Shown: positions 1 to 64,000 of the stretch, one piece after another
How positions within the stretch are numbered: the first letter of the stretch is position 1
How the letters are laid out: each line of letters starts with the position of its first letter
IMG/VR virus record: IMGVR_UViG_3300044842_000287
Span: 6,514 to 70,513 of that record
DNA length: 64,000 bases
DNA from: a virus
Taxonomy: Duplodnaviria; Caudoviricetes
Direction: 5' to 3' (one strand)
Program-made: the position numbers and the translations under genes
Notes under the pieces: model-generated
What the model saw: the letters and a program-made list of their open reading frames with translations, nothing else
What the model was told of the DNA's origin: nothing
The model's database searches: none

Positions 1-897
1 TTCGGGTTGCGGTTGGGGTTTGATGGTGTAATCGGTTTTGGTTTGCATCTCGGGTTCCTGATTGAGAGGGAGCTGCGGTTGCGCCGCAGGCAGCGGGACA
101 TTGGGTTCGTACGGCGGCAGACCTTCCGGCATCGGCACACCTTCGATGAGTTGATAGATGTGGCACTTCTTATCCGTGCGGTCCACGTTCAGCATGTTCA
201 GGTCAACCATCTTGCGCAGATGGTAGGTGATCGTGCCGGTCGGGATGTGGCTCAGCAGCGTGCACAGGTCGGTGTACTTGTACGGTTGATGGTCCGCCAT
301 GACTTTCCACAGCGCGACGCGGATCGGATCGTTCGGCTGCACCACATGCGAAATGGTGTCAGCTGCCGCTTCGACGGGATGGGGGCTGGTCGGATCTTCT
401 TGGTTATCCGGGTTGAATGCTTTGCACAACAGTTGCAGCGGGCTGTCTTGCGGTTGGGTGGTTTGGTTTTGCATGGTCATCTCCGAAATGTTAAAGGTAC
501 GACGTTTACGAAAGGTTACCGGCACACTGTCATGCGACGGCCTGAGGATGATCTCGCTTTCTTTAACCGTGTCCACGGTCTTGGCTTCACCACCCATGAA
601 GTCTGGACGCTTAGCGCCTTTCTTCAGTTCGTACAACACCTTACCTTTGCCACCGCCAGCTTGCACGAACATATTGCGTTTATGAAGCATCACCACCATA
701 CGGCGGTTGATGTCACTGCGCATGTAGCCGAGCACCGTCAGCGTGCTGACGACTTCGTTGACCGAACGTTTCCGTTGATCGGCCATCAGATCGTAAATCG
801 CCAGATCGATGTAAAGCGGCAGCATCGCGGCTTCGCCTTTCATCTTGACCTTGGAGAAGTCGGATTTAAGCGAAAAAGTCTCTTGAGTTTCTTTCAT
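1..897 (-). CDS. Tandem winged-helix DNA-binding protein (partial; runs off window start, so absent from the ORF track)
   Basis: Manual translation from ATG 897 (SD AAGGATAG) is open to base 1. Two wHTH-like segments (LAIYDLMAD...VLYEL; IRVALWKVMAD...TITYHLRKMVDLNML...HIYQL), then a Pro/Gln-rich tail. Confidence 0.65.
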   Translation of the reverse strand, partial: MKETQETFSLKSDFSKVKMKGEAAMLPLYIDLAIYDLMADQRKRSVNEVVSTLTVLGYMRSDINRRMVVMLHKRNMFVQAGGGKGKVLYELKKGAKRPDFMGGEAKTVDTVKESEIILRPSHDSVPVTFRKRRTFNISEMTMQNQTTQPQDSPLQLLCKAFNPDNQEDPTSPHPVEAAADTISHVVQPNDPIRVALWKVMADHQPYKYTDLCTLLSHIPTGTITYHLRKMVDLNMLNVDRTDKKCHIYQLIEGVPMPEGLPPYEPNVPLPAAQPQLPLNQEPEMQTKTDYTIKPQPQPE

Positions 898-967
898 GTT
901 CTATCCTTATTGTTAGTTGTATAACCGGGTTGTCGTACCCAGCTAATGTGGATTGCGAGTATTTTTC

Positions 968-1252
968 TTACTCGCTAGGGTTGACGTAGTGAAACTCGAA
1001 CAGTTCGTTCCAAGCTTCACCACGATAATGCCACTTCGACGTTGTCCCAAACACGCCGGCAACAGCATGCAAGCTTTGTTGGGTACACGTGATTTCGTAA
1101 AACTTTTCCTCACGGGTGCCGCAGAAATGAATCACGTCCAGGTCCAGCCCCGTCATTTTGCGAATCTCGTTCAGCGTGTAAGTTTCGCCCCCGCGCGGCA
1201 TCGTGGGGTCAACCGGAAACAGCCTGTCGATAAGTTTGATCCACCAATTCAC
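968..1252 (-). CDS. Hypothetical protein
   Basis: 94 aa ORF; start overlaps the upstream stop by 4 nt. Confidence 0.6.
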   Translation of the reverse strand: MNWWIKLIDRLFPVDPTMPRGGETYTLNEIRKMTGLDLDVIHFCGTREEKFYEITCTQQSLHAVAGVFGTTSKWHYRGEAWNELFEFHYVNPSE

Positions 1253-1572
1253 AGCTTCTCCTTAGATTGTTTCTTGAAACGCTTGACGATCACATAAGCC
1301 CGCAGGCCACTCGGGTGAGCGCAGTAAAACGCACCGGAAATGTTGGCGTCATAAGCCAGCTTCTCGTTCTTAATGAAACTCAAACGGTCTACCATCTTGC
1401 ATTTACGCATCGCTACAGCAGTACCACCCAACGCTTTACGCGTCATGTTTTTGCCTTGATAGGCTGTGAAGTAGACGGTGTGTTTGTAGTCACGCGTCCT
1501 ATAGGCTTGCTCTTGGCTGGCCCAGGCCCACTGACTCAGTAGCATCAGGGTGAAGAAGATAAATTTACGCAT
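1249..1572 (-). CDS. Hypothetical secreted/periplasmic protein
   Basis: Signal-peptide-like N-terminus MRKFIFFTLMLLSQWAWA-SQ; SD AAGGAG. Confidence 0.65.
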   Translation of the reverse strand: MRKFIFFTLMLLSQWAWASQEQAYRTRDYKHTVYFTAYQGKNMTRKALGGTAVAMRKCKMVDRLSFIKNEKLAYDANISGAFYCAHPSGLRAYVIVKRFKKQSKEKL

Positions 1573-1663
1573 TGCTGTTCTCCTTACAGAAAAATGTTGT
1601 TGGTTATGGGAGTCACTCTGGTAAGGGCAAGCACCCTTACCAAAATGTCCTCACGCCAGCGCA

Positions 1664-2020
1664 TTACGAGATACGCTGGTATTCACGCACCATCCATTCT
1701 TGCGGCTGGAGACCTTCACGGGTCAGGGCGTTGTATTGATCAACAATACCGCGGAATTGGTCGTAACGCGAGATAGCCGTCGACAGGACGCTGATGCTGA
1801 TCCAGGCAACGAAACCCAGACCGCTGTAGAGCAGGCCATCGTGGGCGATCTGGTGGTACTGAGGCTGGATGCGGTCGGCCAGAAACAGCAGTTCGAAGCT
1901 GATCCAGGTCGGGAAGAAAGCATATGCCCATTCCGGACCTTGACCTAGCCAGAGTTGGCGCAGCATAAAAGCCGGGGTTTCACGAACAGCGTCAGCTAAA
2001 GCGATGAAGATCTTTTTCAT
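1664..2020 (-). CDS. Hypothetical membrane protein
   Basis: Two hydrophobic segments; SD AGGAG. Confidence 0.6.
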   Translation of the reverse strand: MKKIFIALADAVRETPAFMLRQLWLGQGPEWAYAFFPTWISFELLFLADRIQPQYHQIAHDGLLYSGLGFVAWISISVLSTAISRYDQFRGIVDQYNALTREGLQPQEWMVREYQRIS

Positions 2021-2089
2021 GATAAGCTCCTAAGTAAAATGGAATGACGGCATACAACCCACCCCACCGAAGTGGGGCGGGGGAACTAC

Positions 2090-2347
2090 TTAATCGGATT
2101 GGGCGATACGGGCTTTGAACTTGGCGTCGAAGGATTTACCGAACGCCACATCGTAAGCTGCGCGGAATTCGCGAAGTTCACGGAAGATGGACCTGAACCA
2201 GTTCTGCGGGAACATGTGGTACAATATCAGTACCAGCATGCAAAGCAGCATCACCAGCGAAACGATCTCTCGGATCAAAATGCCAAACACGAAGTACCCC
2301 AAGATGAGGTAGTGTTTCGATAGCGATTGGGTTTGTGGTTGTTTCAT
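2090..2347 (-). CDS. Hypothetical membrane protein
   Basis: Long hydrophobic stretch YLILGYFVFGILIREIVSLVMLLCMLVLILY; SD AGGAG; followed by a hairpin. Confidence 0.6.
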   Translation of the reverse strand: MKQPQTQSLSKHYLILGYFVFGILIREIVSLVMLLCMLVLILYHMFPQNWFRSIFRELREFRAAYDVAFGKSFDAKFKARIAQSD

Positions 2348-2360
2348 CTTGGTCTCCTAA

Positions 2361-2732
2361 TTACAGATACGAATCTGGGATGTCGAGGATGTGGTTCAGC
2401 ATCTTGACATCTTTGATGACGCCAGAGGTTTTAAAACCAGCACGCGCGATTGACGCCAGTGCGGCGAACGGCGGCTCACAGTAGTAAACGATCTCGCCGC
2501 GGCAATTGTTGAACATGACAAAAGCGCCGTCCAGTGTGTTGATGGCCAAGAAGTCAAGACCATTGTTCACGTTACCAGCCAAGACTTGGTCGCGCTTGAG
2601 CGCCTTGACTTCCGGGTGATTGTTCATCTCGAAAATGCGCTGCGGCATGAAGTCCTTCAGCGGGATGGTTTTCTTGACATCACGATGACGGGCGGTAAAA
2701 GCGGCGACAACCGGGTTGACGGTGGTGTTCAT
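2361..2732 (-). CDS. Hypothetical protein
   Basis: Start reassigned to ATG 2732, after SD AAAGGA and the ATAACTAACAA leader. Confidence 0.6.
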   Translation of the reverse strand: MNTTVNPVVAAFTARHRDVKKTIPLKDFMPQRIFEMNNHPEVKALKRDQVLAGNVNNGLDFLAINTLDGAFVMFNNCRGEIVYYCEPPFAALASIARAGFKTSGVIKDVKMLNHILDIPDSYL

Positions 2733-2819
2733 GGTGAATCCTTTCATGTTGTTAGTTATGGGTGATACAAGAGTGCATCCACTAACCTACTCATGGGGAG
2801 CGAGGTTAGGAGATTACTC

Positions 2820-3197
2820 TTAGCTGAACAGCAACTTCAGCTGGGTGGCGTTGGGCCACACGGGCAGGCCATAGTTAGCCAACCGCACGGCTTTACGAGC
2901 GATGCAGATGAAGCCGATGCTATCTCCCAGCAAACCGGAGAAGCCTTCGACCACGGCGATCGCTCCGTTGATCGTTTTGACCACCAGCATGGACTGGGGT
3001 TGCTTAAGCGGCAATATGCAATGGTAGACTTTACCCACTTCCAGCTCGTAGGCAAAGTTCAGCCACATGTGGAACACCGTACTGAAACTTTCATCGCTGT
3101 TGATCCACGCGATGTTAAATTCCAGCGGCAGTGCCGTGGCCTTGGCAGCAGCGATGATCTCTTGCTGCTTTTTGACGTCTTCTTCAAACTTATTCAC
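2820..3197 (-). CDS. Hypothetical protein
   Basis: 125 aa ORF in a tightly packed minus-strand run; SD AAGGAG. Confidence 0.55.
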   Translation of the reverse strand: MNKFEEDVKKQQEIIAAAKATALPLEFNIAWINSDESFSTVFHMWLNFAYELEVGKVYHCILPLKQPQSMLVVKTINGAIAVVEGFSGLLGDSIGFICIARKAVRLANYGLPVWPNATQLKLLFS

Positions 3198-3209
3198 GGT
3201 AACTCCTTT

Positions 3210-3551
3210 CTACTGTTGTGGAAAATAGGAAGCCTTGAAGCAGACGTAATACGGATCGTCCGCCCAGTCTCGGTTGTTGGGTTCGATCACCACCAGTTCC
3301 GTGATCGGGGTGTCGCCGACATACATGAACAGTGGACACAGTTCGTGCGTGGTGTACTGGTACCGCCACTTGGTTTGCGCCAGTCCATCAACTGCCAGCA
3401 GTTCATCATCGGGCAGCGGGCCGTCTTGAATGACACAGATCGCACCCTCATGCTGAAAACGCAAGAAGGGCGAATCGTCAAGGTCTAGCTGCTTGAGGAT
3501 CTGTTCCAGCGTGTAGACCTGTCCACCGATCGGCTGTTCGCGTTTACTCAT
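3210..3551 (-). CDS. Hypothetical protein
   Basis: 113 aa ORF; SD CAGGAG. Confidence 0.55.
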   Translation of the reverse strand: MSKREQPIGGQVYTLEQILKQLDLDDSPFLRFQHEGAICVIQDGPLPDDELLAVDGLAQTKWRYQYTTHELCPLFMYVGDTPITELVVIEPNNRDWADDPYYVCFKASYFPQQ

Positions 3552-3568
3552 GTCGTTCTCCTGGTTAA

Positions 3569-3874
3569 TTAAAGTTCAGTCCTGGCTGCCACCGCTTGCA
3601 TGGCTTTCCAGTATTCCATCGCTTGTTCAAATTCGGTCACCTTATCCCCGAACTGCAAGCTGATGAGTTGCGAGGCCATGTGGTAATCACAGGCTTCTTG
3701 CAACGCCGCTTCCGTGATCGGATGATTCTCACCGTACAGCTTCTGCGTATCGATCAACCGCAGCACCGCTTTACGCGCTTCGCCGACTGCATACTCGTTA
3801 ATCGAGCCGAAGATGTCAGCGATGAGTTCTGCACGATCTACTTCCGCCAGCGCATCTTGAATCAGAATGTACAT
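3569..3874 (-). CDS. Hypothetical helical protein
   Basis: 101 aa ORF; SD AAGGGA plus leader motif. Confidence 0.6.
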   Translation of the reverse strand: MYILIQDALAEVDRAELIADIFGSINEYAVGEARKAVLRLIDTQKLYGENHPITEAALQEACDYHMASQLISLQFGDKVTEFEQAMEYWKAMQAVAARTEL

Positions 3875-3943
3875 ATTTCCCTTTCGTTATTGTTGGTTAT
3901 GAGTTGCATCCGTAAAGGCGCTAACCCTTACGGATGAATCCTC

Positions 3944-4270
3944 TTACGACTGGTTAGCCACTTCGTCCCAGTTACCGTCGAACCGCTGGAGCATCGACAA
4001 GATGCGGGCCATGTCCGCAGCATCGCCGCGGTAGGCGTGGTCATTGTCCACGGACAGCAGTTCATATGGCTTACCGCCCGTACCCCACTCTTCACCGTTA
4101 TCGAGGAATTGCGGAACGACCGTGCCGATCCACTGGTTATCGCGCATCACCTTCAACCGGCCATTGATGTGGGGTTGCAGGATGATCGTCGGTTTCCACC
4201 CCAGGAAACGCAGCATCGGCATGATGGCGTCTTTGTGGGGATGGTTTTCCGGCATGTTAAATTGAAACAT
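3944..4270 (-). CDS. Hypothetical protein
   Basis: 108 aa ORF; SD CAGGA; followed by a hairpin at about 3907-3936. Confidence 0.55.
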   Translation of the reverse strand: MFQFNMPENHPHKDAIMPMLRFLGWKPTIILQPHINGRLKVMRDNQWIGTVVPQFLDNGEEWGTGGKPYELLSVDNDHAYRGDAADMARILSMLQRFDGNWDEVANQS

Positions 4271-4282
4271 TTTGTTTTCCTG

Positions 4283-4624
4283 TTAATTAGTGAGGTCGAT
4301 AAGCTGTTTGACCAGCTCTTCCAGTTTGGCTACGCGTTCTTCGAGCGCGATTTCTTTTTCGGTGTTAACGTCTCGTGCGATGATTTTGTAACGCGGAACT
4401 CCGTTTGAGGCTATCGACTGCACGACCCCATCTTGCGCCAATTGACCCAACATTGTCCGCAGTATCAATTCTTTTGAGAAATGTTCGAGGCCGGCGTCTT
4501 TTCGGTAACAGTCGTAGACTTTTAAGGGGATACGAATATCGATATCGTAGAAACTGATTCCCGCCTCACCGCTATCCAATACAGCAGCGATAATAAGGTT
4601 TTTCAAAGCATCTTCATGTTTCAT
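4283..4624 (-). CDS. Winged-helix-like protein with C-terminal coiled coil
   Basis: wHTH-like pattern LIIAAVLDSGEAGISFYDI...LRTMLGQLAQDGVVQSIASNGVPRYKI; heptad tail LEERVAKLEELVKQL. Confidence 0.5.
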   Translation of the reverse strand: MKHEDALKNLIIAAVLDSGEAGISFYDIDIRIPLKVYDCYRKDAGLEHFSKELILRTMLGQLAQDGVVQSIASNGVPRYKIIARDVNTEKEIALEERVAKLEELVKQLIDLTN

Positions 4625-4645
4625 GTTAATTTCCTTGTCTAGTTA

Positions 4646-4906
4646 TTAACGAGTGATAAAAAGATGACCAACGCCCGAATAAGTACCGTCGCCGATGGTA
4701 AATCTAAATCTCACATCGCAGTTGCAAGACTTTCCATTGTGGCCGTGACGAATCGTCCAACCATCCGGACTGCGCAGGCAATTGGTTTGTTGGCGATTCA
4801 CCGTCACCCAATTCCAGTTCTGATACTTCTCTACTTGAGCCTGGCGCTCGTTACTCGCCTGAATGGCGTTGAAGTTAGCAAAAATGCTTGCAAATCGATC
4901 GCTCAT
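4646..4906 (-). CDS. Hypothetical protein (86 aa)
   Basis: Start reassigned to ATG 4906 (MSDRFASI), preceded by SD AAGGGAG and the leader motif. The longer track ORF extends into a non-coding gap. Confidence 0.55.
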   Translation of the reverse strand: MSDRFASIFANFNAIQASNERQAQVEKYQNWNWVTVNRQQTNCLRSPDGWTIRHGHNGKSCNCDVRFRFTIGDGTYSGVGHLFITR

Positions 4907-5331
4907 AATAAACTCCCTTTTATTGTTGGTTATAGGAACATTTCGTTTCCAATTCATGCTAAGTATATAGACTTGAAATTTTCTAGCGCCACATTCTTTT
5001 GTCGTCATAATCGCCAGCCCTTTAGGCTGGCTTATCTCTTTGTTAACTCTTCTATATAAGGCTCGCCTGCTGGCTCGCCCCCAAACCCCCAAATGATCGT
5101 TGATAGGGAGAGACACATACCCATCATGCACCCGGGAGGGTAGGGTAGGGGTGAGGTGGGGCTCTGAAATGTCCCCACAACGCAGGCAACCAAATAAGTG
5201 AGGTTGCCATCGTCGAACCTGCAAACGCTAAGTTTGCACAGTATGCTAAACGCGTCGTAAAAAACTAACTGAAGCATAAACAGAAGACAACATACCCCCT
5301 CCTAGCCTGTTAAGGGCTAGGAGGGCAGTAT

Positions 5332-6036
5332 TCACGTTGTTTCTTTATTTTGCGGCAACACGTCCGGATACGTCTCAACCAGATACGGGTTGGGCAGACT
5401 CAGGAACGGCTTCATCTGTTCGATGATGGATTGCTGTTCCGGTGTCGGGTTCTTGACCTTGGAGTTAAAACCATCCAAGAAACCCGCAGGCAGATCGGGA
5501 ATCGGATAATCCAACGACGGCACTTCGATATCGATCTTGCACCACTTCAGGTACTTGGTCGAATACATCGATTGACCCGGCTCGACAAACATGTCAACTT
5601 CCCAGGTCATGTCGGTATGCGGTACAGGGAAACGATAGCGGTGCTTGATCATCCCCGATTCGGCCATGACGCGGATCGCCACCAACGCGTCTTCGCTGGC
5701 TTCGATCGGCACTTCGAGCGAGGTGCCATCCGAACGCTTGAGCTTGGTGGTCTGGACGATTTGCTCGGTGACGTTGAGCGTATCGAAGTGGCCGTTGTGA
5801 ATCGGTTTGTGGATGACCTTGCGGACGCGAATAGAGCCGCATCCTGCGTTTTGTTCAGTCTTGTCCTGCCACACCCCCCACTGCTCTTGAATTTCGCAAC
5901 ACATCGCGTTTAAGAGCGTTTCCGGCGATTCTACACGAGCATAGAACATGTGCTCGATTTCCGCCTTCATGATGCCAGTGACATCTTCCGCTTCGGTAGC
6001 GAGCTGGTTAAATGCTTTAGAACGAAAAGAGCGCAT
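5332..6036 (-). CDS. CYTH-like (triphosphate tunnel metalloenzyme) domain protein
   Basis: ExE motif (AEIEHMF), IRVRK, TTK, WEVDMF and IDIEV match the CYTH strand pattern. Confidence 0.65.
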   Translation of the reverse strand: MRSFRSKAFNQLATEAEDVTGIMKAEIEHMFYARVESPETLLNAMCCEIQEQWGVWQDKTEQNAGCGSIRVRKVIHKPIHNGHFDTLNVTEQIVQTTKLKRSDGTSLEVPIEASEDALVAIRVMAESGMIKHRYRFPVPHTDMTWEVDMFVEPGQSMYSTKYLKWCKIDIEVPSLDYPIPDLPAGFLDGFNSKVKNPTPEQQSIIEQMKPFLSLPNPYLVETYPDVLPQNKETT

Positions 6037-6041
6037 GATAA

Positions 6042-6587
6042 TTATTTCATCGTAAAGAGAACTTTGAGAACTTCCGTCGCTGTTCCCATGATGGCTTTGA
6101 AAACAGCGTTATCGGCAGTGTGTGTATGGGTGAGGATCGCCACCATGGCGCCGAGCACCACGAAAAAAGTGAACAGTGCAGCAATGGCCAAGCACTTGAT
6201 CAAGAAATAACGATGCCGACGTTTTTCTTTTTCTGTCTCGGTTTCATAATGGTCCAGGCCATCCCCACACCCTTCTCCTTCTTCCGCTTCCACTTGGCTT
6301 CGCTCACGCGTGGCGTTGCCTTTGTCGGATTGGGCGAAATGCGATAAATATCGATCGAGCAATCGATGCAGATCAATCGATGGCAGATGGGTCAGGTAGT
6401 GTTTGAACTCCTGCCCATAAGTTTCACCCGTCACCATTTTCAGGTGGTCGTCTTCAGCAGCCTGTGCTACGACCGCCAATGCATTGTAATTGCTCACCAG
6501 CTCGGCCACTGCCGGCGATTGGACAATTTGCTGCATGAGTTGTTTATCGTTCTCGATCTTGCGTAGCACATGGCCGATGACGCGCAT
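6042..6587 (-). CDS. Membrane protein with C-terminal TM helix (possible lysis accessory)
   Basis: KRRHR followed by a 24-aa hydrophobic helix; lies directly downstream of the spanins. Confidence 0.5.
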   Translation of the reverse strand: MRVIGHVLRKIENDKQLMQQIVQSPAVAELVSNYNALAVVAQAAEDDHLKMVTGETYGQEFKHYLTHLPSIDLHRLLDRYLSHFAQSDKGNATRERSQVEAEEGEGCGDGLDHYETETEKEKRRHRYFLIKCLAIAALFTFFVVLGAMVAILTHTHTADNAVFKAIMGTATEVLKVLFTMK

Positions 6588-6593
6588 GATGGT

Positions 6594-7028
6594 TTACTCC
6601 TTCTGCGGTGTACTGAGTTGTTGCTGCGCGGTGGTTTTCCATTCCCGCAGCGCTTTCCAGCGTTTGTTACAGGTGTCCAGGTTCTGGAATTGTTTCAACG
6701 CATGTTCGGTGAGCAGGCGTTCACGTTCTTGCAGCACCTTGATGGTGTTGGCGTATTGAGTCAGGTAGTAAGCGTCGTCTTTTTGCAGCGTTTGGTTTGG
6801 GTTGATCCCGCCCGCTGTTTTCACGTACGCCGCTTTGGCGGGTGGAGGTGCGACATCGCAATCGACCAGCAGATTGTCCGCGGGGGCGATCACCACGTTT
6901 TTGGTGATGACCACCGGATCAGGTTGGTGCGTAGCGCAGGCAGTCATTCCCATCGGCACAGCGCCGGCAACGAGGAAGAGTTGAATGAGGGCGATCACGA
7001 AACGACGGATCTTTTCAGCGAGAGTCAT
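6594..7028 (-). CDS. Outer-membrane spanin (o-spanin, Rz1-like lipoprotein)
   Basis: Start at 7028 gives MTLAEKIRRFVIALIQLFLVAGAVPMGMTA-C (lipobox Cys); Pro-rich segment; C-terminal Cys; follows the i-spanin. Confidence 0.75.
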   Translation of the reverse strand: MTLAEKIRRFVIALIQLFLVAGAVPMGMTACATHQPDPVVITKNVVIAPADNLLVDCDVAPPPAKAAYVKTAGGINPNQTLQKDDAYYLTQYANTIKVLQERERLLTEHALKQFQNLDTCNKRWKALREWKTTAQQQLSTPQKE

Positions 7029-7038
7029 GGTAGAGTCC

Positions 7039-7476
7039 TTAGGAAGCAGGGGTGCATTGGGTATCGTTGGGTTGGGCGGTGCAGTACGCTTCCCATAACC
7101 CATCAATACGCGCTGTTGATACTTCTTCAACCTCCGAGATAACATTGGCAGGGGTTGGGGGGAGGCCAGCGTATTGTTGTTCGATATGTCGTGTTTGTTC
7201 GGCCACCTTGTGTTGGATGGCTTCATGTTTTTGCGTGGTCTGTTTGACGTCACGCTGGACGGCGACCTGAGTTGCTTCTTCGATCTTGGCCACCGTCTTG
7301 GCGGTTTCGATCACGTGGTCTTGGGATTTGATCGTAACCTTTTGGTTATTGATCGTGACGGCGTCCTTGGCGACTTGGTGTTTCAGGTATTCGTAGCGTC
7401 CTGCCAGACAGAACCCTACGCCCAGCAACACCAGCCATAACCAGTATTTCCCAATCACTTTGGCAAAGAGTTCCAT
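7039..7476 (-). CDS. Inner-membrane spanin (i-spanin, Rz-like)
   Basis: N-terminal TM helix, long coiled coil, terminal LWEAYC...C; adjacent to a lipoprotein gene. Confidence 0.75.
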   Translation of the reverse strand: MELFAKVIGKYWLWLVLLGVGFCLAGRYEYLKHQVAKDAVTINNQKVTIKSQDHVIETAKTVAKIEEATQVAVQRDVKQTTQKHEAIQHKVAEQTRHIEQQYAGLPPTPANVISEVEEVSTARIDGLWEAYCTAQPNDTQCTPAS

Positions 7477-7485
7477 GGCAGTTCC

Positions 7486-8070
7486 TTAGCGTATTTGTTT
7501 TAAGCGGGTATAAGCAATGGCGAGGGAATCGACCGCGTGTTCGGTCAAACCCGTCAAAGGGGCATTGCCGGGTACCGCAAATTCTGGATTGTTCATCAAG
7601 GCTTCTAATACAGAAGACTTGTTGGTGCCCGCTTTCCGCGACCATCCCACGGCCCCCACCATCGTTTTAATGACCGAGGCTTCGATCAGTGTAAACGGCA
7701 TGTATGGGTCATATTCCAATACCGCAGCTTGGATGCTGTTGATGGATTTCAGCAGTGGTGAATAAGCGCCCGGGGTGCGGCGATTGAAGAAGGCGTCTTC
7801 ACACGCGATGATGCTAGGGCGAATGCAGCGAAACAAGCGCACTAGCTCATCTTTGTGGGCATCGGTACGGGCAAATGTATGCCCGTGGTTGGCCACCCGT
7901 AAATCACTGTCATCCATGAGTTTGGTGGCCACCAGCGTGTACGCTTCGTAAGAACGAATTTTTAAGGAGTACATATCCACATGCAGCGCCCCCAACCCCA
8001 GGTTGTGAGTCCCAGGGTCGGTGCCGCAGATGGTGAATGTATCCCTACTGTTCGCAGGGACATGGATCAT
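7486..8070 (-). CDS. ruvC: RuvC-like Holliday junction resolvase
   Basis: RNase H-fold catalytic motifs GTDPGT, IACEDAF, IKTMVGA..K and HAVDSLAIA. Confidence 0.85.
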   Translation of the reverse strand: MIHVPANSRDTFTICGTDPGTHNLGLGALHVDMYSLKIRSYEAYTLVATKLMDDSDLRVANHGHTFARTDAHKDELVRLFRCIRPSIIACEDAFFNRRTPGAYSPLLKSINSIQAAVLEYDPYMPFTLIEASVIKTMVGAVGWSRKAGTNKSSVLEALMNNPEFAVPGNAPLTGLTEHAVDSLAIAYTRLKQIR

Positions 8071-8085
8071 GATGAGTTACCTTGT

Positions 8086-8958
8086 TTAAGGGGCGACGGT
8101 ATTGCTGTTGCCACCGTTACCGATGTACAGCGGTTCGGACGCACCGATGTCGAGACTGAACTTGACACCGTCGGCGTTGAACTGGAGCGGCGCACCGATG
8201 TTGACGAAGTCGCTGACTTGCACCGCGATCGCCTCGACCATGTTGAACGACGCATTACCCGGATCGGTGATTTGCACGGTCAGGTCCAGCCCCGAGCACA
8301 GCGCCAGTTCCGAGATCACGGCTGCGTTCGGATCTTGGTAGATGATGCTGAACACGTTGAGCAGCTCGGTGGTGTCATAGGCGTCGAGCACCACATTGAG
8401 CGGCGCCGAAGCACTGACGTAACTGCCGTCAGCCGTGACCACACCAGCCGTCGAAACAGCAGGCGGCACAGGGTGCAGTACCGAGGAGTCCGGCACGAAC
8501 GGGACAGTGGTTTTCACACCATCTACCACCGTGGTTAAAAACATACCTGCGTTGAGCTGGGTCTTGTCCAGACGCTTCAGGTAGTACGCGATGTACGGGT
8601 TGCCGTTGCGGGTTTCGATCCGGCGCAGCGCGTAGTTCTTGCGCACGTCCGGTGCCAGATCATTGCCGAGTGCACGCAGCACGAGCGGGATCGGGCTGTA
8701 CGGTGCAGCGTTGGTGGCTTGGAACACCTTGGGGATCATGGCCAGGTTGCCATCGGCCAGCAGGCTGGCAGCCAGACCACCGTTACCCAGACTCATGTAA
8801 CCGATCGACGGATACACGCCCGCATCCGGCACCCGGTTGGCTTGGATGCTGAGCAGCTCATTGAGCGTGGTGTTCTTGGCCAACGTAAACGGGATACCCA
8901 GGTTGGCGCAGACTTGACGGTACAGGCCGTAGAGGGTCCGTGTTGATTTTTCAGCCAT
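8086..8958 (-). CDS. Putative virion structural protein (phiKZ-like core)
   Basis: Position between RuvC and the portal-adjacent gene; YFGIGNGG-like motif YMSLGNGG; inference from synteny. Confidence 0.55.
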   Translation of the reverse strand: MAEKSTRTLYGLYRQVCANLGIPFTLAKNTTLNELLSIQANRVPDAGVYPSIGYMSLGNGGLAASLLADGNLAMIPKVFQATNAAPYSPIPLVLRALGNDLAPDVRKNYALRRIETRNGNPYIAYYLKRLDKTQLNAGMFLTTVVDGVKTTVPFVPDSSVLHPVPPAVSTAGVVTADGSYVSASAPLNVVLDAYDTTELLNVFSIIYQDPNAAVISELALCSGLDLTVQITDPGNASFNMVEAIAVQVSDFVNIGAPLQFNADGVKFSLDIGASEPLYIGNGGNSNTVAP

Positions 8959-8990
8959 TTTTTATTTACTCCGTTCTTACAGTAATAAAA

Positions 8991-11333
8991 TCACTGGGGA
9001 TAGGTTTTACCCAGCAACAGGGTTTGAATGCTACGCGACAGCGGTTCTGTGCGGTCATCGTCCGTCATGGTCAAGCCCAACAGCTCCGTGATCAAGACCA
9101 CTTGGTTAAGCGGGATCTTGGTCGGCGGGGTGTACGTGCCTGGCGGGTTATACGGGTCTTCGATCTGACCGATTTGGTCCGGCGTCAAACCGAGGAAATA
9201 CTCAATCCCCACAAACGAAATCCAGCCACGCGGAATCACCACGCCTTTTGGATCAGGGCTGGTGATGCCGATGTTGGCCACAGGTGCATCGAACAGGTAC
9301 GTGGTGGGATGGGGTAGCAAATCCCCATCCATCCCGACATCAATTTCAACACGGTGCGTGCCGTATTGCGTCACGTTGGGTTCGACCGGTGGCGAGTCGG
9401 TGGGGAACTCGAACACCATCGACATCGATTCGCGGACATCGGTGATTTCCAACGCCCCGTCGGGATTTTGCGGATGGGATTGGAGTTGGATGCCCACATC
9501 CCCCACCCGTACCGCGGGCCAGTCTGTCTTGCGGATATTGGCGTCGTTGATCTCGGGGATGATCTGGATGCCGTACGAGCTGAGCTGGGTGAACATATTC
9601 ACCATCGCCCGTTGCAAATCCTTCAGTGACGATTCTGGATGCAGACTCGCCCCAGTCGCTTGCGCCACAATTTCATCAAACAGCAACACATGTTCAGCCC
9701 GCGACAAATCCGACAAGTCGATATTGCGCGCGGATAGCCAAGTGCTGTACAACGTGCCGGGTGGTTCCAGCTCGATCACAGTGTCCATGTAAATCCGGTC
9801 CACCATGTTCAACACTTGCGCACGGCGCTCATAATGTTGTTGTCGAGCAATCAAGCGGCGCTGGAATTGCACGTTATCATTGATCGCGATCCCCAAGTCA
9901 TAAAACGCGTCGATTGAGATCAAAGGTTTGATGACGGGTTGTGACCACAATGCATCCACTGCCACTTGACGTTCCACCAGCTTATGGTCCACCACCGCGT
10001 AGATGTCATCCACCGTCGGTGTCGGGATCGGTTGCACCCGGCTGGCATAAGTGAGCGGCACTTCCACCAAGGTTTCGTTCAGCGTCTTGGAGAAAACATA
10101 AAGCGCCAAGACGAACGCCTCTTTGGCCGTGAGCGGAATCTTCTCGTTGGTCTTGGGGTTGGTGATGTTGACGTACGCGGTGTATACCCCAATCGAACTC
10201 AGGTAGAGCCAGTGATTAAACAAGATCTCACTGAGAATCCACGGCGAACTGTTGGTCTCATCCACCACCGACGATTCAAGCACCTTGGTGGCCACCACGT
10301 TCGAGGGTGAATTCTCCATCAAGGTCGTGGTATTGATCGTGACATCTTCAACGTCCAAGGTGTTGCCAGGCGCCAATGGCGCTTCCTTGATCAGCATCTG
10401 TTCGACACTGATCCGATTATTTTCCGGCAACACAATACCGAGGTTCAGCTGGCGTTTGCGAAACACCACTTCGGGATACAGCGTCTCGGTTTGGTTCTGG
10501 ACATCATGCTTCATCGTGTACTCTGCCAGCGGCAAAGTCCGTTTGGTCATGATATGCTCGGTTAACGAGTCGAAGGTGTCATTTCTGCCGGCGTGGTGTT
10601 CGATGTACGCAATATTCCGGTAGAAGTACAGCGCCTGCTCCAACGTCATCTGGTCCACATAGGCATCCAAATACCCATGGCTGGCCAAGTATTCCTTGAC
10701 GTGGAAACTGTGGGCTTCGTTTGTATTACACGCTGCGGTCCGGTAAGTCAGAATGGCTTGCACCAACAGGGCATACATTTCCCCCAACATCGTGGCGTGG
10801 TACAGTTCATCGACATAATCGAATCCCGGCACATGCCAGCGCTGTTTAAAGTGGTACACCCATTTCTGGAGCTTGTCGATCAAGCTGTATTCATTCTCTT
10901 CCACTAAGCCCGGTGGATACGACAGGATCTGACCGTCGCGCGCGTTAACCGCGAGGTTGATATCGGTGGGATACAAAATCCCGAGAATGAGCTGTTCTTG
11001 ACCGCGATAGCGCTGGACCAAGCGCGAATACTGATCGGTGCCATATTGGTAGGCCCGTTTCGTCGCGCGGTGGATTTCCAGATTGGCTTTATTGAATACG
11101 ATCTCTTCCAGGGTATCCAGCGATGTGACCGTCATCACTTGGTCGATGCTATGGTACTCGCCTGCAAGATTGAGATAATACTTCCACGTGGTAGGATCGG
11201 GATCAACCGCGGTTCCACCAGGCCCTGCCACCCACGCATTAAGCGCTTGTGCTGTATAAGACGATTTGATGACGATCGTCTCTGCCAGCTGCAGGGTTTT
11301 ATTGATATAAATCTGATAGTTATTTGAACTCAC
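8991..11333 (-). CDS. Putative virion structural/baseplate protein (phiKZ-like core)
   Basis: 780 aa, divergent from portal; N-terminal WKYYLNLAGEYH typical of the phiKZ-like portal-neighbouring gene. Confidence 0.6.
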   Translation of the reverse strand: MSSNNYQIYINKTLQLAETIVIKSSYTAQALNAWVAGPGGTAVDPDPTTWKYYLNLAGEYHSIDQVMTVTSLDTLEEIVFNKANLEIHRATKRAYQYGTDQYSRLVQRYRGQEQLILGILYPTDINLAVNARDGQILSYPPGLVEENEYSLIDKLQKWVYHFKQRWHVPGFDYVDELYHATMLGEMYALLVQAILTYRTAACNTNEAHSFHVKEYLASHGYLDAYVDQMTLEQALYFYRNIAYIEHHAGRNDTFDSLTEHIMTKRTLPLAEYTMKHDVQNQTETLYPEVVFRKRQLNLGIVLPENNRISVEQMLIKEAPLAPGNTLDVEDVTINTTTLMENSPSNVVATKVLESSVVDETNSSPWILSEILFNHWLYLSSIGVYTAYVNITNPKTNEKIPLTAKEAFVLALYVFSKTLNETLVEVPLTYASRVQPIPTPTVDDIYAVVDHKLVERQVAVDALWSQPVIKPLISIDAFYDLGIAINDNVQFQRRLIARQQHYERRAQVLNMVDRIYMDTVIELEPPGTLYSTWLSARNIDLSDLSRAEHVLLFDEIVAQATGASLHPESSLKDLQRAMVNMFTQLSSYGIQIIPEINDANIRKTDWPAVRVGDVGIQLQSHPQNPDGALEITDVRESMSMVFEFPTDSPPVEPNVTQYGTHRVEIDVGMDGDLLPHPTTYLFDAPVANIGITSPDPKGVVIPRGWISFVGIEYFLGLTPDQIGQIEDPYNPPGTYTPPTKIPLNQVVLITELLGLTMTDDDRTEPLSRSIQTLLLGKTYPQ

Positions 11334-11366
11334 GACTATCCCTAAGAAACTGAAAAGAGGTTAGTT

Positions 11367-14300
11367 ATGTCTACGCAAACTGGGGACCAATTGAATCCTC
11401 TCCAAATGCACAATTCGGGTGCTCGGGTTCCGGCCATCCGACTGGTGAAAGAAAACCCCAAAGCAGCCGCCTTAATGAGTAAGCTGGTCCAAGACCAGCG
11501 TGTGCAGCGCACCACGGATGCCATGCACGAACAAGGCACCGGGGTCAATCTGGCAGGGATGCGTTCGATCGCCCACGAGGGCATGCAAAACGTCAATGAC
11601 CACGAAACCATCCGGCAGCTGCTGTCCGAAACGGAACTGGCAGCAGCGATTCTGGTCTCGGTGATTCTGTCCCCGAAAGACATGGTGGGTGTCGAAGTCA
11701 GCTATAAATCCGAGCTGTCACACTGGCGTTTACCCCACGACGTGGTGGGGACGATGACCAATGCGGTCCGCACTTACCTGGACGAAGTCTATAAAATAAA
11801 GCCGCGGCTGCCTGAGATGCTGGAAGACATTTTGTTCCGGCGCGGTAGCTACCCGGTGGTGGTGTTGCCAGAAAACGCGGTGGATGATCTGATCCACGGC
11901 AACGGCAGCGTCTCGCTGGAAAGCTTGAAGGCGGTGCTGCAGCCGAATGGTCAGATCCAATCGCTGGGTTTGCTCGGTCCGAACGATAAGCAGAAAGCCC
12001 AGATGGATCAGGCCCAAGGGTCACGTCGTTATGCCCAAGGCATCGGCTTGGCGTTGGAGCACATGCTCACCCACAAAGCTAACCCTGACTGGGACACCAA
12101 CATCCGCTTCAGTTTCGAAGCCCAAGGGACGGAACCGGCGCTGGAATTGAATCCGCTGGTCAGTGTGACAGACAATATTGGTATTTTGAAAATGCCGATG
12201 GTCAGCGAAAAGATCCGTGCCAACAAGATGAAAGATCTGGTGGGTCGTTCGCGTTCGCTCTCGTCCGAATCGATTTCCAAGCGGGTGGCCAATCCAGTCG
12301 ACGCGATCGCCAGTGGTAACTGGGTGCAAGCCAGGACTTACCACAAACCCAACACTCAGCATGTGGTGGTCAAGGAAATCAAGACGCAAGAAAAGCTCAA
12401 GCGTCGGTCGGTCGGCATGCCGCTCGAAATCCACTGCCCATCAGAAGCCGTGATCCCGGTTCACGTACCGAACCAGCCAAGCAAACAGATTGGTTTCTTC
12501 CTCCTGCTCGACGCGGAAGGCAATCCGATCAATCGCGGCATGGGGGTGAACCATTATCGCCAACTCGGCGCGAGTTTGCAAAACAACAGCTTCTCGTCGT
12601 CGATGATCCAGCGCGCTGGCCTGGCCATGGGGGACAACTCCACCCTGTACCACCAAGGCAACAACTACGCCACGGCAGCCCAGTTGTACGGTAGCATGAT
12701 GGACCGTGAACTCAAGCAGCGCATGCAAAACGGACTGGTGGGTAAGAACGTGTCGATCGCGGGTCACGAAGAAGTCTACAACCTGATGCTGGCGCGCACC
12801 ATGGCGAACCAGTACACCCAGTTGTTGTTCGTGCCCGTCGAGTACATGACCTACATGGCGTTCGATTACAACCCGAACGGGATCGGCCGCAGTCTCTTGG
12901 AAAACACCAAGATCATCGACTCGATGCAAGCCAACCTGTTGGTCGGCACTGTGATGGGGGCGCTGCGCAACGCGATCGGTCGCACCCACGTCGAACTCAA
13001 ACTCGATGAACATGCACCCGATCCATGGAAGGTGATCGAACAAGCCATCGGCGAGATGCAGCGTGTCAACAGTAACAGCTTCCCGCTGGGTACGATCGAC
13101 CCGCTCGACATCAAAGACGGTTTGCAGCGCAGCGCGTTCGAATTTACTTTCACCGGCCACCCGAAGTTGCCGGACATGGAAGTGAACTTCTCCGAGAAGA
13201 ATTCGAACTACCAACCGCCTGATCCCAAGTTGTTGGAGGACCTGCGCAAGCGGCGCTTGATGGCGTTCTGGTTGACGCCGGAACAAGTCGATGCAGCAGT
13301 GGGTGCTGACTTCGCGGCATCGGTCGTGAACAACTCGACACTGCTGTCCAAACGGGCAATGATGCTGCAACAGAAATTCACCCCGCAAGTCTCGGCGCAC
13401 ATCCGTAAGCACATCATCAACAGTGGCGACTTGGTCGATGAACTCATCGATATCATCACGATGAACTTCAAAGCGATCCTCGACGACTACGAAGACGACG
13501 AAGAGCTGGAGATGTTCAACGGTACGGTGGTCACCAAGAAAGAGCTGGAAGATGATCCGCTGGCCAAAGGTGAGTTCGTGCGTGAACTGATCGAAGACTT
13601 CGTCGGTGGTTTCATGTTGATGCTGCCGGAGCCGGATACCACGAAAGTGGAGAATCTGGGTAAACTCTACGCCGAGCAAGAGCAGCTGGTCGAGTCGGCC
13701 ATCAAGGCATGGATCTCGCCGGACATGATGGACGCAGCGGTGGTGGGTGAAGAAGTGGCGGGTCATGTCGGTATCGTGGCAGCGCAGCTCAAAGCGTATA
13801 TGCTGCGTGACTGGCAAATCAAGAACGGCCTGTTGCCGGAACTGGCTGCACTCACGGCGCGTGACGAAGACGGCGAAGTCGACATGGACATCGCTGAAAT
13901 CCAATCGACGCACAATGCCGCCATCATGGACATCATCGAAACTCTGCTCGTGGCCAATAAGAAGGCCAAGGAGAAAATCGCCAAAGCACTGGAGAAAGCC
14001 GGTGTGGCTGAAGGCTCGAATACCAGCTTCGGTAGCGGTTCTTCGTCGGGTGGTTTCGGTAGCGACAGCGGCTTTGGTGGCTCCGATAGCTTCGGTGGTG
14101 GCGGTGATAGCTTCGGCATGGGGGGTAGCGGCAGCGACGACTTCAACTTTGACATGGGGACGGGCAACGACACCCTGAATCAAGACGGCAGCGACACCGT
14201 GGAAGGTGGTAACGACACGATCGATGGCGGCAATGATACAGTGGACGGTGGCGACGGTAACGATACGGTAGCGGGCAGTGGCGAGAATCAAGATGCCACG

Positions 14301-14468
14301 ATCACTACGGGCGATACCACTCCTCCTGAAGAGGAAGAAGAAACGCCGGCCACGCCGGTGCCTGACGATGGCGGTGAGTCGAATGACGACGCTTCCAAAT
14401 CCGATGACCAAGACAAAACGGTGAAATCGGATCAGGAAGATAAAACTGACGACGATACGACCTCGTAA
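11367..14468 (+). CDS. Portal protein (phiKZ-like) with acidic Gly/Asp-rich C-terminal tail
   Basis: 1033 aa on the strand opposite the block, as in phiKZ-like synteny. ILVSVILSPKD and GSYPVVVLPENAVDDLI motifs; S-x-E protease-type sites (VSLESL); portal-like acidic tail. Confidence 0.7.
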   Translation: MSTQTGDQLNPLQMHNSGARVPAIRLVKENPKAAALMSKLVQDQRVQRTTDAMHEQGTGVNLAGMRSIAHEGMQNVNDHETIRQLLSETELAAAILVSVILSPKDMVGVEVSYKSELSHWRLPHDVVGTMTNAVRTYLDEVYKIKPRLPEMLEDILFRRGSYPVVVLPENAVDDLIHGNGSVSLESLKAVLQPNGQIQSLGLLGPNDKQKAQMDQAQGSRRYAQGIGLALEHMLTHKANPDWDTNIRFSFEAQGTEPALELNPLVSVTDNIGILKMPMVSEKIRANKMKDLVGRSRSLSSESISKRVANPVDAIASGNWVQARTYHKPNTQHVVVKEIKTQEKLKRRSVGMPLEIHCPSEAVIPVHVPNQPSKQIGFFLLLDAEGNPINRGMGVNHYRQLGASLQNNSFSSSMIQRAGLAMGDNSTLYHQGNNYATAAQLYGSMMDRELKQRMQNGLVGKNVSIAGHEEVYNLMLARTMANQYTQLLFVPVEYMTYMAFDYNPNGIGRSLLENTKIIDSMQANLLVGTVMGALRNAIGRTHVELKLDEHAPDPWKVIEQAIGEMQRVNSNSFPLGTIDPLDIKDGLQRSAFEFTFTGHPKLPDMEVNFSEKNSNYQPPDPKLLEDLRKRRLMAFWLTPEQVDAAVGADFAASVVNNSTLLSKRAMMLQQKFTPQVSAHIRKHIINSGDLVDELIDIITMNFKAILDDYEDDEELEMFNGTVVTKKELEDDPLAKGEFVRELIEDFVGGFMLMLPEPDTTKVENLGKLYAEQEQLVESAIKAWISPDMMDAAVVGEEVAGHVGIVAAQLKAYMLRDWQIKNGLLPELAALTARDEDGEVDMDIAEIQSTHNAAIMDIIETLLVANKKAKEKIAKALEKAGVAEGSNTSFGSGSSSGGFGSDSGFGGSDSFGGGGDSFGMGGSGSDDFNFDMGTGNDTLNQDGSDTVEGGNDTIDGGNDTVDGGDGNDTVAGSGENQDATITTGDTTPPEEEEETPATPVPDDGGESNDDASKSDDQDKTVKSDQEDKTDDDTTS

Positions 14469-14494
14469 AGCAAAAAAAAAGAAAGACGCATAAG

Positions 14495-14524
14495 GCCCCT
14501 CCTACCCGCAAGGGTAGGAGGGGC
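14495..14524. terminator. Bidirectional hairpin between convergent genes
   Basis: GCCCCTCCTACCC-GCAA-GGGTAGGAGGGGC; A-tract on the left; CATA/TATG flanks. Confidence 0.8.
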
Positions 14525-14532
14525 TATGTCCG

Positions 14533-14796
14533 TCAGTTGACAGAATCGGAGCGATGTCCGATCACGAAGCTATCGGTGGGCGACTTCGGATGGGTGGTAA
14601 ACAAATCACCGGTGGTGGCATTGTAAACCTCGTTGTCAACGTAATTGAGATGTTGGTCACCCGCAATCACGGTCAACTTACGCACACCCATTTTCAGAAA
14701 CTCAGTGGCGATGGCTTTCGCCACTTCCGATTCCTTTTCCGGATCAGCCGATTTCACCATGATCCGTACTTGATACTGCGCAATCTTGTCAGCCAT
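14533..14796 (-). CDS. Hypothetical protein
   Basis: 87 aa ORF, 2 nt from the upstream gene. Confidence 0.6.
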   Translation of the reverse strand: MADKIAQYQVRIMVKSADPEKESEVAKAIATEFLKMGVRKLTVIAGDQHLNYVDNEVYNATTGDLFTTHPKSPTDSFVIGHRSDSVN

Positions 14797-14798
14797 AT

Positions 14799-15125
14799 TT
14801 ACTCATCCCACAATGGTTCGATGATCGCAGGTTCCACCTGCCCCACGTCATCATCCAGCTCTTGATTCTGCAAGATGGCGAGCATCGCAGCAGGGGAAGC
14901 CACCGTCACGTGCGCAATCATGGCATTCACTTCCGCGCGTGGGTAGTTCACGTTGTAAAGCGGTTCACCCGTATGAGGATCGAATGCCATCACATCCAGC
15001 TTCAATCCTGCACTCATGCCCGCTTCAATGCCAGCCATTAAGAACTGGCTCAACGCCGCCGCGTCGCTGGGTTTACAATGCTCATTCAAGGCGAGCACCT
15101 GAATGTCGACCTGGACTTCACCCAT
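14799..15125 (-). CDS. Hypothetical protein
   Basis: 108 aa ORF; SD AAGGAG. Confidence 0.6.
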   Translation of the reverse strand: MGEVQVDIQVLALNEHCKPSDAAALSQFLMAGIEAGMSAGLKLDVMAFDPHTGEPLYNVNYPRAEVNAMIAHVTVASPAAMLAILQNQELDDDVGQVEPAIIEPLWDE

Positions 15126-15204
15126 GTGATCTCCTTAAATAGATGTGGAAAAAAATCAGGGGACGGCGTGAGCCGAACCCCTGACAAACACCACGCTTTG
15201 AAAC

Positions 15205-17136
15205 TTACTTGACCAGATGCATCATGTACGTGTCGTCGATCAGCTCGCCTTTGTTGATCTCGATGACACGGCCATCTTTGGTCACGACGTATTGACGGTC
15301 GATGATCAGATCGTCGAGCTTGGCTTCGAACAGCGACACGGCCAGGTCGTACAGCACTTGGCTGTGGGTCTTGGTGATCACGCTGGCCAGGTCCGGCTCC
15401 AGCGTTTGGATCATCAGGTCGTGCGAAATCACGTTGAGGAACGTGATCCGTACGGTCGGCCCGTAGAAGGTGAATGCCGGCAGATCCTCACGCCCTTCCC
15501 AGCTATTGGTGAGGCGGCCGCTGACCAGATCATTGTGCAGTGCTTGGCCCGATTCCTTGGACAGATCCGGTGCACTGAACATCGCCGCGATGCGCTGGGC
15601 TTGATCATGGGTGAAGGCGCGGTACATGCGATCGCCCAGGTCCCCGTAGTTCTTCTTCAGGTTGGTGAGCAGCTGTTCGAGATCGGTCGCGAAATCTTCG
15701 ACTTCCATCTCGTCGCGCTTGATCGTCATGCGGTGCCGCAACAGGTCGTTCATCAGGTTGGTCAGCTTGAGGCTGATGTCGGTGATGATCGCTGGCGATG
15801 CCGTGCCACTGGCGGCGTTGAGCTTTTCACGCAGTTCCAGATACGTGCTGCTGTCACCCAGCTTATCGATCAGCTCGTACTCAGTCTTTTCACCCATGAT
15901 GCCGGTGAAGATCTGCGCGTATGCCTGGAACACCATCGGTGGGTTTTCACGGTCGATCTTGGCTTCCATCTCGGTACGCAGATCACGGATGGCTTCATCC
16001 AGCGATGCGGCCGACATGATTTCCCGCAGCCCGAAGTGTTCACCGATCCGCATACTGTCGTTGTCGACTTCTTGGGACTCCTCCAGCGCTTCGAGTGCCC
16101 CCTGTTTGATTTCGGTCGTGATCTGGGTGTTGTCTTTCACGACGTCCATGTGCATCGGCACGCGGCCGAACAGGGTAGCGATGTTGTGGCGATCGAAGTT
16201 GATGGGGTCCATATTGGTCTTGACAGGTTGGGAGTTGGTGCGGCCGTTGGCGTCGAGGACGTACATCATCTTGATCTTCGCCGGGTTGAACAACATCGGG
16301 GACACCAGCGGCGGTGGGTTCCACGGCGTGGTCTTCGGATCACGCAGATCTTCCGCCTTGACCTGCGGTTGACCCACCGGTGCAGCTTGAACCGGTTGCG
16401 GTGCCAGCGGCGCTTGCGGGACTGGCGGCGGCATCGTGCGTTGTACCGGTTGCGGTTGCGGAGGCGGCGCCATGACCGTCGGTGCACCACCACCGTAATC
16501 ACGACCACCGCCACCGGATGCACGGGGTGGCTGATACGCCGTTGCTTGTGGCGCGACGTATTGAGTCGACTGGCCCATGCCTTGGTAAGCCACTTGCTGT
16601 TGAACCGGTGGCGGCATGTACTGTTGCTGCGGCGCCATCATTTGCTGCGGTGGCGGCGGGGTTTGACCATTCCGCAGGGCCACGATACGCTGGATCTCTT
16701 GGCCGAATTGCGCGATCGCTTGATCGAACACGTACATGTCCTGCTGCGCGATGTAGCCCCGCAGCCCTTGGGCCAGCTGGACTTCGAACTTGCTGCGCAG
16801 GCCGTAATACGTTTGCACGTAGTTCGGGATGACCTGCGGGTTTTGGTTCGGACCGGCTTGCAGGAAGATGTAGTCAGCCAGATTAGCAATCTCGCCGGCG
16901 AATTCCTGGTTTTGCCAGTTGTTTTGGGCCATGCGGTTGTAGAAGTGCACCGTGATCGGACCTTGCGCATTGACCGTGACCATGTCCATGAAGATACCGG
17001 TGATCCACGGTACCAGCGGTTGCAGCCACGGCGCGCAGCGGATGTCGAACACGACCGGCGGGCGCAGCGGGTCGATTCGCATGGGTTGCACCGTGAACTG
17101 ATCCACGGGGAATTGAATTTGGTTGTTACCGTACAT
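15205..17136 (-). CDS. Conserved jumbo-phage protein with Pro/Gln-rich central linker
   Basis: 643 aa; strong codon bias; lies downstream of the RNAP subunit in the core block; function not recognised. Confidence 0.7.
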   Translation of the reverse strand: MYGNNQIQFPVDQFTVQPMRIDPLRPPVVFDIRCAPWLQPLVPWITGIFMDMVTVNAQGPITVHFYNRMAQNNWQNQEFAGEIANLADYIFLQAGPNQNPQVIPNYVQTYYGLRSKFEVQLAQGLRGYIAQQDMYVFDQAIAQFGQEIQRIVALRNGQTPPPPQQMMAPQQQYMPPPVQQQVAYQGMGQSTQYVAPQATAYQPPRASGGGGRDYGGGAPTVMAPPPQPQPVQRTMPPPVPQAPLAPQPVQAAPVGQPQVKAEDLRDPKTTPWNPPPLVSPMLFNPAKIKMMYVLDANGRTNSQPVKTNMDPINFDRHNIATLFGRVPMHMDVVKDNTQITTEIKQGALEALEESQEVDNDSMRIGEHFGLREIMSAASLDEAIRDLRTEMEAKIDRENPPMVFQAYAQIFTGIMGEKTEYELIDKLGDSSTYLELREKLNAASGTASPAIITDISLKLTNLMNDLLRHRMTIKRDEMEVEDFATDLEQLLTNLKKNYGDLGDRMYRAFTHDQAQRIAAMFSAPDLSKESGQALHNDLVSGRLTNSWEGREDLPAFTFYGPTVRITFLNVISHDLMIQTLEPDLASVITKTHSQVLYDLAVSLFEAKLDDLIIDRQYVVTKDGRVIEINKGELIDDTYMMHLVK

Positions 17137-17165
17137 GGTGTTGTTCCTTTGTTGTTGTGGTTGGT

Positions 17166-17330
17166 TTACTGCTTATGTTTGACGGTGACCTGGGGTGACT
17201 TCTCGTACAACGGACTTTTGAAATGCTCGAAAGGCCGTGCGCCGTAGTTGAGTGGATCATAGATCCCCAGTTGCAACTTTCGCCTCAGCTGGTCTTTGGG
17301 GGAAGGTTCGATCTTCTTCTCTTGACTCAT
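17166..17330 (-). CDS. Small hypothetical protein (54 aa, below ORF-track cutoff)
   Basis: Manual translation MSQEKKIEPSPKDQLRRKLQLGIYDPLNYGARPFEHFKSPLYEKSPQVTVKHKQ; SD AAAGGA plus leader motif. Confidence 0.55.
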   Translation of the reverse strand: MSQEKKIEPSPKDQLRRKLQLGIYDPLNYGARPFEHFKSPLYEKSPQVTVKHKQ

Positions 17331-17365
17331 GGTGATATCCTTTCTTGTTGGTTGTGAAGATGAAA

Positions 17366-19060
17366 TTACAGCTCGATCTTGCGCTGCGCGTCGTCGTAGA
17401 TGTCGACGAACTGCACGTGGCGCTGGATCACATTGTCCAAAGTCAAGCCCACGAAGGGATTGATCCGGAAGTGACCCGATGGTTGGGATTTGGGCAGGTT
17501 GGCGTAACCGCCGACTTCGACCACCGAGATGTGCAGTTGGTTGATCGGGTCCGACAGTTGCAGGCCACCCTTTTTGCGTCCGCTCTTGTTGGTGTGTTGC
17601 TGGGGTACGAGCAAGCTGGTGATCTTGAACACCTTGTTGTCGCCCGGATACGAGTTGGCTGACACAGCCCCGGACGATTTGTAGATGTGGAAGATCGCGC
17701 CCGTGCGGATCTTGTTACCAAACACATGGTTGAACTTGTCCACCGTGAGGTTGGTTTCTTCGCACAGCTTGAGCATATGGAACCCAAGTTCCATGATGTT
17801 CTTGCTGATTTCGAACAGCACGAACTGGAGGATATTCAGCTCTTTGTCGTACATCGACGAGAGTTTGCTGCGGTTTTCCAGCAGCAGCTTGTCGAAGTCC
17901 TGGATCATCAGCGCGAACAACTGGTACACGTTTACCACCGGATAGCCGATGTTCTTGAGCTGTTCTTTGACGATCGGGTCGATGTATTCGTCGAGCGAAC
18001 GCATGTGGCTTTCCATTTCCTTGAGCACTTTGCCTTCGGGTGAGCCTGGCGCCACCAGATGGCCGAGGATCAAGGTCCACATGCGACGTTCGTCAGCCAG
18101 TTTCCGTTCGTCTTGCCGCACCACGTAGTTTTGCAGATACGCCACACGGTCTGGGAACCGATCGGCGATGTAGTAAAACGCCCCGATCAGATTGTGCAAC
18201 ATCGTGTTGTCACGACCGCGCGGGATCGCGATGCGCAGTTTGGTGGGACGATACGTTTCTGCCCGCCGCCCATTCGGGTGACCCGTGGCTTCGCTACGCG
18301 CAGTGCGCGCGATATGCCACTGATCGGCCGGATACTTCTCGGTCGTGATGTTTTCTTCATCCCCGATCACCACGTCCACCCCAGCGAACTGCCGGAAGGT
18401 TTCGAGAACACCGTACTTGCAGAACAAGTAGTGGCCGAGGGTCGATTCCGCGATCACGCTGTCCGGATCATTCTTATCCCGCACCACTTTCTTTTGGTGA
18501 ATCTTCGACCACACCACGTGCGCCACGATGTCGGCGTTGTCTACTTTGAAGTGCTGACTGATGCGGTTGATGTTGAAGCGGGTCTTGATGAGGCGCACGA
18601 AGATGGTTTTCCGCATCACCGAAATCACTCGGTCCGCCAGCACAGGCGAAATGGTGTACAACGAATCACTGATCCGAATGAACCCGCCGTCTTCCACTGT
18701 TGGCAGATACAGATAACGCGGCTTGAGACGGATCGGCACGGAGGTGCCCGGTGGCGTGTACTCGAACAGATAACGCATCATGTACACGCCGGATTTGGCG
18801 ATGTCGAACTGCGACCGCTGACTGTTCTTGGACGACTTCTGGTTATGCCGTTTGGTGGCTTCCCGATATTCGTCCATTGGATTACAGCGCTCGCCGCGGA
18901 TGAACTTCAGGCCAGGCGGAAAAGTGTCCTTGATCGAATCGAACAACATGTTAATAAACATTTCCGACTTCGGAATTTCCGATACGGCAAACCCCTCAGC
19001 CACCTTCTTATTCAGAGGTGGAAAGTCGGCTTTGACGAATGACCGAAGGGATGGGTCCAT
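17366..19060 (-). CDS. Non-virion RNA polymerase beta-like subunit (phiKZ gp123-like, N-terminal beta)
   Basis: 564 aa; LYLPTVEDGGFIRISDSLYTISPVLADRVIS motif; position near the major capsid gene as in phiKZ-like phages. Confidence 0.75.
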   Translation of the reverse strand: MDPSLRSFVKADFPPLNKKVAEGFAVSEIPKSEMFINMLFDSIKDTFPPGLKFIRGERCNPMDEYREATKRHNQKSSKNSQRSQFDIAKSGVYMMRYLFEYTPPGTSVPIRLKPRYLYLPTVEDGGFIRISDSLYTISPVLADRVISVMRKTIFVRLIKTRFNINRISQHFKVDNADIVAHVVWSKIHQKKVVRDKNDPDSVIAESTLGHYLFCKYGVLETFRQFAGVDVVIGDEENITTEKYPADQWHIARTARSEATGHPNGRRAETYRPTKLRIAIPRGRDNTMLHNLIGAFYYIADRFPDRVAYLQNYVVRQDERKLADERRMWTLILGHLVAPGSPEGKVLKEMESHMRSLDEYIDPIVKEQLKNIGYPVVNVYQLFALMIQDFDKLLLENRSKLSSMYDKELNILQFVLFEISKNIMELGFHMLKLCEETNLTVDKFNHVFGNKIRTGAIFHIYKSSGAVSANSYPGDNKVFKITSLLVPQQHTNKSGRKKGGLQLSDPINQLHISVVEVGGYANLPKSQPSGHFRINPFVGLTLDNVIQRHVQFVDIYDDAQRKIEL

Positions 19061-19096
19061 GTACTGATGCTCCTTGGCTGTTTGGGTTTATAACAT

Positions 19097-20269
19097 CTAT
19101 TTTCCTCGGAAAGTCTGCCATGCCATCAGGATCGTCCCAATACCTGACAGAATTACCGGTAAAAACTTGATCATTTCAGAGGCGTCTTTGCGTTCAGCTG
19201 AACGTTGTTCCATACGCTCTTTGGTTTGCATCTCTTGCATCTTCATCAAGTGCGCTTGCCGTTCTCGCAGTTCATCCATGGTGAGGTTGAGACGAGTCCG
19301 TTCGGCTTCAGCGTCCTTGAGCGCGCGATCCCGCTCGAACACTTCGCGCTTGTACTTCAGTTCGGCTTCACTCCACTCCTGTTTTTGTTTGGCAAATTCG
19401 TGCTCCCGTTCTAGCCATTCTCGCTTCCTGGCTCCAGCGACATCGCCATTGGCCTTGGCCGCTTCGTAGCTGGCATAAATCCCCAACTCCTTTTCGATAT
19501 CTTCCATCGGGTAATGTCGCGTCGACACTTCGGTGGATGCGATACGTCCCGTCGATGGTCTGCTAGATACAATATACAGACCATCTGGTCTATTTTTATC
19601 CTTCTTGGGTGAGATCTTGTAAACCTGGTTACAGATCGGGATAAAACGGTCGCCATACCTTTCTACGTTGTCAATAATTTCTACCCAAAAGATGAAGCCG
19701 TGCTCGTCTTTCATCTTGAGCGCAGTCTCTTCAGCAGCACGTTGCCGACCAGGTGGGCTGTGCGGATGCGCTACCGAGAAAGGTTCGTCACCGAACTTGA
19801 ACAACATGTCGAGTTCATCGTGGTAGAACAGCCCACCACGCTCGCGTATGTCTTGCTCGCTGAACGTGTGTTCAATCGTGCAACGTAGTTCTTTGGTCTG
19901 GCCGAACTGGAAAACGTTATCGTACACCTGCATGTACGCTTTGCGGAAATACTCCAGTTCTTGGGTGCTGTGATTCATGTCCGGCAGCTTTGCGAAGTAT
20001 TGGTACATCGATTCGATGCACGCTATACTGACCACCAATTCTTTTCTTACGACGAACGTTTCATCGTGAGCGTGCGGGGTTCGTACTGGCACCGCAGGAA
20101 TTGTGAGTTCTAGATTCGAGCGCAGCTTAGCGCGGACGATCTGCCGGGTGTTGTTGATGTAGCGGGTATTGATTTGGAAATGCGACAAGCCGCCAGCGTC
20201 CGCATCACCCGGCTTGATGGCAGCAATACGGATCTTACCGTAAAACGTCACGATATCTTCTTGTTTCAT
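19097..20269 (-). CDS. Conserved hypothetical protein with C-terminal coiled coil and hydrophobic tail
   Basis: 390 aa; E/K/R-rich coiled coil; terminal FLPVILSGIGTILMAW; lies between MCP and the RNAP subunit. Confidence 0.65.
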   Translation of the reverse strand: MKQEDIVTFYGKIRIAAIKPGDADAGGLSHFQINTRYINNTRQIVRAKLRSNLELTIPAVPVRTPHAHDETFVVRKELVVSIACIESMYQYFAKLPDMNHSTQELEYFRKAYMQVYDNVFQFGQTKELRCTIEHTFSEQDIRERGGLFYHDELDMLFKFGDEPFSVAHPHSPPGRQRAAEETALKMKDEHGFIFWVEIIDNVERYGDRFIPICNQVYKISPKKDKNRPDGLYIVSSRPSTGRIASTEVSTRHYPMEDIEKELGIYASYEAAKANGDVAGARKREWLEREHEFAKQKQEWSEAELKYKREVFERDRALKDAEAERTRLNLTMDELRERQAHLMKMQEMQTKERMEQRSAERKDASEMIKFLPVILSGIGTILMAWQTFRGK

Positions 20270-20338
20270 GGCTTTGGCTCATTTCGTTTTATGTTGTTCG
20301 GACAGCGTGTACCTGCACACGGTTCTGTGATCAGTTTA

Positions 20339-20346
20339 GTGATATA
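20339..20346 (-). promoter_or_regulatory. TATATCAC, variant of the phiKZ early promoter motif
   Basis: One mismatch to TATATTAC; intergenic; AT-rich upstream. Confidence 0.4.
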
Positions 20347-20390
20347 TGCATGAAAATATCTAGAGAAATTTAGACGGCATAAGAAACTAG

Positions 20391-20416
20391 CCTCTCTACC
20401 CTTGCGGGTAGAGAGG
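20391..20416 (-). terminator. Hairpin downstream of the major capsid gene
   Basis: 11-bp stem, GCAA loop on minus, followed by TTTCTTATGCCGTC. Confidence 0.7.
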
Positions 20417-20511
20417 TAGCCCCAATGCTTGTGCGGAAGGATTGCTTACAACCATGGACGGAGGAGAGGGTCAGTGATTAGCCAACAACTCTCCTCCATC
20501 GCGCCGCCCAA

Positions 20512-22710
20512 TTAGGCGGTGTGCATGAACACCGGCACTTTGGCGTCGACCACGTCTTCGATGCCCGTGACGTCGATCTCGATCAGCAGCGGCAGGTTGA
20601 CGAAGTGGCGGAACGCCGGCGACACGGTGATCTCTTTCGAGGTCTGGCCGTCGCGCGACACCGGCAGGATGATGGTCATTTCCGGACGGTACATGGTGGT
20701 GCCGAAGTGCAGGACATTCGGGATGCCTTGCGCTGCGGTTTCCATGTTGCCGAACGTGACGTACAGCTTGCCGCGCAGGTTCTTGTTCGTGTCGGACACG
20801 ACCTTGACCGGGAACTTGTCGCCCAGCAGACGCAGGTCGCCGGTGATGTTCAGGTACTGCTCGATACGCGGATCGCAGGCGATGATGACCGTCGGGATCT
20901 GCGCGACGCCGCCGTTCTGCGATGCCGATGCCGGACCGTAGGACGACAGTTGCCACATCTTGTACACGTGGTCACGGATGAGGTTGACCAGCGATGCCTG
21001 GATGTCGGCAGCGCGTTCCGACGACTTGATCGAGTCGACCACTTCCGGAGCGTTGTACTCGTCGTGCGCGTAGTACGGGTCGAGCAGCCAGCGGGCCAGG
21101 CCGAAGGTTTCGACGGTTTCGCCCGGGATGTGGAACTGGCCTTGCATTGCGCGCATCGTGGCAGCGTGAGCTTGCAGCACTTCGACAGCGTCGATCGACG
21201 AACGGGTCTTCGTGGTGAAGATCAGGAACGACAGGTCGCGCGCGTCGTTGACGTCGCCGGCCGAGTGCGGACGCACGATGGTCACCGGTGCCAGCAGGTT
21301 CAGCGGGTAGAACTGGCGCTTGGTGTTCGTGTCCATCGTTTGGCCACGCAGACGACGGTTCAGGTTCGAACGCTTTGCAGCCAGCTTGTAGCCGACGACT
21401 TCGGCGCCTGCGAACAGGGCAGCGATGGTAGCGCCCGGACCCGAGGTGGCCGAGACTTGCACGCCGTTCTTGGCGACGGTGGCGACTTCCGGTGCCGGAC
21501 CGTAGACCGAACCGTTACCGAATTGCAGGTTCAGGCGACCCGAGACGTCGACGGCCAGGCGGACTTCGTAGTTGCCAGCGCCGATCGGGGCCAGCAGCAC
21601 GGAGGCAGCGCCCGAGACGGTCTTGGTGTTGCCGTTGACCAGCAGCGAGCTGTTCTGGAACGACAGCTGTTGGTCCTTGTAGTCGCCTTGCGAAGCGGCG
21701 TAGTAGGCGGCCTGCGGCAGTTCCTTGACGTTGAACGCGATGTATTCGGTCGTGGCGGTGCCGTCGACGGTGCCGTGGACGGCGATCAGCAGCTCTTCCA
21801 GGAACACGCCCGGATCGATCGAGTCGGTCTGGTTCGGCAGGCCCTTGGCCACCATCGTGTCGGTGTGCGAGATCGACAGCAGGTCGAACTTGGCGCCGGT
21901 CTTCAGGTAGCTGGTCGTGATGTCTTCGCCGTTGTCCATCTTGCGGACGATCGGGGCGACGGCCGTGTCGGGGACGAAGAATTGCTTGCTGTCGTCACGC
22001 AGGACCGGCACCAGGTCGGACGCGTCGTTCTGCAGCAGTTCCGGGTAGGTCTGCGCGCGGATGACGTTGTAGCGCTTGAAGTCGGTCACGGCGCCGCTGA
22101 TGGCGCGGTTGCTGTCGTTCTGGAGCAGGGCCAGGTCGATCGACATGAACAGGCCGGCTTCGTTCGGCGGGATCACGACGGTCGGGAACAGGGTTTCGGC
22201 CAGCTCGGATTGGCGGGCGCATTCCAGGTTGTAGGCGACCGAGAAGGCGATCGAGGTCGAGGTCGATTGCTCGTCGTAGGCTTCGTTGGCAGCGCGGCGT
22301 TCGAACGGGGTCGAATCGGCGACCGGCGACACCGTGATGCCTTCCAGGCTCATGGTCGGCTTGGTCGGGGCCGAGAGGGCGCCCTTCAGGTCGTGGCCGA
22401 GCATCGCGGCGATGGTCGCGGCCTTCAGCTGGTTCTGGTTGTAGTTGTGGGTGATGCGGCCGTCTTTGCCGGTCACGCCGAACGATTCAGCAGCGAACGA
22501 TTCGAACTTGTTCAGCAGTTGGGAAGCCGTGGTTTGCAGCGAACCGACGATGGCCGGGTTGTTCGAGATCGACTCGACGTTCAGCAGGTTCTTGCCGACT
22601 TCGCGCGATTCCGCCGAGAAAGCGAATTGCTCCACGATCGGTTGGGTGCGCGCCAGGAAGCCGCCCAGGCCACGGGTTTCCGGGCCGTTATTGAAGATGA
22701 TGCTTTTCAT
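20512..22710 (-). CDS. Major capsid protein (phiKZ gp120-like)
   Basis: About 732 aa; extreme codon bias of a highly expressed gene; propeptide with S/A-x-E sites (MSLEG, AANEAYDE); C-terminal ITVSPAFRHFVNLP; adjacent to DnaB as in phiKZ. Confidence 0.88.
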   Translation of the reverse strand: MKSIIFNNGPETRGLGGFLARTQPIVEQFAFSAESREVGKNLLNVESISNNPAIVGSLQTTASQLLNKFESFAAESFGVTGKDGRITHNYNQNQLKAATIAAMLGHDLKGALSAPTKPTMSLEGITVSPVADSTPFERRAANEAYDEQSTSTSIAFSVAYNLECARQSELAETLFPTVVIPPNEAGLFMSIDLALLQNDSNRAISGAVTDFKRYNVIRAQTYPELLQNDASDLVPVLRDDSKQFFVPDTAVAPIVRKMDNGEDITTSYLKTGAKFDLLSISHTDTMVAKGLPNQTDSIDPGVFLEELLIAVHGTVDGTATTEYIAFNVKELPQAAYYAASQGDYKDQQLSFQNSSLLVNGNTKTVSGAASVLLAPIGAGNYEVRLAVDVSGRLNLQFGNGSVYGPAPEVATVAKNGVQVSATSGPGATIAALFAGAEVVGYKLAAKRSNLNRRLRGQTMDTNTKRQFYPLNLLAPVTIVRPHSAGDVNDARDLSFLIFTTKTRSSIDAVEVLQAHAATMRAMQGQFHIPGETVETFGLARWLLDPYYAHDEYNAPEVVDSIKSSERAADIQASLVNLIRDHVYKMWQLSSYGPASASQNGGVAQIPTVIIACDPRIEQYLNITGDLRLLGDKFPVKVVSDTNKNLRGKLYVTFGNMETAAQGIPNVLHFGTTMYRPEMTIILPVSRDGQTSKEITVSPAFRHFVNLPLLIEIDVTGIEDVVDAKVPVFMHTA

Positions 22711-22815
22711 GGTTGTAACCAATCCTTACAGGAAAATGGGAAAGGAATTTTGCTTTGGGGCTTATTCAGCTCAAATGATTAGATAATTATCTACCGACAG
22801 AATGTCAGAACATAA

Positions 22816-23442
22816 TCAAACTAACGATTCAAGATACTTCCGGAAGTATGGTGTCTTGCACCCCGAAGAGGGCGTGTTGTACACATAGAATGTTTCCAAC
22901 ACTTGCTTGCACAAGGTGATCACATTCGCTGCATACGTTGTGCTATCGAAGAAGGCAGGATAGACCACGACGAGGAGGTAATCACGTTCCACGTCATAAG
23001 TAATAAAGGGTTCGTTGTGGTTCAGACGTCCAGCATTCGCTGGGTCAAACCGCATCGCCACTTCATTCTTGGCCAACTCACCCCACGACAGCGAGTTCAT
23101 CGTTTCCAGATTTTTGAACAATGCATTATCATTTGCATTGGAAGAACCTGCAACGCACTTACGCCACGCTTCATAGAGTGGGGCACCGAAACCACACTCC
23201 GTGATGCTGGTGCCACAGTCGACTTCGATCATACCGTACGTCGGCTGGTAACGTTCACCCTTCAGTTCGGCCTTGAACGGGTTCAGATCTTCAAAGAGCA
23301 GCATGTTGGCTTGCTCTTGGGCGCTGAAGAACTGGGCCATTTTGCGGTAGTCCAAAATGGTGGACAACGGCAGGTTATTACGTTGCAGCGCACCGGCAAT
23401 CCAGTACGGGACGTAAACGACATTTTTGTTTTGTTCCACCAT
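22816..23442 (-). CDS. Conserved hypothetical protein between MCP and DnaB
   Basis: 208 aa; syntenic core position; SD AAGGAG. Confidence 0.6.
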   Translation of the reverse strand: MVEQNKNVVYVPYWIAGALQRNNLPLSTILDYRKMAQFFSAQEQANMLLFEDLNPFKAELKGERYQPTYGMIEVDCGTSITECGFGAPLYEAWRKCVAGSSNANDNALFKNLETMNSLSWGELAKNEVAMRFDPANAGRLNHNEPFITYDVERDYLLVVVYPAFFDSTTYAANVITLCKQVLETFYVYNTPSSGCKTPYFRKYLESLV

Positions 23443-23562
23443 TGGTGCGACTCCTTGTGAAACCAGATTTAAAAAAGATGAGGCGAGCCTTTAGTATGTG
23501 GACCTAAGAGCTACTCATAGAAGAATAACGACAAACACAATAAACCTAACCTAACCAACATC

Positions 23563-25134
23563 ATGAACATTCAACTTTTGCTTGTCAGCGCGATCAGTTT
23601 GCTCTACCGCGAGAGCCAGCAAGTGGGTCATACCAATAACTCTGCCGAAGACGTCTTGAAGGTGGTCGATGAAGCCAAGGCACCGGACGTATCATTGGGT
23701 CGGGATATCAAAGATCGTACGACCGAAGTGTTGTTGGGATTGAAGGAGACAGCGTACTACATGGCCTGCCAACCTTACGACCATCAGTACGAACCCAACG
23801 AGCTGCTGCAACGGCTCAAAATGAACTGCGGTGACGACGACATCACCTACGAAGCCCTGCAAGGCGGCATCATGCCGGAACTGTCGGAAAGCGCACTCAA
23901 GCGCACTTGCATCAACCTACGCAACCAGATCCGCAACTACTTCCGTAGCAAAGATGTCGAACGCATCATCACGGAAGCGTTCAGCAAAATCAAGTTCAAC
24001 AAATCGAAAATCAATTCCATGCCAACCTACGTCATGGAGACCATGGAGAAGCTGGCACCGTACACCAGTAACCACATGGAGAAGGACCCAGCGGTCGTGG
24101 ACGAAGTCGATTTCGACAAGCCAGAAGAAGTGGCCAACGTGTTCCAAGCTGTCAAGGAAGGTGAGGAAGGTAGCACGATCCTGCGTCTGGGCCTGCAAGG
24201 CATGAACCGGATGCTCGATGGTGGTTATCGGCGCGGCGAAGCCGTGATCAGTCCGGCGGCACTGGCGCACAACTTCAAAACTGGCGGTAACTTGACTGAG
24301 TTTCGCCAGATCGCGGTCTACAACACCCCGGTGCTGCGCGACCCCACCAAGAAGCCCCTGCTGTTGCGGATCTCGTTTGAAGACAGCTTGAAAGAAAACT
24401 TCCAGTTCATCTACGAACAGTTCTACATGAACGATCACCGGGACGATGTGATCAAGGCATTGCCGGATCTGAACAGCAAAACCAAAGAAGAACTGGCTGA
24501 CTACATCATGCCACGCATGCAGGCCACTGGCTTTAAGGTGCGCATGATGCGGGTTAATCCGTCAGAATGGACTTACCTGGACGTGCAGAACAAAGTGCTC
24601 GCGATGGAAGCCGAAGGTTACGAGGTCATCGCGCTCTTCGTCGACTATCTGGCGATGTTGCCGACCACGGGTTGCATCATGACCACGGCGGGTTCCGATA
24701 TCCGCGACATGTTCCGTCGTATCCGTAACTTCTGCGCCCCGCGCCACATCCTGTTCGTGACGCCACACCAGCTCTCATCGGATGCCAAGAAGCTGGTCCG
24801 TGAAGGCACAGCCAACCTGGTGCGTACGCTGCCCGGCAAAGGCATGTACGACGGCTCCCAGCGTCTGGATCAAGAAGTGGACCTCGAAGTGTTCCAACAC
24901 ATCGAGTACGTGAACGGCAAAGCGTATCTGACCCGCCAGCGGGGCAAGCACCGTAAGACGAGGCAGACCCCGATGATCGACCGCTACGCCGCATGGCAAA
25001 TGCAAGAAGTCGGCAATCTGCTCGACGATGTAGACGGACCGGATACCACGCTGCGTAAGCCTGGAGCGGGTCCGATTGGCAGTGCCCGTGAAAACCCCGT
25101 ATGGGACTTTAATGGTTCCGACATGATGATGTAA
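23563..25134 (+). CDS. dnaB: DnaB-like replicative helicase (phiKZ gp118-like)
   Basis: Variant Walker A ALAHNFKTG; ISFED; Walker B FVDYLAML; TPHQLS; DQEVDLE; RGKHR. Confidence 0.85.
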   Translation: MNIQLLLVSAISLLYRESQQVGHTNNSAEDVLKVVDEAKAPDVSLGRDIKDRTTEVLLGLKETAYYMACQPYDHQYEPNELLQRLKMNCGDDDITYEALQGGIMPELSESALKRTCINLRNQIRNYFRSKDVERIITEAFSKIKFNKSKINSMPTYVMETMEKLAPYTSNHMEKDPAVVDEVDFDKPEEVANVFQAVKEGEEGSTILRLGLQGMNRMLDGGYRRGEAVISPAALAHNFKTGGNLTEFRQIAVYNTPVLRDPTKKPLLLRISFEDSLKENFQFIYEQFYMNDHRDDVIKALPDLNSKTKEELADYIMPRMQATGFKVRMMRVNPSEWTYLDVQNKVLAMEAEGYEVIALFVDYLAMLPTTGCIMTTAGSDIRDMFRRIRNFCAPRHILFVTPHQLSSDAKKLVREGTANLVRTLPGKGMYDGSQRLDQEVDLEVFQHIEYVNGKAYLTRQRGKHRKTRQTPMIDRYAAWQMQEVGNLLDDVDGPDTTLRKPGAGPIGSARENPVWDFNGSDMMM

Positions 25135-25162
25135 ATGCAATCAACGTAATACCCCTACCTCC

Positions 25163-25190
25163 CTCTCTAGCCTATTGTGTGGCTAGAGAG
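25163..25190 (+). terminator. Hairpin after dnaB
   Basis: CTCTCTAGCC-N8-GGCTAGAGAG followed by AGTATGTC. Confidence 0.55.
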
Positions 25191-25236
25191 TGGTGGGTAG
25201 TATGTCACTCCATTTTTACTAAAAATACTTCCAAGG

Positions 25237-27327
25237 GTGGCGGGGATGTTGCTGAGCAACTTGCGCAAAATGATTGGTAGCATTCATGTGACGGAAGAAG
25301 GTAACTTCATCCGCGTTGAAGGGCTACCCACGTACCAATACACCAACGATCTGATGCGCATCTGGCGCACCTCCAAGATCGGGCTGAATATGTTCAGCAA
25401 AATCACCAGCTCGTACGTGGTGTTTCACAAGTTCTTCCTGCCGGAAGTCATCTATACGCTGGAAAGCATTTTAGAAGACCCTAAGCGCGGCGGATACAAT
25501 TACCGGGCTCTCCGTAAGGCTGCTGAAGAATTACGCCGGGAAACGTGGTTTAAACACACCACAATGCGTTTTCCTGATATCTTGAACTTCCACGCCCTCG
25601 ATCGGCTCAACGTCAAGCTGTTCGACACTCAGATGGGGTTCCTCCACACCTACAATGAGAAGGTGCCACAGTTCAACCTGCAAGGGTATATGCTGGCCGC
25701 CGATCCCGGCACGGGCAAGACCATCAACTCGATCGCATGGTCGGAATGCCTCGACTCGGATTGCACCGTGGTGATCTCCCCCAAGAACGCCTTGGACCGT
25801 GTCTGGGCCGCAACGCTTTCCACCATCTTCAAGAAACCGGTGTCGTACTGGGTATCGTCGTCAGGTGAGCCGCTGGTGATGGGTAAACGTTTCTACGTAT
25901 TCCATTACGAGCAACTCGACCGGGCTGTGGAGTTCTTTAAGACTTATCAAGGTCGCAAGCCCACGGTGATTCTGGACGAATCGCACAACATGAACGAGAT
26001 CGATAGCCTGCGCACCAAGCTGTTTATCGAACTGTGCCGCGGTTCACTCAAAGCGCATCATGTGCTCTGGATGTCTGGTACCCCAATCAAAGCGATCGGT
26101 AAGGAAGTCGTGCCGCTTCTCAAGACAATCGACCCGTTCTTTGACAAGAATGCTGAAGAGCGCTTTATCGCCATCTTTGGTAAGTCCAGCTCCAAAGGCT
26201 TAGATATCCTCGCGAACCGGCTGGGTTATCTGGTGCACAAGGTCACCAAGGCCAACGTGATGAAGAGCGACGTCACAGAAATCGATTTGCCGGTCAAGAT
26301 CCCCAATGGCAACCAGTACACGTTGCAATCGGTGTCGCTGGAGATGCGCGAATTCGTCACCGAACGAATGGAGTATTACCGCATCAACTTCAAAAAGTAC
26401 GAGCAAGATTACGAGGCGGGCCTGCGTATTTGGGAAAACATTATCCGCCACGACAAGCACCACGAGGCGCGTTACGCCACGTACAAACGCTATGTGGCCA
26501 TGATCCGGCAGAATTACGATCCGGAGACTATGAAGGAGGAGTCCAAGTATTGTAACGCTTACGAGAAAGAGATCTTGACCCAGCTGGCCCAACCGTTCAA
26601 GGATCAGTTTCGTAACGCCAAGTCGGTTGTGAAGTATTACAACCTCAAAGTCCAAGGTGAGGCGCTCGGACGCATCTTGGGCAAGCGCCGGATGCAGTGT
26701 AACCTCGATCTGGCCACCAATGTGGATTACGAACCGATCATCGATGAAGCGCGCAAGAAGACCGTCATCTTCACGAGCTATATCGAGGTGGTGGATCGGA
26801 TTCACGACATGCTCAAAGAAAAGGGTTACAAGCCGCTGCGGGTGTACGGTTTGACCAACCACGATTTGCCGAATATCATCAACACGTTCGACAAAGACCA
26901 AGATGCCAATCCGTTGATCGCGACGTTCCAATCACTTTCCACAGCAGTGCCACTTATCATGGCTTCGACGGCGATGATGATGAATCGTCCGTTCCGTTCG
27001 GGTGAACTGGATCAAACCAAAGCGAGGATCGACCGGGTGGGACAAGACGGCGCGGTGATGTTCTACAATGCCGTGTTGGATACGGGCAACGAACCCAATC
27101 TGTCGACCCGGTCCGATGACATTCTGGATTGGAGCCGTAAACAAGTCTCGGAGATCATGGGTACACCCTTGACCGATGACCTGTCGTTGGAATCCTTGAT
27201 CGATCCGCGTTTCACTCAGATCACTCGGGAAGAGTGGGATGCCGATTCGGTCGCCGTCGAACTGCTGGAAGGTACCGACATCGTGCCGACCGTGGCGCAA
27301 CATAAACCCGTCTCCATGCGATGGTAA
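25237..27327 (+). CDS. SNF2/DEAD-like superfamily 2 helicase
   Basis: GTG start; DPGTGKT (motif I), ILDESH (DExH), MSGTP (motif III), QTKARIDRVGQ (motif VI). Confidence 0.85.
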   Translation: MAGMLLSNLRKMIGSIHVTEEGNFIRVEGLPTYQYTNDLMRIWRTSKIGLNMFSKITSSYVVFHKFFLPEVIYTLESILEDPKRGGYNYRALRKAAEELRRETWFKHTTMRFPDILNFHALDRLNVKLFDTQMGFLHTYNEKVPQFNLQGYMLAADPGTGKTINSIAWSECLDSDCTVVISPKNALDRVWAATLSTIFKKPVSYWVSSSGEPLVMGKRFYVFHYEQLDRAVEFFKTYQGRKPTVILDESHNMNEIDSLRTKLFIELCRGSLKAHHVLWMSGTPIKAIGKEVVPLLKTIDPFFDKNAEERFIAIFGKSSSKGLDILANRLGYLVHKVTKANVMKSDVTEIDLPVKIPNGNQYTLQSVSLEMREFVTERMEYYRINFKKYEQDYEAGLRIWENIIRHDKHHEARYATYKRYVAMIRQNYDPETMKEESKYCNAYEKEILTQLAQPFKDQFRNAKSVVKYYNLKVQGEALGRILGKRRMQCNLDLATNVDYEPIIDEARKKTVIFTSYIEVVDRIHDMLKEKGYKPLRVYGLTNHDLPNIINTFDKDQDANPLIATFQSLSTAVPLIMASTAMMMNRPFRSGELDQTKARIDRVGQDGAVMFYNAVLDTGNEPNLSTRSDDILDWSRKQVSEIMGTPLTDDLSLESLIDPRFTQITREEWDADSVAVELLEGTDIVPTVAQHKPVSMRW

Positions 27328-27335
27328 ACTGCTTG

Positions 27336-27363
27336 CCCTAGAGGACCGCGCGGTCCTCTAGGG
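27336..27363 (+). terminator. Perfect palindromic hairpin after the SF2 helicase
   Basis: CCCTAGAGGACC-GCGC-GGTCCTCTAGGG followed by GAGTATG. Confidence 0.6.
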
Positions 27364-27421
27364 GAGTATGTTGTCCAAAAACTATGAGGGGCTTTGCCTA
27401 AAAACCGCAAAGGGGAAAACG

Positions 27422-27778
27422 ATGGGCTATGATGAGATGGAACAAGTGGGGCCGTATCTACGGCGATTCTTTAACGACCACAACAAACGTTGGTACTATT
27501 ACCACTTATGCCCAGCCTGTGACGAACCGCACCAATACACACTACTGCAAGACAACATCGGCTGGACGTTCAATCACGATTACCAAAAGCCATCGTTCTA
27601 TCCATCGATGCGCCGCTCCTCTAACATTCCCCGAACGCCAGAAGAAAGAACCAATCGGGTAGAATACACCACCTGCCACTACTTCCTTATCGAAGGACGC
27701 ATCGACTACTGTACGGATAGCCCACACCATCTCGCTGGTAAATCCGTACCCTTGCCTGTTTGGCCAAAAAATAAATAG
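27422..27778 (+). CDS. Cys/His metal-binding protein (DUF6527-like)
   Basis: CPAC..PH, WTFN.D..KPSF.PS, CH.F...G.I.Y..D..H.LAG..V.LP pattern, recognised from memory; start reassigned after SD AGGGG. Confidence 0.6.
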   Translation: MGYDEMEQVGPYLRRFFNDHNKRWYYYHLCPACDEPHQYTLLQDNIGWTFNHDYQKPSFYPSMRRSSNIPRTPEERTNRVEYTTCHYFLIEGRIDYCTDSPHHLAGKSVPLPVWPKNK

Positions 27779-27787
27779 ACGGACATA

Positions 27788-27814
27788 CTCCCGCTCCCAT
27801 GATGGGGGCGGGAG
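27788..27814. terminator. Bidirectional hairpin between convergent genes
   Basis: CTCCCGCTCCC...GGGGGCGGGAG flanked by CATA and TATG. Confidence 0.7.
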
Positions 27815-27822
27815 CTATGCGC

Positions 27823-28215
27823 TTATTGGGCTTGTTGGGATACTTCGAGGGATTTTTTCAGCTCTTCCAGCTTGCCTTTGAGCTTGCCGGTGAAGCTCTC
27901 AGTGCTGACGCCGGAGTCCGGCAGCAGGCTGCCAGCCAGTTCTTCCGGATCGGCATCGGTGCCGGCCACGGCAGCATCAGCGACCGACGACACGAGGGCT
28001 TGGTCGATCGGTTTGATTTCGGGGATATTGCTCACAACCGTTTGCACGTCGCCCATCGTCACGATGATGTCGCCGAGCTGATCGATGTCGTTGGCGGTGT
28101 TGGTTTGGTCGATGGCCTTTTCGTTGGCTTCGTCAGCCGCGATGGCTTGTTCTTCGAGCGACAGCTCGGGTTGGGGTTGTTGCGTAGTGGGTGCTTTGAA
28201 GGAAAATTTTCGCAT
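27823..28215 (-). CDS. Small acidic protein resembling a head-protein propeptide
   Basis: 130 aa; S-x-E sites (LSLEE, VSTESF, KSLEV) like phiKZ-type prohead protease sites. Confidence 0.55.
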   Translation of the reverse strand: MRKFSFKAPTTQQPQPELSLEEQAIAADEANEKAIDQTNTANDIDQLGDIIVTMGDVQTVVSNIPEIKPIDQALVSSVADAAVAGTDADPEELAGSLLPDSGVSTESFTGKLKGKLEELKKSLEVSQQAQ

Positions 28216-28282
28216 GACAGTCTCTTTTCATTGAGGGTAAGAGTGTTTCATAACAATGGTACCAAAAAAGAAAAGACGGCAG

Positions 28283-28669
28283 AAAAAGGCTCAGGAACCC
28301 GTGAGGGCCCCTGAGCTAAGATCTTCTAAGGAACAAACACAAAGAGCAACCTCTGCCAACGAACCAGCTTCCGCGGATCTCGACAAGTGTAGCCAACACA
28401 GGGCCATCTACACCCCTAAGCCGATCTGGGGGTCGTCAGATCAACTTAGGGCTGCTATTCGGATTTACGCGTGCAAGCACTCGACCGAAAATCCCTCCTA
28501 ACAACTTGGCCGCTATCAGCAGCCCGTACCGTTCGTGTGTTTTCTTCCGCTCCATGTGGCAGCGAGTTAAGTGGGTTCTCCCGAAGCTACCCCAACAGCG
28601 GCTCATTTTCACACACCCTCTTCCCTTAACGCTACACGGTGAGTTACGCTAGGGCAGTGTTAATATCAC
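28283..28669 (-). ncRNA. Candidate structured non-coding RNA (~385 nt)
   Basis: Gap of about 450 nt without a credible ORF; TATG at 28669-28672; several nested helices; ends in a strong hairpin plus U-tract (28283-28316). Confidence 0.5.
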
Positions 28670-28672
28670 ATA

Positions 28673-29182
28673 CTATCTAGCCCACTCCCGCATCGCCATG
28701 ATACCGTTGTCCAGGAGTGAGTCATATTCAGCGATCAGTTCACCGTGTTCATCGTACATGCCGTGTTGTTTTAAGAGTTGACGTAATCCTTGCCCTAACT
28801 CGTAAACTGCACTGGCGTGTTGATTCTGTTCAGGGGTATTGGCTAGACTACGGATATGCTCATCGGCTTCCGGACCATAGAAATCCTGCGCTAAGCGTTG
28901 TACGCCTTCGTTCAAGAGTTCAGAGATGTGCTTGTCCAACTCTTCGTCTTTATCCGACAAAGCACTGATGCACGGAATCAATTCGGTGAGTTCAACGTCA
29001 GCGACATCATACTCCGTTAAGGGCGCGCCTTCAGCGATGTTTTCGTAACGGGCTTTAGGAGACGCTTTGAAATAGGTCTCTAATACCGGCGTGATATCCA
29101 CCAGATAGTAGTGACCGGGGTGCAGCGGGAGTTGCTCGAACGACGTGGCGTCGCTAAAACTAGGTTCAATATAGGAAGACAC
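28673..29182 (-). CDS. Hypothetical protein, paralog triad member
   Basis: Shares hhhDh N-terminal and hYd C-terminal motifs with the two upstream genes. Confidence 0.6.
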   Translation of the reverse strand: MSSYIEPSFSDATSFEQLPLHPGHYYLVDITPVLETYFKASPKARYENIAEGAPLTEYDVADVELTELIPCISALSDKDEELDKHISELLNEGVQRLAQDFYGPEADEHIRSLANTPEQNQHASAVYELGQGLRQLLKQHGMYDEHGELIAEYDSLLDNGIMAMREWAR

Positions 29183-29612
29183 TCGATACCTCCGGCCGGA
29201 CGGCTAGGTATAATACATCGTCAGTAATGTGTTCGAAGCTGGCGCACAGGATGCTGTTCTCGTTATAGAGGCGATGCACCTGCAACAGTTTGAACATCTC
29301 TTCAGCAAAACCGTACAAACAGTACGTGTAATTCTGGTAGCCCTGATTATCCATCTGTTTCAGAAACTTAAGCGGATGGTATTTGAAGAGCGGCGAGACG
29401 TTCGTATCGGTAATGAGCAGCGTATAATGCGCCATGAAGGACATCACCGCCACTGGCTCATTCTCAAAGTGCCCGATCATTTGCTCGACGACCATGTGGA
29501 TATACTCGGTCTGGAGCTGTGCAGGCACTTGTGGGTTAGCATAAGCGTTGTGATAAGCCCGGAATCGACTGATCACGGGAAAAACATCGATTGTGTAAAT
29601 ATGCGGGGTCAT
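29166..29612 (-). CDS. Hypothetical protein, paralog triad member
   Basis: IYTIDVFPVI...RLYNENSIL...VLYLAVRP. Confidence 0.6.
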   Translation of the reverse strand: MTPHIYTIDVFPVISRFRAYHNAYANPQVPAQLQTEYIHMVVEQMIGHFENEPVAVMSFMAHYTLLITDTNVSPLFKYHPLKFLKQMDNQGYQNYTYCLYGFAEEMFKLLQVHRLYNENSILCASFEHITDDVLYLAVRPEVSSVFLY

Positions 29613-30058
29613 GGTCGACTCAGGTAAAGGGTGCCGTTTTCGTAATCATGAAAGTCGAAGCGGTGAATGTGGGTCGGGTCGTACATATTGAACTCCACAA
29701 AGCGCTCCACCATTTTTTGCATGACTACATGCCAACACTGACGCTGGAGAGAAGACAGCTCGGTGCAGTCGAAGTATTGCGGCGCCGCATCCAGCACGTC
29801 ACGTATATTGCTGGTTGCGGGCTGATGCCCGCTGGGCAAATAGCCGACTTCATGATAAAGGTCAAAGAGGAATGCTCCGATACTACCGTACTGTAAGTTT
29901 TCATAAGCAGGTTTCTCTCCGTATGCGACAATGGTGGCGTGCATCTGTTCCAAGATGTCACTGACATCCACCACGACAAGACGGTCTACAGAACCGCGGT
30001 AATCTTCAGGCGTAAGTTCAACAAAGTCGTCCATCATTCGAGAAATAGCTGAGCCCAT
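29609..30058 (-). CDS. Hypothetical protein, paralog triad member
   Basis: LVVVDVSDIL...NMYDPTHI...TLYLSRP. Confidence 0.6.
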   Translation of the reverse strand: MGSAISRMMDDFVELTPEDYRGSVDRLVVVDVSDILEQMHATIVAYGEKPAYENLQYGSIGAFLFDLYHEVGYLPSGHQPATSNIRDVLDAAPQYFDCTELSSLQRQCWHVVMQKMVERFVEFNMYDPTHIHRFDFHDYENGTLYLSRP

Positions 30059-30642
30059 CGTTCTGAGTTCTCACTGTTATCTATCTTGGCGTTGATCTCC
30101 ACGATTTCAAGCGGGGGGATCAGCCACGAGGTTACTTTGGGTTCGACAGGGGAGGTTCGTGGATTCAGATCCAGCTGCACGATCATGAAGTCAAACGGAT
30201 TCGGGGTATGGTGATGCAGATAGCGTTCAACAATAGAACGCGCTGCGATCTCTTCCTCGAATTGTTGCTGTACGGGTTTGATGACCCCGTTCTCCGTCCA
30301 TGCCACCGAACTTGCCGGCGCCACTACGCTAGAGAGCGTGTGAATCAAATGGTCGTTACGATACCGCTCTTGCTTGAAAGTAAAGATGCCATCTTCAAAT
30401 TGCCAGATCTCACGACGACGCATTAAAAGTTGGCGATGACGTGACAGCGTATCGAAAGTGACGGTGGTTACATGTCGGCCACTGTCGACCGGTTCAATCC
30501 GCAACGCTTTAAGGCGGCGCGGATGAAAGTTAAGAATAGTCGGGCGAATAGCCCGCGGAATGGCCACGGTCAGTTTGAGGTGGCGATAAATGGCGATCGG
30601 CATGATGGTGAGAGGAAGTCGGAGTCGTAGGATATCCCCCAT
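30034..30642 (-). CDS. Hypothetical protein (start uncertain)
   Basis: About 200 aa ORF downstream of the hairpin at 30671-30686. Confidence 0.55.
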   Translation of the reverse strand: MGDILRLRLPLTIMPIAIYRHLKLTVAIPRAIRPTILNFHPRRLKALRIEPVDSGRHVTTVTFDTLSRHRQLLMRRREIWQFEDGIFTFKQERYRNDHLIHTLSSVVAPASSVAWTENGVIKPVQQQFEEEIAARSIVERYLHHHTPNPFDFMIVQLDLNPRTSPVEPKVTSWLIPPLEIVEINAKIDNSENSERWAQLFLE

Positions 30643-30693
30643 GGATGAAAAAAGAAAATACGGCATAACACCTCCCCGTAGGGAGGCGTACCT

Positions 30694-31107
30694 TTATTTA
30701 CCGAAGAGGTAATTTTCTGCTTTTAAGCCTACGTTGAGCCATATCGGCAGAATCGAGCCACTCACCAAGTGAGCCTCTTCGCGCTCGCGACATCGTTGAA
30801 GCTTGAGCGCATCTTGGATCTCATTGATCAGTTGCCGTTCCGGATCAGTGGCGGGAATGTAATGCGTCGCCATGTGATCAACATAATCGTCGGTTTCACC
30901 TTCCCAGCGGGCTTTAACTTCAGGTGTGGCCACGTCATAATTCTGTTCGATACGCAATTCCATTAACATAAAGCCGTAATAGATTGCGTCGATTCCACTG
31001 GAAATTACCCGCTTACCCTGAAAGGGGTGAAGGGATAACATACGTGACTGCTCGTCAACACAAATCGGCATGGGGAGCAGACCCATCAATTCTTCGCGGG
31101 TAAACAT
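30694..31107 (-). CDS. Hypothetical protein
   Basis: 137 aa; SD AAGGA; followed by a hairpin. Confidence 0.55.
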   Translation of the reverse strand: MFTREELMGLLPMPICVDEQSRMLSLHPFQGKRVISSGIDAIYYGFMLMELRIEQNYDVATPEVKARWEGETDDYVDHMATHYIPATDPERQLINEIQDALKLQRCREREEAHLVSGSILPIWLNVGLKAENYLFGK

Positions 31108-31118
31108 AAAAAGATTCC

Positions 31119-32024
31119 TTATTTGAACATATCACGGGCTGCGCGAGCTTGTCGATCACGGACTTCGTCGTAGGTTTGCACCAACGAATCTTCCACCCCG
31201 TACGTCGGGGCTTTACGGTTGAGCGGGATATGACTGGCCCACCGAGGTTTGCCTTGATCCACCATCTGCTGATCGAACTCACGGGACGGTGCCGCAAACA
31301 ACATGAAGGGAGGCATAGCTGGTGTGTATTCACCATCGATCAACATCAGGATCGCGCGCGCCACTTCTTGACACGCGCCCTTCTCTTTGGTGAAAGAGCC
31401 GATACCTTCAGCGATCCGGTATATAGTCCCGATAAATTCTTCCCGCATTTGTTGCGGGGTAAGTTCAGGTCCACGTACCCCGCCAGCATCCTCACCGTAA
31501 TACTTTCGCATTACTGGATAGAACTCGTCATGCAGCATGGTGGAAATCACGAGGTCAGGATCGTGCCAGTTTTCACCGTTCTCGATACAATCGTTGACGT
31601 AATCTTCGCCCGGATCAAAATACATGTTCACTGGTGGGATACCGTTTCCCCTCATGCCGTCGAGAAAGACAAGATTAGAAAACGCTACACCTTGGCAGCG
31701 GTCTTCGAGAGTACCAGCATTCGGTTCGTTAGCCCAATACCGAGCGTTGTCAACGAACCCCTTGACGATCATCTCGATACTCTCTTCACGAGTGTAGGGG
31801 CGTGGTCCGCCCGGAGGGCTGGGTGGCGGAAGTTCAATCGCGGGTTGCTCGTAGACATTTACGATGCCGCGTTCTCTCAGAACCTTTAACACGGCTTCCT
31901 TTGCCACTTCGTCGATCATCTGGTTGACTTGTTCCCGGATGAGTTCCTTCTGCGCTTCCGGGCTAAAGGGGAGATCAGTCGTGATCGGTGGAATGGGTTT
32001 CTTCGGGTTATCATCGCGCGGCAT
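31119..32024 (-). CDS. AARDLF-module family protein 1 (two module-core copies)
   Basis: Ends RDRQARAARDMFK; internal EDRCQGVAF and GACQEVAR cores. Confidence 0.7.
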   Translation of the reverse strand: MPRDDNPKKPIPPITTDLPFSPEAQKELIREQVNQMIDEVAKEAVLKVLRERGIVNVYEQPAIELPPPSPPGGPRPYTREESIEMIVKGFVDNARYWANEPNAGTLEDRCQGVAFSNLVFLDGMRGNGIPPVNMYFDPGEDYVNDCIENGENWHDPDLVISTMLHDEFYPVMRKYYGEDAGGVRGPELTPQQMREEFIGTIYRIAEGIGSFTKEKGACQEVARAILMLIDGEYTPAMPPFMLFAAPSREFDQQMVDQGKPRWASHIPLNRKAPTYGVEDSLVQTYDEVRDRQARAARDMFK

Positions 32025-32032
32025 GATGGCTC

Positions 32033-32554
32033 CTATTCGATCTCTTCGCCATAGTTAAACAGGTCGCGCGCTGCGGCTGCCAAACGGTCGCGATGCTGAT
32101 CGTAAATGGTTCCCACAGCTTTTGTGATCGTAACAGGGTCATTCGGCGAACTATCGAGTTCCACAGGACCAGTTGGCCATTGATGCATCACGTAGTCTTC
32201 CCGATTTAAATCATAATGCGAGCGATGTTGACTTTCAGGGCGAACGATGGCAACGGATGCTGTACCGTGATTTTGTCGATATGATTCCGATTCGGGTATC
32301 GGCAGCAACGCAAACGGCGGCGTGGTCTCCGAACCTTCTTTCAGAAGCTCGAATACAGTAAAGACCGCGCCGGCGACTCGGTCATCAGCCGTAAGTCGTG
32401 GGTTTTGGTTATTCGTCCCGAAGGCCGACTTGGCACGCCGTAAGGCTGCGTGAGCCAACGCTTCTAGGGCTTGTTCACGGGTTAGGGTCGGGGTCGACTC
32501 GTATTGGTTATCGGACTTGCCAATCTCGTCGACACTCAGAGTCTTCTTAGTCAT
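32033..32554 (-). CDS. AARDLF-module family protein 2
   Basis: Start reassigned to MTKKTLSV (overlaps the upstream stop); ends RDRLAAAARDLFNYGEEIE. Confidence 0.7.
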   Translation of the reverse strand: MTKKTLSVDEIGKSDNQYESTPTLTREQALEALAHAALRRAKSAFGTNNQNPRLTADDRVAGAVFTVFELLKEGSETTPPFALLPIPESESYRQNHGTASVAIVRPESQHRSHYDLNREDYVMHQWPTGPVELDSSPNDPVTITKAVGTIYDQHRDRLAAAARDLFNYGEEIE

Positions 32555-33335
32555 CGTAAGGATCTCCAAATAGGTCACGTGCAGCGGTACGATAACGCTC
32601 ACGCATCATCTCGTACATGTTCTGGTAACGATCGGTAAGGGAGCCCGGCGGACTCTTAGGGTCAACCCCATAGACCGGTGGTTTCCACGTCAGATCCATG
32701 GGTTGGCCGAAATTCCATTCCGCCATCACGCGTTCGCCGTTACGCTCCACCGCGGTCACGCAGCCACTTTCTGTTTCTGGGTCAATAGGGGTGAGTTGGA
32801 AGGCAGGGATCTCGTAAACCTCATGGCCGTTCTGGATCATGCTCAGGACTTCATGCACAGCCCCGTGCACGCGCTCCGCTACACCCAATCCCTCTTCCCC
32901 GCGTTCCACCCAGTGTTTGCCAATCCAGTACGCTGCATCAGCGACTTGATTGATCTGCTCATTGACATCCATTTTTGGCAAAGCATTGGGATTCTCTGCC
33001 GTGGGTTGTTTGTAGGTGCCGATATGGCGCACACCGTCGCCCGCGTGGTTGATTTTGTCGACACTGATTTCGATGACACTACGGATGGTATCAACCAGAC
33101 TACGTTTTTGATCAAGCGGTAATTTGTTTAATGCTTTCTCGACGGTACGGTCACCCTTGAGCTTTACGGCGCTAACCACACAGAGCGCCGCTTCGCGGAT
33201 AGGATCATCGATCGGCCACATGTCGTAGATGATATCCCGACTAGCAAAATCGTGCACCATGTCAATAGCAACCTTGGCCGACCGATATGCTGGATCATCG
33301 GGATCAGTCGGCGGTAAGTATTCTTCTCGCTTCAT
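32547..33335 (-). CDS. AARDLF-module family protein 3
   Basis: ERVHGAVHEVL core; ends RERYRTAARDLFGDPYDD. Confidence 0.7.
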   Translation of the reverse strand: MKREEYLPPTDPDDPAYRSAKVAIDMVHDFASRDIIYDMWPIDDPIREAALCVVSAVKLKGDRTVEKALNKLPLDQKRSLVDTIRSVIEISVDKINHAGDGVRHIGTYKQPTAENPNALPKMDVNEQINQVADAAYWIGKHWVERGEEGLGVAERVHGAVHEVLSMIQNGHEVYEIPAFQLTPIDPETESGCVTAVERNGERVMAEWNFGQPMDLTWKPPVYGVDPKSPPGSLTDRYQNMYEMMRERYRTAARDLFGDPYDD

Positions 33336-33340
33336 TGTGA

Positions 33341-34231
33341 TCAGTCCTTGAACAGATCTTTGGCTGCTCGGATCGTACGCTCTTTGATCTGATTAGCGTA
33401 CGTCATGTCGTAATACGCATCGTAGACACGGTTAGGGTTGAACTCACCAACGGGTGTTGGTTGTGGCACCTTACCACTGAAGCGCAACCCATAGGCTTCG
33501 CGAATGGCCCCATGGCAGGCTTCTAACTGCGTCAGGCCAGGTTTGGTACCCCAGCGGCCGGCGATCGCGTGGAAGTGGCGGAGTTCGTAGTTGAGGTCAT
33601 CAATACGGCGGTCCTCATCTATCGCGGTTTGACCATACCCTGGCATTTCATCCGTGTCTGCCGCGCCCATGATCGCACCCATGACTTCCGCGGGTTGTTC
33701 TTTCCACTCATCCACCGACCAGTATGCCACTTCACGCCCAGCGCGTACCACTCGCACGTAATCGCACGGGGTGGGATAAGGCGGCACCCGGATCTCGTTA
33801 CCGTTGTTCAAACGTAGTACGTGCTCATCTCCATAATCGGTGTTATGAACAACGTTTTCGGCTTTGGGTGCGTCGACTGCGGATTTTTCGTAGATGTTGT
33901 TTTTCGCGAGGACAGAATCGATGTGCATCTGAGCAAACTCTGTCAACACATCAACAATTTCTTCTTGATTCTCAGTTTCGAAGTTATCAAACATTTTTCG
34001 ATAACCGCGATCGCGCAAAACGCAAATTGCACCATTCGCTATTGCTCTTGCTTCGTTCACGATCGGTCTGCCGTCATACCCAGTTTCTTCTAAAGAAACG
34101 GAATTATGCTCAAAAGCAAATTTAGCTTCCTCCCTGATTTGCTTTTTATACCACTCACTTTGATGCCCGTATTTATCATCGGTATTAAAATTCGAACCGA
34201 GACCAATAACGCTATTTTCGCTCATGGTCAC
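33341..34231 (-). CDS. AARDLF-module family protein 4 (three-domain mosaic)
   Basis: EACHGAIREAY core; ends QIKERTIRAAKDLFKD. Confidence 0.7.
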   Translation of the reverse strand: MTMSENSVIGLGSNFNTDDKYGHQSEWYKKQIREEAKFAFEHNSVSLEETGYDGRPIVNEARAIANGAICVLRDRGYRKMFDNFETENQEEIVDVLTEFAQMHIDSVLAKNNIYEKSAVDAPKAENVVHNTDYGDEHVLRLNNGNEIRVPPYPTPCDYVRVVRAGREVAYWSVDEWKEQPAEVMGAIMGAADTDEMPGYGQTAIDEDRRIDDLNYELRHFHAIAGRWGTKPGLTQLEACHGAIREAYGLRFSGKVPQPTPVGEFNPNRVYDAYYDMTYANQIKERTIRAAKDLFKD

Positions 34232-35016
34232 TCCTTGAACAAGTCACGTGCTGCGCGAATCGTGCGCGATTCGATCTGCTCAGCGAAACGTTCGTCAAAA
34301 CGGTTATCGAAGGCGCGCGCTAGGCCGGTTTGGTAATTGTTGGGTCCGAGCATGCCATAATCGAGAATCGTATCACCGAACTCGACTTGATCATGGTGAC
34401 GGGCCCGCGCTTCCATGTAGTCGGGATGGGGCGACAACACGAGTTGCAACAATGGCAATCCCTCACCATCTGGGCGGTTACCTTGGCCACCGTCAATGAT
34501 ATCGAGCACACTGCGGGCAGTTCGGATACAACGTTCGACCGTAGTGAAGTTACCGGGCTCCTCACCATGTTTGATGGCGGTGTCGATCAAAGCATCGAAT
34601 AAGAACTCGCGCACTTGCGGCATCTCGACCACCCCGGTTTTCGAAACCAACAGCCGATTGTTGAGCGACTTGTAAGGATGTTCGTCGATCGCCACGATCC
34701 GCTCGTACAAGGATTCGGCGGCAGCCGCAGCGTTGGCTTGCTTGAAGATCTCGGCCACAACGTCGGTGAGATCTTTCCTCGTCGTTTTATCGATCTCGTG
34801 ACCCGAGATACCCGTGCGATCTGTCACGTAAGTGATCGCTGCTCGCGTTGCGAAATCGACGGGGGTCTTGAGGGGCGCGCCACTATACCACGTGTCGTCC
34901 TTGTTCTTTTTCGCGTGCTGGATATACCCAGCGGCCTGATCGTGAATGTAACGTTCTTCGAGCGCTTTACGCTCTTCATCCCAATCGCTGCCGAGGTCAT
35001 CGGCTCCTTTATCCAT
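34228..35016 (-). CDS. AARDLF-module family protein 5
   Basis: ERCIRTARSVL core; ends QIESRTIRAARDLFKE. Confidence 0.7.
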   Translation of the reverse strand: MDKGADDLGSDWDEERKALEERYIHDQAAGYIQHAKKNKDDTWYSGAPLKTPVDFATRAAITYVTDRTGISGHEIDKTTRKDLTDVVAEIFKQANAAAAAESLYERIVAIDEHPYKSLNNRLLVSKTGVVEMPQVREFLFDALIDTAIKHGEEPGNFTTVERCIRTARSVLDIIDGGQGNRPDGEGLPLLQLVLSPHPDYMEARARHHDQVEFGDTILDYGMLGPNNYQTGLARAFDNRFDERFAEQIESRTIRAARDLFKE

Positions 35017-35076
35017 GATGATATCCTTTCATTATCGCGCTAGGCGTTGCCACCTAGCGCTTTGTTGTGGAGAGAT

Positions 35077-36039
35077 TTATCGACCGAAACGAGCCAGCTT
35101 CCATTTCAGCATCGACTTGATCCGCTTGTAATTCTGTTTCACCCACACGCTCGGTCGTTTGATAGGGTGCCAGAGTACATTCTTACGACGGCCTTTGAAC
35201 AGACGAATCTGCATCGTGCCAAAGCTGCCCAGCTTATCATAGCCCTGGTTGGGCAGACCGTAGTAGAACCGGTTACGGTCTTCTTCAGCCACGAATTCCC
35301 CGTCACCGCCGATGTCGACGATTTGCAGACCCGCCAGCTTAAGGATGGTCGCCCACGTGTTCTCGTTGTGACCCGACCAGCCGCCTTGGTAATACATCTC
35401 GATGGTATCGAGGGCTTGCGCCGTGATGCGGAAGATCGGCAGGAAGATCAGCCACGAATCATCCGGTTGGATGTTTTGCGGTGTCACGAGGTGCGAGGCA
35501 TAGGCCCAGCCTTCGTAACCACGGGCCAAGTGCGTGGCCAGCAGATCACCCGGCTTGCGGTTGAGGTCACTGAACAATTGAGCGAGGTCGCCGGAATACT
35601 CAACATCGTCTTCCACCAGCCAGTATTGGCTGTACTGCGGATTCAGACGGCGAAACAGCAACGTCACCAGATCAGAGTTGCCCGGGATCAGGCGAAATTC
35701 CTTGGCGGCACCTTTGTTGGGGTAACCCAGCGTACGGATGGCATCCAAGCTGAACACGTAGTGCTTGATCTCGATGCCGCCGATCACCAGCTTACGAATC
35801 TCTGTGGTGGTGTTCGGCAGATACGACGCGATTGCGAACTCGTGATTCGGCCCCAGCTTCGTGAAAGCGTTGCGGAAACGGAGCAGACGCTTCTTGACGC
35901 TGAGTGGATCGGTGGTGAGGAACAGCAGGACTTGCGGGGCCGAGTTGTTATGGATTGCGGTTTGTTTCACGGTGGACTGGACAGCAGATTGATAGTCGAA
36001 GCCAGTATCCAGAAGACGCAATTGCGTAATGTCGTTCAT
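35077..36039 (-). CDS. Putative GT-A glycosyltransferase-like protein
   Basis: YWLVEDDVEYSG (xDD metal motif after a hydrophobic strand); FLPIFRIT..AL; ENTWAT; C-terminal WHPIK. Confidence 0.5.
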   Translation of the reverse strand: MNDITQLRLLDTGFDYQSAVQSTVKQTAIHNNSAPQVLLFLTTDPLSVKKRLLRFRNAFTKLGPNHEFAIASYLPNTTTEIRKLVIGGIEIKHYVFSLDAIRTLGYPNKGAAKEFRLIPGNSDLVTLLFRRLNPQYSQYWLVEDDVEYSGDLAQLFSDLNRKPGDLLATHLARGYEGWAYASHLVTPQNIQPDDSWLIFLPIFRITAQALDTIEMYYQGGWSGHNENTWATILKLAGLQIVDIGGDGEFVAEEDRNRFYYGLPNQGYDKLGSFGTMQIRLFKGRRKNVLWHPIKRPSVWVKQNYKRIKSMLKWKLARFGR

Positions 36040-36137
36040 TGTGATTTCCTTTTGTTAATTTGAGTTATACACGGACCAAGCAGCGTACCACCACAAAAAG
36101 ACGTATCTGGCTTTCGAACTATCCCTAGTTGGAGTGC

Positions 36138-37307
36138 TTATGTGCCAAACATCTTCTTTGCGGCGTTGATGCGATTCTCTTCCATGCGGCGAGCAATCTC
36201 GTCGAAAGTCCCGCTCAGACTTTGCTGATTGGGTTGAATCAAATTCATGGGTTGATGGAAGTTCCAGATTCCCGGAACACTGCCGACACCATCGCGCCAA
36301 ACAGCGGTGGTGTAATCGATGCCATTTGGATGCGGAATCGGCACCAGTTGCATCGGCGGGACAGAATTACCGTCGCCATATTCAAACATGTCTAACACGT
36401 CGCGGATAGCGCCGCGGGCTATGTCATGGCGTGATAGCTTATCCGAGCCAGCCCACGTGTTAGCGATGTGCGCCATCGCATTGGCGAGATGCTCGTACTG
36501 TTCTGGCTCAGTCATCACAACCGGAGTTGTTTCGTACAGTGCCGCGCCCATGGGTTCGTTACTCGCTTCCTGGGTTGCGGGAATCGGGTTATACACGGTG
36601 TTCAGCTTTTGCGATACTCCGAGTGCTACTCGACGCTGGACGGTCGGGTCCTTGAACCCCGTCAACATTCGCTCAGTGACTTGGGTGATCTGATTGACGG
36701 CGGCCCCATATTGGCCATCGGCGATCGCTTGGTTGATCGAAGGTCCGTACGTGCCTGCCACAGTTGAACTTGAGAAAGCGAAGTAATGCGGCCCTTGGTA
36801 TTCGCTCCACCCGCCGAATTCACCCAGCCTTGGCTTGCTGCAATACCATGCTGCGTCGACTTGGTAACTTTCCAGTCCATGACCATCGTCCATGAGAGCA
36901 GCCAGCTCGAACAGCCATTTGAGTTCTGGCGTTTCGTAAGGATCGACTGATTTCATGTAGTTGGTATGTTCGAGCGCATGGGGATGCTGATCTGTCCCAA
37001 AATGCTTGAATAGTACCGTGAAGATTTGTGCGAGGTTGGAACCAAAGACGTCTACATCAACGCCACCCATTTCCTCGTCGGCGAACGCAGGGAAAGGAAG
37101 ACCGAGCGAAGAAAACAGCCCTTTTAAATCTTCTCGCAGACTTTCCCAGATGGCAGCGCGATCCATGAACTCGCCCCGGGCGATATACACCTCGCCGTTA
37201 CCTGGGTAAGATTCATCGAGGTTATAACAACCAAACAAAGCCCTGATAACGGGAGTCACGGCTTTGACCCGCATCGTGCCGACCATTTCTTCGTAATTGT
37301 TAGCCAT
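36138..37307 (-). CDS. AARDLF-module family protein 6 (ICE-like N-terminal domain)
   Basis: DIARGAIRDVL core; ends RMEENRINAAKKMFGT. Confidence 0.7.
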   Translation of the reverse strand: MANNYEEMVGTMRVKAVTPVIRALFGCYNLDESYPGNGEVYIARGEFMDRAAIWESLREDLKGLFSSLGLPFPAFADEEMGGVDVDVFGSNLAQIFTVLFKHFGTDQHPHALEHTNYMKSVDPYETPELKWLFELAALMDDGHGLESYQVDAAWYCSKPRLGEFGGWSEYQGPHYFAFSSSTVAGTYGPSINQAIADGQYGAAVNQITQVTERMLTGFKDPTVQRRVALGVSQKLNTVYNPIPATQEASNEPMGAALYETTPVVMTEPEQYEHLANAMAHIANTWAGSDKLSRHDIARGAIRDVLDMFEYGDGNSVPPMQLVPIPHPNGIDYTTAVWRDGVGSVPGIWNFHQPMNLIQPNQQSLSGTFDEIARRMEENRINAAKKMFGT

Positions 37308-37309
37308 TG

Positions 37310-37759
37310 TTATTCTCCGAATAATTCTTTAGCGGCCCTGATCTGACGGTTTTGAATTTGATCTGCGTAGTGCGTATCGTAAAGTTGATTGTATTTCTTA
37401 GATAGAATTTCCGGATCACCTTTGGTTTCGTGGTGGCTTAGGTAATAGAGCTTCGTGAGTTTGTGGCAAGCTTCATTAACCGTAATGTCGGGTATAGCTG
37501 CCACAGTCTCGGCAATGTTAAAGTAATTGCAAGCTTCACTGTGTTGTCGTCTCGATTGCCACCGCAGTGCCTTCTCCGTCAACTCAGCGATAAGATCATC
37601 CACGCTGCGATCACTACGTTTGAGCATATTGGCGTATTCTGCCCCCAAACGACCCAAGACTTCATTGTCGATCTGATCACGCAGCTTATCAAGTTGCTGA
37701 TAGAAATCCTGATAGAGTGCTACGATTGGATCGTTTTCTTTAGCTTGTCTACCCTTCAT
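37310..37759 (-). CDS. AARDLF-module family protein 7
   Basis: EACHKLTKLY core; ends QIQNRQIRAAKELFGE. Confidence 0.7.
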   Translation of the reverse strand: MKGRQAKENDPIVALYQDFYQQLDKLRDQIDNEVLGRLGAEYANMLKRSDRSVDDLIAELTEKALRWQSRRQHSEACNYFNIAETVAAIPDITVNEACHKLTKLYYLSHHETKGDPEILSKKYNQLYDTHYADQIQNRQIRAAKELFGE

Positions 37760-37761
37760 CT

Positions 37762-38511
37762 TTAGTCTCCGAATAAATCTTTGGCGGCACGGATCTGGTT
37801 TTGCCGGATCTGCTCGCTCAGATGGGTGTCGTAATGTTGGGCGTAAGCTTTGCCGGCGCTGATCGGGTAAGCTTTCTGGATGGAATCTGGGACGTAGTTT
37901 TCGAGTGGTCCGATGTTGATGGGTTTTTGATCGACGCCATAGAGCGCATACAGGTCATGCGCCACACCGTGGCAGCGTTCCATTGGTGTCAGGTCCGGTT
38001 CTGTAGCCCATTGGTTGGCGATATCGAACGCTTGACGAATCTGGTGGGTGCGCAACTCGACAGCGCTGTCGATCGCTTCTTTTTCGTAGTGTTCGGCGCG
38101 CAGACGATTCTTTTCATGAATCGCATCGCGTTCTTCTTGCGACAATTTATTCCACTCTTGTTCCCATCCTTGATCGCCCAACATCATCGAACGGGCCAAA
38201 ATGAGTTGAGAAGCCACCAGTGAACGCATGTGCAAAACGATGTCGGTGTTTTCAACTTGACGCTCGCTGGCCCACTCCTTGACCCATTTGTCATTCGCCA
38301 CCATGGCGTAGGTTTCGTCCGGCACGTTGGTTGACATGCCGATCTCAAGATTCGTCATGCGGTCGGCGACTGCGTCAGTGACATCATCAATCACGCGTAG
38401 CAGACGAACTGGGTCCGTGTCTTTTGGGATAAACGACACGGTAATCACTGTACGTGGCCCCATCTCCTCTTCTTGTTTGTCCATCTCTTGGCGATCGTCA
38501 TCTTCAAACAT
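37762..38511 (-). CDS. AARDLF-module family protein 8
   Basis: Start reassigned to MFEDDDRQ (SD AAAGGA); ERCHGVAHDLY core; ends QIRQNQIRAAKDLFGD. Confidence 0.7.
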   Translation of the reverse strand: MFEDDDRQEMDKQEEEMGPRTVITVSFIPKDTDPVRLLRVIDDVTDAVADRMTNLEIGMSTNVPDETYAMVANDKWVKEWASERQVENTDIVLHMRSLVASQLILARSMMLGDQGWEQEWNKLSQEERDAIHEKNRLRAEHYEKEAIDSAVELRTHQIRQAFDIANQWATEPDLTPMERCHGVAHDLYALYGVDQKPINIGPLENYVPDSIQKAYPISAGKAYAQHYDTHLSEQIRQNQIRAAKDLFGD

Positions 38512-38581
38512 GGTAAATCCTTTTAAGTGAAAAATAATCATGGAGGCGTCAACCCCCATGATTATCGTTCCGGATCAGAAA

Positions 38582-39136
38582 TTAGCTGGGAAACAACTCG
38601 CGCGCCGCGCGGATGCGACGGTTCTCGATTTCGCTCATGAAGTGCTGCTCGAATTGCTGCACATAAGCGTCATGGCGGACTTGTTGCCGCTTCTGTCCTG
38701 ACTTGGTGAGCTGATGGTCCATGGTGTAGACTTCGTGGGCTGTTCCATGGCAACGCTCTAGTGGGGAGAGGTCCTCACGCTGTCCCCATCGGTTGGCGGC
38801 ATCAAACACCGCTTTGGTTTCTTCTTGCCGCAGCGCCGTCATGGTCGCTTTGGCATCGGCATTGACTTCTTTCACCAGCGACGCATCGCGGGTTTTTGGT
38901 TTGGCGGTTTTCGCCGCTTTGGGTTTGGTATGCTCAGCCGTTCTGGCTGGTTTGTCCACCTTTTTGTATTTGGTGGGTTTGATCGGGTGTTTCGCGTCCG
39001 CGACCTCGATCGTGGGGTTGGTGAGATTGTCTTCCACCAGCTCCATGACCTTGACGACCGTGTCCGCTGGCTTGCCCTTCGACGTTCCGGTAGCTGCCAC
39101 CACGATCGTGTCTTGCTCTTTAGCCGACTTACGCAT
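38582..39136 (-). CDS. AARDLF-module family protein 9 (Lys/Ala/Thr-rich N-terminus)
   Basis: Start reassigned to MRKSAKEQ (SD AAAGGAG); ERCHGTAHEVY core; ends EIENRRIRAARELFPS. Confidence 0.7.
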   Translation of the reverse strand: MRKSAKEQDTIVVAATGTSKGKPADTVVKVMELVEDNLTNPTIEVADAKHPIKPTKYKKVDKPARTAEHTKPKAAKTAKPKTRDASLVKEVNADAKATMTALRQEETKAVFDAANRWGQREDLSPLERCHGTAHEVYTMDHQLTKSGQKRQQVRHDAYVQQFEQHFMSEIENRRIRAARELFPS

Positions 39137-39234
39137 GATTCGCTCCTTTGGTGCGGGGTTAAAGTTCCAAGTGTTACCATAATTTCTATCTAGTGGATAT
39201 TCTTTAACCGTAGCAACTTTTGACGGCATACTCA

Positions 39235-39256
39235 CCCTACCCCATGAGGGGTAGGG
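39235..39256 (-). terminator. Hairpin upstream of the module array
   Basis: 9-bp stem followed on minus by TGAGTATGCCGTC. Confidence 0.55.
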
Positions 39257-39264
39257 CGGTACGC

Positions 39265-39717
39265 TTAAGCGAGTTCTTTGCTAACGAGCGGAATAACTTT
39301 ACGTCCCACAGAACCCGGGAAGTAATTCGCGCAGATGGCTTGCGCCATGGCTTTGGGGGTGGCCAATACCCGCGTGACACTGCGATGGCCGGCTTTGCGC
39401 AGTTTGCTGTTCGGACGGATTTGCAGATGCAGCTTCAGGGTGCCGTTGTCAACGATCGTGGTGACGATAGCGGTGTGCGCCATTTCCAGTTCTTGCTGGC
39501 GGTGCACAAAAGCGAATTCGCCATACGGGCGAAAGTCATCGTTGTAACCCAGTTGGCACTCGATGTCAGCAAATGCCGAACTGCGATTAGCCAACGGGAA
39601 CACCACCTTCTCTTTGGTGGGTACCAGGTTCAGTTCTTCGATCACAGCGTGAACGAAGTTGAAATCACTGGCATCGGCATTCGGCGAATACCCTTTGATC
39701 TTCTCAGAAATCTTCAT
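39265..39717 (-). CDS. Hypothetical protein
   Basis: 150 aa ORF with biased codon usage. Confidence 0.55.
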   Translation of the reverse strand: MKISEKIKGYSPNADASDFNFVHAVIEELNLVPTKEKVVFPLANRSSAFADIECQLGYNDDFRPYGEFAFVHRQQELEMAHTAIVTTIVDNGTLKLHLQIRPNSKLRKAGHRSVTRVLATPKAMAQAICANYFPGSVGRKVIPLVSKELA

Positions 39718-39741
39718 CCGTCTAAACTTTCATGCGAGGTG

Positions 39742-40119
39742 TTAAAGGTGGGCGGTGCGAACGCTCATAATGGTGCCCTGAGGACTCAGGCGCAACACAT
39801 AGGCGTGCAACGTATTATCGAGCTTTTCCAATGCCGCAATACGCAGGAAAATTTGCTCTCTCAGAATATTGGACACCGTCAAACGCGCCACCAGCGTTTG
39901 TGACGGGTACATGGTTTTAAGTTCTTTGACCAGTTCAGAAATCTGGAGTTGAACTCCTGAACCGGCGGCGTAAGGCCCCAGCTCATTGAACATACGGTCA
40001 ATGTCTTGCCACTGCATCAACGGTAACAACATGAAATAAAGCGACGGACTGGGATTGAGTGCGAGTTCTTTCTTCTTCTCATTGACCCAGTCCGGTAAAG
40101 CGACTGCGATAGCCTTCAT
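39742..40119 (-). CDS. Hypothetical protein
   Basis: 125 aa; SD AGGA plus leader motif. Confidence 0.55.
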   Translation of the reverse strand: MKAIAVALPDWVNEKKKELALNPSPSLYFMLLPLMQWQDIDRMFNELGPYAAGSGVQLQISELVKELKTMYPSQTLVARLTVSNILREQIFLRIAALEKLDNTLHAYVLRLSPQGTIMSVRTAHL

Positions 40120-40160
40120 TGGGATTGTTCCTAGTTCTTGTTAGTTATAGTGGTGTTGAA

Positions 40161-40322
40161 TTATTCGTCCTCGGTGTCGGGAATCTCCTCGTAGGGTTTA
40201 CCGCACTCGGCGCACTTGTGTTCGTGCGAGTGGTTGCCGATACCGCATTTGCAAATCCAGTTACCGTTGGGGCGGATAGCTGGGGTCGTGGAAGGTTTCC
40301 ACGGTAAAGTAGGTGCGTTCAT
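40161..40322 (-). CDS. RanBP2/NZF-like zinc-ribbon microprotein (53 aa, below ORF-track cutoff)
   Basis: Manual translation MNAPTLPWKPSTTPAIRPNGNWICKCGIGNHSHEHKCAECGKPYEEIPDTEDE; ATGA overlap with the upstream stop. Confidence 0.7.
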   Translation of the reverse strand: MNAPTLPWKPSTTPAIRPNGNWICKCGIGNHSHEHKCAECGKPYEEIPDTEDE

Positions 40323-40753
40323 ACACAAGCCTTCAGGATAGGTTCACGATAATAATAGTCACCTGGAAAATTCTGTTCCGGTAAACTACCGTCCAGCACG
40401 AAGTTCACGATGCGGTTGGCTGCCTCGACGATATCAGGCGCCAAGGTATGCTTCATGTGATTGGGGTGGTCTTCGTTTTGCCATTCCTTCGGTGGGGTAT
40501 GATAACCGAACGAGACGACCAAACAGTCTTGATGGGTGGCCGCGGTATCGCCGTGATACGTCACGTACGGTCGCACCCACGCGAAGCGCTTGTAGAACTT
40601 GCTGTAATAGCACGTACCACCGAAATGGGAATGGGTAACAGGCGAAGCGGAGATGGTCTCCTTAGGATCGCCCGGTGCCGAGGTGCTGCGGTTAGCAATC
40701 TCGGTGAGCACAGCTACCGTAGCGCGTTGGTCAAAGTCAAGGTCGAGGAACAT
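40319..40753 (-). CDS. Hypothetical protein
   Basis: 144 aa ORF following a cUUCGg hairpin. Confidence 0.55.
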   Translation of the reverse strand: MFLDLDFDQRATVAVLTEIANRSTSAPGDPKETISASPVTHSHFGGTCYYSKFYKRFAWVRPYVTYHGDTAATHQDCLVVSFGYHTPPKEWQNEDHPNHMKHTLAPDIVEAANRIVNFVLDGSLPEQNFPGDYYYREPILKACV

Positions 40754-40791
40754 AATGGAAGGAATAAGAAAGGGGCCGAAGCCCCTCAGGG

Positions 40792-41268
40792 TTATTGCAT
40801 CTTGAGGGTGTTGTCGTACAACATACGAATATGCGCGATCAGTTTGTCAAGATCTTTACGTTCCCACTGTACGCACGCTTCACCCATGACGTTCATCCCG
40901 GCCAACTGGTTGTAATCCATCATGGGGAGATTCCGCAAGAACAGGCTATCGATCTCGTTGGTGTAGAGTCGCTCGACGTCGCGGATCACTACATCGAGGA
41001 TTTCCGGATCGACGCGCTGTTGGAACGGGGGCGTGTTGAAGTCATGCACGATCGTGCGTTCCGGCACAACCTTCAGCGTCAACCCTGTCCCGTCGAATTC
41101 ACGGCTCAGATTGACAAACATCAAACCATCATCTGTGCGTTCCATCAAAGCAAATGCAGAGACGATGATCACGCCGTTATGGTCGATGTCGATGAATGGA
41201 TGGTAGGGATTGTCCTCTGGCGCTTTGACGCCGATCGGGAACAGACTTTTGAGGAATTCACTGGACAT
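40792..41268 (-). CDS. Hypothetical protein
   Basis: 158 aa; SD GAGG. Confidence 0.55.
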   Translation of the reverse strand: MSSEFLKSLFPIGVKAPEDNPYHPFIDIDHNGVIIVSAFALMERTDDGLMFVNLSREFDGTGLTLKVVPERTIVHDFNTPPFQQRVDPEILDVVIRDVERLYTNEIDSLFLRNLPMMDYNQLAGMNVMGEACVQWERKDLDKLIAHIRMLYDNTLKMQ

Positions 41269-41280
41269 CGTTGACCTCGC

Positions 41281-42198
41281 TTATTGGGTGGAGTTGTTCA
41301 GCCTCCGGCCACGGGGCGCCGTTACCTCGTAAATCGTGATCTGCTTCTTGTAGAAGCCCGCCTCACGATCGTCGTTCTCGGATGGGTAATACTCGCGGTT
41401 GGCGAGCGCAGCCCGTTTCTCGGGCGTTTCTTCCGATCCATTGATTTTGATGTTCGAGAAGCCGTGTTCCCGGAGGGCTTTCTCGATCACGCTACTCACC
41501 ACCGTTTTACCGGTGTGGACCCAGCCGGCGATGGCGATTGCGATCGGATGTTCGCCGGGCGGTACATCACCGATCTCGGTCTCGCGGAACGTCGCATCGA
41601 TTTCAGCCCCGGTACGGGTGGCGCCGTACATCGAAGTCGGTAGCGTTTGACCGACTGTGCCGTCGGAGTTTTCCACCATTAGGCCGAGTTGAACCCCGGC
41701 ATTGACAGCCTCGATGATGCGTTCGACATCTTTACCATACAGGTCCGTGATCAGCCATGCGCCGTTGTTCAGCGGGTAGTGGTTGGAACCATCTGCCCCG
41801 TAACCCATGCTGAACGCCACGTAATCCTGCGCCACCCGCATGCTGGTTTTGATCGGGAAGCGTGCATGACTGATGCCCGCAAATTCAGCTGCTTGGCTCA
41901 GGGTCTCGTCCGGGTGGTAATCGATGCTGAGGTAAGTGACATGGCGCATCGAGACATGGGGTTCGCGACCACGTGGCTGTGCATTGGTGAGGAGTTCGGT
42001 GAGCTTTTCGCCGAACTTGTCGAGTTGTTCTTGGGTGGGTGCGCCCGCCGACTCGGCCAGCATTTCCATCATCATGCCCGGGATCGGCGTAGCGCCCGGT
42101 TCGCCGTCGCGAAACATTTTGAACGTGGGCTTACCGAGGGCACGCTTCCAGAGTTCAACGGCGCGGGCGACGATGATGGGGTTGTTGGGTTGTTGCAT
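41281..42198 (-). CDS. Two-domain protein with C-terminal P-loop-like segment
   Basis: IAIAIAGWVHTGKTVVS (G-x4-GKT); unrelated N-terminal domain with IDYHPD and GYGA. Confidence 0.55.
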   Translation of the reverse strand: MQQPNNPIIVARAVELWKRALGKPTFKMFRDGEPGATPIPGMMMEMLAESAGAPTQEQLDKFGEKLTELLTNAQPRGREPHVSMRHVTYLSIDYHPDETLSQAAEFAGISHARFPIKTSMRVAQDYVAFSMGYGADGSNHYPLNNGAWLITDLYGKDVERIIEAVNAGVQLGLMVENSDGTVGQTLPTSMYGATRTGAEIDATFRETEIGDVPPGEHPIAIAIAGWVHTGKTVVSSVIEKALREHGFSNIKINGSEETPEKRAALANREYYPSENDDREAGFYKKQITIYEVTAPRGRRLNNSTQ

Positions 42199-42254
42199 GG
42201 TGATATCCTTTCTGTTGTTGTGGTGACTACTGAATATTACATTGAGGTAGAAAC

Positions 42255-42626
42255 TTATCGGTTACGGCGTGGCAAGCCGGTGAACTCGCGAGTCAGACGA
42301 TTTTTGGCACGCTTGGACAACTTACGGGTGAAGTCGCCGAACGGGTCACGGCTGGTGGCGAGGTACTTGGCCTTCTTGATTTCATCAGCGCGGTACACCG
42401 TCTTGACTTCGTTGTCGGCAGTGCGAGTAAAGATGAACAGGTCTTTGCCGGTATCGTCATCGAACACCACTGCTACGCCAGCCCCGTAGAGGTTTTCCAC
42501 CATGGCGTCATGCGCCATGTTCTTTGCGGATCGTGCGTATTTGTACCAGCGGGTGGTGCCCGAGATCACTGAGGTGCGGGTGGAATCGGTGAAGTAGTAA
42601 ACGACGATGGTGCGTTGGTTCGACAT
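42255..42626 (-). CDS. Hypothetical basic protein
   Basis: 123 aa; SD GGAGG. Confidence 0.55.
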   Translation of the reverse strand: MSNQRTIVVYYFTDSTRTSVISGTTRWYKYARSAKNMAHDAMVENLYGAGVAVVFDDDTGKDLFIFTRTADNEVKTVYRADEIKKAKYLATSRDPFGDFTRKLSKRAKNRLTREFTGLPRRNR

Positions 42627-42895
42627 TATTGGTTATCCTCCAGCAAAGCGTCAATCAGTACATCGAGCATGATGCTTTCGGTACCCATGCCGATTCCCGT
42701 CGGAACCTCATCGTTCGCGTAAAGATCTGTGATGCGTCCCTCGATGTGATGCGTGACCATCAGTGTTCCGGTCCGCTCCTTACCATCGGCAACAAACTCG
42801 ACATTGTTGTAAACGATGTGCACGCCTTGCGGGGCTTCTTGGTAGGTCGCCCCGTTGTCGAGGCTGACCATGATCTTGGGTTGATTGTCCGACAT
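42626..42895 (-). CDS. Hypothetical protein
   Basis: 89 aa; SD AAGGA plus leader motif. Confidence 0.55.
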   Translation of the reverse strand: MSDNQPKIMVSLDNGATYQEAPQGVHIVYNNVEFVADGKERTGTLMVTHHIEGRITDLYANDEVPTGIGMGTESIMLDVLIDALLEDNQ

Positions 42896-42916
42896 GTAGA
42901 TATCCTTAGTTGTTAG

Positions 42917-43285
42917 TTATTGGTAAACATATTGAATAGCTTGATTGAGAATTTCGAAGAACTCGGGTGGTGTAGGTCGGACGGGCACGCAGCCCAAGAA
43001 AATCATGGCCAATGCAGTGATCACTTCTTCCGTGACGTCAGTGCCATAGTCGTCGATTAGTTCGTTTCGTGCGAGGGGCACCAGCTGCATTGCCTCATCG
43101 AGCTGATGAGGCGTGATGCTAATGCCGTTCTCTTCAAGGCGATGAACCATACCGATCAAATGTTCAGCGGGCACATTAAGTCGCATTCTCCGGAGTGCTG
43201 CAGTTTTGCGGTTCTTCATCGAACGCAAAACTTGATTGAGTTGACCGCGTTGCTGAAGCGTGATGATATTAGCCGAAGTTAACAT
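42917..43285 (-). CDS. Hypothetical protein
   Basis: 122 aa; first gene downstream of a TATATTAC promoter. Confidence 0.55.
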   Translation of the reverse strand: MLTSANIITLQQRGQLNQVLRSMKNRKTAALRRMRLNVPAEHLIGMVHRLEENGISITPHQLDEAMQLVPLARNELIDDYGTDVTEEVITALAMIFLGCVPVRPTPPEFFEILNQAIQYVYQ

Positions 43286-43369
43286 GAAAATCCTTTTCTG
43301 TTGTTGATTATAAAGGTAGCCGTATAATGGCCAGAATGGGTAACGTTTTATCGTACCCAGATCAGCTTA

Positions 43370-43377
43370 GTAATATA
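43370..43377 (-). promoter_or_regulatory. phiKZ-type early (virion RNAP) promoter TATATTAC
   Basis: Exact match on minus, intergenic, with an upstream T-tract. Confidence 0.6.
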
Positions 43378-43414
43378 GTTGCAAAAATATCTACAAAAAA
43401 TAAGGGCATACTCA

Positions 43415-43443
43415 CCTCCCCTGCCCGTCATGGGCAGGGGAGG
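43415..43443. terminator. Hairpin with CATA/TATG flanks
   Basis: CCTCCCCTGCCC-GTCAT-GGGCAGGGGAGG. Confidence 0.65.
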
Positions 43444-43454
43444 GTTATGCTCGC

Positions 43455-43835
43455 TTATTCCGGCACTTCGCCGTTACAGAGATAAATCTGGATGTCCTTC
43501 GCCAACAGGTCGAGGTCACCGAGATCGTATTCCATTACCACAGCATTCGGGTCGAACGGTTTGCTCATGTAGATTGCGTTACACATGCCGTTCTCATTGA
43601 GCTTGGTTTCGACGAACACGCGCCGTTCGATGGAACGTGTCTTGCCGGAGCTGATCAGCCAGTAGGCATTGAAACACACTGCCACACGCGACGTGGTATC
43701 GGTCGTGATGCGAATCACGCCATCGCGGGTCGCCAATGCGCGCACGAGTTCCATGGTACGCATGACGTGTAAAGGAAACCCTTTCGCGGATTTAACAGCG
43801 GGTTGGGAAGTGGTGTTAATAGGAGTAGCGAGCAT
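43455..43835 (-). CDS. Hypothetical protein
   Basis: 126 aa; A/C-rich leader with no SD. Confidence 0.5.
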   Translation of the reverse strand: MLATPINTTSQPAVKSAKGFPLHVMRTMELVRALATRDGVIRITTDTTSRVAVCFNAYWLISSGKTRSIERRVFVETKLNENGMCNAIYMSKPFDPNAVVMEYDLGDLDLLAKDIQIYLCNGEVPE

Positions 43836-43966
43836 AATGGTTTTTGGATTATGGTGGATTCAATGACGATACGGGATTAGGATGCAGTCATTGGATATGT
43901 CTCTGTTCAGAATCTTTCTCGTACTCGCTACGAATGTGACATGAACATTGTTGTTAGTTATGGTGG

Positions 43967-44407
43967 TTAGTTGGAACGATGTACAGCAGGGAAGGGATGT
44001 CCTTCGTCTTTCCTTTTGATGAGAATGGTTGATGAAGTAAACGCCATTTTGGTACCGGTGTACAGGTACTCATTGAGCAAGTGGTGGATCTGGTAATACT
44101 TCTTACACTTCATGAGTTGGCCGATCCACTTGTGCGCTTCCGCTAAGTGTTCCTGGAAGAGATGGAGTTCCACCCCACCATGAAAATCAGCGGAAGGGCG
44201 AGACGATACCACGATGCTAAAGACGCCACGCTCTTGATCATGCATGTGGTCCGTGGGACGCAGCACGATGTCGATATCGCATTTCTTGCTACGAAACACG
44301 ACAGGGAAGCTTTGACGATTCCACATCGCGGTTACGTCATTGCCGAGCAACATCGTTGCATGCCGCTCGGCTTTGGTGATAAAACTACGGAGTTCTTCGG
44401 GAGACAT
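43967..44407 (-). CDS. Hypothetical protein
   Basis: 146 aa, 1 nt from the upstream stop. Confidence 0.55.
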   Translation of the reverse strand: MSPEELRSFITKAERHATMLLGNDVTAMWNRQSFPVVFRSKKCDIDIVLRPTDHMHDQERGVFSIVVSSRPSADFHGGVELHLFQEHLAEAHKWIGQLMKCKKYYQIHHLLNEYLYTGTKMAFTSSTILIKRKDEGHPFPAVHRSN

Positions 44408-44408
44408 G

Positions 44409-45275
44409 TCACGCTTCTTCTGTTACGTTCTCGTAGCCGATCAGGTTCTCACGGGCTACGGATTTGAGTTTAAACAGCACTTGGATGTCACTGGGTTTGC
44501 CGAGCGTACCTGGCCGCATGAACGAGAAGCGTTTGTTAATCTCGCGGTGCAGCATGATGCTCAGGTCTTCTGCCGAGAGCGATCCGCTCAAGGTCTTATC
44601 GGCTTTGTTAACATCGTATTCATCCAGACGTTGGAGGCGATTCCAGCGACTCAGGTTCGCCACCTGCATGGAGAAGAAGTACGGGCGGTTATCAAACACC
44701 ATCCGACCAAAGAAACCATCACGCGGGAGATTCACCCGTACAGTCTCCTCAGTGATGAACTGCCGATACTTTTCGTACTCGAACGCCATGAAGGTCGCGG
44801 GTTTGGTTTCACCCACACCACAGGTCACACGCGGTTCCATCTTGAAGAAGATGAGTTGCGGGAATTCGATAAACAACTCGAAGCCACGATCGCCACCCAG
44901 TGGCACGAGTTTCGTGCCCGGGGTCTGGTTCATCGACCGCCCGACAGGGTTAAGCACCCAGTCGATATACTCGTTCAGCATCGACCATCCATGAACTCGC
45001 ACTCCCGCACCGTAAGTCTGGTCGAAATACGCTTGCAACTTTTCACGCACTTCTTTGGTAACGGTGGTACTGTTATATCGGCCGCGGTTACGGTAGCTCG
45101 TCAAGATGTTCAGTCGGTAATACACGACTTCACCATCGAACCGATCACCCACGATGAATCGGCCAGATGGATATTGTTCAAACGCGGTTGGGTTTTTAGG
45201 AAAGTCGATGATCGCGAGATAGCCGCAATTCATCTCGATCAAGTGTTTGTACGTGTGACGATTTTTGGAAGACAT
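44409..45275 (-). CDS. Hypothetical protein
   Basis: 288 aa; the leader motif sits immediately upstream of the ATG. Confidence 0.6.
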   Translation of the reverse strand: MSSKNRHTYKHLIEMNCGYLAIIDFPKNPTAFEQYPSGRFIVGDRFDGEVVYYRLNILTSYRNRGRYNSTTVTKEVREKLQAYFDQTYGAGVRVHGWSMLNEYIDWVLNPVGRSMNQTPGTKLVPLGGDRGFELFIEFPQLIFFKMEPRVTCGVGETKPATFMAFEYEKYRQFITEETVRVNLPRDGFFGRMVFDNRPYFFSMQVANLSRWNRLQRLDEYDVNKADKTLSGSLSAEDLSIMLHREINKRFSFMRPGTLGKPSDIQVLFKLKSVARENLIGYENVTEEA

Positions 45276-45301
45276 TGTTGTTAGTTGTGGTGAAAGTTGA
45301 A

Positions 45302-45721
45302 TTACTCGGGTTGCAAGAAAAACTTCGGGTCGAGATAGATCAAAGGGATCTTTTCGTTCATGGCGATATCATACTCGGCGTTAACACCGGTTGATTCTTG
45401 CCAGCCGTCGATCATCAGCACGATCATGCGATTGCACCGTTTGAGCATGACTTCGGAGTAATCGCCCCAATACTGCCAGTCTCCGGGTAACTGGGAAACA
45501 TGGAGCCGCAGCAAGTGCATCAGAAGCGGTGAACAGGTCTTGATACCCATCCGCATGAGCTTTTCCATGCACAGGCTCATCTCACGGATACGGTTTGCGA
45601 TCGTGTCCTTGTCTTCACTGCCATCAGCCAGCTTAGCCGTGTAAGGCGCGGCGATGTAGATCAGTTCATCCGGGTCGATCGTTTTCAGAAGTTCTAATGC
45701 TTGCAGATAATCGTTCTTCAT
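45302..45721 (-). CDS. Nucleoside-deoxyribosyltransferase-like fold protein (DUF1937/DUF4406-like)
   Basis: IYIAAPYT...CSPL..H...LKRCNRMIVL..DGWQESTGV..E..IA....IP pattern. Confidence 0.65.
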   Translation of the reverse strand: MKNDYLQALELLKTIDPDELIYIAAPYTAKLADGSEDKDTIANRIREMSLCMEKLMRMGIKTCSPLLMHLLRLHVSQLPGDWQYWGDYSEVMLKRCNRMIVLMIDGWQESTGVNAEYDIAMNEKIPLIYLDPKFFLQPE

Positions 45722-45996
45722 GCGGGTTCCTCCATTAGTTGTTGGTTTTTCAGTGCCTCAGCCAGCAACAGCAACTCGAAATTGTGGAGCTGTCGTTCGC
45801 GCCGCGACCCGACTTCCCCTTCCCATTTCATCACCACGAAGGGATGCTGGAAGGTTTCCTGATGCATGAAACGTTGGATCACAATCGCGCTGCCATCTAA
45901 TTGTGGAAACACAATTCTTTTAAATTGAAGAAGAGCGTCAATATGCTCTTCCGTGAGGTACGGGTACTTCGTTTTGAGATATTGACGCATGTTCAT
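45718..45996 (-). CDS. Hypothetical protein
   Basis: 92 aa; overlaps the downstream start. Confidence 0.5.
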   Translation of the reverse strand: MNMRQYLKTKYPYLTEEHIDALLQFKRIVFPQLDGSAIVIQRFMHQETFQHPFVVMKWEGEVGSRRERQLHNFELLLLAEALKNQQLMEEPA

Positions 45997-46026
45997 ACTG
46001 TTTCCTTTCGTAGAGACGGCATAAAA

Positions 46027-46050
46027 AGAAGGGAGCCGAAGCCCCCTTCT
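46027..46050 (-). terminator. Intrinsic terminator
   Basis: cUUCGg loop hairpin followed by TTTTTATGCCGTC. Confidence 0.75.
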
Positions 46051-46058
46051 TCTACGCT

Positions 46059-47702
46059 TTATTTAGCGCGGTCGATCTGGTAACGCACGATCGCGTCTTT
46101 CTTCGTGACGATCAGCGGCAGGAAGCAGCCGCCGGCGACGTTGGCACGCACACCCACCACCGCTTGCTGACCCGGTTCCAGCGGGGTCATCGACTTGGTA
46201 CGGAAGAACGATTCCATCACCGAACGCACTTCGTGCAGTTCTTCACGGAAGGTTTCCGGGAACATCGGCGTCGAACGGATCACCGTGTCACGACCGCCAG
46301 CGAACACGAACACGGTGTTGTACTTGCCGAATGCCGTCGCGTCGTCACGGTTCCAGGATTCCGGATCGCTGACGATGGCAACGATTTCCGGCTTTTCTTC
46401 CAGGCCCCACAGTTGCAGCGGCGAGCCGTCGACGTAGACGTAACCGGAGACCGGGTTGCGGTTTTCCGGATCGTCCCAGCGCAGAATCGGTTTGGCATCC
46501 GCATGCACCGCCGTGACGAACGAGGTGATGTTGTAGTGGGTACCATGGCGGCCGTCGAAGCGGATGGACTCGGCTTGCGGCAGCACTTCCTGCATGAAGC
46601 GTTCCAGCGTGATCGGACCGTAGTTGATTTCCGGCAGCTTGGGCGCCGCCGACTTTTCTTCCTTGGTCTTCAGGTGACCGAACAGCGACGGTTTTTCGTC
46701 GGTCTCGGCGGGTGCCGGTTTTTCCCAGACCTTGCCGCGCAGTTCCGGATGGGTCAGGGGACGACGTTCCAGCGACGGTGCCAGTTCCAGCTTTTCGAAG
46801 ATGGTTTCGGCACGTTTGATCGTGCCGGCCTTCGGCGCCGCTTTCGGACGCATGAAGTTGTCACCCTTGATCATGTCCAGGAACTTACCCGTGGCCGCAT
46901 CGTAGCTGTCGCCGCCGATGATGTTCTTGATGAACTTGCCGATCGGGCTGTTTTTGATGTCGACACGGCCCGGGGACTGGGTAGCGACTTGCAGCCAGGT
47001 GTACGGGCCTTTCTGGTCTTTCGGCAGGCCGTCACGGATGCGCTTGAATTCAGCCAGCCATTCGATGTGGCCGACCCATTTGGTCAGGTCTTTCAGGCGA
47101 CGATCGTTCTGGAAGAACGCGGTGACCTGGTTGATGACGGTGCCGTCGGTCGTGCCGATGAACTTGGACAGGTTGCTGTACGCTTGGACTTCGTCGGCGA
47201 TGATCTCGTGCGGTTGTTTCAGCTCGTGCTCGAAGATCTGGGCGTTGTTCACCGCGAAGTGATGGAAACCGCCTTGTTCTTCGACGCCCAGCTGTTCCAG
47301 GTTGGACAGGAAGTGGTAGTTGATCTTCGACGATTCGACCAGCTTGCGCATGGCCTCGATGGCGTCAGCGAAGATCGGGTTGGCGACCGAGTCGTCGTTC
47401 GTCCACAGGACCGATTCCAGTTGACCGAAGGTGGCCGGATCGGTCGACATGCGCACCAGGCCGCCGAAGCGGGTCAGGAAGCCGCGGCAGCATGAGCAGT
47501 TCATCTGCTGGCGGTGTTGTTCCGGCAGGGCGTTCAGGTAGGTCTCGAACAGTTTGCCTTTGGGCAGGTCGACACGGAAGATCGGGTCCTTGTCGTTGAC
47601 GCGGCGGGCGTAGGTGGCTTGGGCTTGGGCCGAGATCGACGCGAACAGGGTCGGATCGTAGACGGCTTGTACTTCGCTGGTGTGTGCCAGAGTTTCAGAC
47701 AT
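46059..47702 (-). CDS. Conserved large-phage protein, unknown function, highly expressed codon pattern
   Basis: 547 aa; LF..YL..LP..HRQQMNCSCCR.F..RFGGLV motif; MCP-like C-ending codons. Confidence 0.7.
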   Translation of the reverse strand: MSETLAHTSEVQAVYDPTLFASISAQAQATYARRVNDKDPIFRVDLPKGKLFETYLNALPEQHRQQMNCSCCRGFLTRFGGLVRMSTDPATFGQLESVLWTNDDSVANPIFADAIEAMRKLVESSKINYHFLSNLEQLGVEEQGGFHHFAVNNAQIFEHELKQPHEIIADEVQAYSNLSKFIGTTDGTVINQVTAFFQNDRRLKDLTKWVGHIEWLAEFKRIRDGLPKDQKGPYTWLQVATQSPGRVDIKNSPIGKFIKNIIGGDSYDAATGKFLDMIKGDNFMRPKAAPKAGTIKRAETIFEKLELAPSLERRPLTHPELRGKVWEKPAPAETDEKPSLFGHLKTKEEKSAAPKLPEINYGPITLERFMQEVLPQAESIRFDGRHGTHYNITSFVTAVHADAKPILRWDDPENRNPVSGYVYVDGSPLQLWGLEEKPEIVAIVSDPESWNRDDATAFGKYNTVFVFAGGRDTVIRSTPMFPETFREELHEVRSVMESFFRTKSMTPLEPGQQAVVGVRANVAGGCFLPLIVTKKDAIVRYQIDRAK

Positions 47703-47732
47703 GCTTGTTCCTTTGTATAGTTGTTGATTGAT

Positions 47733-48758
47733 TTACTGCTCGGGTGTTGCTTGGACTGCTTTGATGAACGCTTCGATCTGCTCGGGCGTCTGTTCAATCA
47801 CCCATGCTTCGAAGTCTTCGTGCTGCTTACGGCAGCGTTCCATGAACGTACCGAGAAGCTTGCCGGACAAACCGGTGTGTTGACGCACCAGGTCGCCGTT
47901 CCATTTCTGCTTGGCCTGGAGGTGCCGTCTTTGTTTCACACAAGCTTGGTAACACTTATCTTCATAGTCTGGAAAAGTTTTGAAGGCTTCTACTTGCCAA
48001 TGAGTGCGTTCAGCAACACGTGCTTCAGTGACGATATCGCCGGTGTAAGCCGACCACTCGTACTTGTCGTACTGCGGTTTGTCTTCCAGCCACTTCAGGA
48101 ACCGGTTGTAGCTGTCACGCTTCTTGTCACGGATGCGTGCCACGTGGTTCATGTTGTCGAACTGGTAGATCCGGCGATGGAAATAGGGCGTGGAAGTGGC
48201 GAACTCGAACACGTCTTCCAGCGTCTTGAAGCCTTGCTGCCAACGCTGATAGTCGTAGCCGAGGAACGCGAACACTTCGGCCGGGTCCATGCTGACGCAA
48301 ACGTCCGCGTACTTGTGCCCCTTAGGGTCACGCAGCATTTTCCACAGACCATCATGCCCGTACTTGAAACCCATTTTGTGCGCAATCCGACCCATGAAGT
48401 TACCCAGGTCGTTGAATGCGAAATAGGTGTACGCGAACTCGTACTCGGCCGCAGGCGCCGTGATCAGGTCGATTTGCATGCCTTTGTAGTCGAGCGACAG
48501 CACACCGCCATTGGAGATCATGTCCTGCGGTTGGAATTCCTGCCGGACGAGGTCATGCCAATTCGGCGGGAGGTCATCCGACTTCAGCAGGATGTCGCAG
48601 TCACCGAACGTTTCTTTGCTCGCATATGCGAGAATCGGCTGCGCGTGGCACTTGGGGAACAAACGCCCCAGAGCGCCACACACGAAGCCGCTGATGAAGA
48701 GGTAGTCTTCGCGCGATTTGCGTTCCACCCCCACGTGTTTAAGAGCATTGCCGCCCAT
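47733..48758 (-). CDS. Pol-beta superfamily nucleotidyltransferase-like protein
   Basis: MGGNAL start; KETFGDCDIL (GDxD); third acidic residue in QIDLI; NDLGN. Confidence 0.6.
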   Translation of the reverse strand: MGGNALKHVGVERKSREDYLFISGFVCGALGRLFPKCHAQPILAYASKETFGDCDILLKSDDLPPNWHDLVRQEFQPQDMISNGGVLSLDYKGMQIDLITAPAAEYEFAYTYFAFNDLGNFMGRIAHKMGFKYGHDGLWKMLRDPKGHKYADVCVSMDPAEVFAFLGYDYQRWQQGFKTLEDVFEFATSTPYFHRRIYQFDNMNHVARIRDKKRDSYNRFLKWLEDKPQYDKYEWSAYTGDIVTEARVAERTHWQVEAFKTFPDYEDKCYQACVKQRRHLQAKQKWNGDLVRQHTGLSGKLLGTFMERCRKQHEDFEAWVIEQTPEQIEAFIKAVQATPEQ

Positions 48759-48778
48759 GTTTGGTTCCTTTCATTGTT

Positions 48779-49849
48779 TTATACCAAGCCCTGCGCCTTG
48801 AGGTGCTCGATGAACCAGTAGCGGGCCTTTGTGGAGATGGGTGCGCCGAGTTTCTTCGGATCGAGCTGGCTTGCTGTCATCAGCGGTTCTTCTTCCTTGA
48901 TGATGTCGTTGTACACCCAGCGTGCGAAATCGCCTTGGCTGGTGATCGCCAGCGGTTTTTGCATTTCGCGCTGAAGCACATGTAGCGCCTGTTGTAACCT
49001 GGCCTCCGTTACGGTCGCAGCGACGAAGTCTTCCAGTGCCTTGACGGCTTCCAGATCGACCGGCGCCAGTTCTTTGCGTTTGGTCTTGGCATGTTGCTGA
49101 CCCACGACTTTGAAACTGAACTGGTACGGGTCCCACCCTTCTGCTTGGCAAGTCCAGACCACACCTTCACCGATGCCTTCGATACCGAAGTATTTAGCGG
49201 CTGGGCAGAGTGCCTCAACTGCCGTGGTGATATCAGCCAGATCGTTCTGGAAGATCTTCGGCCGTTCGAAATCGATCTCGAAGTTCCACTGGCCGAAACG
49301 CAACGTGTTGTAGATGCGGTCTTCCGGGAAGTCGAGATCCTTGATCTTCTCGATATCGAACCAGTGGCCGGCATGACTGCCGTCTTTGTTCTTACCCTTC
49401 ACCACCTTCACGGCGAAAATGCAGAACATCTTGGGTAGCTGCTTCAGGGCAATTTGCCCTTTCTGGATCTCGCCGCCACACCACTCACCATAAATGGCGA
49501 TGTATTCCGGATCGTTCGTTTGTTGGTCCAGCACAGCGTTGGCGATCTGTCGCATTTGATCGGATTTGCTGACCATGTAGTTCATGAAGTCGAACAGATC
49601 GTCATCGAGGGTTACTACACGGTCCCGCGATTGATACGACAGTTCGCCGGTAGCGACATTCAGCACAACTGCAGCGTTGGTGCCGTGGAGCTTGGGGGTC
49701 CCACGAAACATCAGTTTGGGGCGGGGTACCGTGTAGGGGTGATACGTGTCGTTCCCGTTGTCGTCCTTGCCCGCGTACTGCATGCGCTCACCCACATAAC
49801 GCACCACATCGGTATATTGACGGATGCTGGGGAAACCAATGTGTTCCAT
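48779..49849 (-). CDS. Rnl2-like ATP-dependent RNA ligase
   Basis: Motif I KLHGTN; QSRDR; motif III YGEWCG; FCIFAV; motif IV GEGVVW; motif V FSFK. Confidence 0.75.
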   Translation of the reverse strand: MEHIGFPSIRQYTDVVRYVGERMQYAGKDDNGNDTYHPYTVPRPKLMFRGTPKLHGTNAAVVLNVATGELSYQSRDRVVTLDDDLFDFMNYMVSKSDQMRQIANAVLDQQTNDPEYIAIYGEWCGGEIQKGQIALKQLPKMFCIFAVKVVKGKNKDGSHAGHWFDIEKIKDLDFPEDRIYNTLRFGQWNFEIDFERPKIFQNDLADITTAVEALCPAAKYFGIEGIGEGVVWTCQAEGWDPYQFSFKVVGQQHAKTKRKELAPVDLEAVKALEDFVAATVTEARLQQALHVLQREMQKPLAITSQGDFARWVYNDIIKEEEPLMTASQLDPKKLGAPISTKARYWFIEHLKAQGLV

Positions 49850-49860
49850 GTGTTCCTTTC

Positions 49861-51111
49861 TTAGTTATAGTTCTGTTGGCGTTCGAACGCCTTGATGGCC
49901 CTAGCCCTAGCCGCGTGCATACTGACCGCGATGTATTCGGGGCGATCGGCGAACTGCTTCGCGATTTCATCACCCTTGACTTGGCGGGCAGCCCACAACG
50001 CGCCACTCAGCCGCATAGCTTGCGGATAGTCAATATTTTCGAAACTGACAGTCTCCGACTTACGACCACGTGCGTCGCACAAGCACGCTTGCAGGATGTA
50101 CTGGAAGCGATCCGGATTACGGAACGCATCGCAATGACGCAGCAACTTCACCACGGTCGTGTGCTTGACTTGCATGATTTTGTGGATCACGCCATGCCAC
50201 GTGGTAGTTTGGATCGCGATCCGGGCGAGGGTACTCGGTACATTCAGCCGGATGCAGGCGTTGGCCACCAGATCCGCCCCTGCGCCTTCGTGGCCATGAT
50301 GAGCTGGTAATGTGTCTTTCGGGGATAACGCTTTTCCGACGTCATGCATCAGGCAGGCGAACCGTACTTCGAGGCCGAAGTTCTGGCTGGCGGCGTAGTC
50401 GAGCACCTGTTCGATGTGAACACCCGTGTCGATCTCTGGATGATACTTCTCCGGCTGCGGCACGCCATACAGAACAGCAACTTCCGGTAAAATCTTTTTC
50501 AACGCCCCTACTGTCTTTAGGACTTGCAGCATCCGTGATGGCTTTTGTTCCATCAGACCGCGCGACAGTTCTTTCCAGACACGTTCTGGTACAAGGTTGT
50601 CCAACATGCCGTCACGAACGAGATGCGCCATGGTGCGTAGCGTCTCACCCTCAATCCGAAAGTCAGGATAACGTGCCGCGAAGCGAGCCACGCGAAGAAC
50701 CCGGATCGGATCTTCTTTGAATGATTCGGCACTCACCATCCGCAACACCTTGTTGAGCAGATCGTCATAACCGAAGTACGGATCGATGAGCTGAAAGGCG
50801 TTGGCGTTTACGGAAGCACCAATGTCCATCGCCATGGCGTTGATGGTCAGATCGCGTTTACCGAGATCTTCTTCGATAGTGACTTCCGGGCCAAAATCTG
50901 CGTTCCCGTTTTTGCGGGAACGACGTGCAAGAGAATATTCTGCATTGTCATCCCCACTTCGAATAAAGATCGGGAAATCCTTACCGACTTGGCGAAACCC
51001 TTGGCTGAGCATTTCTTCCGGAGTCGATCCCGTGATCACCACGTCAATATCTTTCGACTCAACTCCGAGGAGTCTATCGCGGACTGCGCCGCCAACCCAA
51101 TATGCCCTCAT
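49861..51111 (-). CDS. cca: Class II tRNA nucleotidyltransferase with HD domain (multifunctional CCA type)
   Basis: VGGAVRD..LG, DIDVV, VGKDFP, EEDLGKRDLTINA, EDPIRVLRVARF, ERVWKEL; HD domain HPEIDTG.H and HDVGK. Confidence 0.9.
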   Translation of the reverse strand: MRAYWVGGAVRDRLLGVESKDIDVVITGSTPEEMLSQGFRQVGKDFPIFIRSGDDNAEYSLARRSRKNGNADFGPEVTIEEDLGKRDLTINAMAMDIGASVNANAFQLIDPYFGYDDLLNKVLRMVSAESFKEDPIRVLRVARFAARYPDFRIEGETLRTMAHLVRDGMLDNLVPERVWKELSRGLMEQKPSRMLQVLKTVGALKKILPEVAVLYGVPQPEKYHPEIDTGVHIEQVLDYAASQNFGLEVRFACLMHDVGKALSPKDTLPAHHGHEGAGADLVANACIRLNVPSTLARIAIQTTTWHGVIHKIMQVKHTTVVKLLRHCDAFRNPDRFQYILQACLCDARGRKSETVSFENIDYPQAMRLSGALWAARQVKGDEIAKQFADRPEYIAVSMHAARARAIKAFERQQNYN

Positions 51112-51125
51112 GTGTTATTCCTTTC

Positions 51126-51854
51126 TTATACAGTTGGCGCTTTCCGCACCGGCTTTCGTGTACGTGCCGGCTTGATTGCAGCTTTGATTTCATTCGCTCT
51201 GACAGCTTCCTTACCCGTCTTGAAGATTTCAACTGCGCCCGTCAAAAGGCGGGCGGGGTCCTTCTTCTCGTAGACGTTCAGCTTGAGAGGTGTGACCGCG
51301 AGATTGATCTCATGAATAAGACCGCCGACCGATTTGTCTTTGGCCATGACCAGATTAATGATCGCGGCGGCGGAAGCGTCAGGCATGAGCGTGTTGAGCC
51401 AATCAGCAACATCCGGGCAAGCGCCGATAGCGACGAAGCCGTCCTTGGCCCCTTTCTCGACTTCCAAGTTACCTTTCTTGGGGATACGTACAACGTAGTT
51501 AGCATCTTCGCAACAGATCAGGAAGGATGACGTTTGGCTGTGCTCGGCCGCCGGACCATGAAAAGCCATGTGGTTACGATACGCTTCTTCCAGATCTTTG
51601 CCCTCCATTATCAGTGCCACCAGACGTTTGGAAAGCGATCGATTACCCGCTTGACCAATGGCGAGAATCTTACTTCCTCGAAATTTGAGATCTTTGTCGG
51701 GTGACGGGAACGTGATTTTGTTCCCCTTATCATCCACCACCTGTGCTACTTCGCCGCAATGCGCACACGTTTCACCGCTTTCACGGTGGGAATGAGAGAA
51801 TGTGCCGCGCGTGTCAGCGGCGAGCATGTTGTTCTTATAAACGATGAGGGTCAT
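51126..51854 (-). CDS. HslV/proteasome-like Ntn hydrolase
   Basis: Thr at residue 2, LAAD, K in GNKI, IGQAG; AIGAC in place of the usual IGSG. Confidence 0.55.
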   Translation of the reverse strand: MTLIVYKNNMLAADTRGTFSHSHRESGETCAHCGEVAQVVDDKGNKITFPSPDKDLKFRGSKILAIGQAGNRSLSKRLVALIMEGKDLEEAYRNHMAFHGPAAEHSQTSSFLICCEDANYVVRIPKKGNLEVEKGAKDGFVAIGACPDVADWLNTLMPDASAAAIINLVMAKDKSVGGLIHEINLAVTPLKLNVYEKKDPARLLTGAVEIFKTGKEAVRANEIKAAIKPARTRKPVRKAPTV

Positions 51855-51872
51855 TGTGATATCCTTGCGTTA

Positions 51873-52670
51873 TTAGTTATCGAGGTACGGATTGATGCGA
51901 CGATGTCCTGATGGATCTGACTTGGGAATCAAGGGTTGGTCAAGGAACTCTTCGATGTTGATCGTGGTGGTAAACTGGCTCAGCTGATCACTCAACATCC
52001 GACCAGCTTTTTCTATCGCGACGAGTCTTCGCAGTGTCGAATTTTTGATATTCGATTCTTGTTCCATTTCGTCTATCAACTTATCCAACCGCGAACGATG
52101 TTTCTCATCGTACAGTTTTTCGGGCGTTACAGCTTGATACGAGAAATGCGTGCGGGTAGCATAGATATGCTTCCGAATACCTTCGTGGTACGCGGCATGG
52201 TTCCACGGTTGTTGCCAACGTGGATCACGCTTCGTTGCTTCAAGCTCTTGCAACGGCGTAGCGCGAACAAGCATCTGTTGCGCTTGAGACACTTTCACCA
52301 CTCTACGCTTATCCCGACGCGCTTGCTCGTACTCCTCTTCTGTGAATGTCTTCACCCTGACATACACACCACCTTGCATTTCGTAGCCAGCACTCAACAT
52401 CTTGCGATGGTGTTTGGCCATCTCCTGCTGACGTTCCACACGAGAGAGCTTGGGTAGGTTATACAGCACCGTCAAGAACAGCGCCGCCATCTCATCCACG
52501 ATCGGTTCGTCGGGGATCTCATCGACTTGGAAACCGTAGCGATTGGTTGCGTTAAGAAATGCCGCTTGGTGCTCACCCAAACTTACTGGGCGACGATATG
52601 CGGTCAGCTGCGGGGGCGCTGGTTGGGGTGGCAAAAACGTATACTTCATCTCAACCTCCGGGTTGGCCAA
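51873..52670 (-). CDS. Hypothetical protein
   Basis: 265 aa; overlaps the upstream gene end. Confidence 0.55.
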   Translation of the reverse strand: MANPEVEMKYTFLPPQPAPPQLTAYRRPVSLGEHQAAFLNATNRYGFQVDEIPDEPIVDEMAALFLTVLYNLPKLSRVERQQEMAKHHRKMLSAGYEMQGGVYVRVKTFTEEEYEQARRDKRRVVKVSQAQQMLVRATPLQELEATKRDPRWQQPWNHAAYHEGIRKHIYATRTHFSYQAVTPEKLYDEKHRSRLDKLIDEMEQESNIKNSTLRRLVAIEKAGRMLSDQLSQFTTTINIEEFLDQPLIPKSDPSGHRRINPYLDN

Positions 52671-53184
52671 TTGTCGAGACCGCTTTGATGGAACTTTCCC
52701 GCAGCTGCTTCAGGAAAGCGATGTCCTCCGGTGTTTCCGGATAAGCGCGGCCGTACTTCATGCTGACGATGCGCGGATGAACGATGATGTAGGTTACGCC
52801 GTCGAACGTATGGCCGTTGTCTTGCAGTTCTTTCTCTACGTCCTCGATCGTGGCGTAAGTGCCCTGAGTGCCGCTGGTGGAGAACAGAACCCAGTTCTCG
52901 GGATCAGCCTCGCCTTTAGGAAACATGAGTCGCAGGGCGTCCATGGAATCCGAATTGTCGCAGATTTGGAAGACATGGCCGCGCGGGTCGCTAGAAGCAT
53001 TCGACGATCTAGCTTCAAGGAAGACGTTCATGGGAAGCGGCGTCGGTCGCCCCAGACGTTTGTTTTCCTTGCGGATATGGCTGCGGCTGCAAATGCATTC
53101 GTCGTCCGATTCACCGCCGCCGGGTTGCAGGCAGGAGCGTTCGTGTTGGAAATACGACGGGCCTTCGTTTACTGTGTTGCTCAT
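52651..53184 (-). CDS. Hypothetical protein
   Basis: 177 aa; NWVLFSTSGTQGTY motif; SD AAGGA plus leader motif. Confidence 0.6.
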   Translation of the reverse strand: MSNTVNEGPSYFQHERSCLQPGGGESDDECICSRSHIRKENKRLGRPTPLPMNVFLEARSSNASSDPRGHVFQICDNSDSMDALRLMFPKGEADPENWVLFSTSGTQGTYATIEDVEKELQDNGHTFDGVTYIIVHPRIVSMKYGRAYPETPEDIAFLKQLRESSIKAVSTIGQPGG

Positions 53185-53211
53185 GGTGATATCCTTTTCT
53201 TGTTGGTTATG

Positions 53212-53460
53212 TTAACCGCGAGTGAACATCGTTTCGATGGTGTCGGGTCGAGCCGGGATGAGTTCGCAATCCTGCATACCCCACAGCTGTTTCACTGCGG
53301 CTATGATTTCCTTTTCATCCGACGGATGGGTCGTCGCGAGGGTATCCCACCCATAAGGACTCATGGTTGTGTAGTTCGTGCTCCGAAACCAGATGGTTGT
53401 AACGATCCTTTTTTCGATTTCGAATTTCGTGATGCGGTACTCGTATTCTTTATCAGCCAT
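53212..53460 (-). CDS. Hypothetical protein
   Basis: Start reassigned to MADKEYEY (SD GGAGGA). Confidence 0.55.
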   Translation of the reverse strand: MADKEYEYRITKFEIEKRIVTTIWFRSTNYTTMSPYGWDTLATTHPSDEKEIIAAVKQLWGMQDCELIPARPDTIETMFTRG

Positions 53461-53776
53461 GGCTATCCTCCGAGGAACGCATTTCCACTTCAATACCTTC
53501 TGGAAGATCTGTCTCTTCCAAGTTTTCCAGCTGGACACCGAAAACACCATGTCCTGTGAAAAAGCGGCCCTTGTTAAAACGAGGATCGACAAAAACCTTA
53601 ACGGTGCCGTCTTCATCGTAGGACACAATCGTCACTAACTGTCCCGTGTTTTTGAGCTTATAAAGACGATTGCCAGGATGAGACTTACACATCGTTTGAA
53701 TAACTTCGGGGCGGCTTGCCACCCACGCATCCCATTGTTTCTGAAGACCTTCGTCGTAATGAACAAATTCAGCCAC
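53453..53776 (-). CDS. Hypothetical protein (SH3/KOW-like beta pattern)
   Basis: GTG start after GAGGAG; PGNRLYKLKNTGQLVTIVSYDEDGTVKV. Confidence 0.5.
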   Translation of the reverse strand: MAEFVHYDEGLQKQWDAWVASRPEVIQTMCKSHPGNRLYKLKNTGQLVTIVSYDEDGTVKVFVDPRFNKGRFFTGHGVFGVQLENLEETDLPEGIEVEMRSSEDSHG

Positions 53777-54206
53777 GTCGATTCTCCTCAATTTGGTGTT
53801 CCATTACGAAGCGTTTAAAGTCTTCGTCTGGCAGTACGTTGTGGTCACGCAGGTAATGGATATATCCTTGCGGCCAAATCCAGCCACCGTAATGGTATTC
53901 CCGCGAACCATTTGACTGATCACAGATACGACATGGCGAGTAACCGCGGTATGCCACCACCGTCGTATCTTTGGGCATCTCGGGATACGGCAGGCTGCGA
54001 TCTTCCGAGCGAGCGATCAGTGCAGTATTGTAACGATCGATTTGTGCTTGATAGGCACTCATCAACGGAACTTCGATGCTCATGAGCTTTGCGATGAATT
54101 CCGCTTGACCATTCCATGGTTCCGGGTTAGCCACCGGCATTGGCCGATGCTTGTCTTCGTAATCGTTATACCAGAATCCTACTTCGCGCGCAGTTGCTTC
54201 GCTCAT
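53769..54206 (-). CDS. Putative Zn-binding hypothetical protein
   Basis: YRGYSPCRIC..NGSREY...W.WP.GY.HYL..HNV motif; start reassigned (SD AAAGGA). Confidence 0.6.
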   Translation of the reverse strand: MSEATAREVGFWYNDYEDKHRPMPVANPEPWNGQAEFIAKLMSIEVPLMSAYQAQIDRYNTALIARSEDRSLPYPEMPKDTTVVAYRGYSPCRICDQSNGSREYHYGGWIWPQGYIHYLRDHNVLPDEDFKRFVMEHQIEENRRG

Positions 54207-54256
54207 TGTGATGTCCTTTCGGGCGGCTCTTAGGCCGCCTCGTATGCCGTTGTAAA

Positions 54257-55480
54257 TTAGCCTTTCACGCAGACCACTTGACGCAACGTGTAGACGACCT
54301 CCACCAGATCGCTCTGGGCTTCCATCACGGCGTCGATGTCTTTGTAGGCCATCGGGATCTCGTCGATCACGTCCGCATCTTTTCGGCACTCGATACCTTC
54401 AGTGGCGCGAATTTGATCTTCCACCGTAAAAGTCTTCTTCGCTTCGGTGCGGCTCATTTTGCGACCGGCCCCGTGTGAACAGCTGTCGAACGATTCCGGG
54501 TTGCCTTTACCGCGCACGATGTAGCTCTTGTGGCCCATCGACCCCGGAATGATGCCGAGTTGACCTTCTTTAGCCGAAACGGCGCCTTTACGGGTCAGCA
54601 GAACTTCTTGGCCGAAGTGGGTTTCTTTCTGCACGTAGTTGTGGTGGCAATTGATCGCTTCGATGTGGGTTTCGAAAGGTTTGGTGATCACGGTACGTAA
54701 AGCGTCGATGACGTTACGCATCATCACTTCCCGGTTCATTCGAGCAAACTTCTGTGCCCAACCGACAGCTTCAACGTAATCGTCGTAATGTTGGGTACCT
54801 TCTTTTAGGTAGGCAAGATCTTTTTCCGGTACGTTGATATGGTGAACCCGCATGTCTTCTTTGGCCAGTTCGATGAACAACGTACCGATACTGTTGCCGA
54901 CACCGCGCGAACCGGAATGCAACATAATCCAGACGGCTTGTTGTTCATCGAGACACAACTCGATGAAATGGTTGCCGGTACCGAGCGTGCCCAGATGGGT
55001 GACGTTATTGGATTTAGCCAGTCGTGGGTGCTTTTCGACGAGCTTAACGAACTCATCCTTCAACACTTCCCATGCCCGCAACGCATCGATCGGAGGATAG
55101 TTCCATGCGCCACGATCACCACGCCGACCGTCATTGGTGCGACCGTGCGGTACCGCCGCCTCGATAGCGTCACGAATTCCCAGCAGGTTGTCCGGCAGAT
55201 CGCTCGCAGTGAGCGTGGTTTTAGCGGCCATCATACCGCAGCCGATATCGACACCGACAGCGGCTGGGATCACAGCGCCCAACGTCGGGATCACGCTACC
55301 GATGGTCGATCCTTTGCCGAGGTGTACATCCGGCATGACTGCGATGTGTTTGTAGATGAACGGCAGCTGAGCCATCTTGGAGAGCTGGTCTTTGGCTTCG
55401 TCCTCCACCGGGACGCCTTTGGTCCACATCTTGACCGGTGCACCATCTTGGTTGTCGAGCAATTCGTATTTGGTTTCCAT
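54257..55480 (-). CDS. rtcB: RtcB RNA 3'-phosphate/5'-OH ligase
   Basis: MPDVHLGKG, VGVDIGCGM, GTLGTGNHFIE, HSGSRG, CHHNY, PGSMG, SHGAGR, DEIPMAYK. Confidence 0.95.
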   Translation of the reverse strand: METKYELLDNQDGAPVKMWTKGVPVEDEAKDQLSKMAQLPFIYKHIAVMPDVHLGKGSTIGSVIPTLGAVIPAAVGVDIGCGMMAAKTTLTASDLPDNLLGIRDAIEAAVPHGRTNDGRRGDRGAWNYPPIDALRAWEVLKDEFVKLVEKHPRLAKSNNVTHLGTLGTGNHFIELCLDEQQAVWIMLHSGSRGVGNSIGTLFIELAKEDMRVHHINVPEKDLAYLKEGTQHYDDYVEAVGWAQKFARMNREVMMRNVIDALRTVITKPFETHIEAINCHHNYVQKETHFGQEVLLTRKGAVSAKEGQLGIIPGSMGHKSYIVRGKGNPESFDSCSHGAGRKMSRTEAKKTFTVEDQIRATEGIECRKDADVIDEIPMAYKDIDAVMEAQSDLVEVVYTLRQVVCVKG

Positions 55481-55540
55481 GTTGTATCCTTAGTTATTGG
55501 TTATAGATCTCGCTAGGAGCACTGCTCCTAGCGAGGGGTA

Positions 55541-56425
55541 TTACACTTTCGGCGGAACCGGGAGTCCTTCTTGCCCTTGGTACTTACCGCTGCGGTCTTT
55601 GTAGGAGACTTCGCAGGGTTCACTGCCGCGGAAGAACAGCACCTGAGCACAGCCTTCGTTGGCATAGATCTTGGCCGGCAGCGGCGTGGTGTTGGAGAAT
55701 TCCAGCGTCACGTAGCCTTCCCATTCCGGCTCGAACGGCGTGACATTGACGATGATGCCGCAGCGCGCGTAGGTGGACTTGCCGAGGCACACGGTCAGGA
55801 CGTTGCGCGGGATACGGAAGTATTCCTTGGTGCGGGCCAGCGCGAACGAATTCGGCGGGATGATGATGTACGGTTTCTCGTCCGTCGTCACCACATCCAC
55901 GAACGAATTCGAGTCGAAGTTCTTCGGATCGACGATCGCCGAGTTCACGTTGGTGAAGATCTTGAACTCGTTGCCGCAGGTCACGTCGTAACCGTACGAC
56001 GACAGGCCGAGTGAGACGATCTTCTCGGTTTCGTACCGATCGTTTTCGCTACCGTCGGTAGCGTTGTGAATGACATTGCGCGTCTTGACTTGGTGCGGGA
56101 AGAACGGCTCGATCATCGGCTTGAAGTTAGCCTGTTGTTCTTTCACCCAGTCTTTATCGTACATCCTGATGGCGCCGATGCCCGGACCATCTTCAGTACC
56201 TTTTTCGCCACCGTACACCTTGGCCAGTTTCAGGAGGTGCGGATCGCGGCGACCTTCGATCGGATGCGTGATCGCCCTGAACTCATTGGCGTAGATGGGG
56301 AGGACGATGCTGTTGGAGACGCCGCGCGTACGGAGATCTTGGAATTCGATCTCGGCCACAGGCACTTCGCATAGTGCGCGAATTTGACGGTCACTGAGGA
56401 TACCCGGGAGTTCATTGGTTTGCAT
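55541..56425 (-). CDS. dcd: dCTP deaminase with N-terminal insertion
   Basis: [55 protein letters not shown]. Confidence 0.92.
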
Positions 56426-56446
56426 GTGATATCTTTCTTGGTTTAG

Positions 56447-57193
56447 TTAAGCGGTGGTTGTGTTGATGGCGGCTAAGCTGCCGCTGTGAATGAATTCGCT
56501 GAGTCGATTATTTACATCATGGCTGCGGATATGGGTAGCATTGAGGACCCTTTTGGCTTCATCAGCCGCAAGGCGTTCAGCCATTCTGTTGATGGCGGCG
56601 ATCTCGCCGCGCAGCACGCCACGTTTGTAGGTGCTGTGCAAGGTTTGCACCATCGCGCCAGAGATGTCAGTAGGCAAATATTCCACATACGGTTCTTTGG
56701 TGTCTGCATCGATAAGACGAATTTTCCAGCCCTCGCTGTACTCGCCGTTGTCGAAATACAGCTCGGCATCTGCGCCGCCTCCCCAACCGCGCAGGGTTTT
56801 CAGGTGGTTAACTTGCTCAGCGGTTGGGAAAGCTTTGACCTCGATGTTTTTGTGGAGGAAATGCTCGATTTGCCCGCACACATATTCCAACTCACGCGGA
56901 TTCTCGGCATTACTCGACCATTTCCGCGTAGACACCACGTAATGCGGATCTTCCAGCGCCTCGATAAACTCCACCGTGTAGTTATCTTCCAAATCGATCT
57001 GGCTGATATGGATCGTGCGCGAAATCTTGATATCGTTACCGAAGCGATTGAAGATAGAGCGAATGGTGGAATGATGTTTCTTACCGTGAGGATCTGGGTC
57101 ATTCGACACCTCTTTGATGTCCTTGATCGCTACGCCGAAAGGACGAAGGGCGCGTTCTTCGATGATGTCAAAATGCTTACCGTGCAAAGTCAT
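56447..57193 (-). CDS. Hypothetical protein
   Basis: 248 aa; directly downstream of a TATATTAC promoter. Confidence 0.6.
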   Translation of the reverse strand: MTLHGKHFDIIEERALRPFGVAIKDIKEVSNDPDPHGKKHHSTIRSIFNRFGNDIKISRTIHISQIDLEDNYTVEFIEALEDPHYVVSTRKWSSNAENPRELEYVCGQIEHFLHKNIEVKAFPTAEQVNHLKTLRGWGGGADAELYFDNGEYSEGWKIRLIDADTKEPYVEYLPTDISGAMVQTLHSTYKRGVLRGEIAAINRMAERLAADEAKRVLNATHIRSHDVNNRLSEFIHSGSLAAINTTTA

Positions 57194-57223
57194 GTTAGTC
57201 CTTATGGTTAGGGGCTCATCGTA

Positions 57224-57231
57224 GTAATATA
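57224..57231 (-). promoter_or_regulatory. phiKZ-type early promoter TATATTAC
   Basis: Exact match about 30 nt upstream of ATG 57193. Confidence 0.6.
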
Positions 57232-57245
57232 GGCGCGAAATAAAT

Positions 57246-57512
57246 TCAAACCGTCTTTTTCTTTTGGTTGGCGTACCACGTTAATGCTTCCCACGGTAGA
57301 ATGAAGTAGTTGGTTTCTTGTAGCATAGCCCGCAGATGTTCAATCGACTGTTGGCGATGGTATTGACGGGCCCTCAACAAGAACGCGTCAAAGCGTTTCT
57401 TGGTAACGTTGTACTCGTATTCGGGCAGCTCTTGTTTATAGCGTTTCAGTTCGCTGTAATGCCATGCTCGCAAATGCGCGAACAAACGTTTGAGTTCTTC
57501 ATCGGCTGTCAT
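57246..57512 (-). CDS. Hypothetical protein
   Basis: Start reassigned to MTADEELK. Confidence 0.5.
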   Translation of the reverse strand: MTADEELKRLFAHLRAWHYSELKRYKQELPEYEYNVTKKRFDAFLLRARQYHRQQSIEHLRAMLQETNYFILPWEALTWYANQKKKTV

Positions 57513-57543
57513 AGCAAACAAAAAAGAAAGGGACATAAAAATA

Positions 57544-57563
57544 GGAGAGCCCGAAGGCTCTCC
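57544..57563. terminator. Hairpin with CATA/TATG flanks
   Basis: GGAGAGCC-CGAA-GGCTCTCC (UUCG loop on minus). Confidence 0.7.
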
Positions 57564-57573
57564 CGTTATGCCG

Positions 57574-58683
57574 TTACAGCGATTTGAAGTGCTCGGTCAT
57601 GTCGACGTAGCGATCGAAGTGTTGGTCTTCAGTGCCGGGCACTTTAACGAACTGGTTATCGTCGTAAGTGCATTGACCGTGTTGTACTTTCAGCACCGAG
57701 ATCACGCGGCGGCGCCAGCCTACGCGGAACATGCCCTTATCGGTATCGAAGATGAACCAGTCAGCCGCATAACCACGTTCACTGTAGTTGTTGGGCACGA
57801 CCACCGAACCACGAACGTCCACGCCTGCAGCTTCGATGGCTTCGACCATTCGCTTACGTTCGGTTGCCGTTGCCCGATCCACCATACAGGTCGGATGGAT
57901 GTAACGGCGGGCGGCAAAGATCAACACATCGTCCTCTCGCACGACATACCGATTCCAATCTACCAACTCACTCCGATCAGCATACTGCTTGTGACCCGTC
58001 GCATAACCCTTACGATTGCGCACCTGCGGTTCACCGCCACGCGCTTCAGTCGGAGTGAGATCAATAAATCGATCGCTGCGTAGCACCGTGGTCATGTACA
58101 TCTTGAGTTCGGCGCGACCGTCGGGTGTCCTTTGGATGAGTTCCCGGACTTCAGCCAGCGTCTTCCCGATTACGTTGGAATCCGCTGGATACTCGAAATC
58201 ATCCATGTGATTATAGGTCACGATCCGGCAGTCGTGCGATGTTCCGATTGACCACGTTTTGCCACAGTGGTCGCAGGGAATATCCGCTGGTGGCAGAACC
58301 GCGAGTCCGCCGAGGGTCCTCTCCCACTGCCACTGCGGTTCGTCAGCGAGATTATAGAAGAAGTTATTGAATTCTTCCGGAGTGTGAACCGTTTCTGCGT
58401 ATTTGATCTTGTCCCAGATCTCGCGTACCCGCGGCGGCGTACCTTCGAACTCTCGCAGACTCAGCCGCATGCAAGAGCCACTATAACTAAGGGACCACAT
58501 ACCCGCCACGATGAATTCACGCATCGAGGCCGTTTTGACTTTATGACCATAGTCGCTACGAAGTTGCGCGATCTGATTCAACCCTTCCAGCCCACGTTCA
58601 CGGATAGCGTTATGAATCTGCACCGGGTCGTCAAACCAAGGGTGGTTCGACACGTAATTGAGATTGACCTGTTCTACTTTCAT
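57574..58683 (-). CDS. Hypothetical protein with CxxC motif
   Basis: Start reassigned to MKVEQV (SD AAGGATATCAC); PCDHCG and HPTC. Confidence 0.6.
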   Translation of the reverse strand: MKVEQVNLNYVSNHPWFDDPVQIHNAIRERGLEGLNQIAQLRSDYGHKVKTASMREFIVAGMWSLSYSGSCMRLSLREFEGTPPRVREIWDKIKYAETVHTPEEFNNFFYNLADEPQWQWERTLGGLAVLPPADIPCDHCGKTWSIGTSHDCRIVTYNHMDDFEYPADSNVIGKTLAEVRELIQRTPDGRAELKMYMTTVLRSDRFIDLTPTEARGGEPQVRNRKGYATGHKQYADRSELVDWNRYVVREDDVLIFAARRYIHPTCMVDRATATERKRMVEAIEAAGVDVRGSVVVPNNYSERGYAADWFIFDTDKGMFRVGWRRRVISVLKVQHGQCTYDDNQFVKVPGTEDQHFDRYVDMTEHFKSL

Positions 58684-58711
58684 GTGATATCCTTGTTTAT
58701 TATTGGTTATG

Positions 58712-59083
58712 TTAGCCGATCGGGTATTGTTCACACATCCCGAAAATGGTTTGGCGATACGACGCTTTCTTCTTGGTCATTGCGGCCACGCGATCACCTT
58801 CACTGCGGTGCTCGTCCTTGACGTAGAGCACATACCACGGCGCCTTCCAGTTATCGACCCCTTCGACTCGCAGGTCACCTTCTTGCTGCTGGTAAGTGCG
58901 GTGGCGGAACCTCAGCGAATGCAGTTCGTCTTCACTGAAAGGTTTATCTCCCGCGTGCTTTTGCATATACTCACGCAGTGCCGCCAGTGTCGCCGGGATC
59001 TTCTCGGTGGTTTTGAATGAAGCCTGCACACTGCCGACATCGCAGCGAATCTTCATCAGTGGAGCTTTACGAACAGTTACCAC
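58712..59083 (-). CDS. Hypothetical protein
   Basis: GTG start; SD AAAGGA plus leader motif. Confidence 0.55.
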   Translation of the reverse strand: MVTVRKAPLMKIRCDVGSVQASFKTTEKIPATLAALREYMQKHAGDKPFSEDELHSLRFRHRTYQQQEGDLRVEGVDNWKAPWYVLYVKDEHRSEGDRVAAMTKKKASYRQTIFGMCEQYPIG

Positions 59084-59102
59084 AAGTTTCCTTTCTTGTT
59101 GG

Positions 59103-59486
59103 TTATTTGATGTTTTTGATGGGGGTAGAGGTGGGGCGTTTAAAGAACGACAAAATACATAGGGCGGCTTGGCCGACTTCGTCTTCCATGAAGTCGTAGT
59201 CTTCCGAATCGAAATTCGGCTTCGGCACGATATCCATGTCGTAACCTTTCAGATGGCGATCTGCTAAGATCACGCGAATACCGCCTTCGAGCTTACGAGA
59301 GAACACCCAGACGATCCGGCCGATGTCCGCTGCGGCGATTCGTAGACACGATTGCGGACCCAAATGTGAAGCCGATACCACTAAGTTACAAGGCATCTCA
59401 TGTGTCCCATTTTGAATCTGCAATGTCAGCATGTGTACTACAGCTTCCGCTAACATTAAGCTCGTGTCTTTACGAATTGTTATCAT
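59103..59486 (-). CDS. Hypothetical protein
   Basis: 127 aa; SD AAGGTGA. Confidence 0.5.
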   Translation of the reverse strand: MITIRKDTSLMLAEAVVHMLTLQIQNGTHEMPCNLVVSASHLGPQSCLRIAAADIGRIVWVFSRKLEGGIRVILADRHLKGYDMDIVPKPNFDSEDYDFMEDEVGQAALCILSFFKRPTSTPIKNIK

Positions 59487-59504
59487 AGCTCGATCACCTT
59501 TTCT

Positions 59505-59783
59505 TTAACCGAAGAGAAAACGAAACATTCGTTTTAAAACCGTGGTGTTTTGTTGCGAGATCTGCTGAGCGAGTTGTTCTGCCTCACTTAAACCATCATT
59601 CGCACCGAGCGCATATCCATCCAGAGCCGCTATTTTCAAAGTGCGAAGCAGATCATTCTTGGTAAGTGCGAGGGGGATGCTAGGGTCCCGATCCTTGAAT
59701 AATCGATCCACAATCTTTGCTGCGGCTAAGGTGCACCGATTATCAATGTCAAGCTTGTCACGCAACCCATGTCCTTGTGCCAT
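59505..59783 (-). CDS. Hypothetical protein
   Basis: 92 aa; abuts the upstream gene. Confidence 0.5.
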   Translation of the reverse strand: MAQGHGLRDKLDIDNRCTLAAAKIVDRLFKDRDPSIPLALTKNDLLRTLKIAALDGYALGANDGLSEAEQLAQQISQQNTTVLKRMFRFLFG

Positions 59784-60419
59784 TTAACGCTCCGTTTTCT
59801 TGATCAGCCCTTTGAGCAGACCGCTGGGTTTGACGTCCTTGACGAACTGGGTGGCGTTCTTGTCACCTCGTTTGACTGGGCCGTGGGCACCCTTGACCAC
59901 GCGCAGGGTACTGTTACCGACCTGATTTCTCTTTTTACGTCGTTCCGTACGGTTTTCGAAAGGATCGAGATGCCGAGGTTCAGCGAGCACCATCGTCTCA
60001 GTCGGAAACGAAGCCATCAGTGCCGCGAACATCACCGCCATTTTACCGGATGGGATTCGATGGCCAGCGTGAATGTCACTGATAAGAAGGGGCTTCACGG
60101 TAGGTTTATGGACCAAACGGTGAATTACCATGACATCGGGTTGGGCAGGATCAACTCCCATTACGATTGGAGGCGTCCAGGTGTCATTCTTAACCCCGGC
60201 CGTCTCGAAATCGAACGCGATCTTTCCTTCCCCGAGCGGCTCAAGCATGATATCTCCAAGACTGGGTAGGCACACCCTTGACATCTCTTCGAGAGTTTCC
60301 CGCAGGATGTGTTCAGGCGAGGGGTAGACATCGACCTCTCCATACGCCCGCACAGGGGCATTGTAATCGATCGTTACGTCAGGACGAATGGGTACCACTT
60401 TCTTATCGTCATCGCTCAT
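59784..60419 (-). CDS. Hypothetical protein with basic C-terminus
   Basis: 211 aa; SD AGGATATCAC. Confidence 0.55.
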   Translation of the reverse strand: MSDDDKKVVPIRPDVTIDYNAPVRAYGEVDVYPSPEHILRETLEEMSRVCLPSLGDIMLEPLGEGKIAFDFETAGVKNDTWTPPIVMGVDPAQPDVMVIHRLVHKPTVKPLLISDIHAGHRIPSGKMAVMFAALMASFPTETMVLAEPRHLDPFENRTERRKKRNQVGNSTLRVVKGAHGPVKRGDKNATQFVKDVKPSGLLKGLIKKTER

Positions 60420-60438
60420 GGTGATATCCTGTTGTTAA

Positions 60439-60843
60439 TTATTTCGGTTTGTAAACGTCGCTGGTGACTTCGGTACGGCCTTTGACGAGAAACTCGTACA
60501 CCGCTTTTGCGGCAAGATGATGCTCGTTGTAAGCGAGGCAAATGCAGATGGCTTCGTCGGTCGGAACTCGACCGCGTTTTTCATCGTAGTACGTGGTGGT
60601 ATCGGTACCCAGCACGACATCGATTCCGTCTGTCACACGGTTTTGCTTTACCCAAGCACACGCCTTAAACGGTTCCTCAGTCGTCTGGAAACGATAGGCG
60701 GATTGACCACCCAGTGTGGCTGCGCGAGCCATGACATGGGTGCCGCGGTTCAATGTCCCCTCGTGTTGTTCCCACTCATGCATCAGCAGATTAAACACGG
60801 CTTCGCTGATTATGAGACCGTTGTCTTTTGTTATTCTGAACAT
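60439..60843 (-). CDS. Hypothetical protein
   Basis: 134 aa; SD AAGGA. Confidence 0.55.
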   Translation of the reverse strand: MFRITKDNGLIISEAVFNLLMHEWEQHEGTLNRGTHVMARAATLGGQSAYRFQTTEEPFKACAWVKQNRVTDGIDVVLGTDTTTYYDEKRGRVPTDEAICICLAYNEHHLAAKAVYEFLVKGRTEVTSDVYKPK

Positions 60844-60845
60844 GG

Positions 60846-61496
60846 TTATTCCTTTTTGTTGTCTTGAGTCGGGGGCGGAAGTTCTTTGACTTCACGGAGA
60901 TTTTGTTCCATCGAGTTGAATAGATCTTGTTTCTTTTGTTTACGGCCTTTGATCTGTTCGCCTAAGAAGTCAGCTAGTTTTACTCGGCCCTCAATCTCCG
61001 GCGTATCTTGGTCAAACACATCGCGCAATGTCCCAAGACGAGTGTCCATGGTGACCTCGACATTGGGTGAACCTGACGAAGAGTGTTTATGTTTCCCACG
61101 CCGCACCGTCAGGTACTCGGCGCCCTCAATGAAATCAACGCTGTGGACCGGCATATCGGCGATATCGGTACAGGAGTCTACAATCATTAAGGGTTGCTCA
61201 GAGCTTGGATTGTAGGGGTGAAGATTCTCCAACAACTGTCGCTTGAAAAAGTCAGGCGTGTTACGTGCAGCAGTGAAGGCTTCCAGTAGCGAGGAAAACC
61301 TACCTTTGTCCACCAGTTCTTGCAGTGCGATTTTGATGAAATTGGAGTTCGTGGCTCCATCAAAGAACTGGTTCATCTCCTCTTCCGTATATGTATCATT
61401 GCGAGGTGCCCGGGCCGTGACGAACTGGATGTTTTTGTCCTTCACGAATTGCCGCATCCATTCATACAGAGCTTTGATATCATCACTCATGATCAT
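60846..61496 (-). CDS. Hypothetical protein
   Basis: 216 aa; SD AAGGAG. Confidence 0.55.
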   Translation of the reverse strand: MIMSDDIKALYEWMRQFVKDKNIQFVTARAPRNDTYTEEEMNQFFDGATNSNFIKIALQELVDKGRFSSLLEAFTAARNTPDFFKRQLLENLHPYNPSSEQPLMIVDSCTDIADMPVHSVDFIEGAEYLTVRRGKHKHSSSGSPNVEVTMDTRLGTLRDVFDQDTPEIEGRVKLADFLGEQIKGRKQKKQDLFNSMEQNLREVKELPPPTQDNKKE

Positions 61497-61501
61497 TCTC
61501 C

Positions 61502-61723
61502 TTAACAGTGACCGATGTTCGGGAACTGCTGGTAGTTGCTGGCGTCACCGTAGATGTTCAGCGACGGGTGACGGGTGAATTCCAAAGTCACCGGCACCCG
61601 AAGCACAGGGGGATTAACCTGCACCGCCTGAAGTTGAGACGCCGTCATGGCGTACATCTCTTCGGTGACGTTGGTGGCTGGCATTTCCGCGAAGAGAACT
61701 TCCGGACAGTATTCATTACTCAT
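61502..61723 (-). CDS. Hypothetical protein
   Basis: 73 aa; SD AAAGGA plus leader motif. Confidence 0.5.
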   Translation of the reverse strand: MSNEYCPEVLFAEMPATNVTEEMYAMTASQLQAVQVNPPVLRVPVTLEFTRHPSLNIYGDASNYQQFPNIGHC

Positions 61724-61803
61724 GTTGCTTTCCTTTAATTGTTAGTTATGTGGTTTTTACCATAGCTTAGATGCCATGGGTGATTTTCTATTAAGGGCAT
61801 ACG

Positions 61804-61829
61804 CCCCATGACCCGCGCGGGTCATGGGG
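61804..61829. terminator. Perfect palindromic hairpin with CATA/TATG flanks
   Basis: CCCCATGACCC-GCGC-GGGTCATGGGG. Confidence 0.65.
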
Positions 61830-61833
61830 TAGC

Positions 61834-62178
61834 TTATGCTGCGCGCAGATGATGCGGGGGATAGACGACTTCCTTGCGTTCACCGCGACTGTTTTCGGGG
61901 GAACGCCATTGTTGTAACAAGCCGCGAATGATGAATTGGTTTTCGGCCAACATATTCACGACTTTCTTCGCCGGGTTGGGACATTTACGCAACTCGGCCA
62001 GGAACTTGATCTTGGTCAAATGATCGAGCCACATTTCGAGTGCGGCTGGATCGTCTTGCGTCCACACTGGCGGATGCACCGTCGCCAGATACTGCTGGGG
62101 TTCCAGCAGCGTATGTTCAGTTTGCTTATGCTCGACCCACACAAACATCGTCACTTCATATCCCGGCACACACATCAC
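61834..62178 (-). CDS. Hypothetical protein
   Basis: 114 aa; overlaps the upstream stop. Confidence 0.5.
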   Translation of the reverse strand: MMCVPGYEVTMFVWVEHKQTEHTLLEPQQYLATVHPPVWTQDDPAALEMWLDHLTKIKFLAELRKCPNPAKKVVNMLAENQFIIRGLLQQWRSPENSRGERKEVVYPPHHLRAA

Positions 62179-62459
62179 GCAGTCTCCAGTTCAGGTGTTT
62201 TGAACAAATCCATGATCTTCTGCTCGCCTTTAGGCGGGTCTTTTGGGCGGAGATCACCAATGTAAGCCACCATTCGATTTTTCTCTTCACGTGGGTGACC
62301 CGGCAAGTAGCTGTCAGTTTCCCAAGCGATATGCATCTTTTTATCGACATTGTCGAAAAAGTTGAACGGACCTTCCAGAATGGTGGTCTCCTGCCCATTC
62401 AAGCCAGCAAACTCGCCGACTTGGTTATACCAGACATAGACTTTCCCTACTTCATACAT
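62175..62459 (-). CDS. Hypothetical protein
   Basis: Start reassigned to MYEVGKVY (SD GGAAG). Confidence 0.5.
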   Translation of the reverse strand: MYEVGKVYVWYNQVGEFAGLNGQETTILEGPFNFFDNVDKKMHIAWETDSYLPGHPREEKNRMVAYIGDLRPKDPPKGEQKIMDLFKTPELETA

Positions 62460-63054
62460 TCGAGCTTCCTTCCGTAGTTTGGACGGTTTGATACTCTTGC
62501 GCCAGTTGATTGAGCATTTTCTGCTTCTCATAAAAGAGGTCACTGGCTTTCTTGTTTTCTGCCACAATGTGGTCAAGCCACCAGCCCGCTTTTTCGTATG
62601 CGTCGCGGACTTCTTGCGTTTTCATGTTACGGGTCAAACGATCGATCAGCTCCAGCGCATCTTGAATACGTTGGTGTTCGCTAGGACGCATCCCAAAGCC
62701 GTCAATGCCGATGCAGTGCGTGCGAACCATGATGAGTTGCAGGGAAGCCACCCCATCGTTCAGTACAGCAGCCACCCCATCGTCCGGCTTGAAGTAATCG
62801 GTGTACGCAATCGAGCCCGCATACATGCGATGCATCAGCTTATTCCAATCGTCGAAATTGCCGACTTGGTTAACGATGTGCTCCATGCAGGTACGGGCCA
62901 TATCACTGGCCTTCTTGACGAAGCTATTGGGGTTCATGAAATCCCCGACCACCAAAGGCGTGTGCGGGAATGCCGTCGCGATGCGGGAGGCAACCGCGGT
63001 CGGACGGGTTTGAGGCGGTTTGGGTTTACGGGATTTTTTGGAATTACCAGCCAT
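62452..63054 (-). CDS. Hypothetical helical protein
   Basis: 200 aa; leader motif without SD; downstream of TATATCAC. Confidence 0.6.
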   Translation of the reverse strand: MAGNSKKSRKPKPPQTRPTAVASRIATAFPHTPLVVGDFMNPNSFVKKASDMARTCMEHIVNQVGNFDDWNKLMHRMYAGSIAYTDYFKPDDGVAAVLNDGVASLQLIMVRTHCIGIDGFGMRPSEHQRIQDALELIDRLTRNMKTQEVRDAYEKAGWWLDHIVAENKKASDLFYEKQKMLNQLAQEYQTVQTTEGSSNV

Positions 63055-63114
63055 GGTTATTGTTGGTTGTTGGTTTGTGAGAAGAAAGGAGAGTCCTAGT
63101 TATGGCTCACTGTC

Positions 63115-63122
63115 GTGATATA
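63115..63122 (-). promoter_or_regulatory. TATATCAC, early-promoter variant
   Basis: One mismatch to TATATTAC; intergenic, after a terminator-like hairpin. Confidence 0.45.
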
Positions 63123-63227
63123 GTCGTAAAGTTGCCTAGAACCATTCTCTGTCAACAAGATAGAGGTTGCTATAAAAAAAGAACCATACGCCCCAACCCC
63201 CCAACCGCAAGGTCGGGAGGTTAGAGG

Positions 63228-63626
63228 TTAGGCGTTCAGGATAGGCTGGGGTTCGTCTTGCTGATCCTTTTCGAACTCGGTTTCGATCGCCCAGATACCG
63301 GCGTTGACGTTACGCTTGAGCAGCTCGATGTCCGGCTTATGGCCATCGCCATCTTGCCAGCGGAGTTGCTCGTAGTACGTCGCCTCGGCTTGATGTTGGA
63401 AGCTGTCGTTCTTGTTGACCGACAGACTGCCTTTCAAGACTGGATAGGACGAAATATCTTCTTCCGTGCCCGTGTCAACGACCTTGGCGGTGAAACGCAG
63501 TTCGACCAGCGGTTCCGGATCGTGTTCTTCCGTCACATGGTGCGGGGTGACGACCTGGCCTTTTGGAGTCAGCCAGGTGCGATGCGGGTGGCGCAGGATT
63601 ACAGGCTGGTGCAGGGCTTTCTTCAT
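63228..63626 (-). CDS. Hypothetical protein
   Basis: 132 aa; SD GAGG; followed by a hairpin. Confidence 0.55.
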   Translation of the reverse strand: MKKALHQPVILRHPHRTWLTPKGQVVTPHHVTEEHDPEPLVELRFTAKVVDTGTEEDISSYPVLKGSLSVNKNDSFQHQAEATYYEQLRWQDGDGHKPDIELLKRNVNAGIWAIETEFEKDQQDEPQPILNA

Positions 63627-63735
63627 GGTTACCTCACGTTAAGGTGCTTAGTTCGCACTCTATATTAGTCTTCAATAAAAAACACCATAATGCGTTCTTT
63701 TATATTTTTTAATTTCTTGACCGCAATAAAAGATA

Positions 63736-63999
63736 TCAATACGGCACGACGTCGGTAGCGCGCGGGGTGAGCGGCCACGTAGCCCAAGGATCAGGCGTGT
63801 CGATGTATGGGTAGAAGATTCGATTGGGTCTAGGATCGATGGGTTCACCCCCTACGATGGAAGAAATCGCTTCTGGGTATTGACGGATGTGGGTGTATGG
63901 GATAAATACCGGGGTGTATTCCGCGTGCCAATAGCCAAAGGTGTAGCGTAGGCACGAGTCGTTACCGTACATGTTCGCTTGTAAAAACAAGCGGTGCAT
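63736..63999 (-). CDS. Hypothetical protein (probably truncated by the window end)
   Basis: ORF reaches the window edge; the true start may lie outside. Confidence 0.4.
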   Translation of the reverse strand: MHRLFLQANMYGNDSCLRYTFGYWHAEYTPVFIPYTHIRQYPEAISSIVGGEPIDPRPNRIFYPYIDTPDPWATWPLTPRATDVVPY

Positions 64000-64000
64000 T

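Follow-up and report, generated by a model that had tools for sequence, protein, structure and literature searches.

A jumbo-phage gene array that joins different cargo domains to one C-terminal module with a predicted dimerising hairpin and a conserved tail

Introduction

Few of the accessory genes of nucleus-forming phages have been assigned a function. Short C-terminal tails are a known means of docking proteins to a hub, as in SSB-Ct and the clamp-binding tails of T4 gp33, gp55 and gp43. The beta-clamp motifs of DnaE (QADMF) and HolA (AMSLF) are likewise short motifs of the [DE][LM]F type near a terminus, by which many otherwise unrelated proteins dock onto one hub (PMC11139829). Jumbo phages also carry paralog expansions, among them a ~35-copy zinc ribbon in phage G (PMC7824862) and arrays of more than 30 similar genes (PMC13282480), and paralogous head-protein families are described in the giant phages SPN3US and phiKZ (PMC5694885).

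Here we describe a gene array that touches on each of these systems and coincides with none. Like other jumbo-phage expansions, it lies in an accessory region and consists of tandem, co-oriented paralogs that share an uncharacterised domain and have diverged; unlike them, it carries this domain as a C-terminal module on several unrelated cargos, some shared with plasmids, its copy number is modest, and five of its classes are stable single-copy orthologs. As with the SPN3US/phiKZ head families, the paralogs occur in phiKZ-like phages, yet the array has no Pfam similarity to those families. Its tail differs from the clamp motif in having no Gln, a basic second position, a helical context and an extra conserved Arg and Ala-Ala. 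By analogy with SSB-Ct and the T4 tails, it could be a common C-terminal peptide that brings different proteins to one partner, although its sequence is unrelated and, unlike those tails, it is linked to a predicted dimerisation domain and encoded in an array of its own.

Results

The window (the whole 64,000-nucleotide stretch analysed) belongs to a contig of a phiKZ-like giant phage, in which nine of ten consecutive minus-strand ORFs end in a common C-terminal module:

38582–39136, minus: Member 1, 184 aa; Lys-rich N-terminus, short module, tail (orthologs in L004 and L028; product P0015)
37762–38511, minus: Member 2, 249 aa; acidic N-terminal domain, short module, tail
37310–37759, minus: Member 3, 149 aa; short helical N-terminus, divergent short module, tail
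36138–37307, minus: Member 4, 389 aa; mobile-element protein fused to long module, tail
36591–37307, minus: cargo of Member 4 (about aa 1–240), the mobile-element protein
35077–36039, minus: non-member gene, 320 aa; inserted within the array, without module
34228–35016, minus: Member 5, 262 aa; N1 domain (34678–35016), long module, tail
33341–34225, minus: Member 6, 294 aa; N1 domain (33851–34225), plasmid-type domain, short module, tail
33644–33850, minus: plasmid-type domain of Member 6, ~60 aa
32547–33335, minus: Member 7, 262 aa; N1 domain, long module, tail
32033–32554, minus: Member 8, 173 aa; short N-terminus, long module, tail (product P0006)
31119–32024, minus: Member 9, 301 aa; intact ancestral core (31509–31811), second diverged core, tail

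All nine ORFs and C-terminal motifs that a first-pass annotation had placed at 31119–39136 were recovered there; its gene starts needed adjustment, the likely true ones being 39136, 38511, 34225 and 32554 (from Shine-Dalgarno context and database products). The annotation had also seen no other ORF with this ending, and indeed AA[RK][DEK][LM]F, lying 1–7 residues before the stop, closes 9 of the 907 six-frame ORFs of the 70.5-kb contig, precisely the array nine, where about 4e-6 per ORF end is expected by chance.

The phage is of the nucleus-forming, Chimalliviridae-like kind in that it carries a phiKZ-type major capsid protein, a DnaB-like helicase and a polymerase subunit (PHROG 3231, 3213 and 2943), and its closest GenBank capsids are those of FLC9 (41%) and RP12/RP31 (38%). 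The contig is 26% complete; homologues of ChmA and gp69/PicA were found, away from the array, in G002 and G003, its two array-bearing relatives with complete genomes. These phages encode no clamp of the DnaN type.

When each member in turn was withheld, HMMs built from the others found it with E-values of 3.6e-11 to 4.6e-21, while the best non-array ORF gave E>=0.012, so that the termini do align significantly. The single 60–100-aa module proposed earlier holds as a shared module, not in its size: Members 4, 5, 7, 8 and 9 carry a long form (~115–145 aa) and Members 1, 2, 3 and 6 a short one (~85–100 aa), with Member 9 containing the core twice. In either form the module has two parts, an N-side copy of the core, full or reduced to a helical hairpin, and a lineage-specific C-terminal helix, R-x3-[AS]A[KR][DE][LM]F.

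The core (AF2 model, pLDDT 93) is an uncharacterised phage protein of ~100 aa, widespread as a stand-alone, single-copy gene in many unrelated phages, including AB1, RP12, Phabio and Eowyn; this origin had been overlooked in the first-pass annotation. Stand-alone proteins (AB1gp38, PHROG 29367 and 27353, RP12 A0A1L7N105, and those of Seszw and N4-like phages) have the same fold (TM 0.84, for AB1gp38, and 0.80) and the same helix-1/helix-2 motif as the array, where the fold is intact in Member 9; the homologues examined are mostly single-copy and tail-less. No member matched a Pfam, NCBIfam or named PHROG family, no Pfam or NCBIfam score exceeding its curated cut-off. Profiles of the core, module, tail and N1, searched against PDB sequences, returned only designed helical proteins or non-significant matches, Foldseek with the core model gave no solved-structure match at E<=0.001, and locus scans with single proteins gave no matches. 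Against solved folds, including the sponge proteins Tad1, Tad2 and Acb2 and TetR, the best score was VIA Z 5.5 (rmsd 3.6, 54 aligned); the missing solved relative does not prove a novel fold. A TetR identity was rejected (Atlas TetR rows at TM<0.5, no TetR_N match), the likeness of the tail to TetR helix 1 being superficial. The first-pass annotation knew of no described system of this kind, and our literature searches likewise found no description of the family.

The tail is the most conserved part of the module. Across 125 motif-anchored tails, the R is present in 88%, A in 92%, L/M in 99% and F in 100% (97% for F in an unanchored alignment); position 2 is Lys in 54% and Arg in 24%, followed by D (51%) or E (32%) and L (83%) or M (16%). 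Third codon positions of identical motif residues are randomised (34% identity), and motif serines use both TCN and AGY codons. To judge from these codons, the tail is selected as protein, not DNA, and its conservation together with the randomised third positions suggests a partner-binding surface. All three members of a distant array keep DLF. A different jumbo phage has the core of the module with a C-terminal DDIPF resembling an SSB tail, and Tad3- and AcrVA2-like genes lie nearby.

The N-termini had been described as mostly unrelated, which holds in part: those of Members 5, 6 and 7 have in common a ~115-aa domain (N1). A free N1 domain occurs within the G002 array, and a search with N1 found no homologue of similar length. 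Two cargos occur on proteobacterial plasmids: that of Member 4, elsewhere a stand-alone proteobacterial protein of 220–230 aa, and the Member 6 domain, which in related phages is joined to other module classes. Such switching of cargos between classes from phage to phage, along with the stand-alone Member 4 cargo, bears out the earlier idea of a portable module grafted onto different proteins. Both module and cargo are under purifying selection, and family searches found no known function for any cargo.

Eight related phage loci have the array in the same position, with 6–10 members, and its genes behave as tandem paralogs, being adjacent, co-oriented, homologous in one domain and under purifying selection. 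Five long-module classes are single-copy and mostly in the same order in complete arrays; Member 4, for instance, has a single-copy ortholog in the eight related loci and is absent from the distant L044. Short-module members number 3 to 5 per array and their classes turn over. Foreign genes sit at varying positions; no homolog of the 320-aa insert was found in any related locus examined. One relative has three members only. The tree rests on 130 columns, with L032 (a near-duplicate of L031), L033 and L044 omitted, and its deep forks are weak. In the two complete genomes, module and motif are absent from all genes outside the array, which argues against a general tag for nucleus import or packaging, one of the roles first proposed and now disfavoured, with the ChmA and gp69/PicA homologues encoded elsewhere. 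Among cultured relatives, FLC9 and FLC4-3B lack the module, and RP12 and FBKp24 each encode a single core lacking the tail; hence no cultured model of the array was found.

Four candidate regulatory elements accompany the array:

43370–43377, minus: TATATTAC, motif resembling an early promoter; belongs to the upstream operon and is here not joined directly to the array
39235–39256, minus: GC-rich hairpin, then GAGTATG; probably terminates the upstream operon
39197–39221, minus: AAAnGTTGCnnnGGTTAAAnAATA, putative promoter/operator-like element
38533–38566, minus: 15-bp hairpin with a T tract between Members 1 and 2, terminator/attenuator-like

The core of AAAnGTTGCnnnGGTTAAAnAATA, located 60–85 nt upstream of the first array gene, is invariant in eight aligned loci and present also in L033; its exact form occurs once per genome, at the array. 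Hairpins similar to that at 39235–39256 were found at this site in L004, L005, L028, L029 and L030; the hairpin at 38533–38566 is kept in L004, and its start also in L028. TATATTAC, which we take to be the phiKZ early motif, is intergenic and conserved in seven related loci, and stands immediately before the array in L003. With one mismatch allowed, it is not enriched in the window; what carries weight is solely that its intergenic position is conserved. Counts of sigma-70 promoters were no different from chance expectation.

The first-pass annotation had also raised an oligomerisation domain, and modelling supports this for the hairpin, as a predicted homodimer. In a two-copy model, the short module of Member 2 (its last 102 aa) pairs via the hairpin with a score of 0.77, compared with 0.00 for the best of three controls; 20 of the 30 solved one-chain pairs reach the score mark, as does 1 of the 23 single chains. 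Contacts agreed between runs to >=98% (pLDDT 87). The named interface comprises residues within 1–46 and 63–83 and none of 84–102, and the tail is not part of it; the modelling covered two copies of this one short member, and residues outside the named interface are uncertain. Hairpin and tail appear to have separate roles, a point the first-pass annotation had not noticed, and the tail could yet drive higher-order self-assembly. Conservation of the interface residues does not significantly exceed that of the remaining helix positions, either in the array (P=0.07) or in stand-alone cores (P=0.60). Since the central ones are common to nearly all module classes, co-expressed members may heterodimerise, yet this is not assured because peripheral positions vary. 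The two cores of Member 9 show no confident mutual packing (AF2, pTM 0.54).

Discussion

The reading we favour, to which we give an about even chance, is that the products are dimeric adaptors presenting two docking tails to one common partner, and form an old, lineage-specific modular family. Our comparisons show that a small phage domain gained the C-terminal helix, that its genes expanded in place from ~3 to 7–10, that copies were joined to different N-terminal cargos, some plasmid-borne, which were later swapped among module classes, and that purifying selection has held the classes, with the tail selected as protein. In the predicted structure, helices 1–2 would pair symmetrically into a dimer whose named interface leaves out the tail. 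Each dimer would then present two tails to the partner, most probably a cytoplasmic hub protein of host or phage origin, and different cargos would reach the same place in early or middle infection, from what the motifs suggest is a dedicated promoter; co-expressed members may mix. The likely job is host takeover or counter-defence. A stronger version, conceivable and rather doubtful, is a combinatorial system in which any two of the 7–10 products pair via the hairpin to give dozens of cargo combinations, the tails anchor them bivalently to the hub, and new cargos are recruited from plasmids or other phages by module fusion.

The tail might instead bind fellow members, the 7–10 products assembling into a particle, filament or lattice with varied cargos, a scenario we consider unlikely. 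The genes do form one operon with its own conserved upstream element, the five long-module classes are single-copy and mostly ordered, as in complex subunits, codons after the tail F frequently double as the next gene's Shine-Dalgarno (which would couple translation), and the hairpin is predicted to dimerise. Against such an assembly stand the turnover and variable number of short-module members, the relative with three members and the foreign genes at varying positions. Less probable still is that the shared end is a non-canonical, HolA-like ligand of the host beta-clamp (DnaN), tethering cargos to replication and repair or blocking them. The x-x-[DE]-[LM]-F ending near the C-terminus agrees with Q-phi-x-[LM]-[FL] over its final three positions, Ala at position 1 is shared with HolA (PMC11139829), these phages lack a clamp of their own, and the same core bears an SSB-tail-like peptide elsewhere. 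Of the clamp-motif features, however, only [LM][FL] after Asp/Ser was found: position 1 is Ala rather than Gln, position 2 is Lys/Arg rather than aliphatic, and the motif includes neither the almost invariant R at -9 nor the Ala-Ala pair; moreover, Gln-to-Ala exchange is reported to weaken binding, and the HolA peptide alone to bind poorly (PMC11139829).

Similarly improbable, in our view, is that the module serves these cargos alone as a targeting tag that directs them to the phage nucleus, an EPI vesicle, the membrane or the virion. MinD has a membrane-targeting helix, which the amphipathic C-terminal helix ending in LFG loosely resembles, and the lineage encodes ChmA and gp69/PicA homologues. 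Yet neither of two complete genomes has the module outside the array, nucleus import is reported to use surface features and not terminal signals (PMC13282480), there is no match to the phiKZ internal-head family (PF12699), whose phiKZ_IP gene is a separate neighbour in relatives, and the hydrophobic face, mostly Ala, would be weak for a membrane helix. Lastly, the shared end could be a recombination or translation cassette (gene end plus ribosome-binding site) with no shared protein function. Cargo swapping, member turnover, the Shine-Dalgarno overlap and a crude count in one ortholog pair (dS 0.45 for the cargo vs 1.6 for the module) would suit it. The randomised third positions and mixed Ser codons do not; the longest DNA repeats between tails are 62–83% identical over 41–61 nt, and the motif is retained in last genes and in genes with a terminator behind. 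For the AAxxLF part, this explanation is already largely refuted, and we regard it overall as very improbable.

Returning to the docking adaptors, the tail peptide, conserved over more than 100 diverged sequences, is a ready bait, and one pull-down could name the shared target of 7–10 genes. That target could in turn hint at the roles of two plasmid/mobile-element protein families and of a widespread small phage domain that lacks a solved relative. The module could also serve as a compact dimerisation-plus-targeting part in engineering. If heterodimers form, the array would represent a phage route to functional diversity by combination, not point mutation.

Nine array genes share a C-terminal module

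The first-pass annotation had described nine genes with a common C-terminal motif, and this was borne out: across the 70.5-kb contig, the motif occurs in exactly 9 of 907 six-frame ORFs, in each case 1-7 residues before the stop. The termini also align as a family, each held-out member being recovered in a leave-one-out HMM search (E 4e-11 to 5e-21; best ORF outside the array, E≥0.012). The module comprises a core, either long or short (hairpin plus last helix), followed by a tail helix, R-x3-[AS]A[KR][DE][LM]F. The genes referred to below are:

38582-39136 (-), member 1, first of the array
37762-38511 (-), member 2, module used for dimer prediction
36138-37307 (-), member 4
35077-36039 (-), tenth gene, 320 aa, inside the array, without the module
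34228-35016 (-), member 5
33341-34225 (-), member 6
32547-33335 (-), member 7
31119-32024 (-), member 9, with an intact ~100-aa core domain
28673-30666 (-), four genes downstream of the array

The tenth gene is an insertion into the array; none of the related loci examined holds a homologue of it, and its product has no Pfam, PDB or phage match. This product carries a VEDD motif and appears glycosyltransferase-like by eye. In most window members, a second short common motif, about N-x-Y-E-x-P, immediately precedes the module.

The array is conserved in a jumbo phage lineage

The contig holding the window, which makes up most of it, is linear, viral, 70.5 kb long and 26% complete. A phiKZ-type major capsid protein, a DnaB-like helicase and a polymerase subunit are all encoded in the window, the nearest cultured capsids being those of Burkholderia phage FLC9 (41%) and Ralstonia phages RP12/RP31 (38%). 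Relatives of the capsid and the cargos (the N-terminal parts of members) point to a beta- or gamma-proteobacterial host. Homologues of ChmA and gp69/PicA are encoded by both complete array-bearing relatives (271-272 kb), which makes a nucleus-forming lineage very probable.

The array is an old, conserved feature of this phiKZ-like lineage. At the same genomic site, seven related loci carry 7-10 members and a truncated locus at least six, while a distant relative has three, every one ending in DLF. In a module tree with weak deep forks, built from the loci other than L032, L033 and L044, grouping follows class and not genome: each of five long-core classes behaves as a single-copy ortholog across loci, and a short-core clade has 3-5 members, with turnover. 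In ortholog pairs dN lies far below dS (crude count).

The first member is immediately preceded by an element, AAAnGTTGCnnnGGTTAAAnAATA, with a core that does not vary among eight aligned loci and that has one exact match per genome. Its AT-rich half sits ~24 nt ahead of a conserved G, a spacing that would fit the weak AT-rich motif at -24 of phiKZ middle promoters (PMC7598289). The four genes downstream of the array, for which no Pfam or PHROG match was found, keep their order almost throughout the related loci, the distant L044 included, and could be candidate partners of the array proteins. GC-rich hairpins followed by TATG, not by a clean U-tract (30680, 39235-39256, 43415-43450 and 46010-46040), recur at operon ends in the window and in related loci.

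Cargos are shared with plasmids and shuffled

The earlier proposal that the module was grafted onto different proteins holds for at least two cargos, those of members 4 and 6. In member 4, residues 1-240 correspond to a stand-alone, often plasmid-borne protein of 220-230 aa in Pseudomonas, Burkholderia, Cupriavidus and others; a ~60-aa domain of member 6 also occurs on Pseudomonas and Variovorax plasmids, and in other phages is joined to long-core modules. That all nine cargos are unrelated was an overstatement: several do differ, yet members 5, 6 and 7 share a ~115-aa N-terminal domain (N1), which in different phages is joined to different module classes. We thus count about six or seven cargo kinds instead of nine, shuffled among the module classes.

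N1 is also free-standing within the array of one complete relative (L029:11189-11575; G002 227027-227389), with a similar 128-aa gene in L031, possibly an intermediate of cargo gain or loss. Member 6 and L028:12191-12856 differ far less at synonymous sites in their N-terminal part than in the module (0.45 versus 1.6, a crude estimate), which suggests a recombination join inside the gene.

An undescribed core precedes a conserved tail

The core also exists as a stand-alone protein in small and large phages (Salmonella Seszw, Acinetobacter AB1, Klebsiella phages, RP12, Phabio and Eowyn). Its AlphaFold model (pLDDT 93) consists of a two-helix hairpin, a loop-strand-helix excursion and a final helix; fold searches matched no solved structure, only uncharacterised viral models (AB1gp38, TM 0.84). 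The long core is still recognisable in five window members, and the other four are reduced to the hairpin and last helix. Elsewhere, two or three tandem cores occur per protein (database proteins P0026, P0043, P0115, which has an additional C-terminal domain, and P0148; L001:5950-7041 of Erwinia phage pEa_SNUABM_54), and Klebsiella phage Eowyn encodes two or more separate core homologues.

The tail is a helix of ~20 residues, the first half of which corresponds to the core's last helix, the second half being new; the core's own LH[ED]LF end may be an alternative origin. Searching 1.84 billion representatives with a profile returned 254 matches; of the best 150, roughly half carry the tail at their end, the remainder being mostly tail-less cores. 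Across 125 distinct tails, R at -9 (88%), A/S at -5 (99%), A at -4 (92%), L/M (99%) and F (100%) recur, in a motif-anchored set (F is 97% in an unanchored alignment), and F mostly lies 1-2 residues before the stop. Codons for the one or two residues past F often double as the following gene's Shine-Dalgarno, hence the frequent G-E/D and K-E/D endings. The tail's third codon positions are randomised (34%), which indicates selection on it as protein.

A dimeric adaptor is the simplest reading

Two copies of the member 2 module (102 aa) were predicted to bind (score 0.77, with the best of three controls at 0.00), with ≥98% contact agreement between runs and pLDDT 87. Of the reference sets, 20 of 30 solved one-chain pairs scored at or above the mark, as did 1 of 23 single chains; these counts apply roughly here, as the run used an alignment built in this analysis. 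The predicted interface comprises hairpin residues A14, A18, W21, A22, C33, H34, V36, A37 and L40 plus residues 63-83. Its central residues are common to most array classes and stand-alone cores and its peripheral ones vary, the conservation excess at interface positions not being significant. This would explain why pared-down members keep the hairpin, and it leaves the best-conserved part, the tail, without a job in the dimer: none of residues 84-102 is named in the interface, which is not proof of a free tail. In short-module members, one helix bearing ERCHGxAH places a Cys and two His where the two-fold axis is predicted (C33-C33 contact); these could serve as a metal or disulfide site, for which stand-alone cores have no counterpart.

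On this reading, the two-part module joins a hairpin predicted to dimerise to a conserved tail left free, and a dimeric adaptor displays two tails to one common partner. We regard this simplest reading as an even call; that the module dimerises is probable, that the tail's partner lies outside the array somewhat likely, and that members form heterodimers somewhat less likely than not. As a supporting parallel, the core reappears in another jumbo phage lineage with an acidic, SSB-tail-like end, DDIPF/ADIPF (P0077, i.e., L043:8001-8813, and P0106). At locus L043, two core genes sit side by side, with Tad3-like and AcrVA2-like genes and TATATTAC motifs nearby.

Formation of a single particle from all members, held together by their tails, is unlikely, though the prediction, which covered two copies only, does not speak against it. 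Mimicry of a beta-clamp ligand would account for the [DE][LM]F anchor, which the tail matches, but the tail does not match motif positions 1 and 2, and we hold this improbable. The sorting or localisation tag suggested earlier as one option, whether for nucleus, membrane or virion, has lost ground and now seems a poor prospect, as module and motif are confined to the array, being absent from all other genes in the two complete genomes, and nuclear import is reported without terminal signals (PMC13282480). A purely DNA-level cassette is contradicted by the silent-site data and is very improbable.

Tandem paralog expansions are already known in jumbo phages (PMC7824862, PMC13282480), and our literature search turned up nothing that describes the core, the tail or the module-array architecture. 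In the dimeric adaptor, the array tail would work like known hub-docking tails, yet it lies outside those families. The novelty lies in how these parts are combined: an undescribed predicted-dimer domain, a conserved terminal ligand, plasmid-shared cargos and a dedicated, putatively regulatory element.
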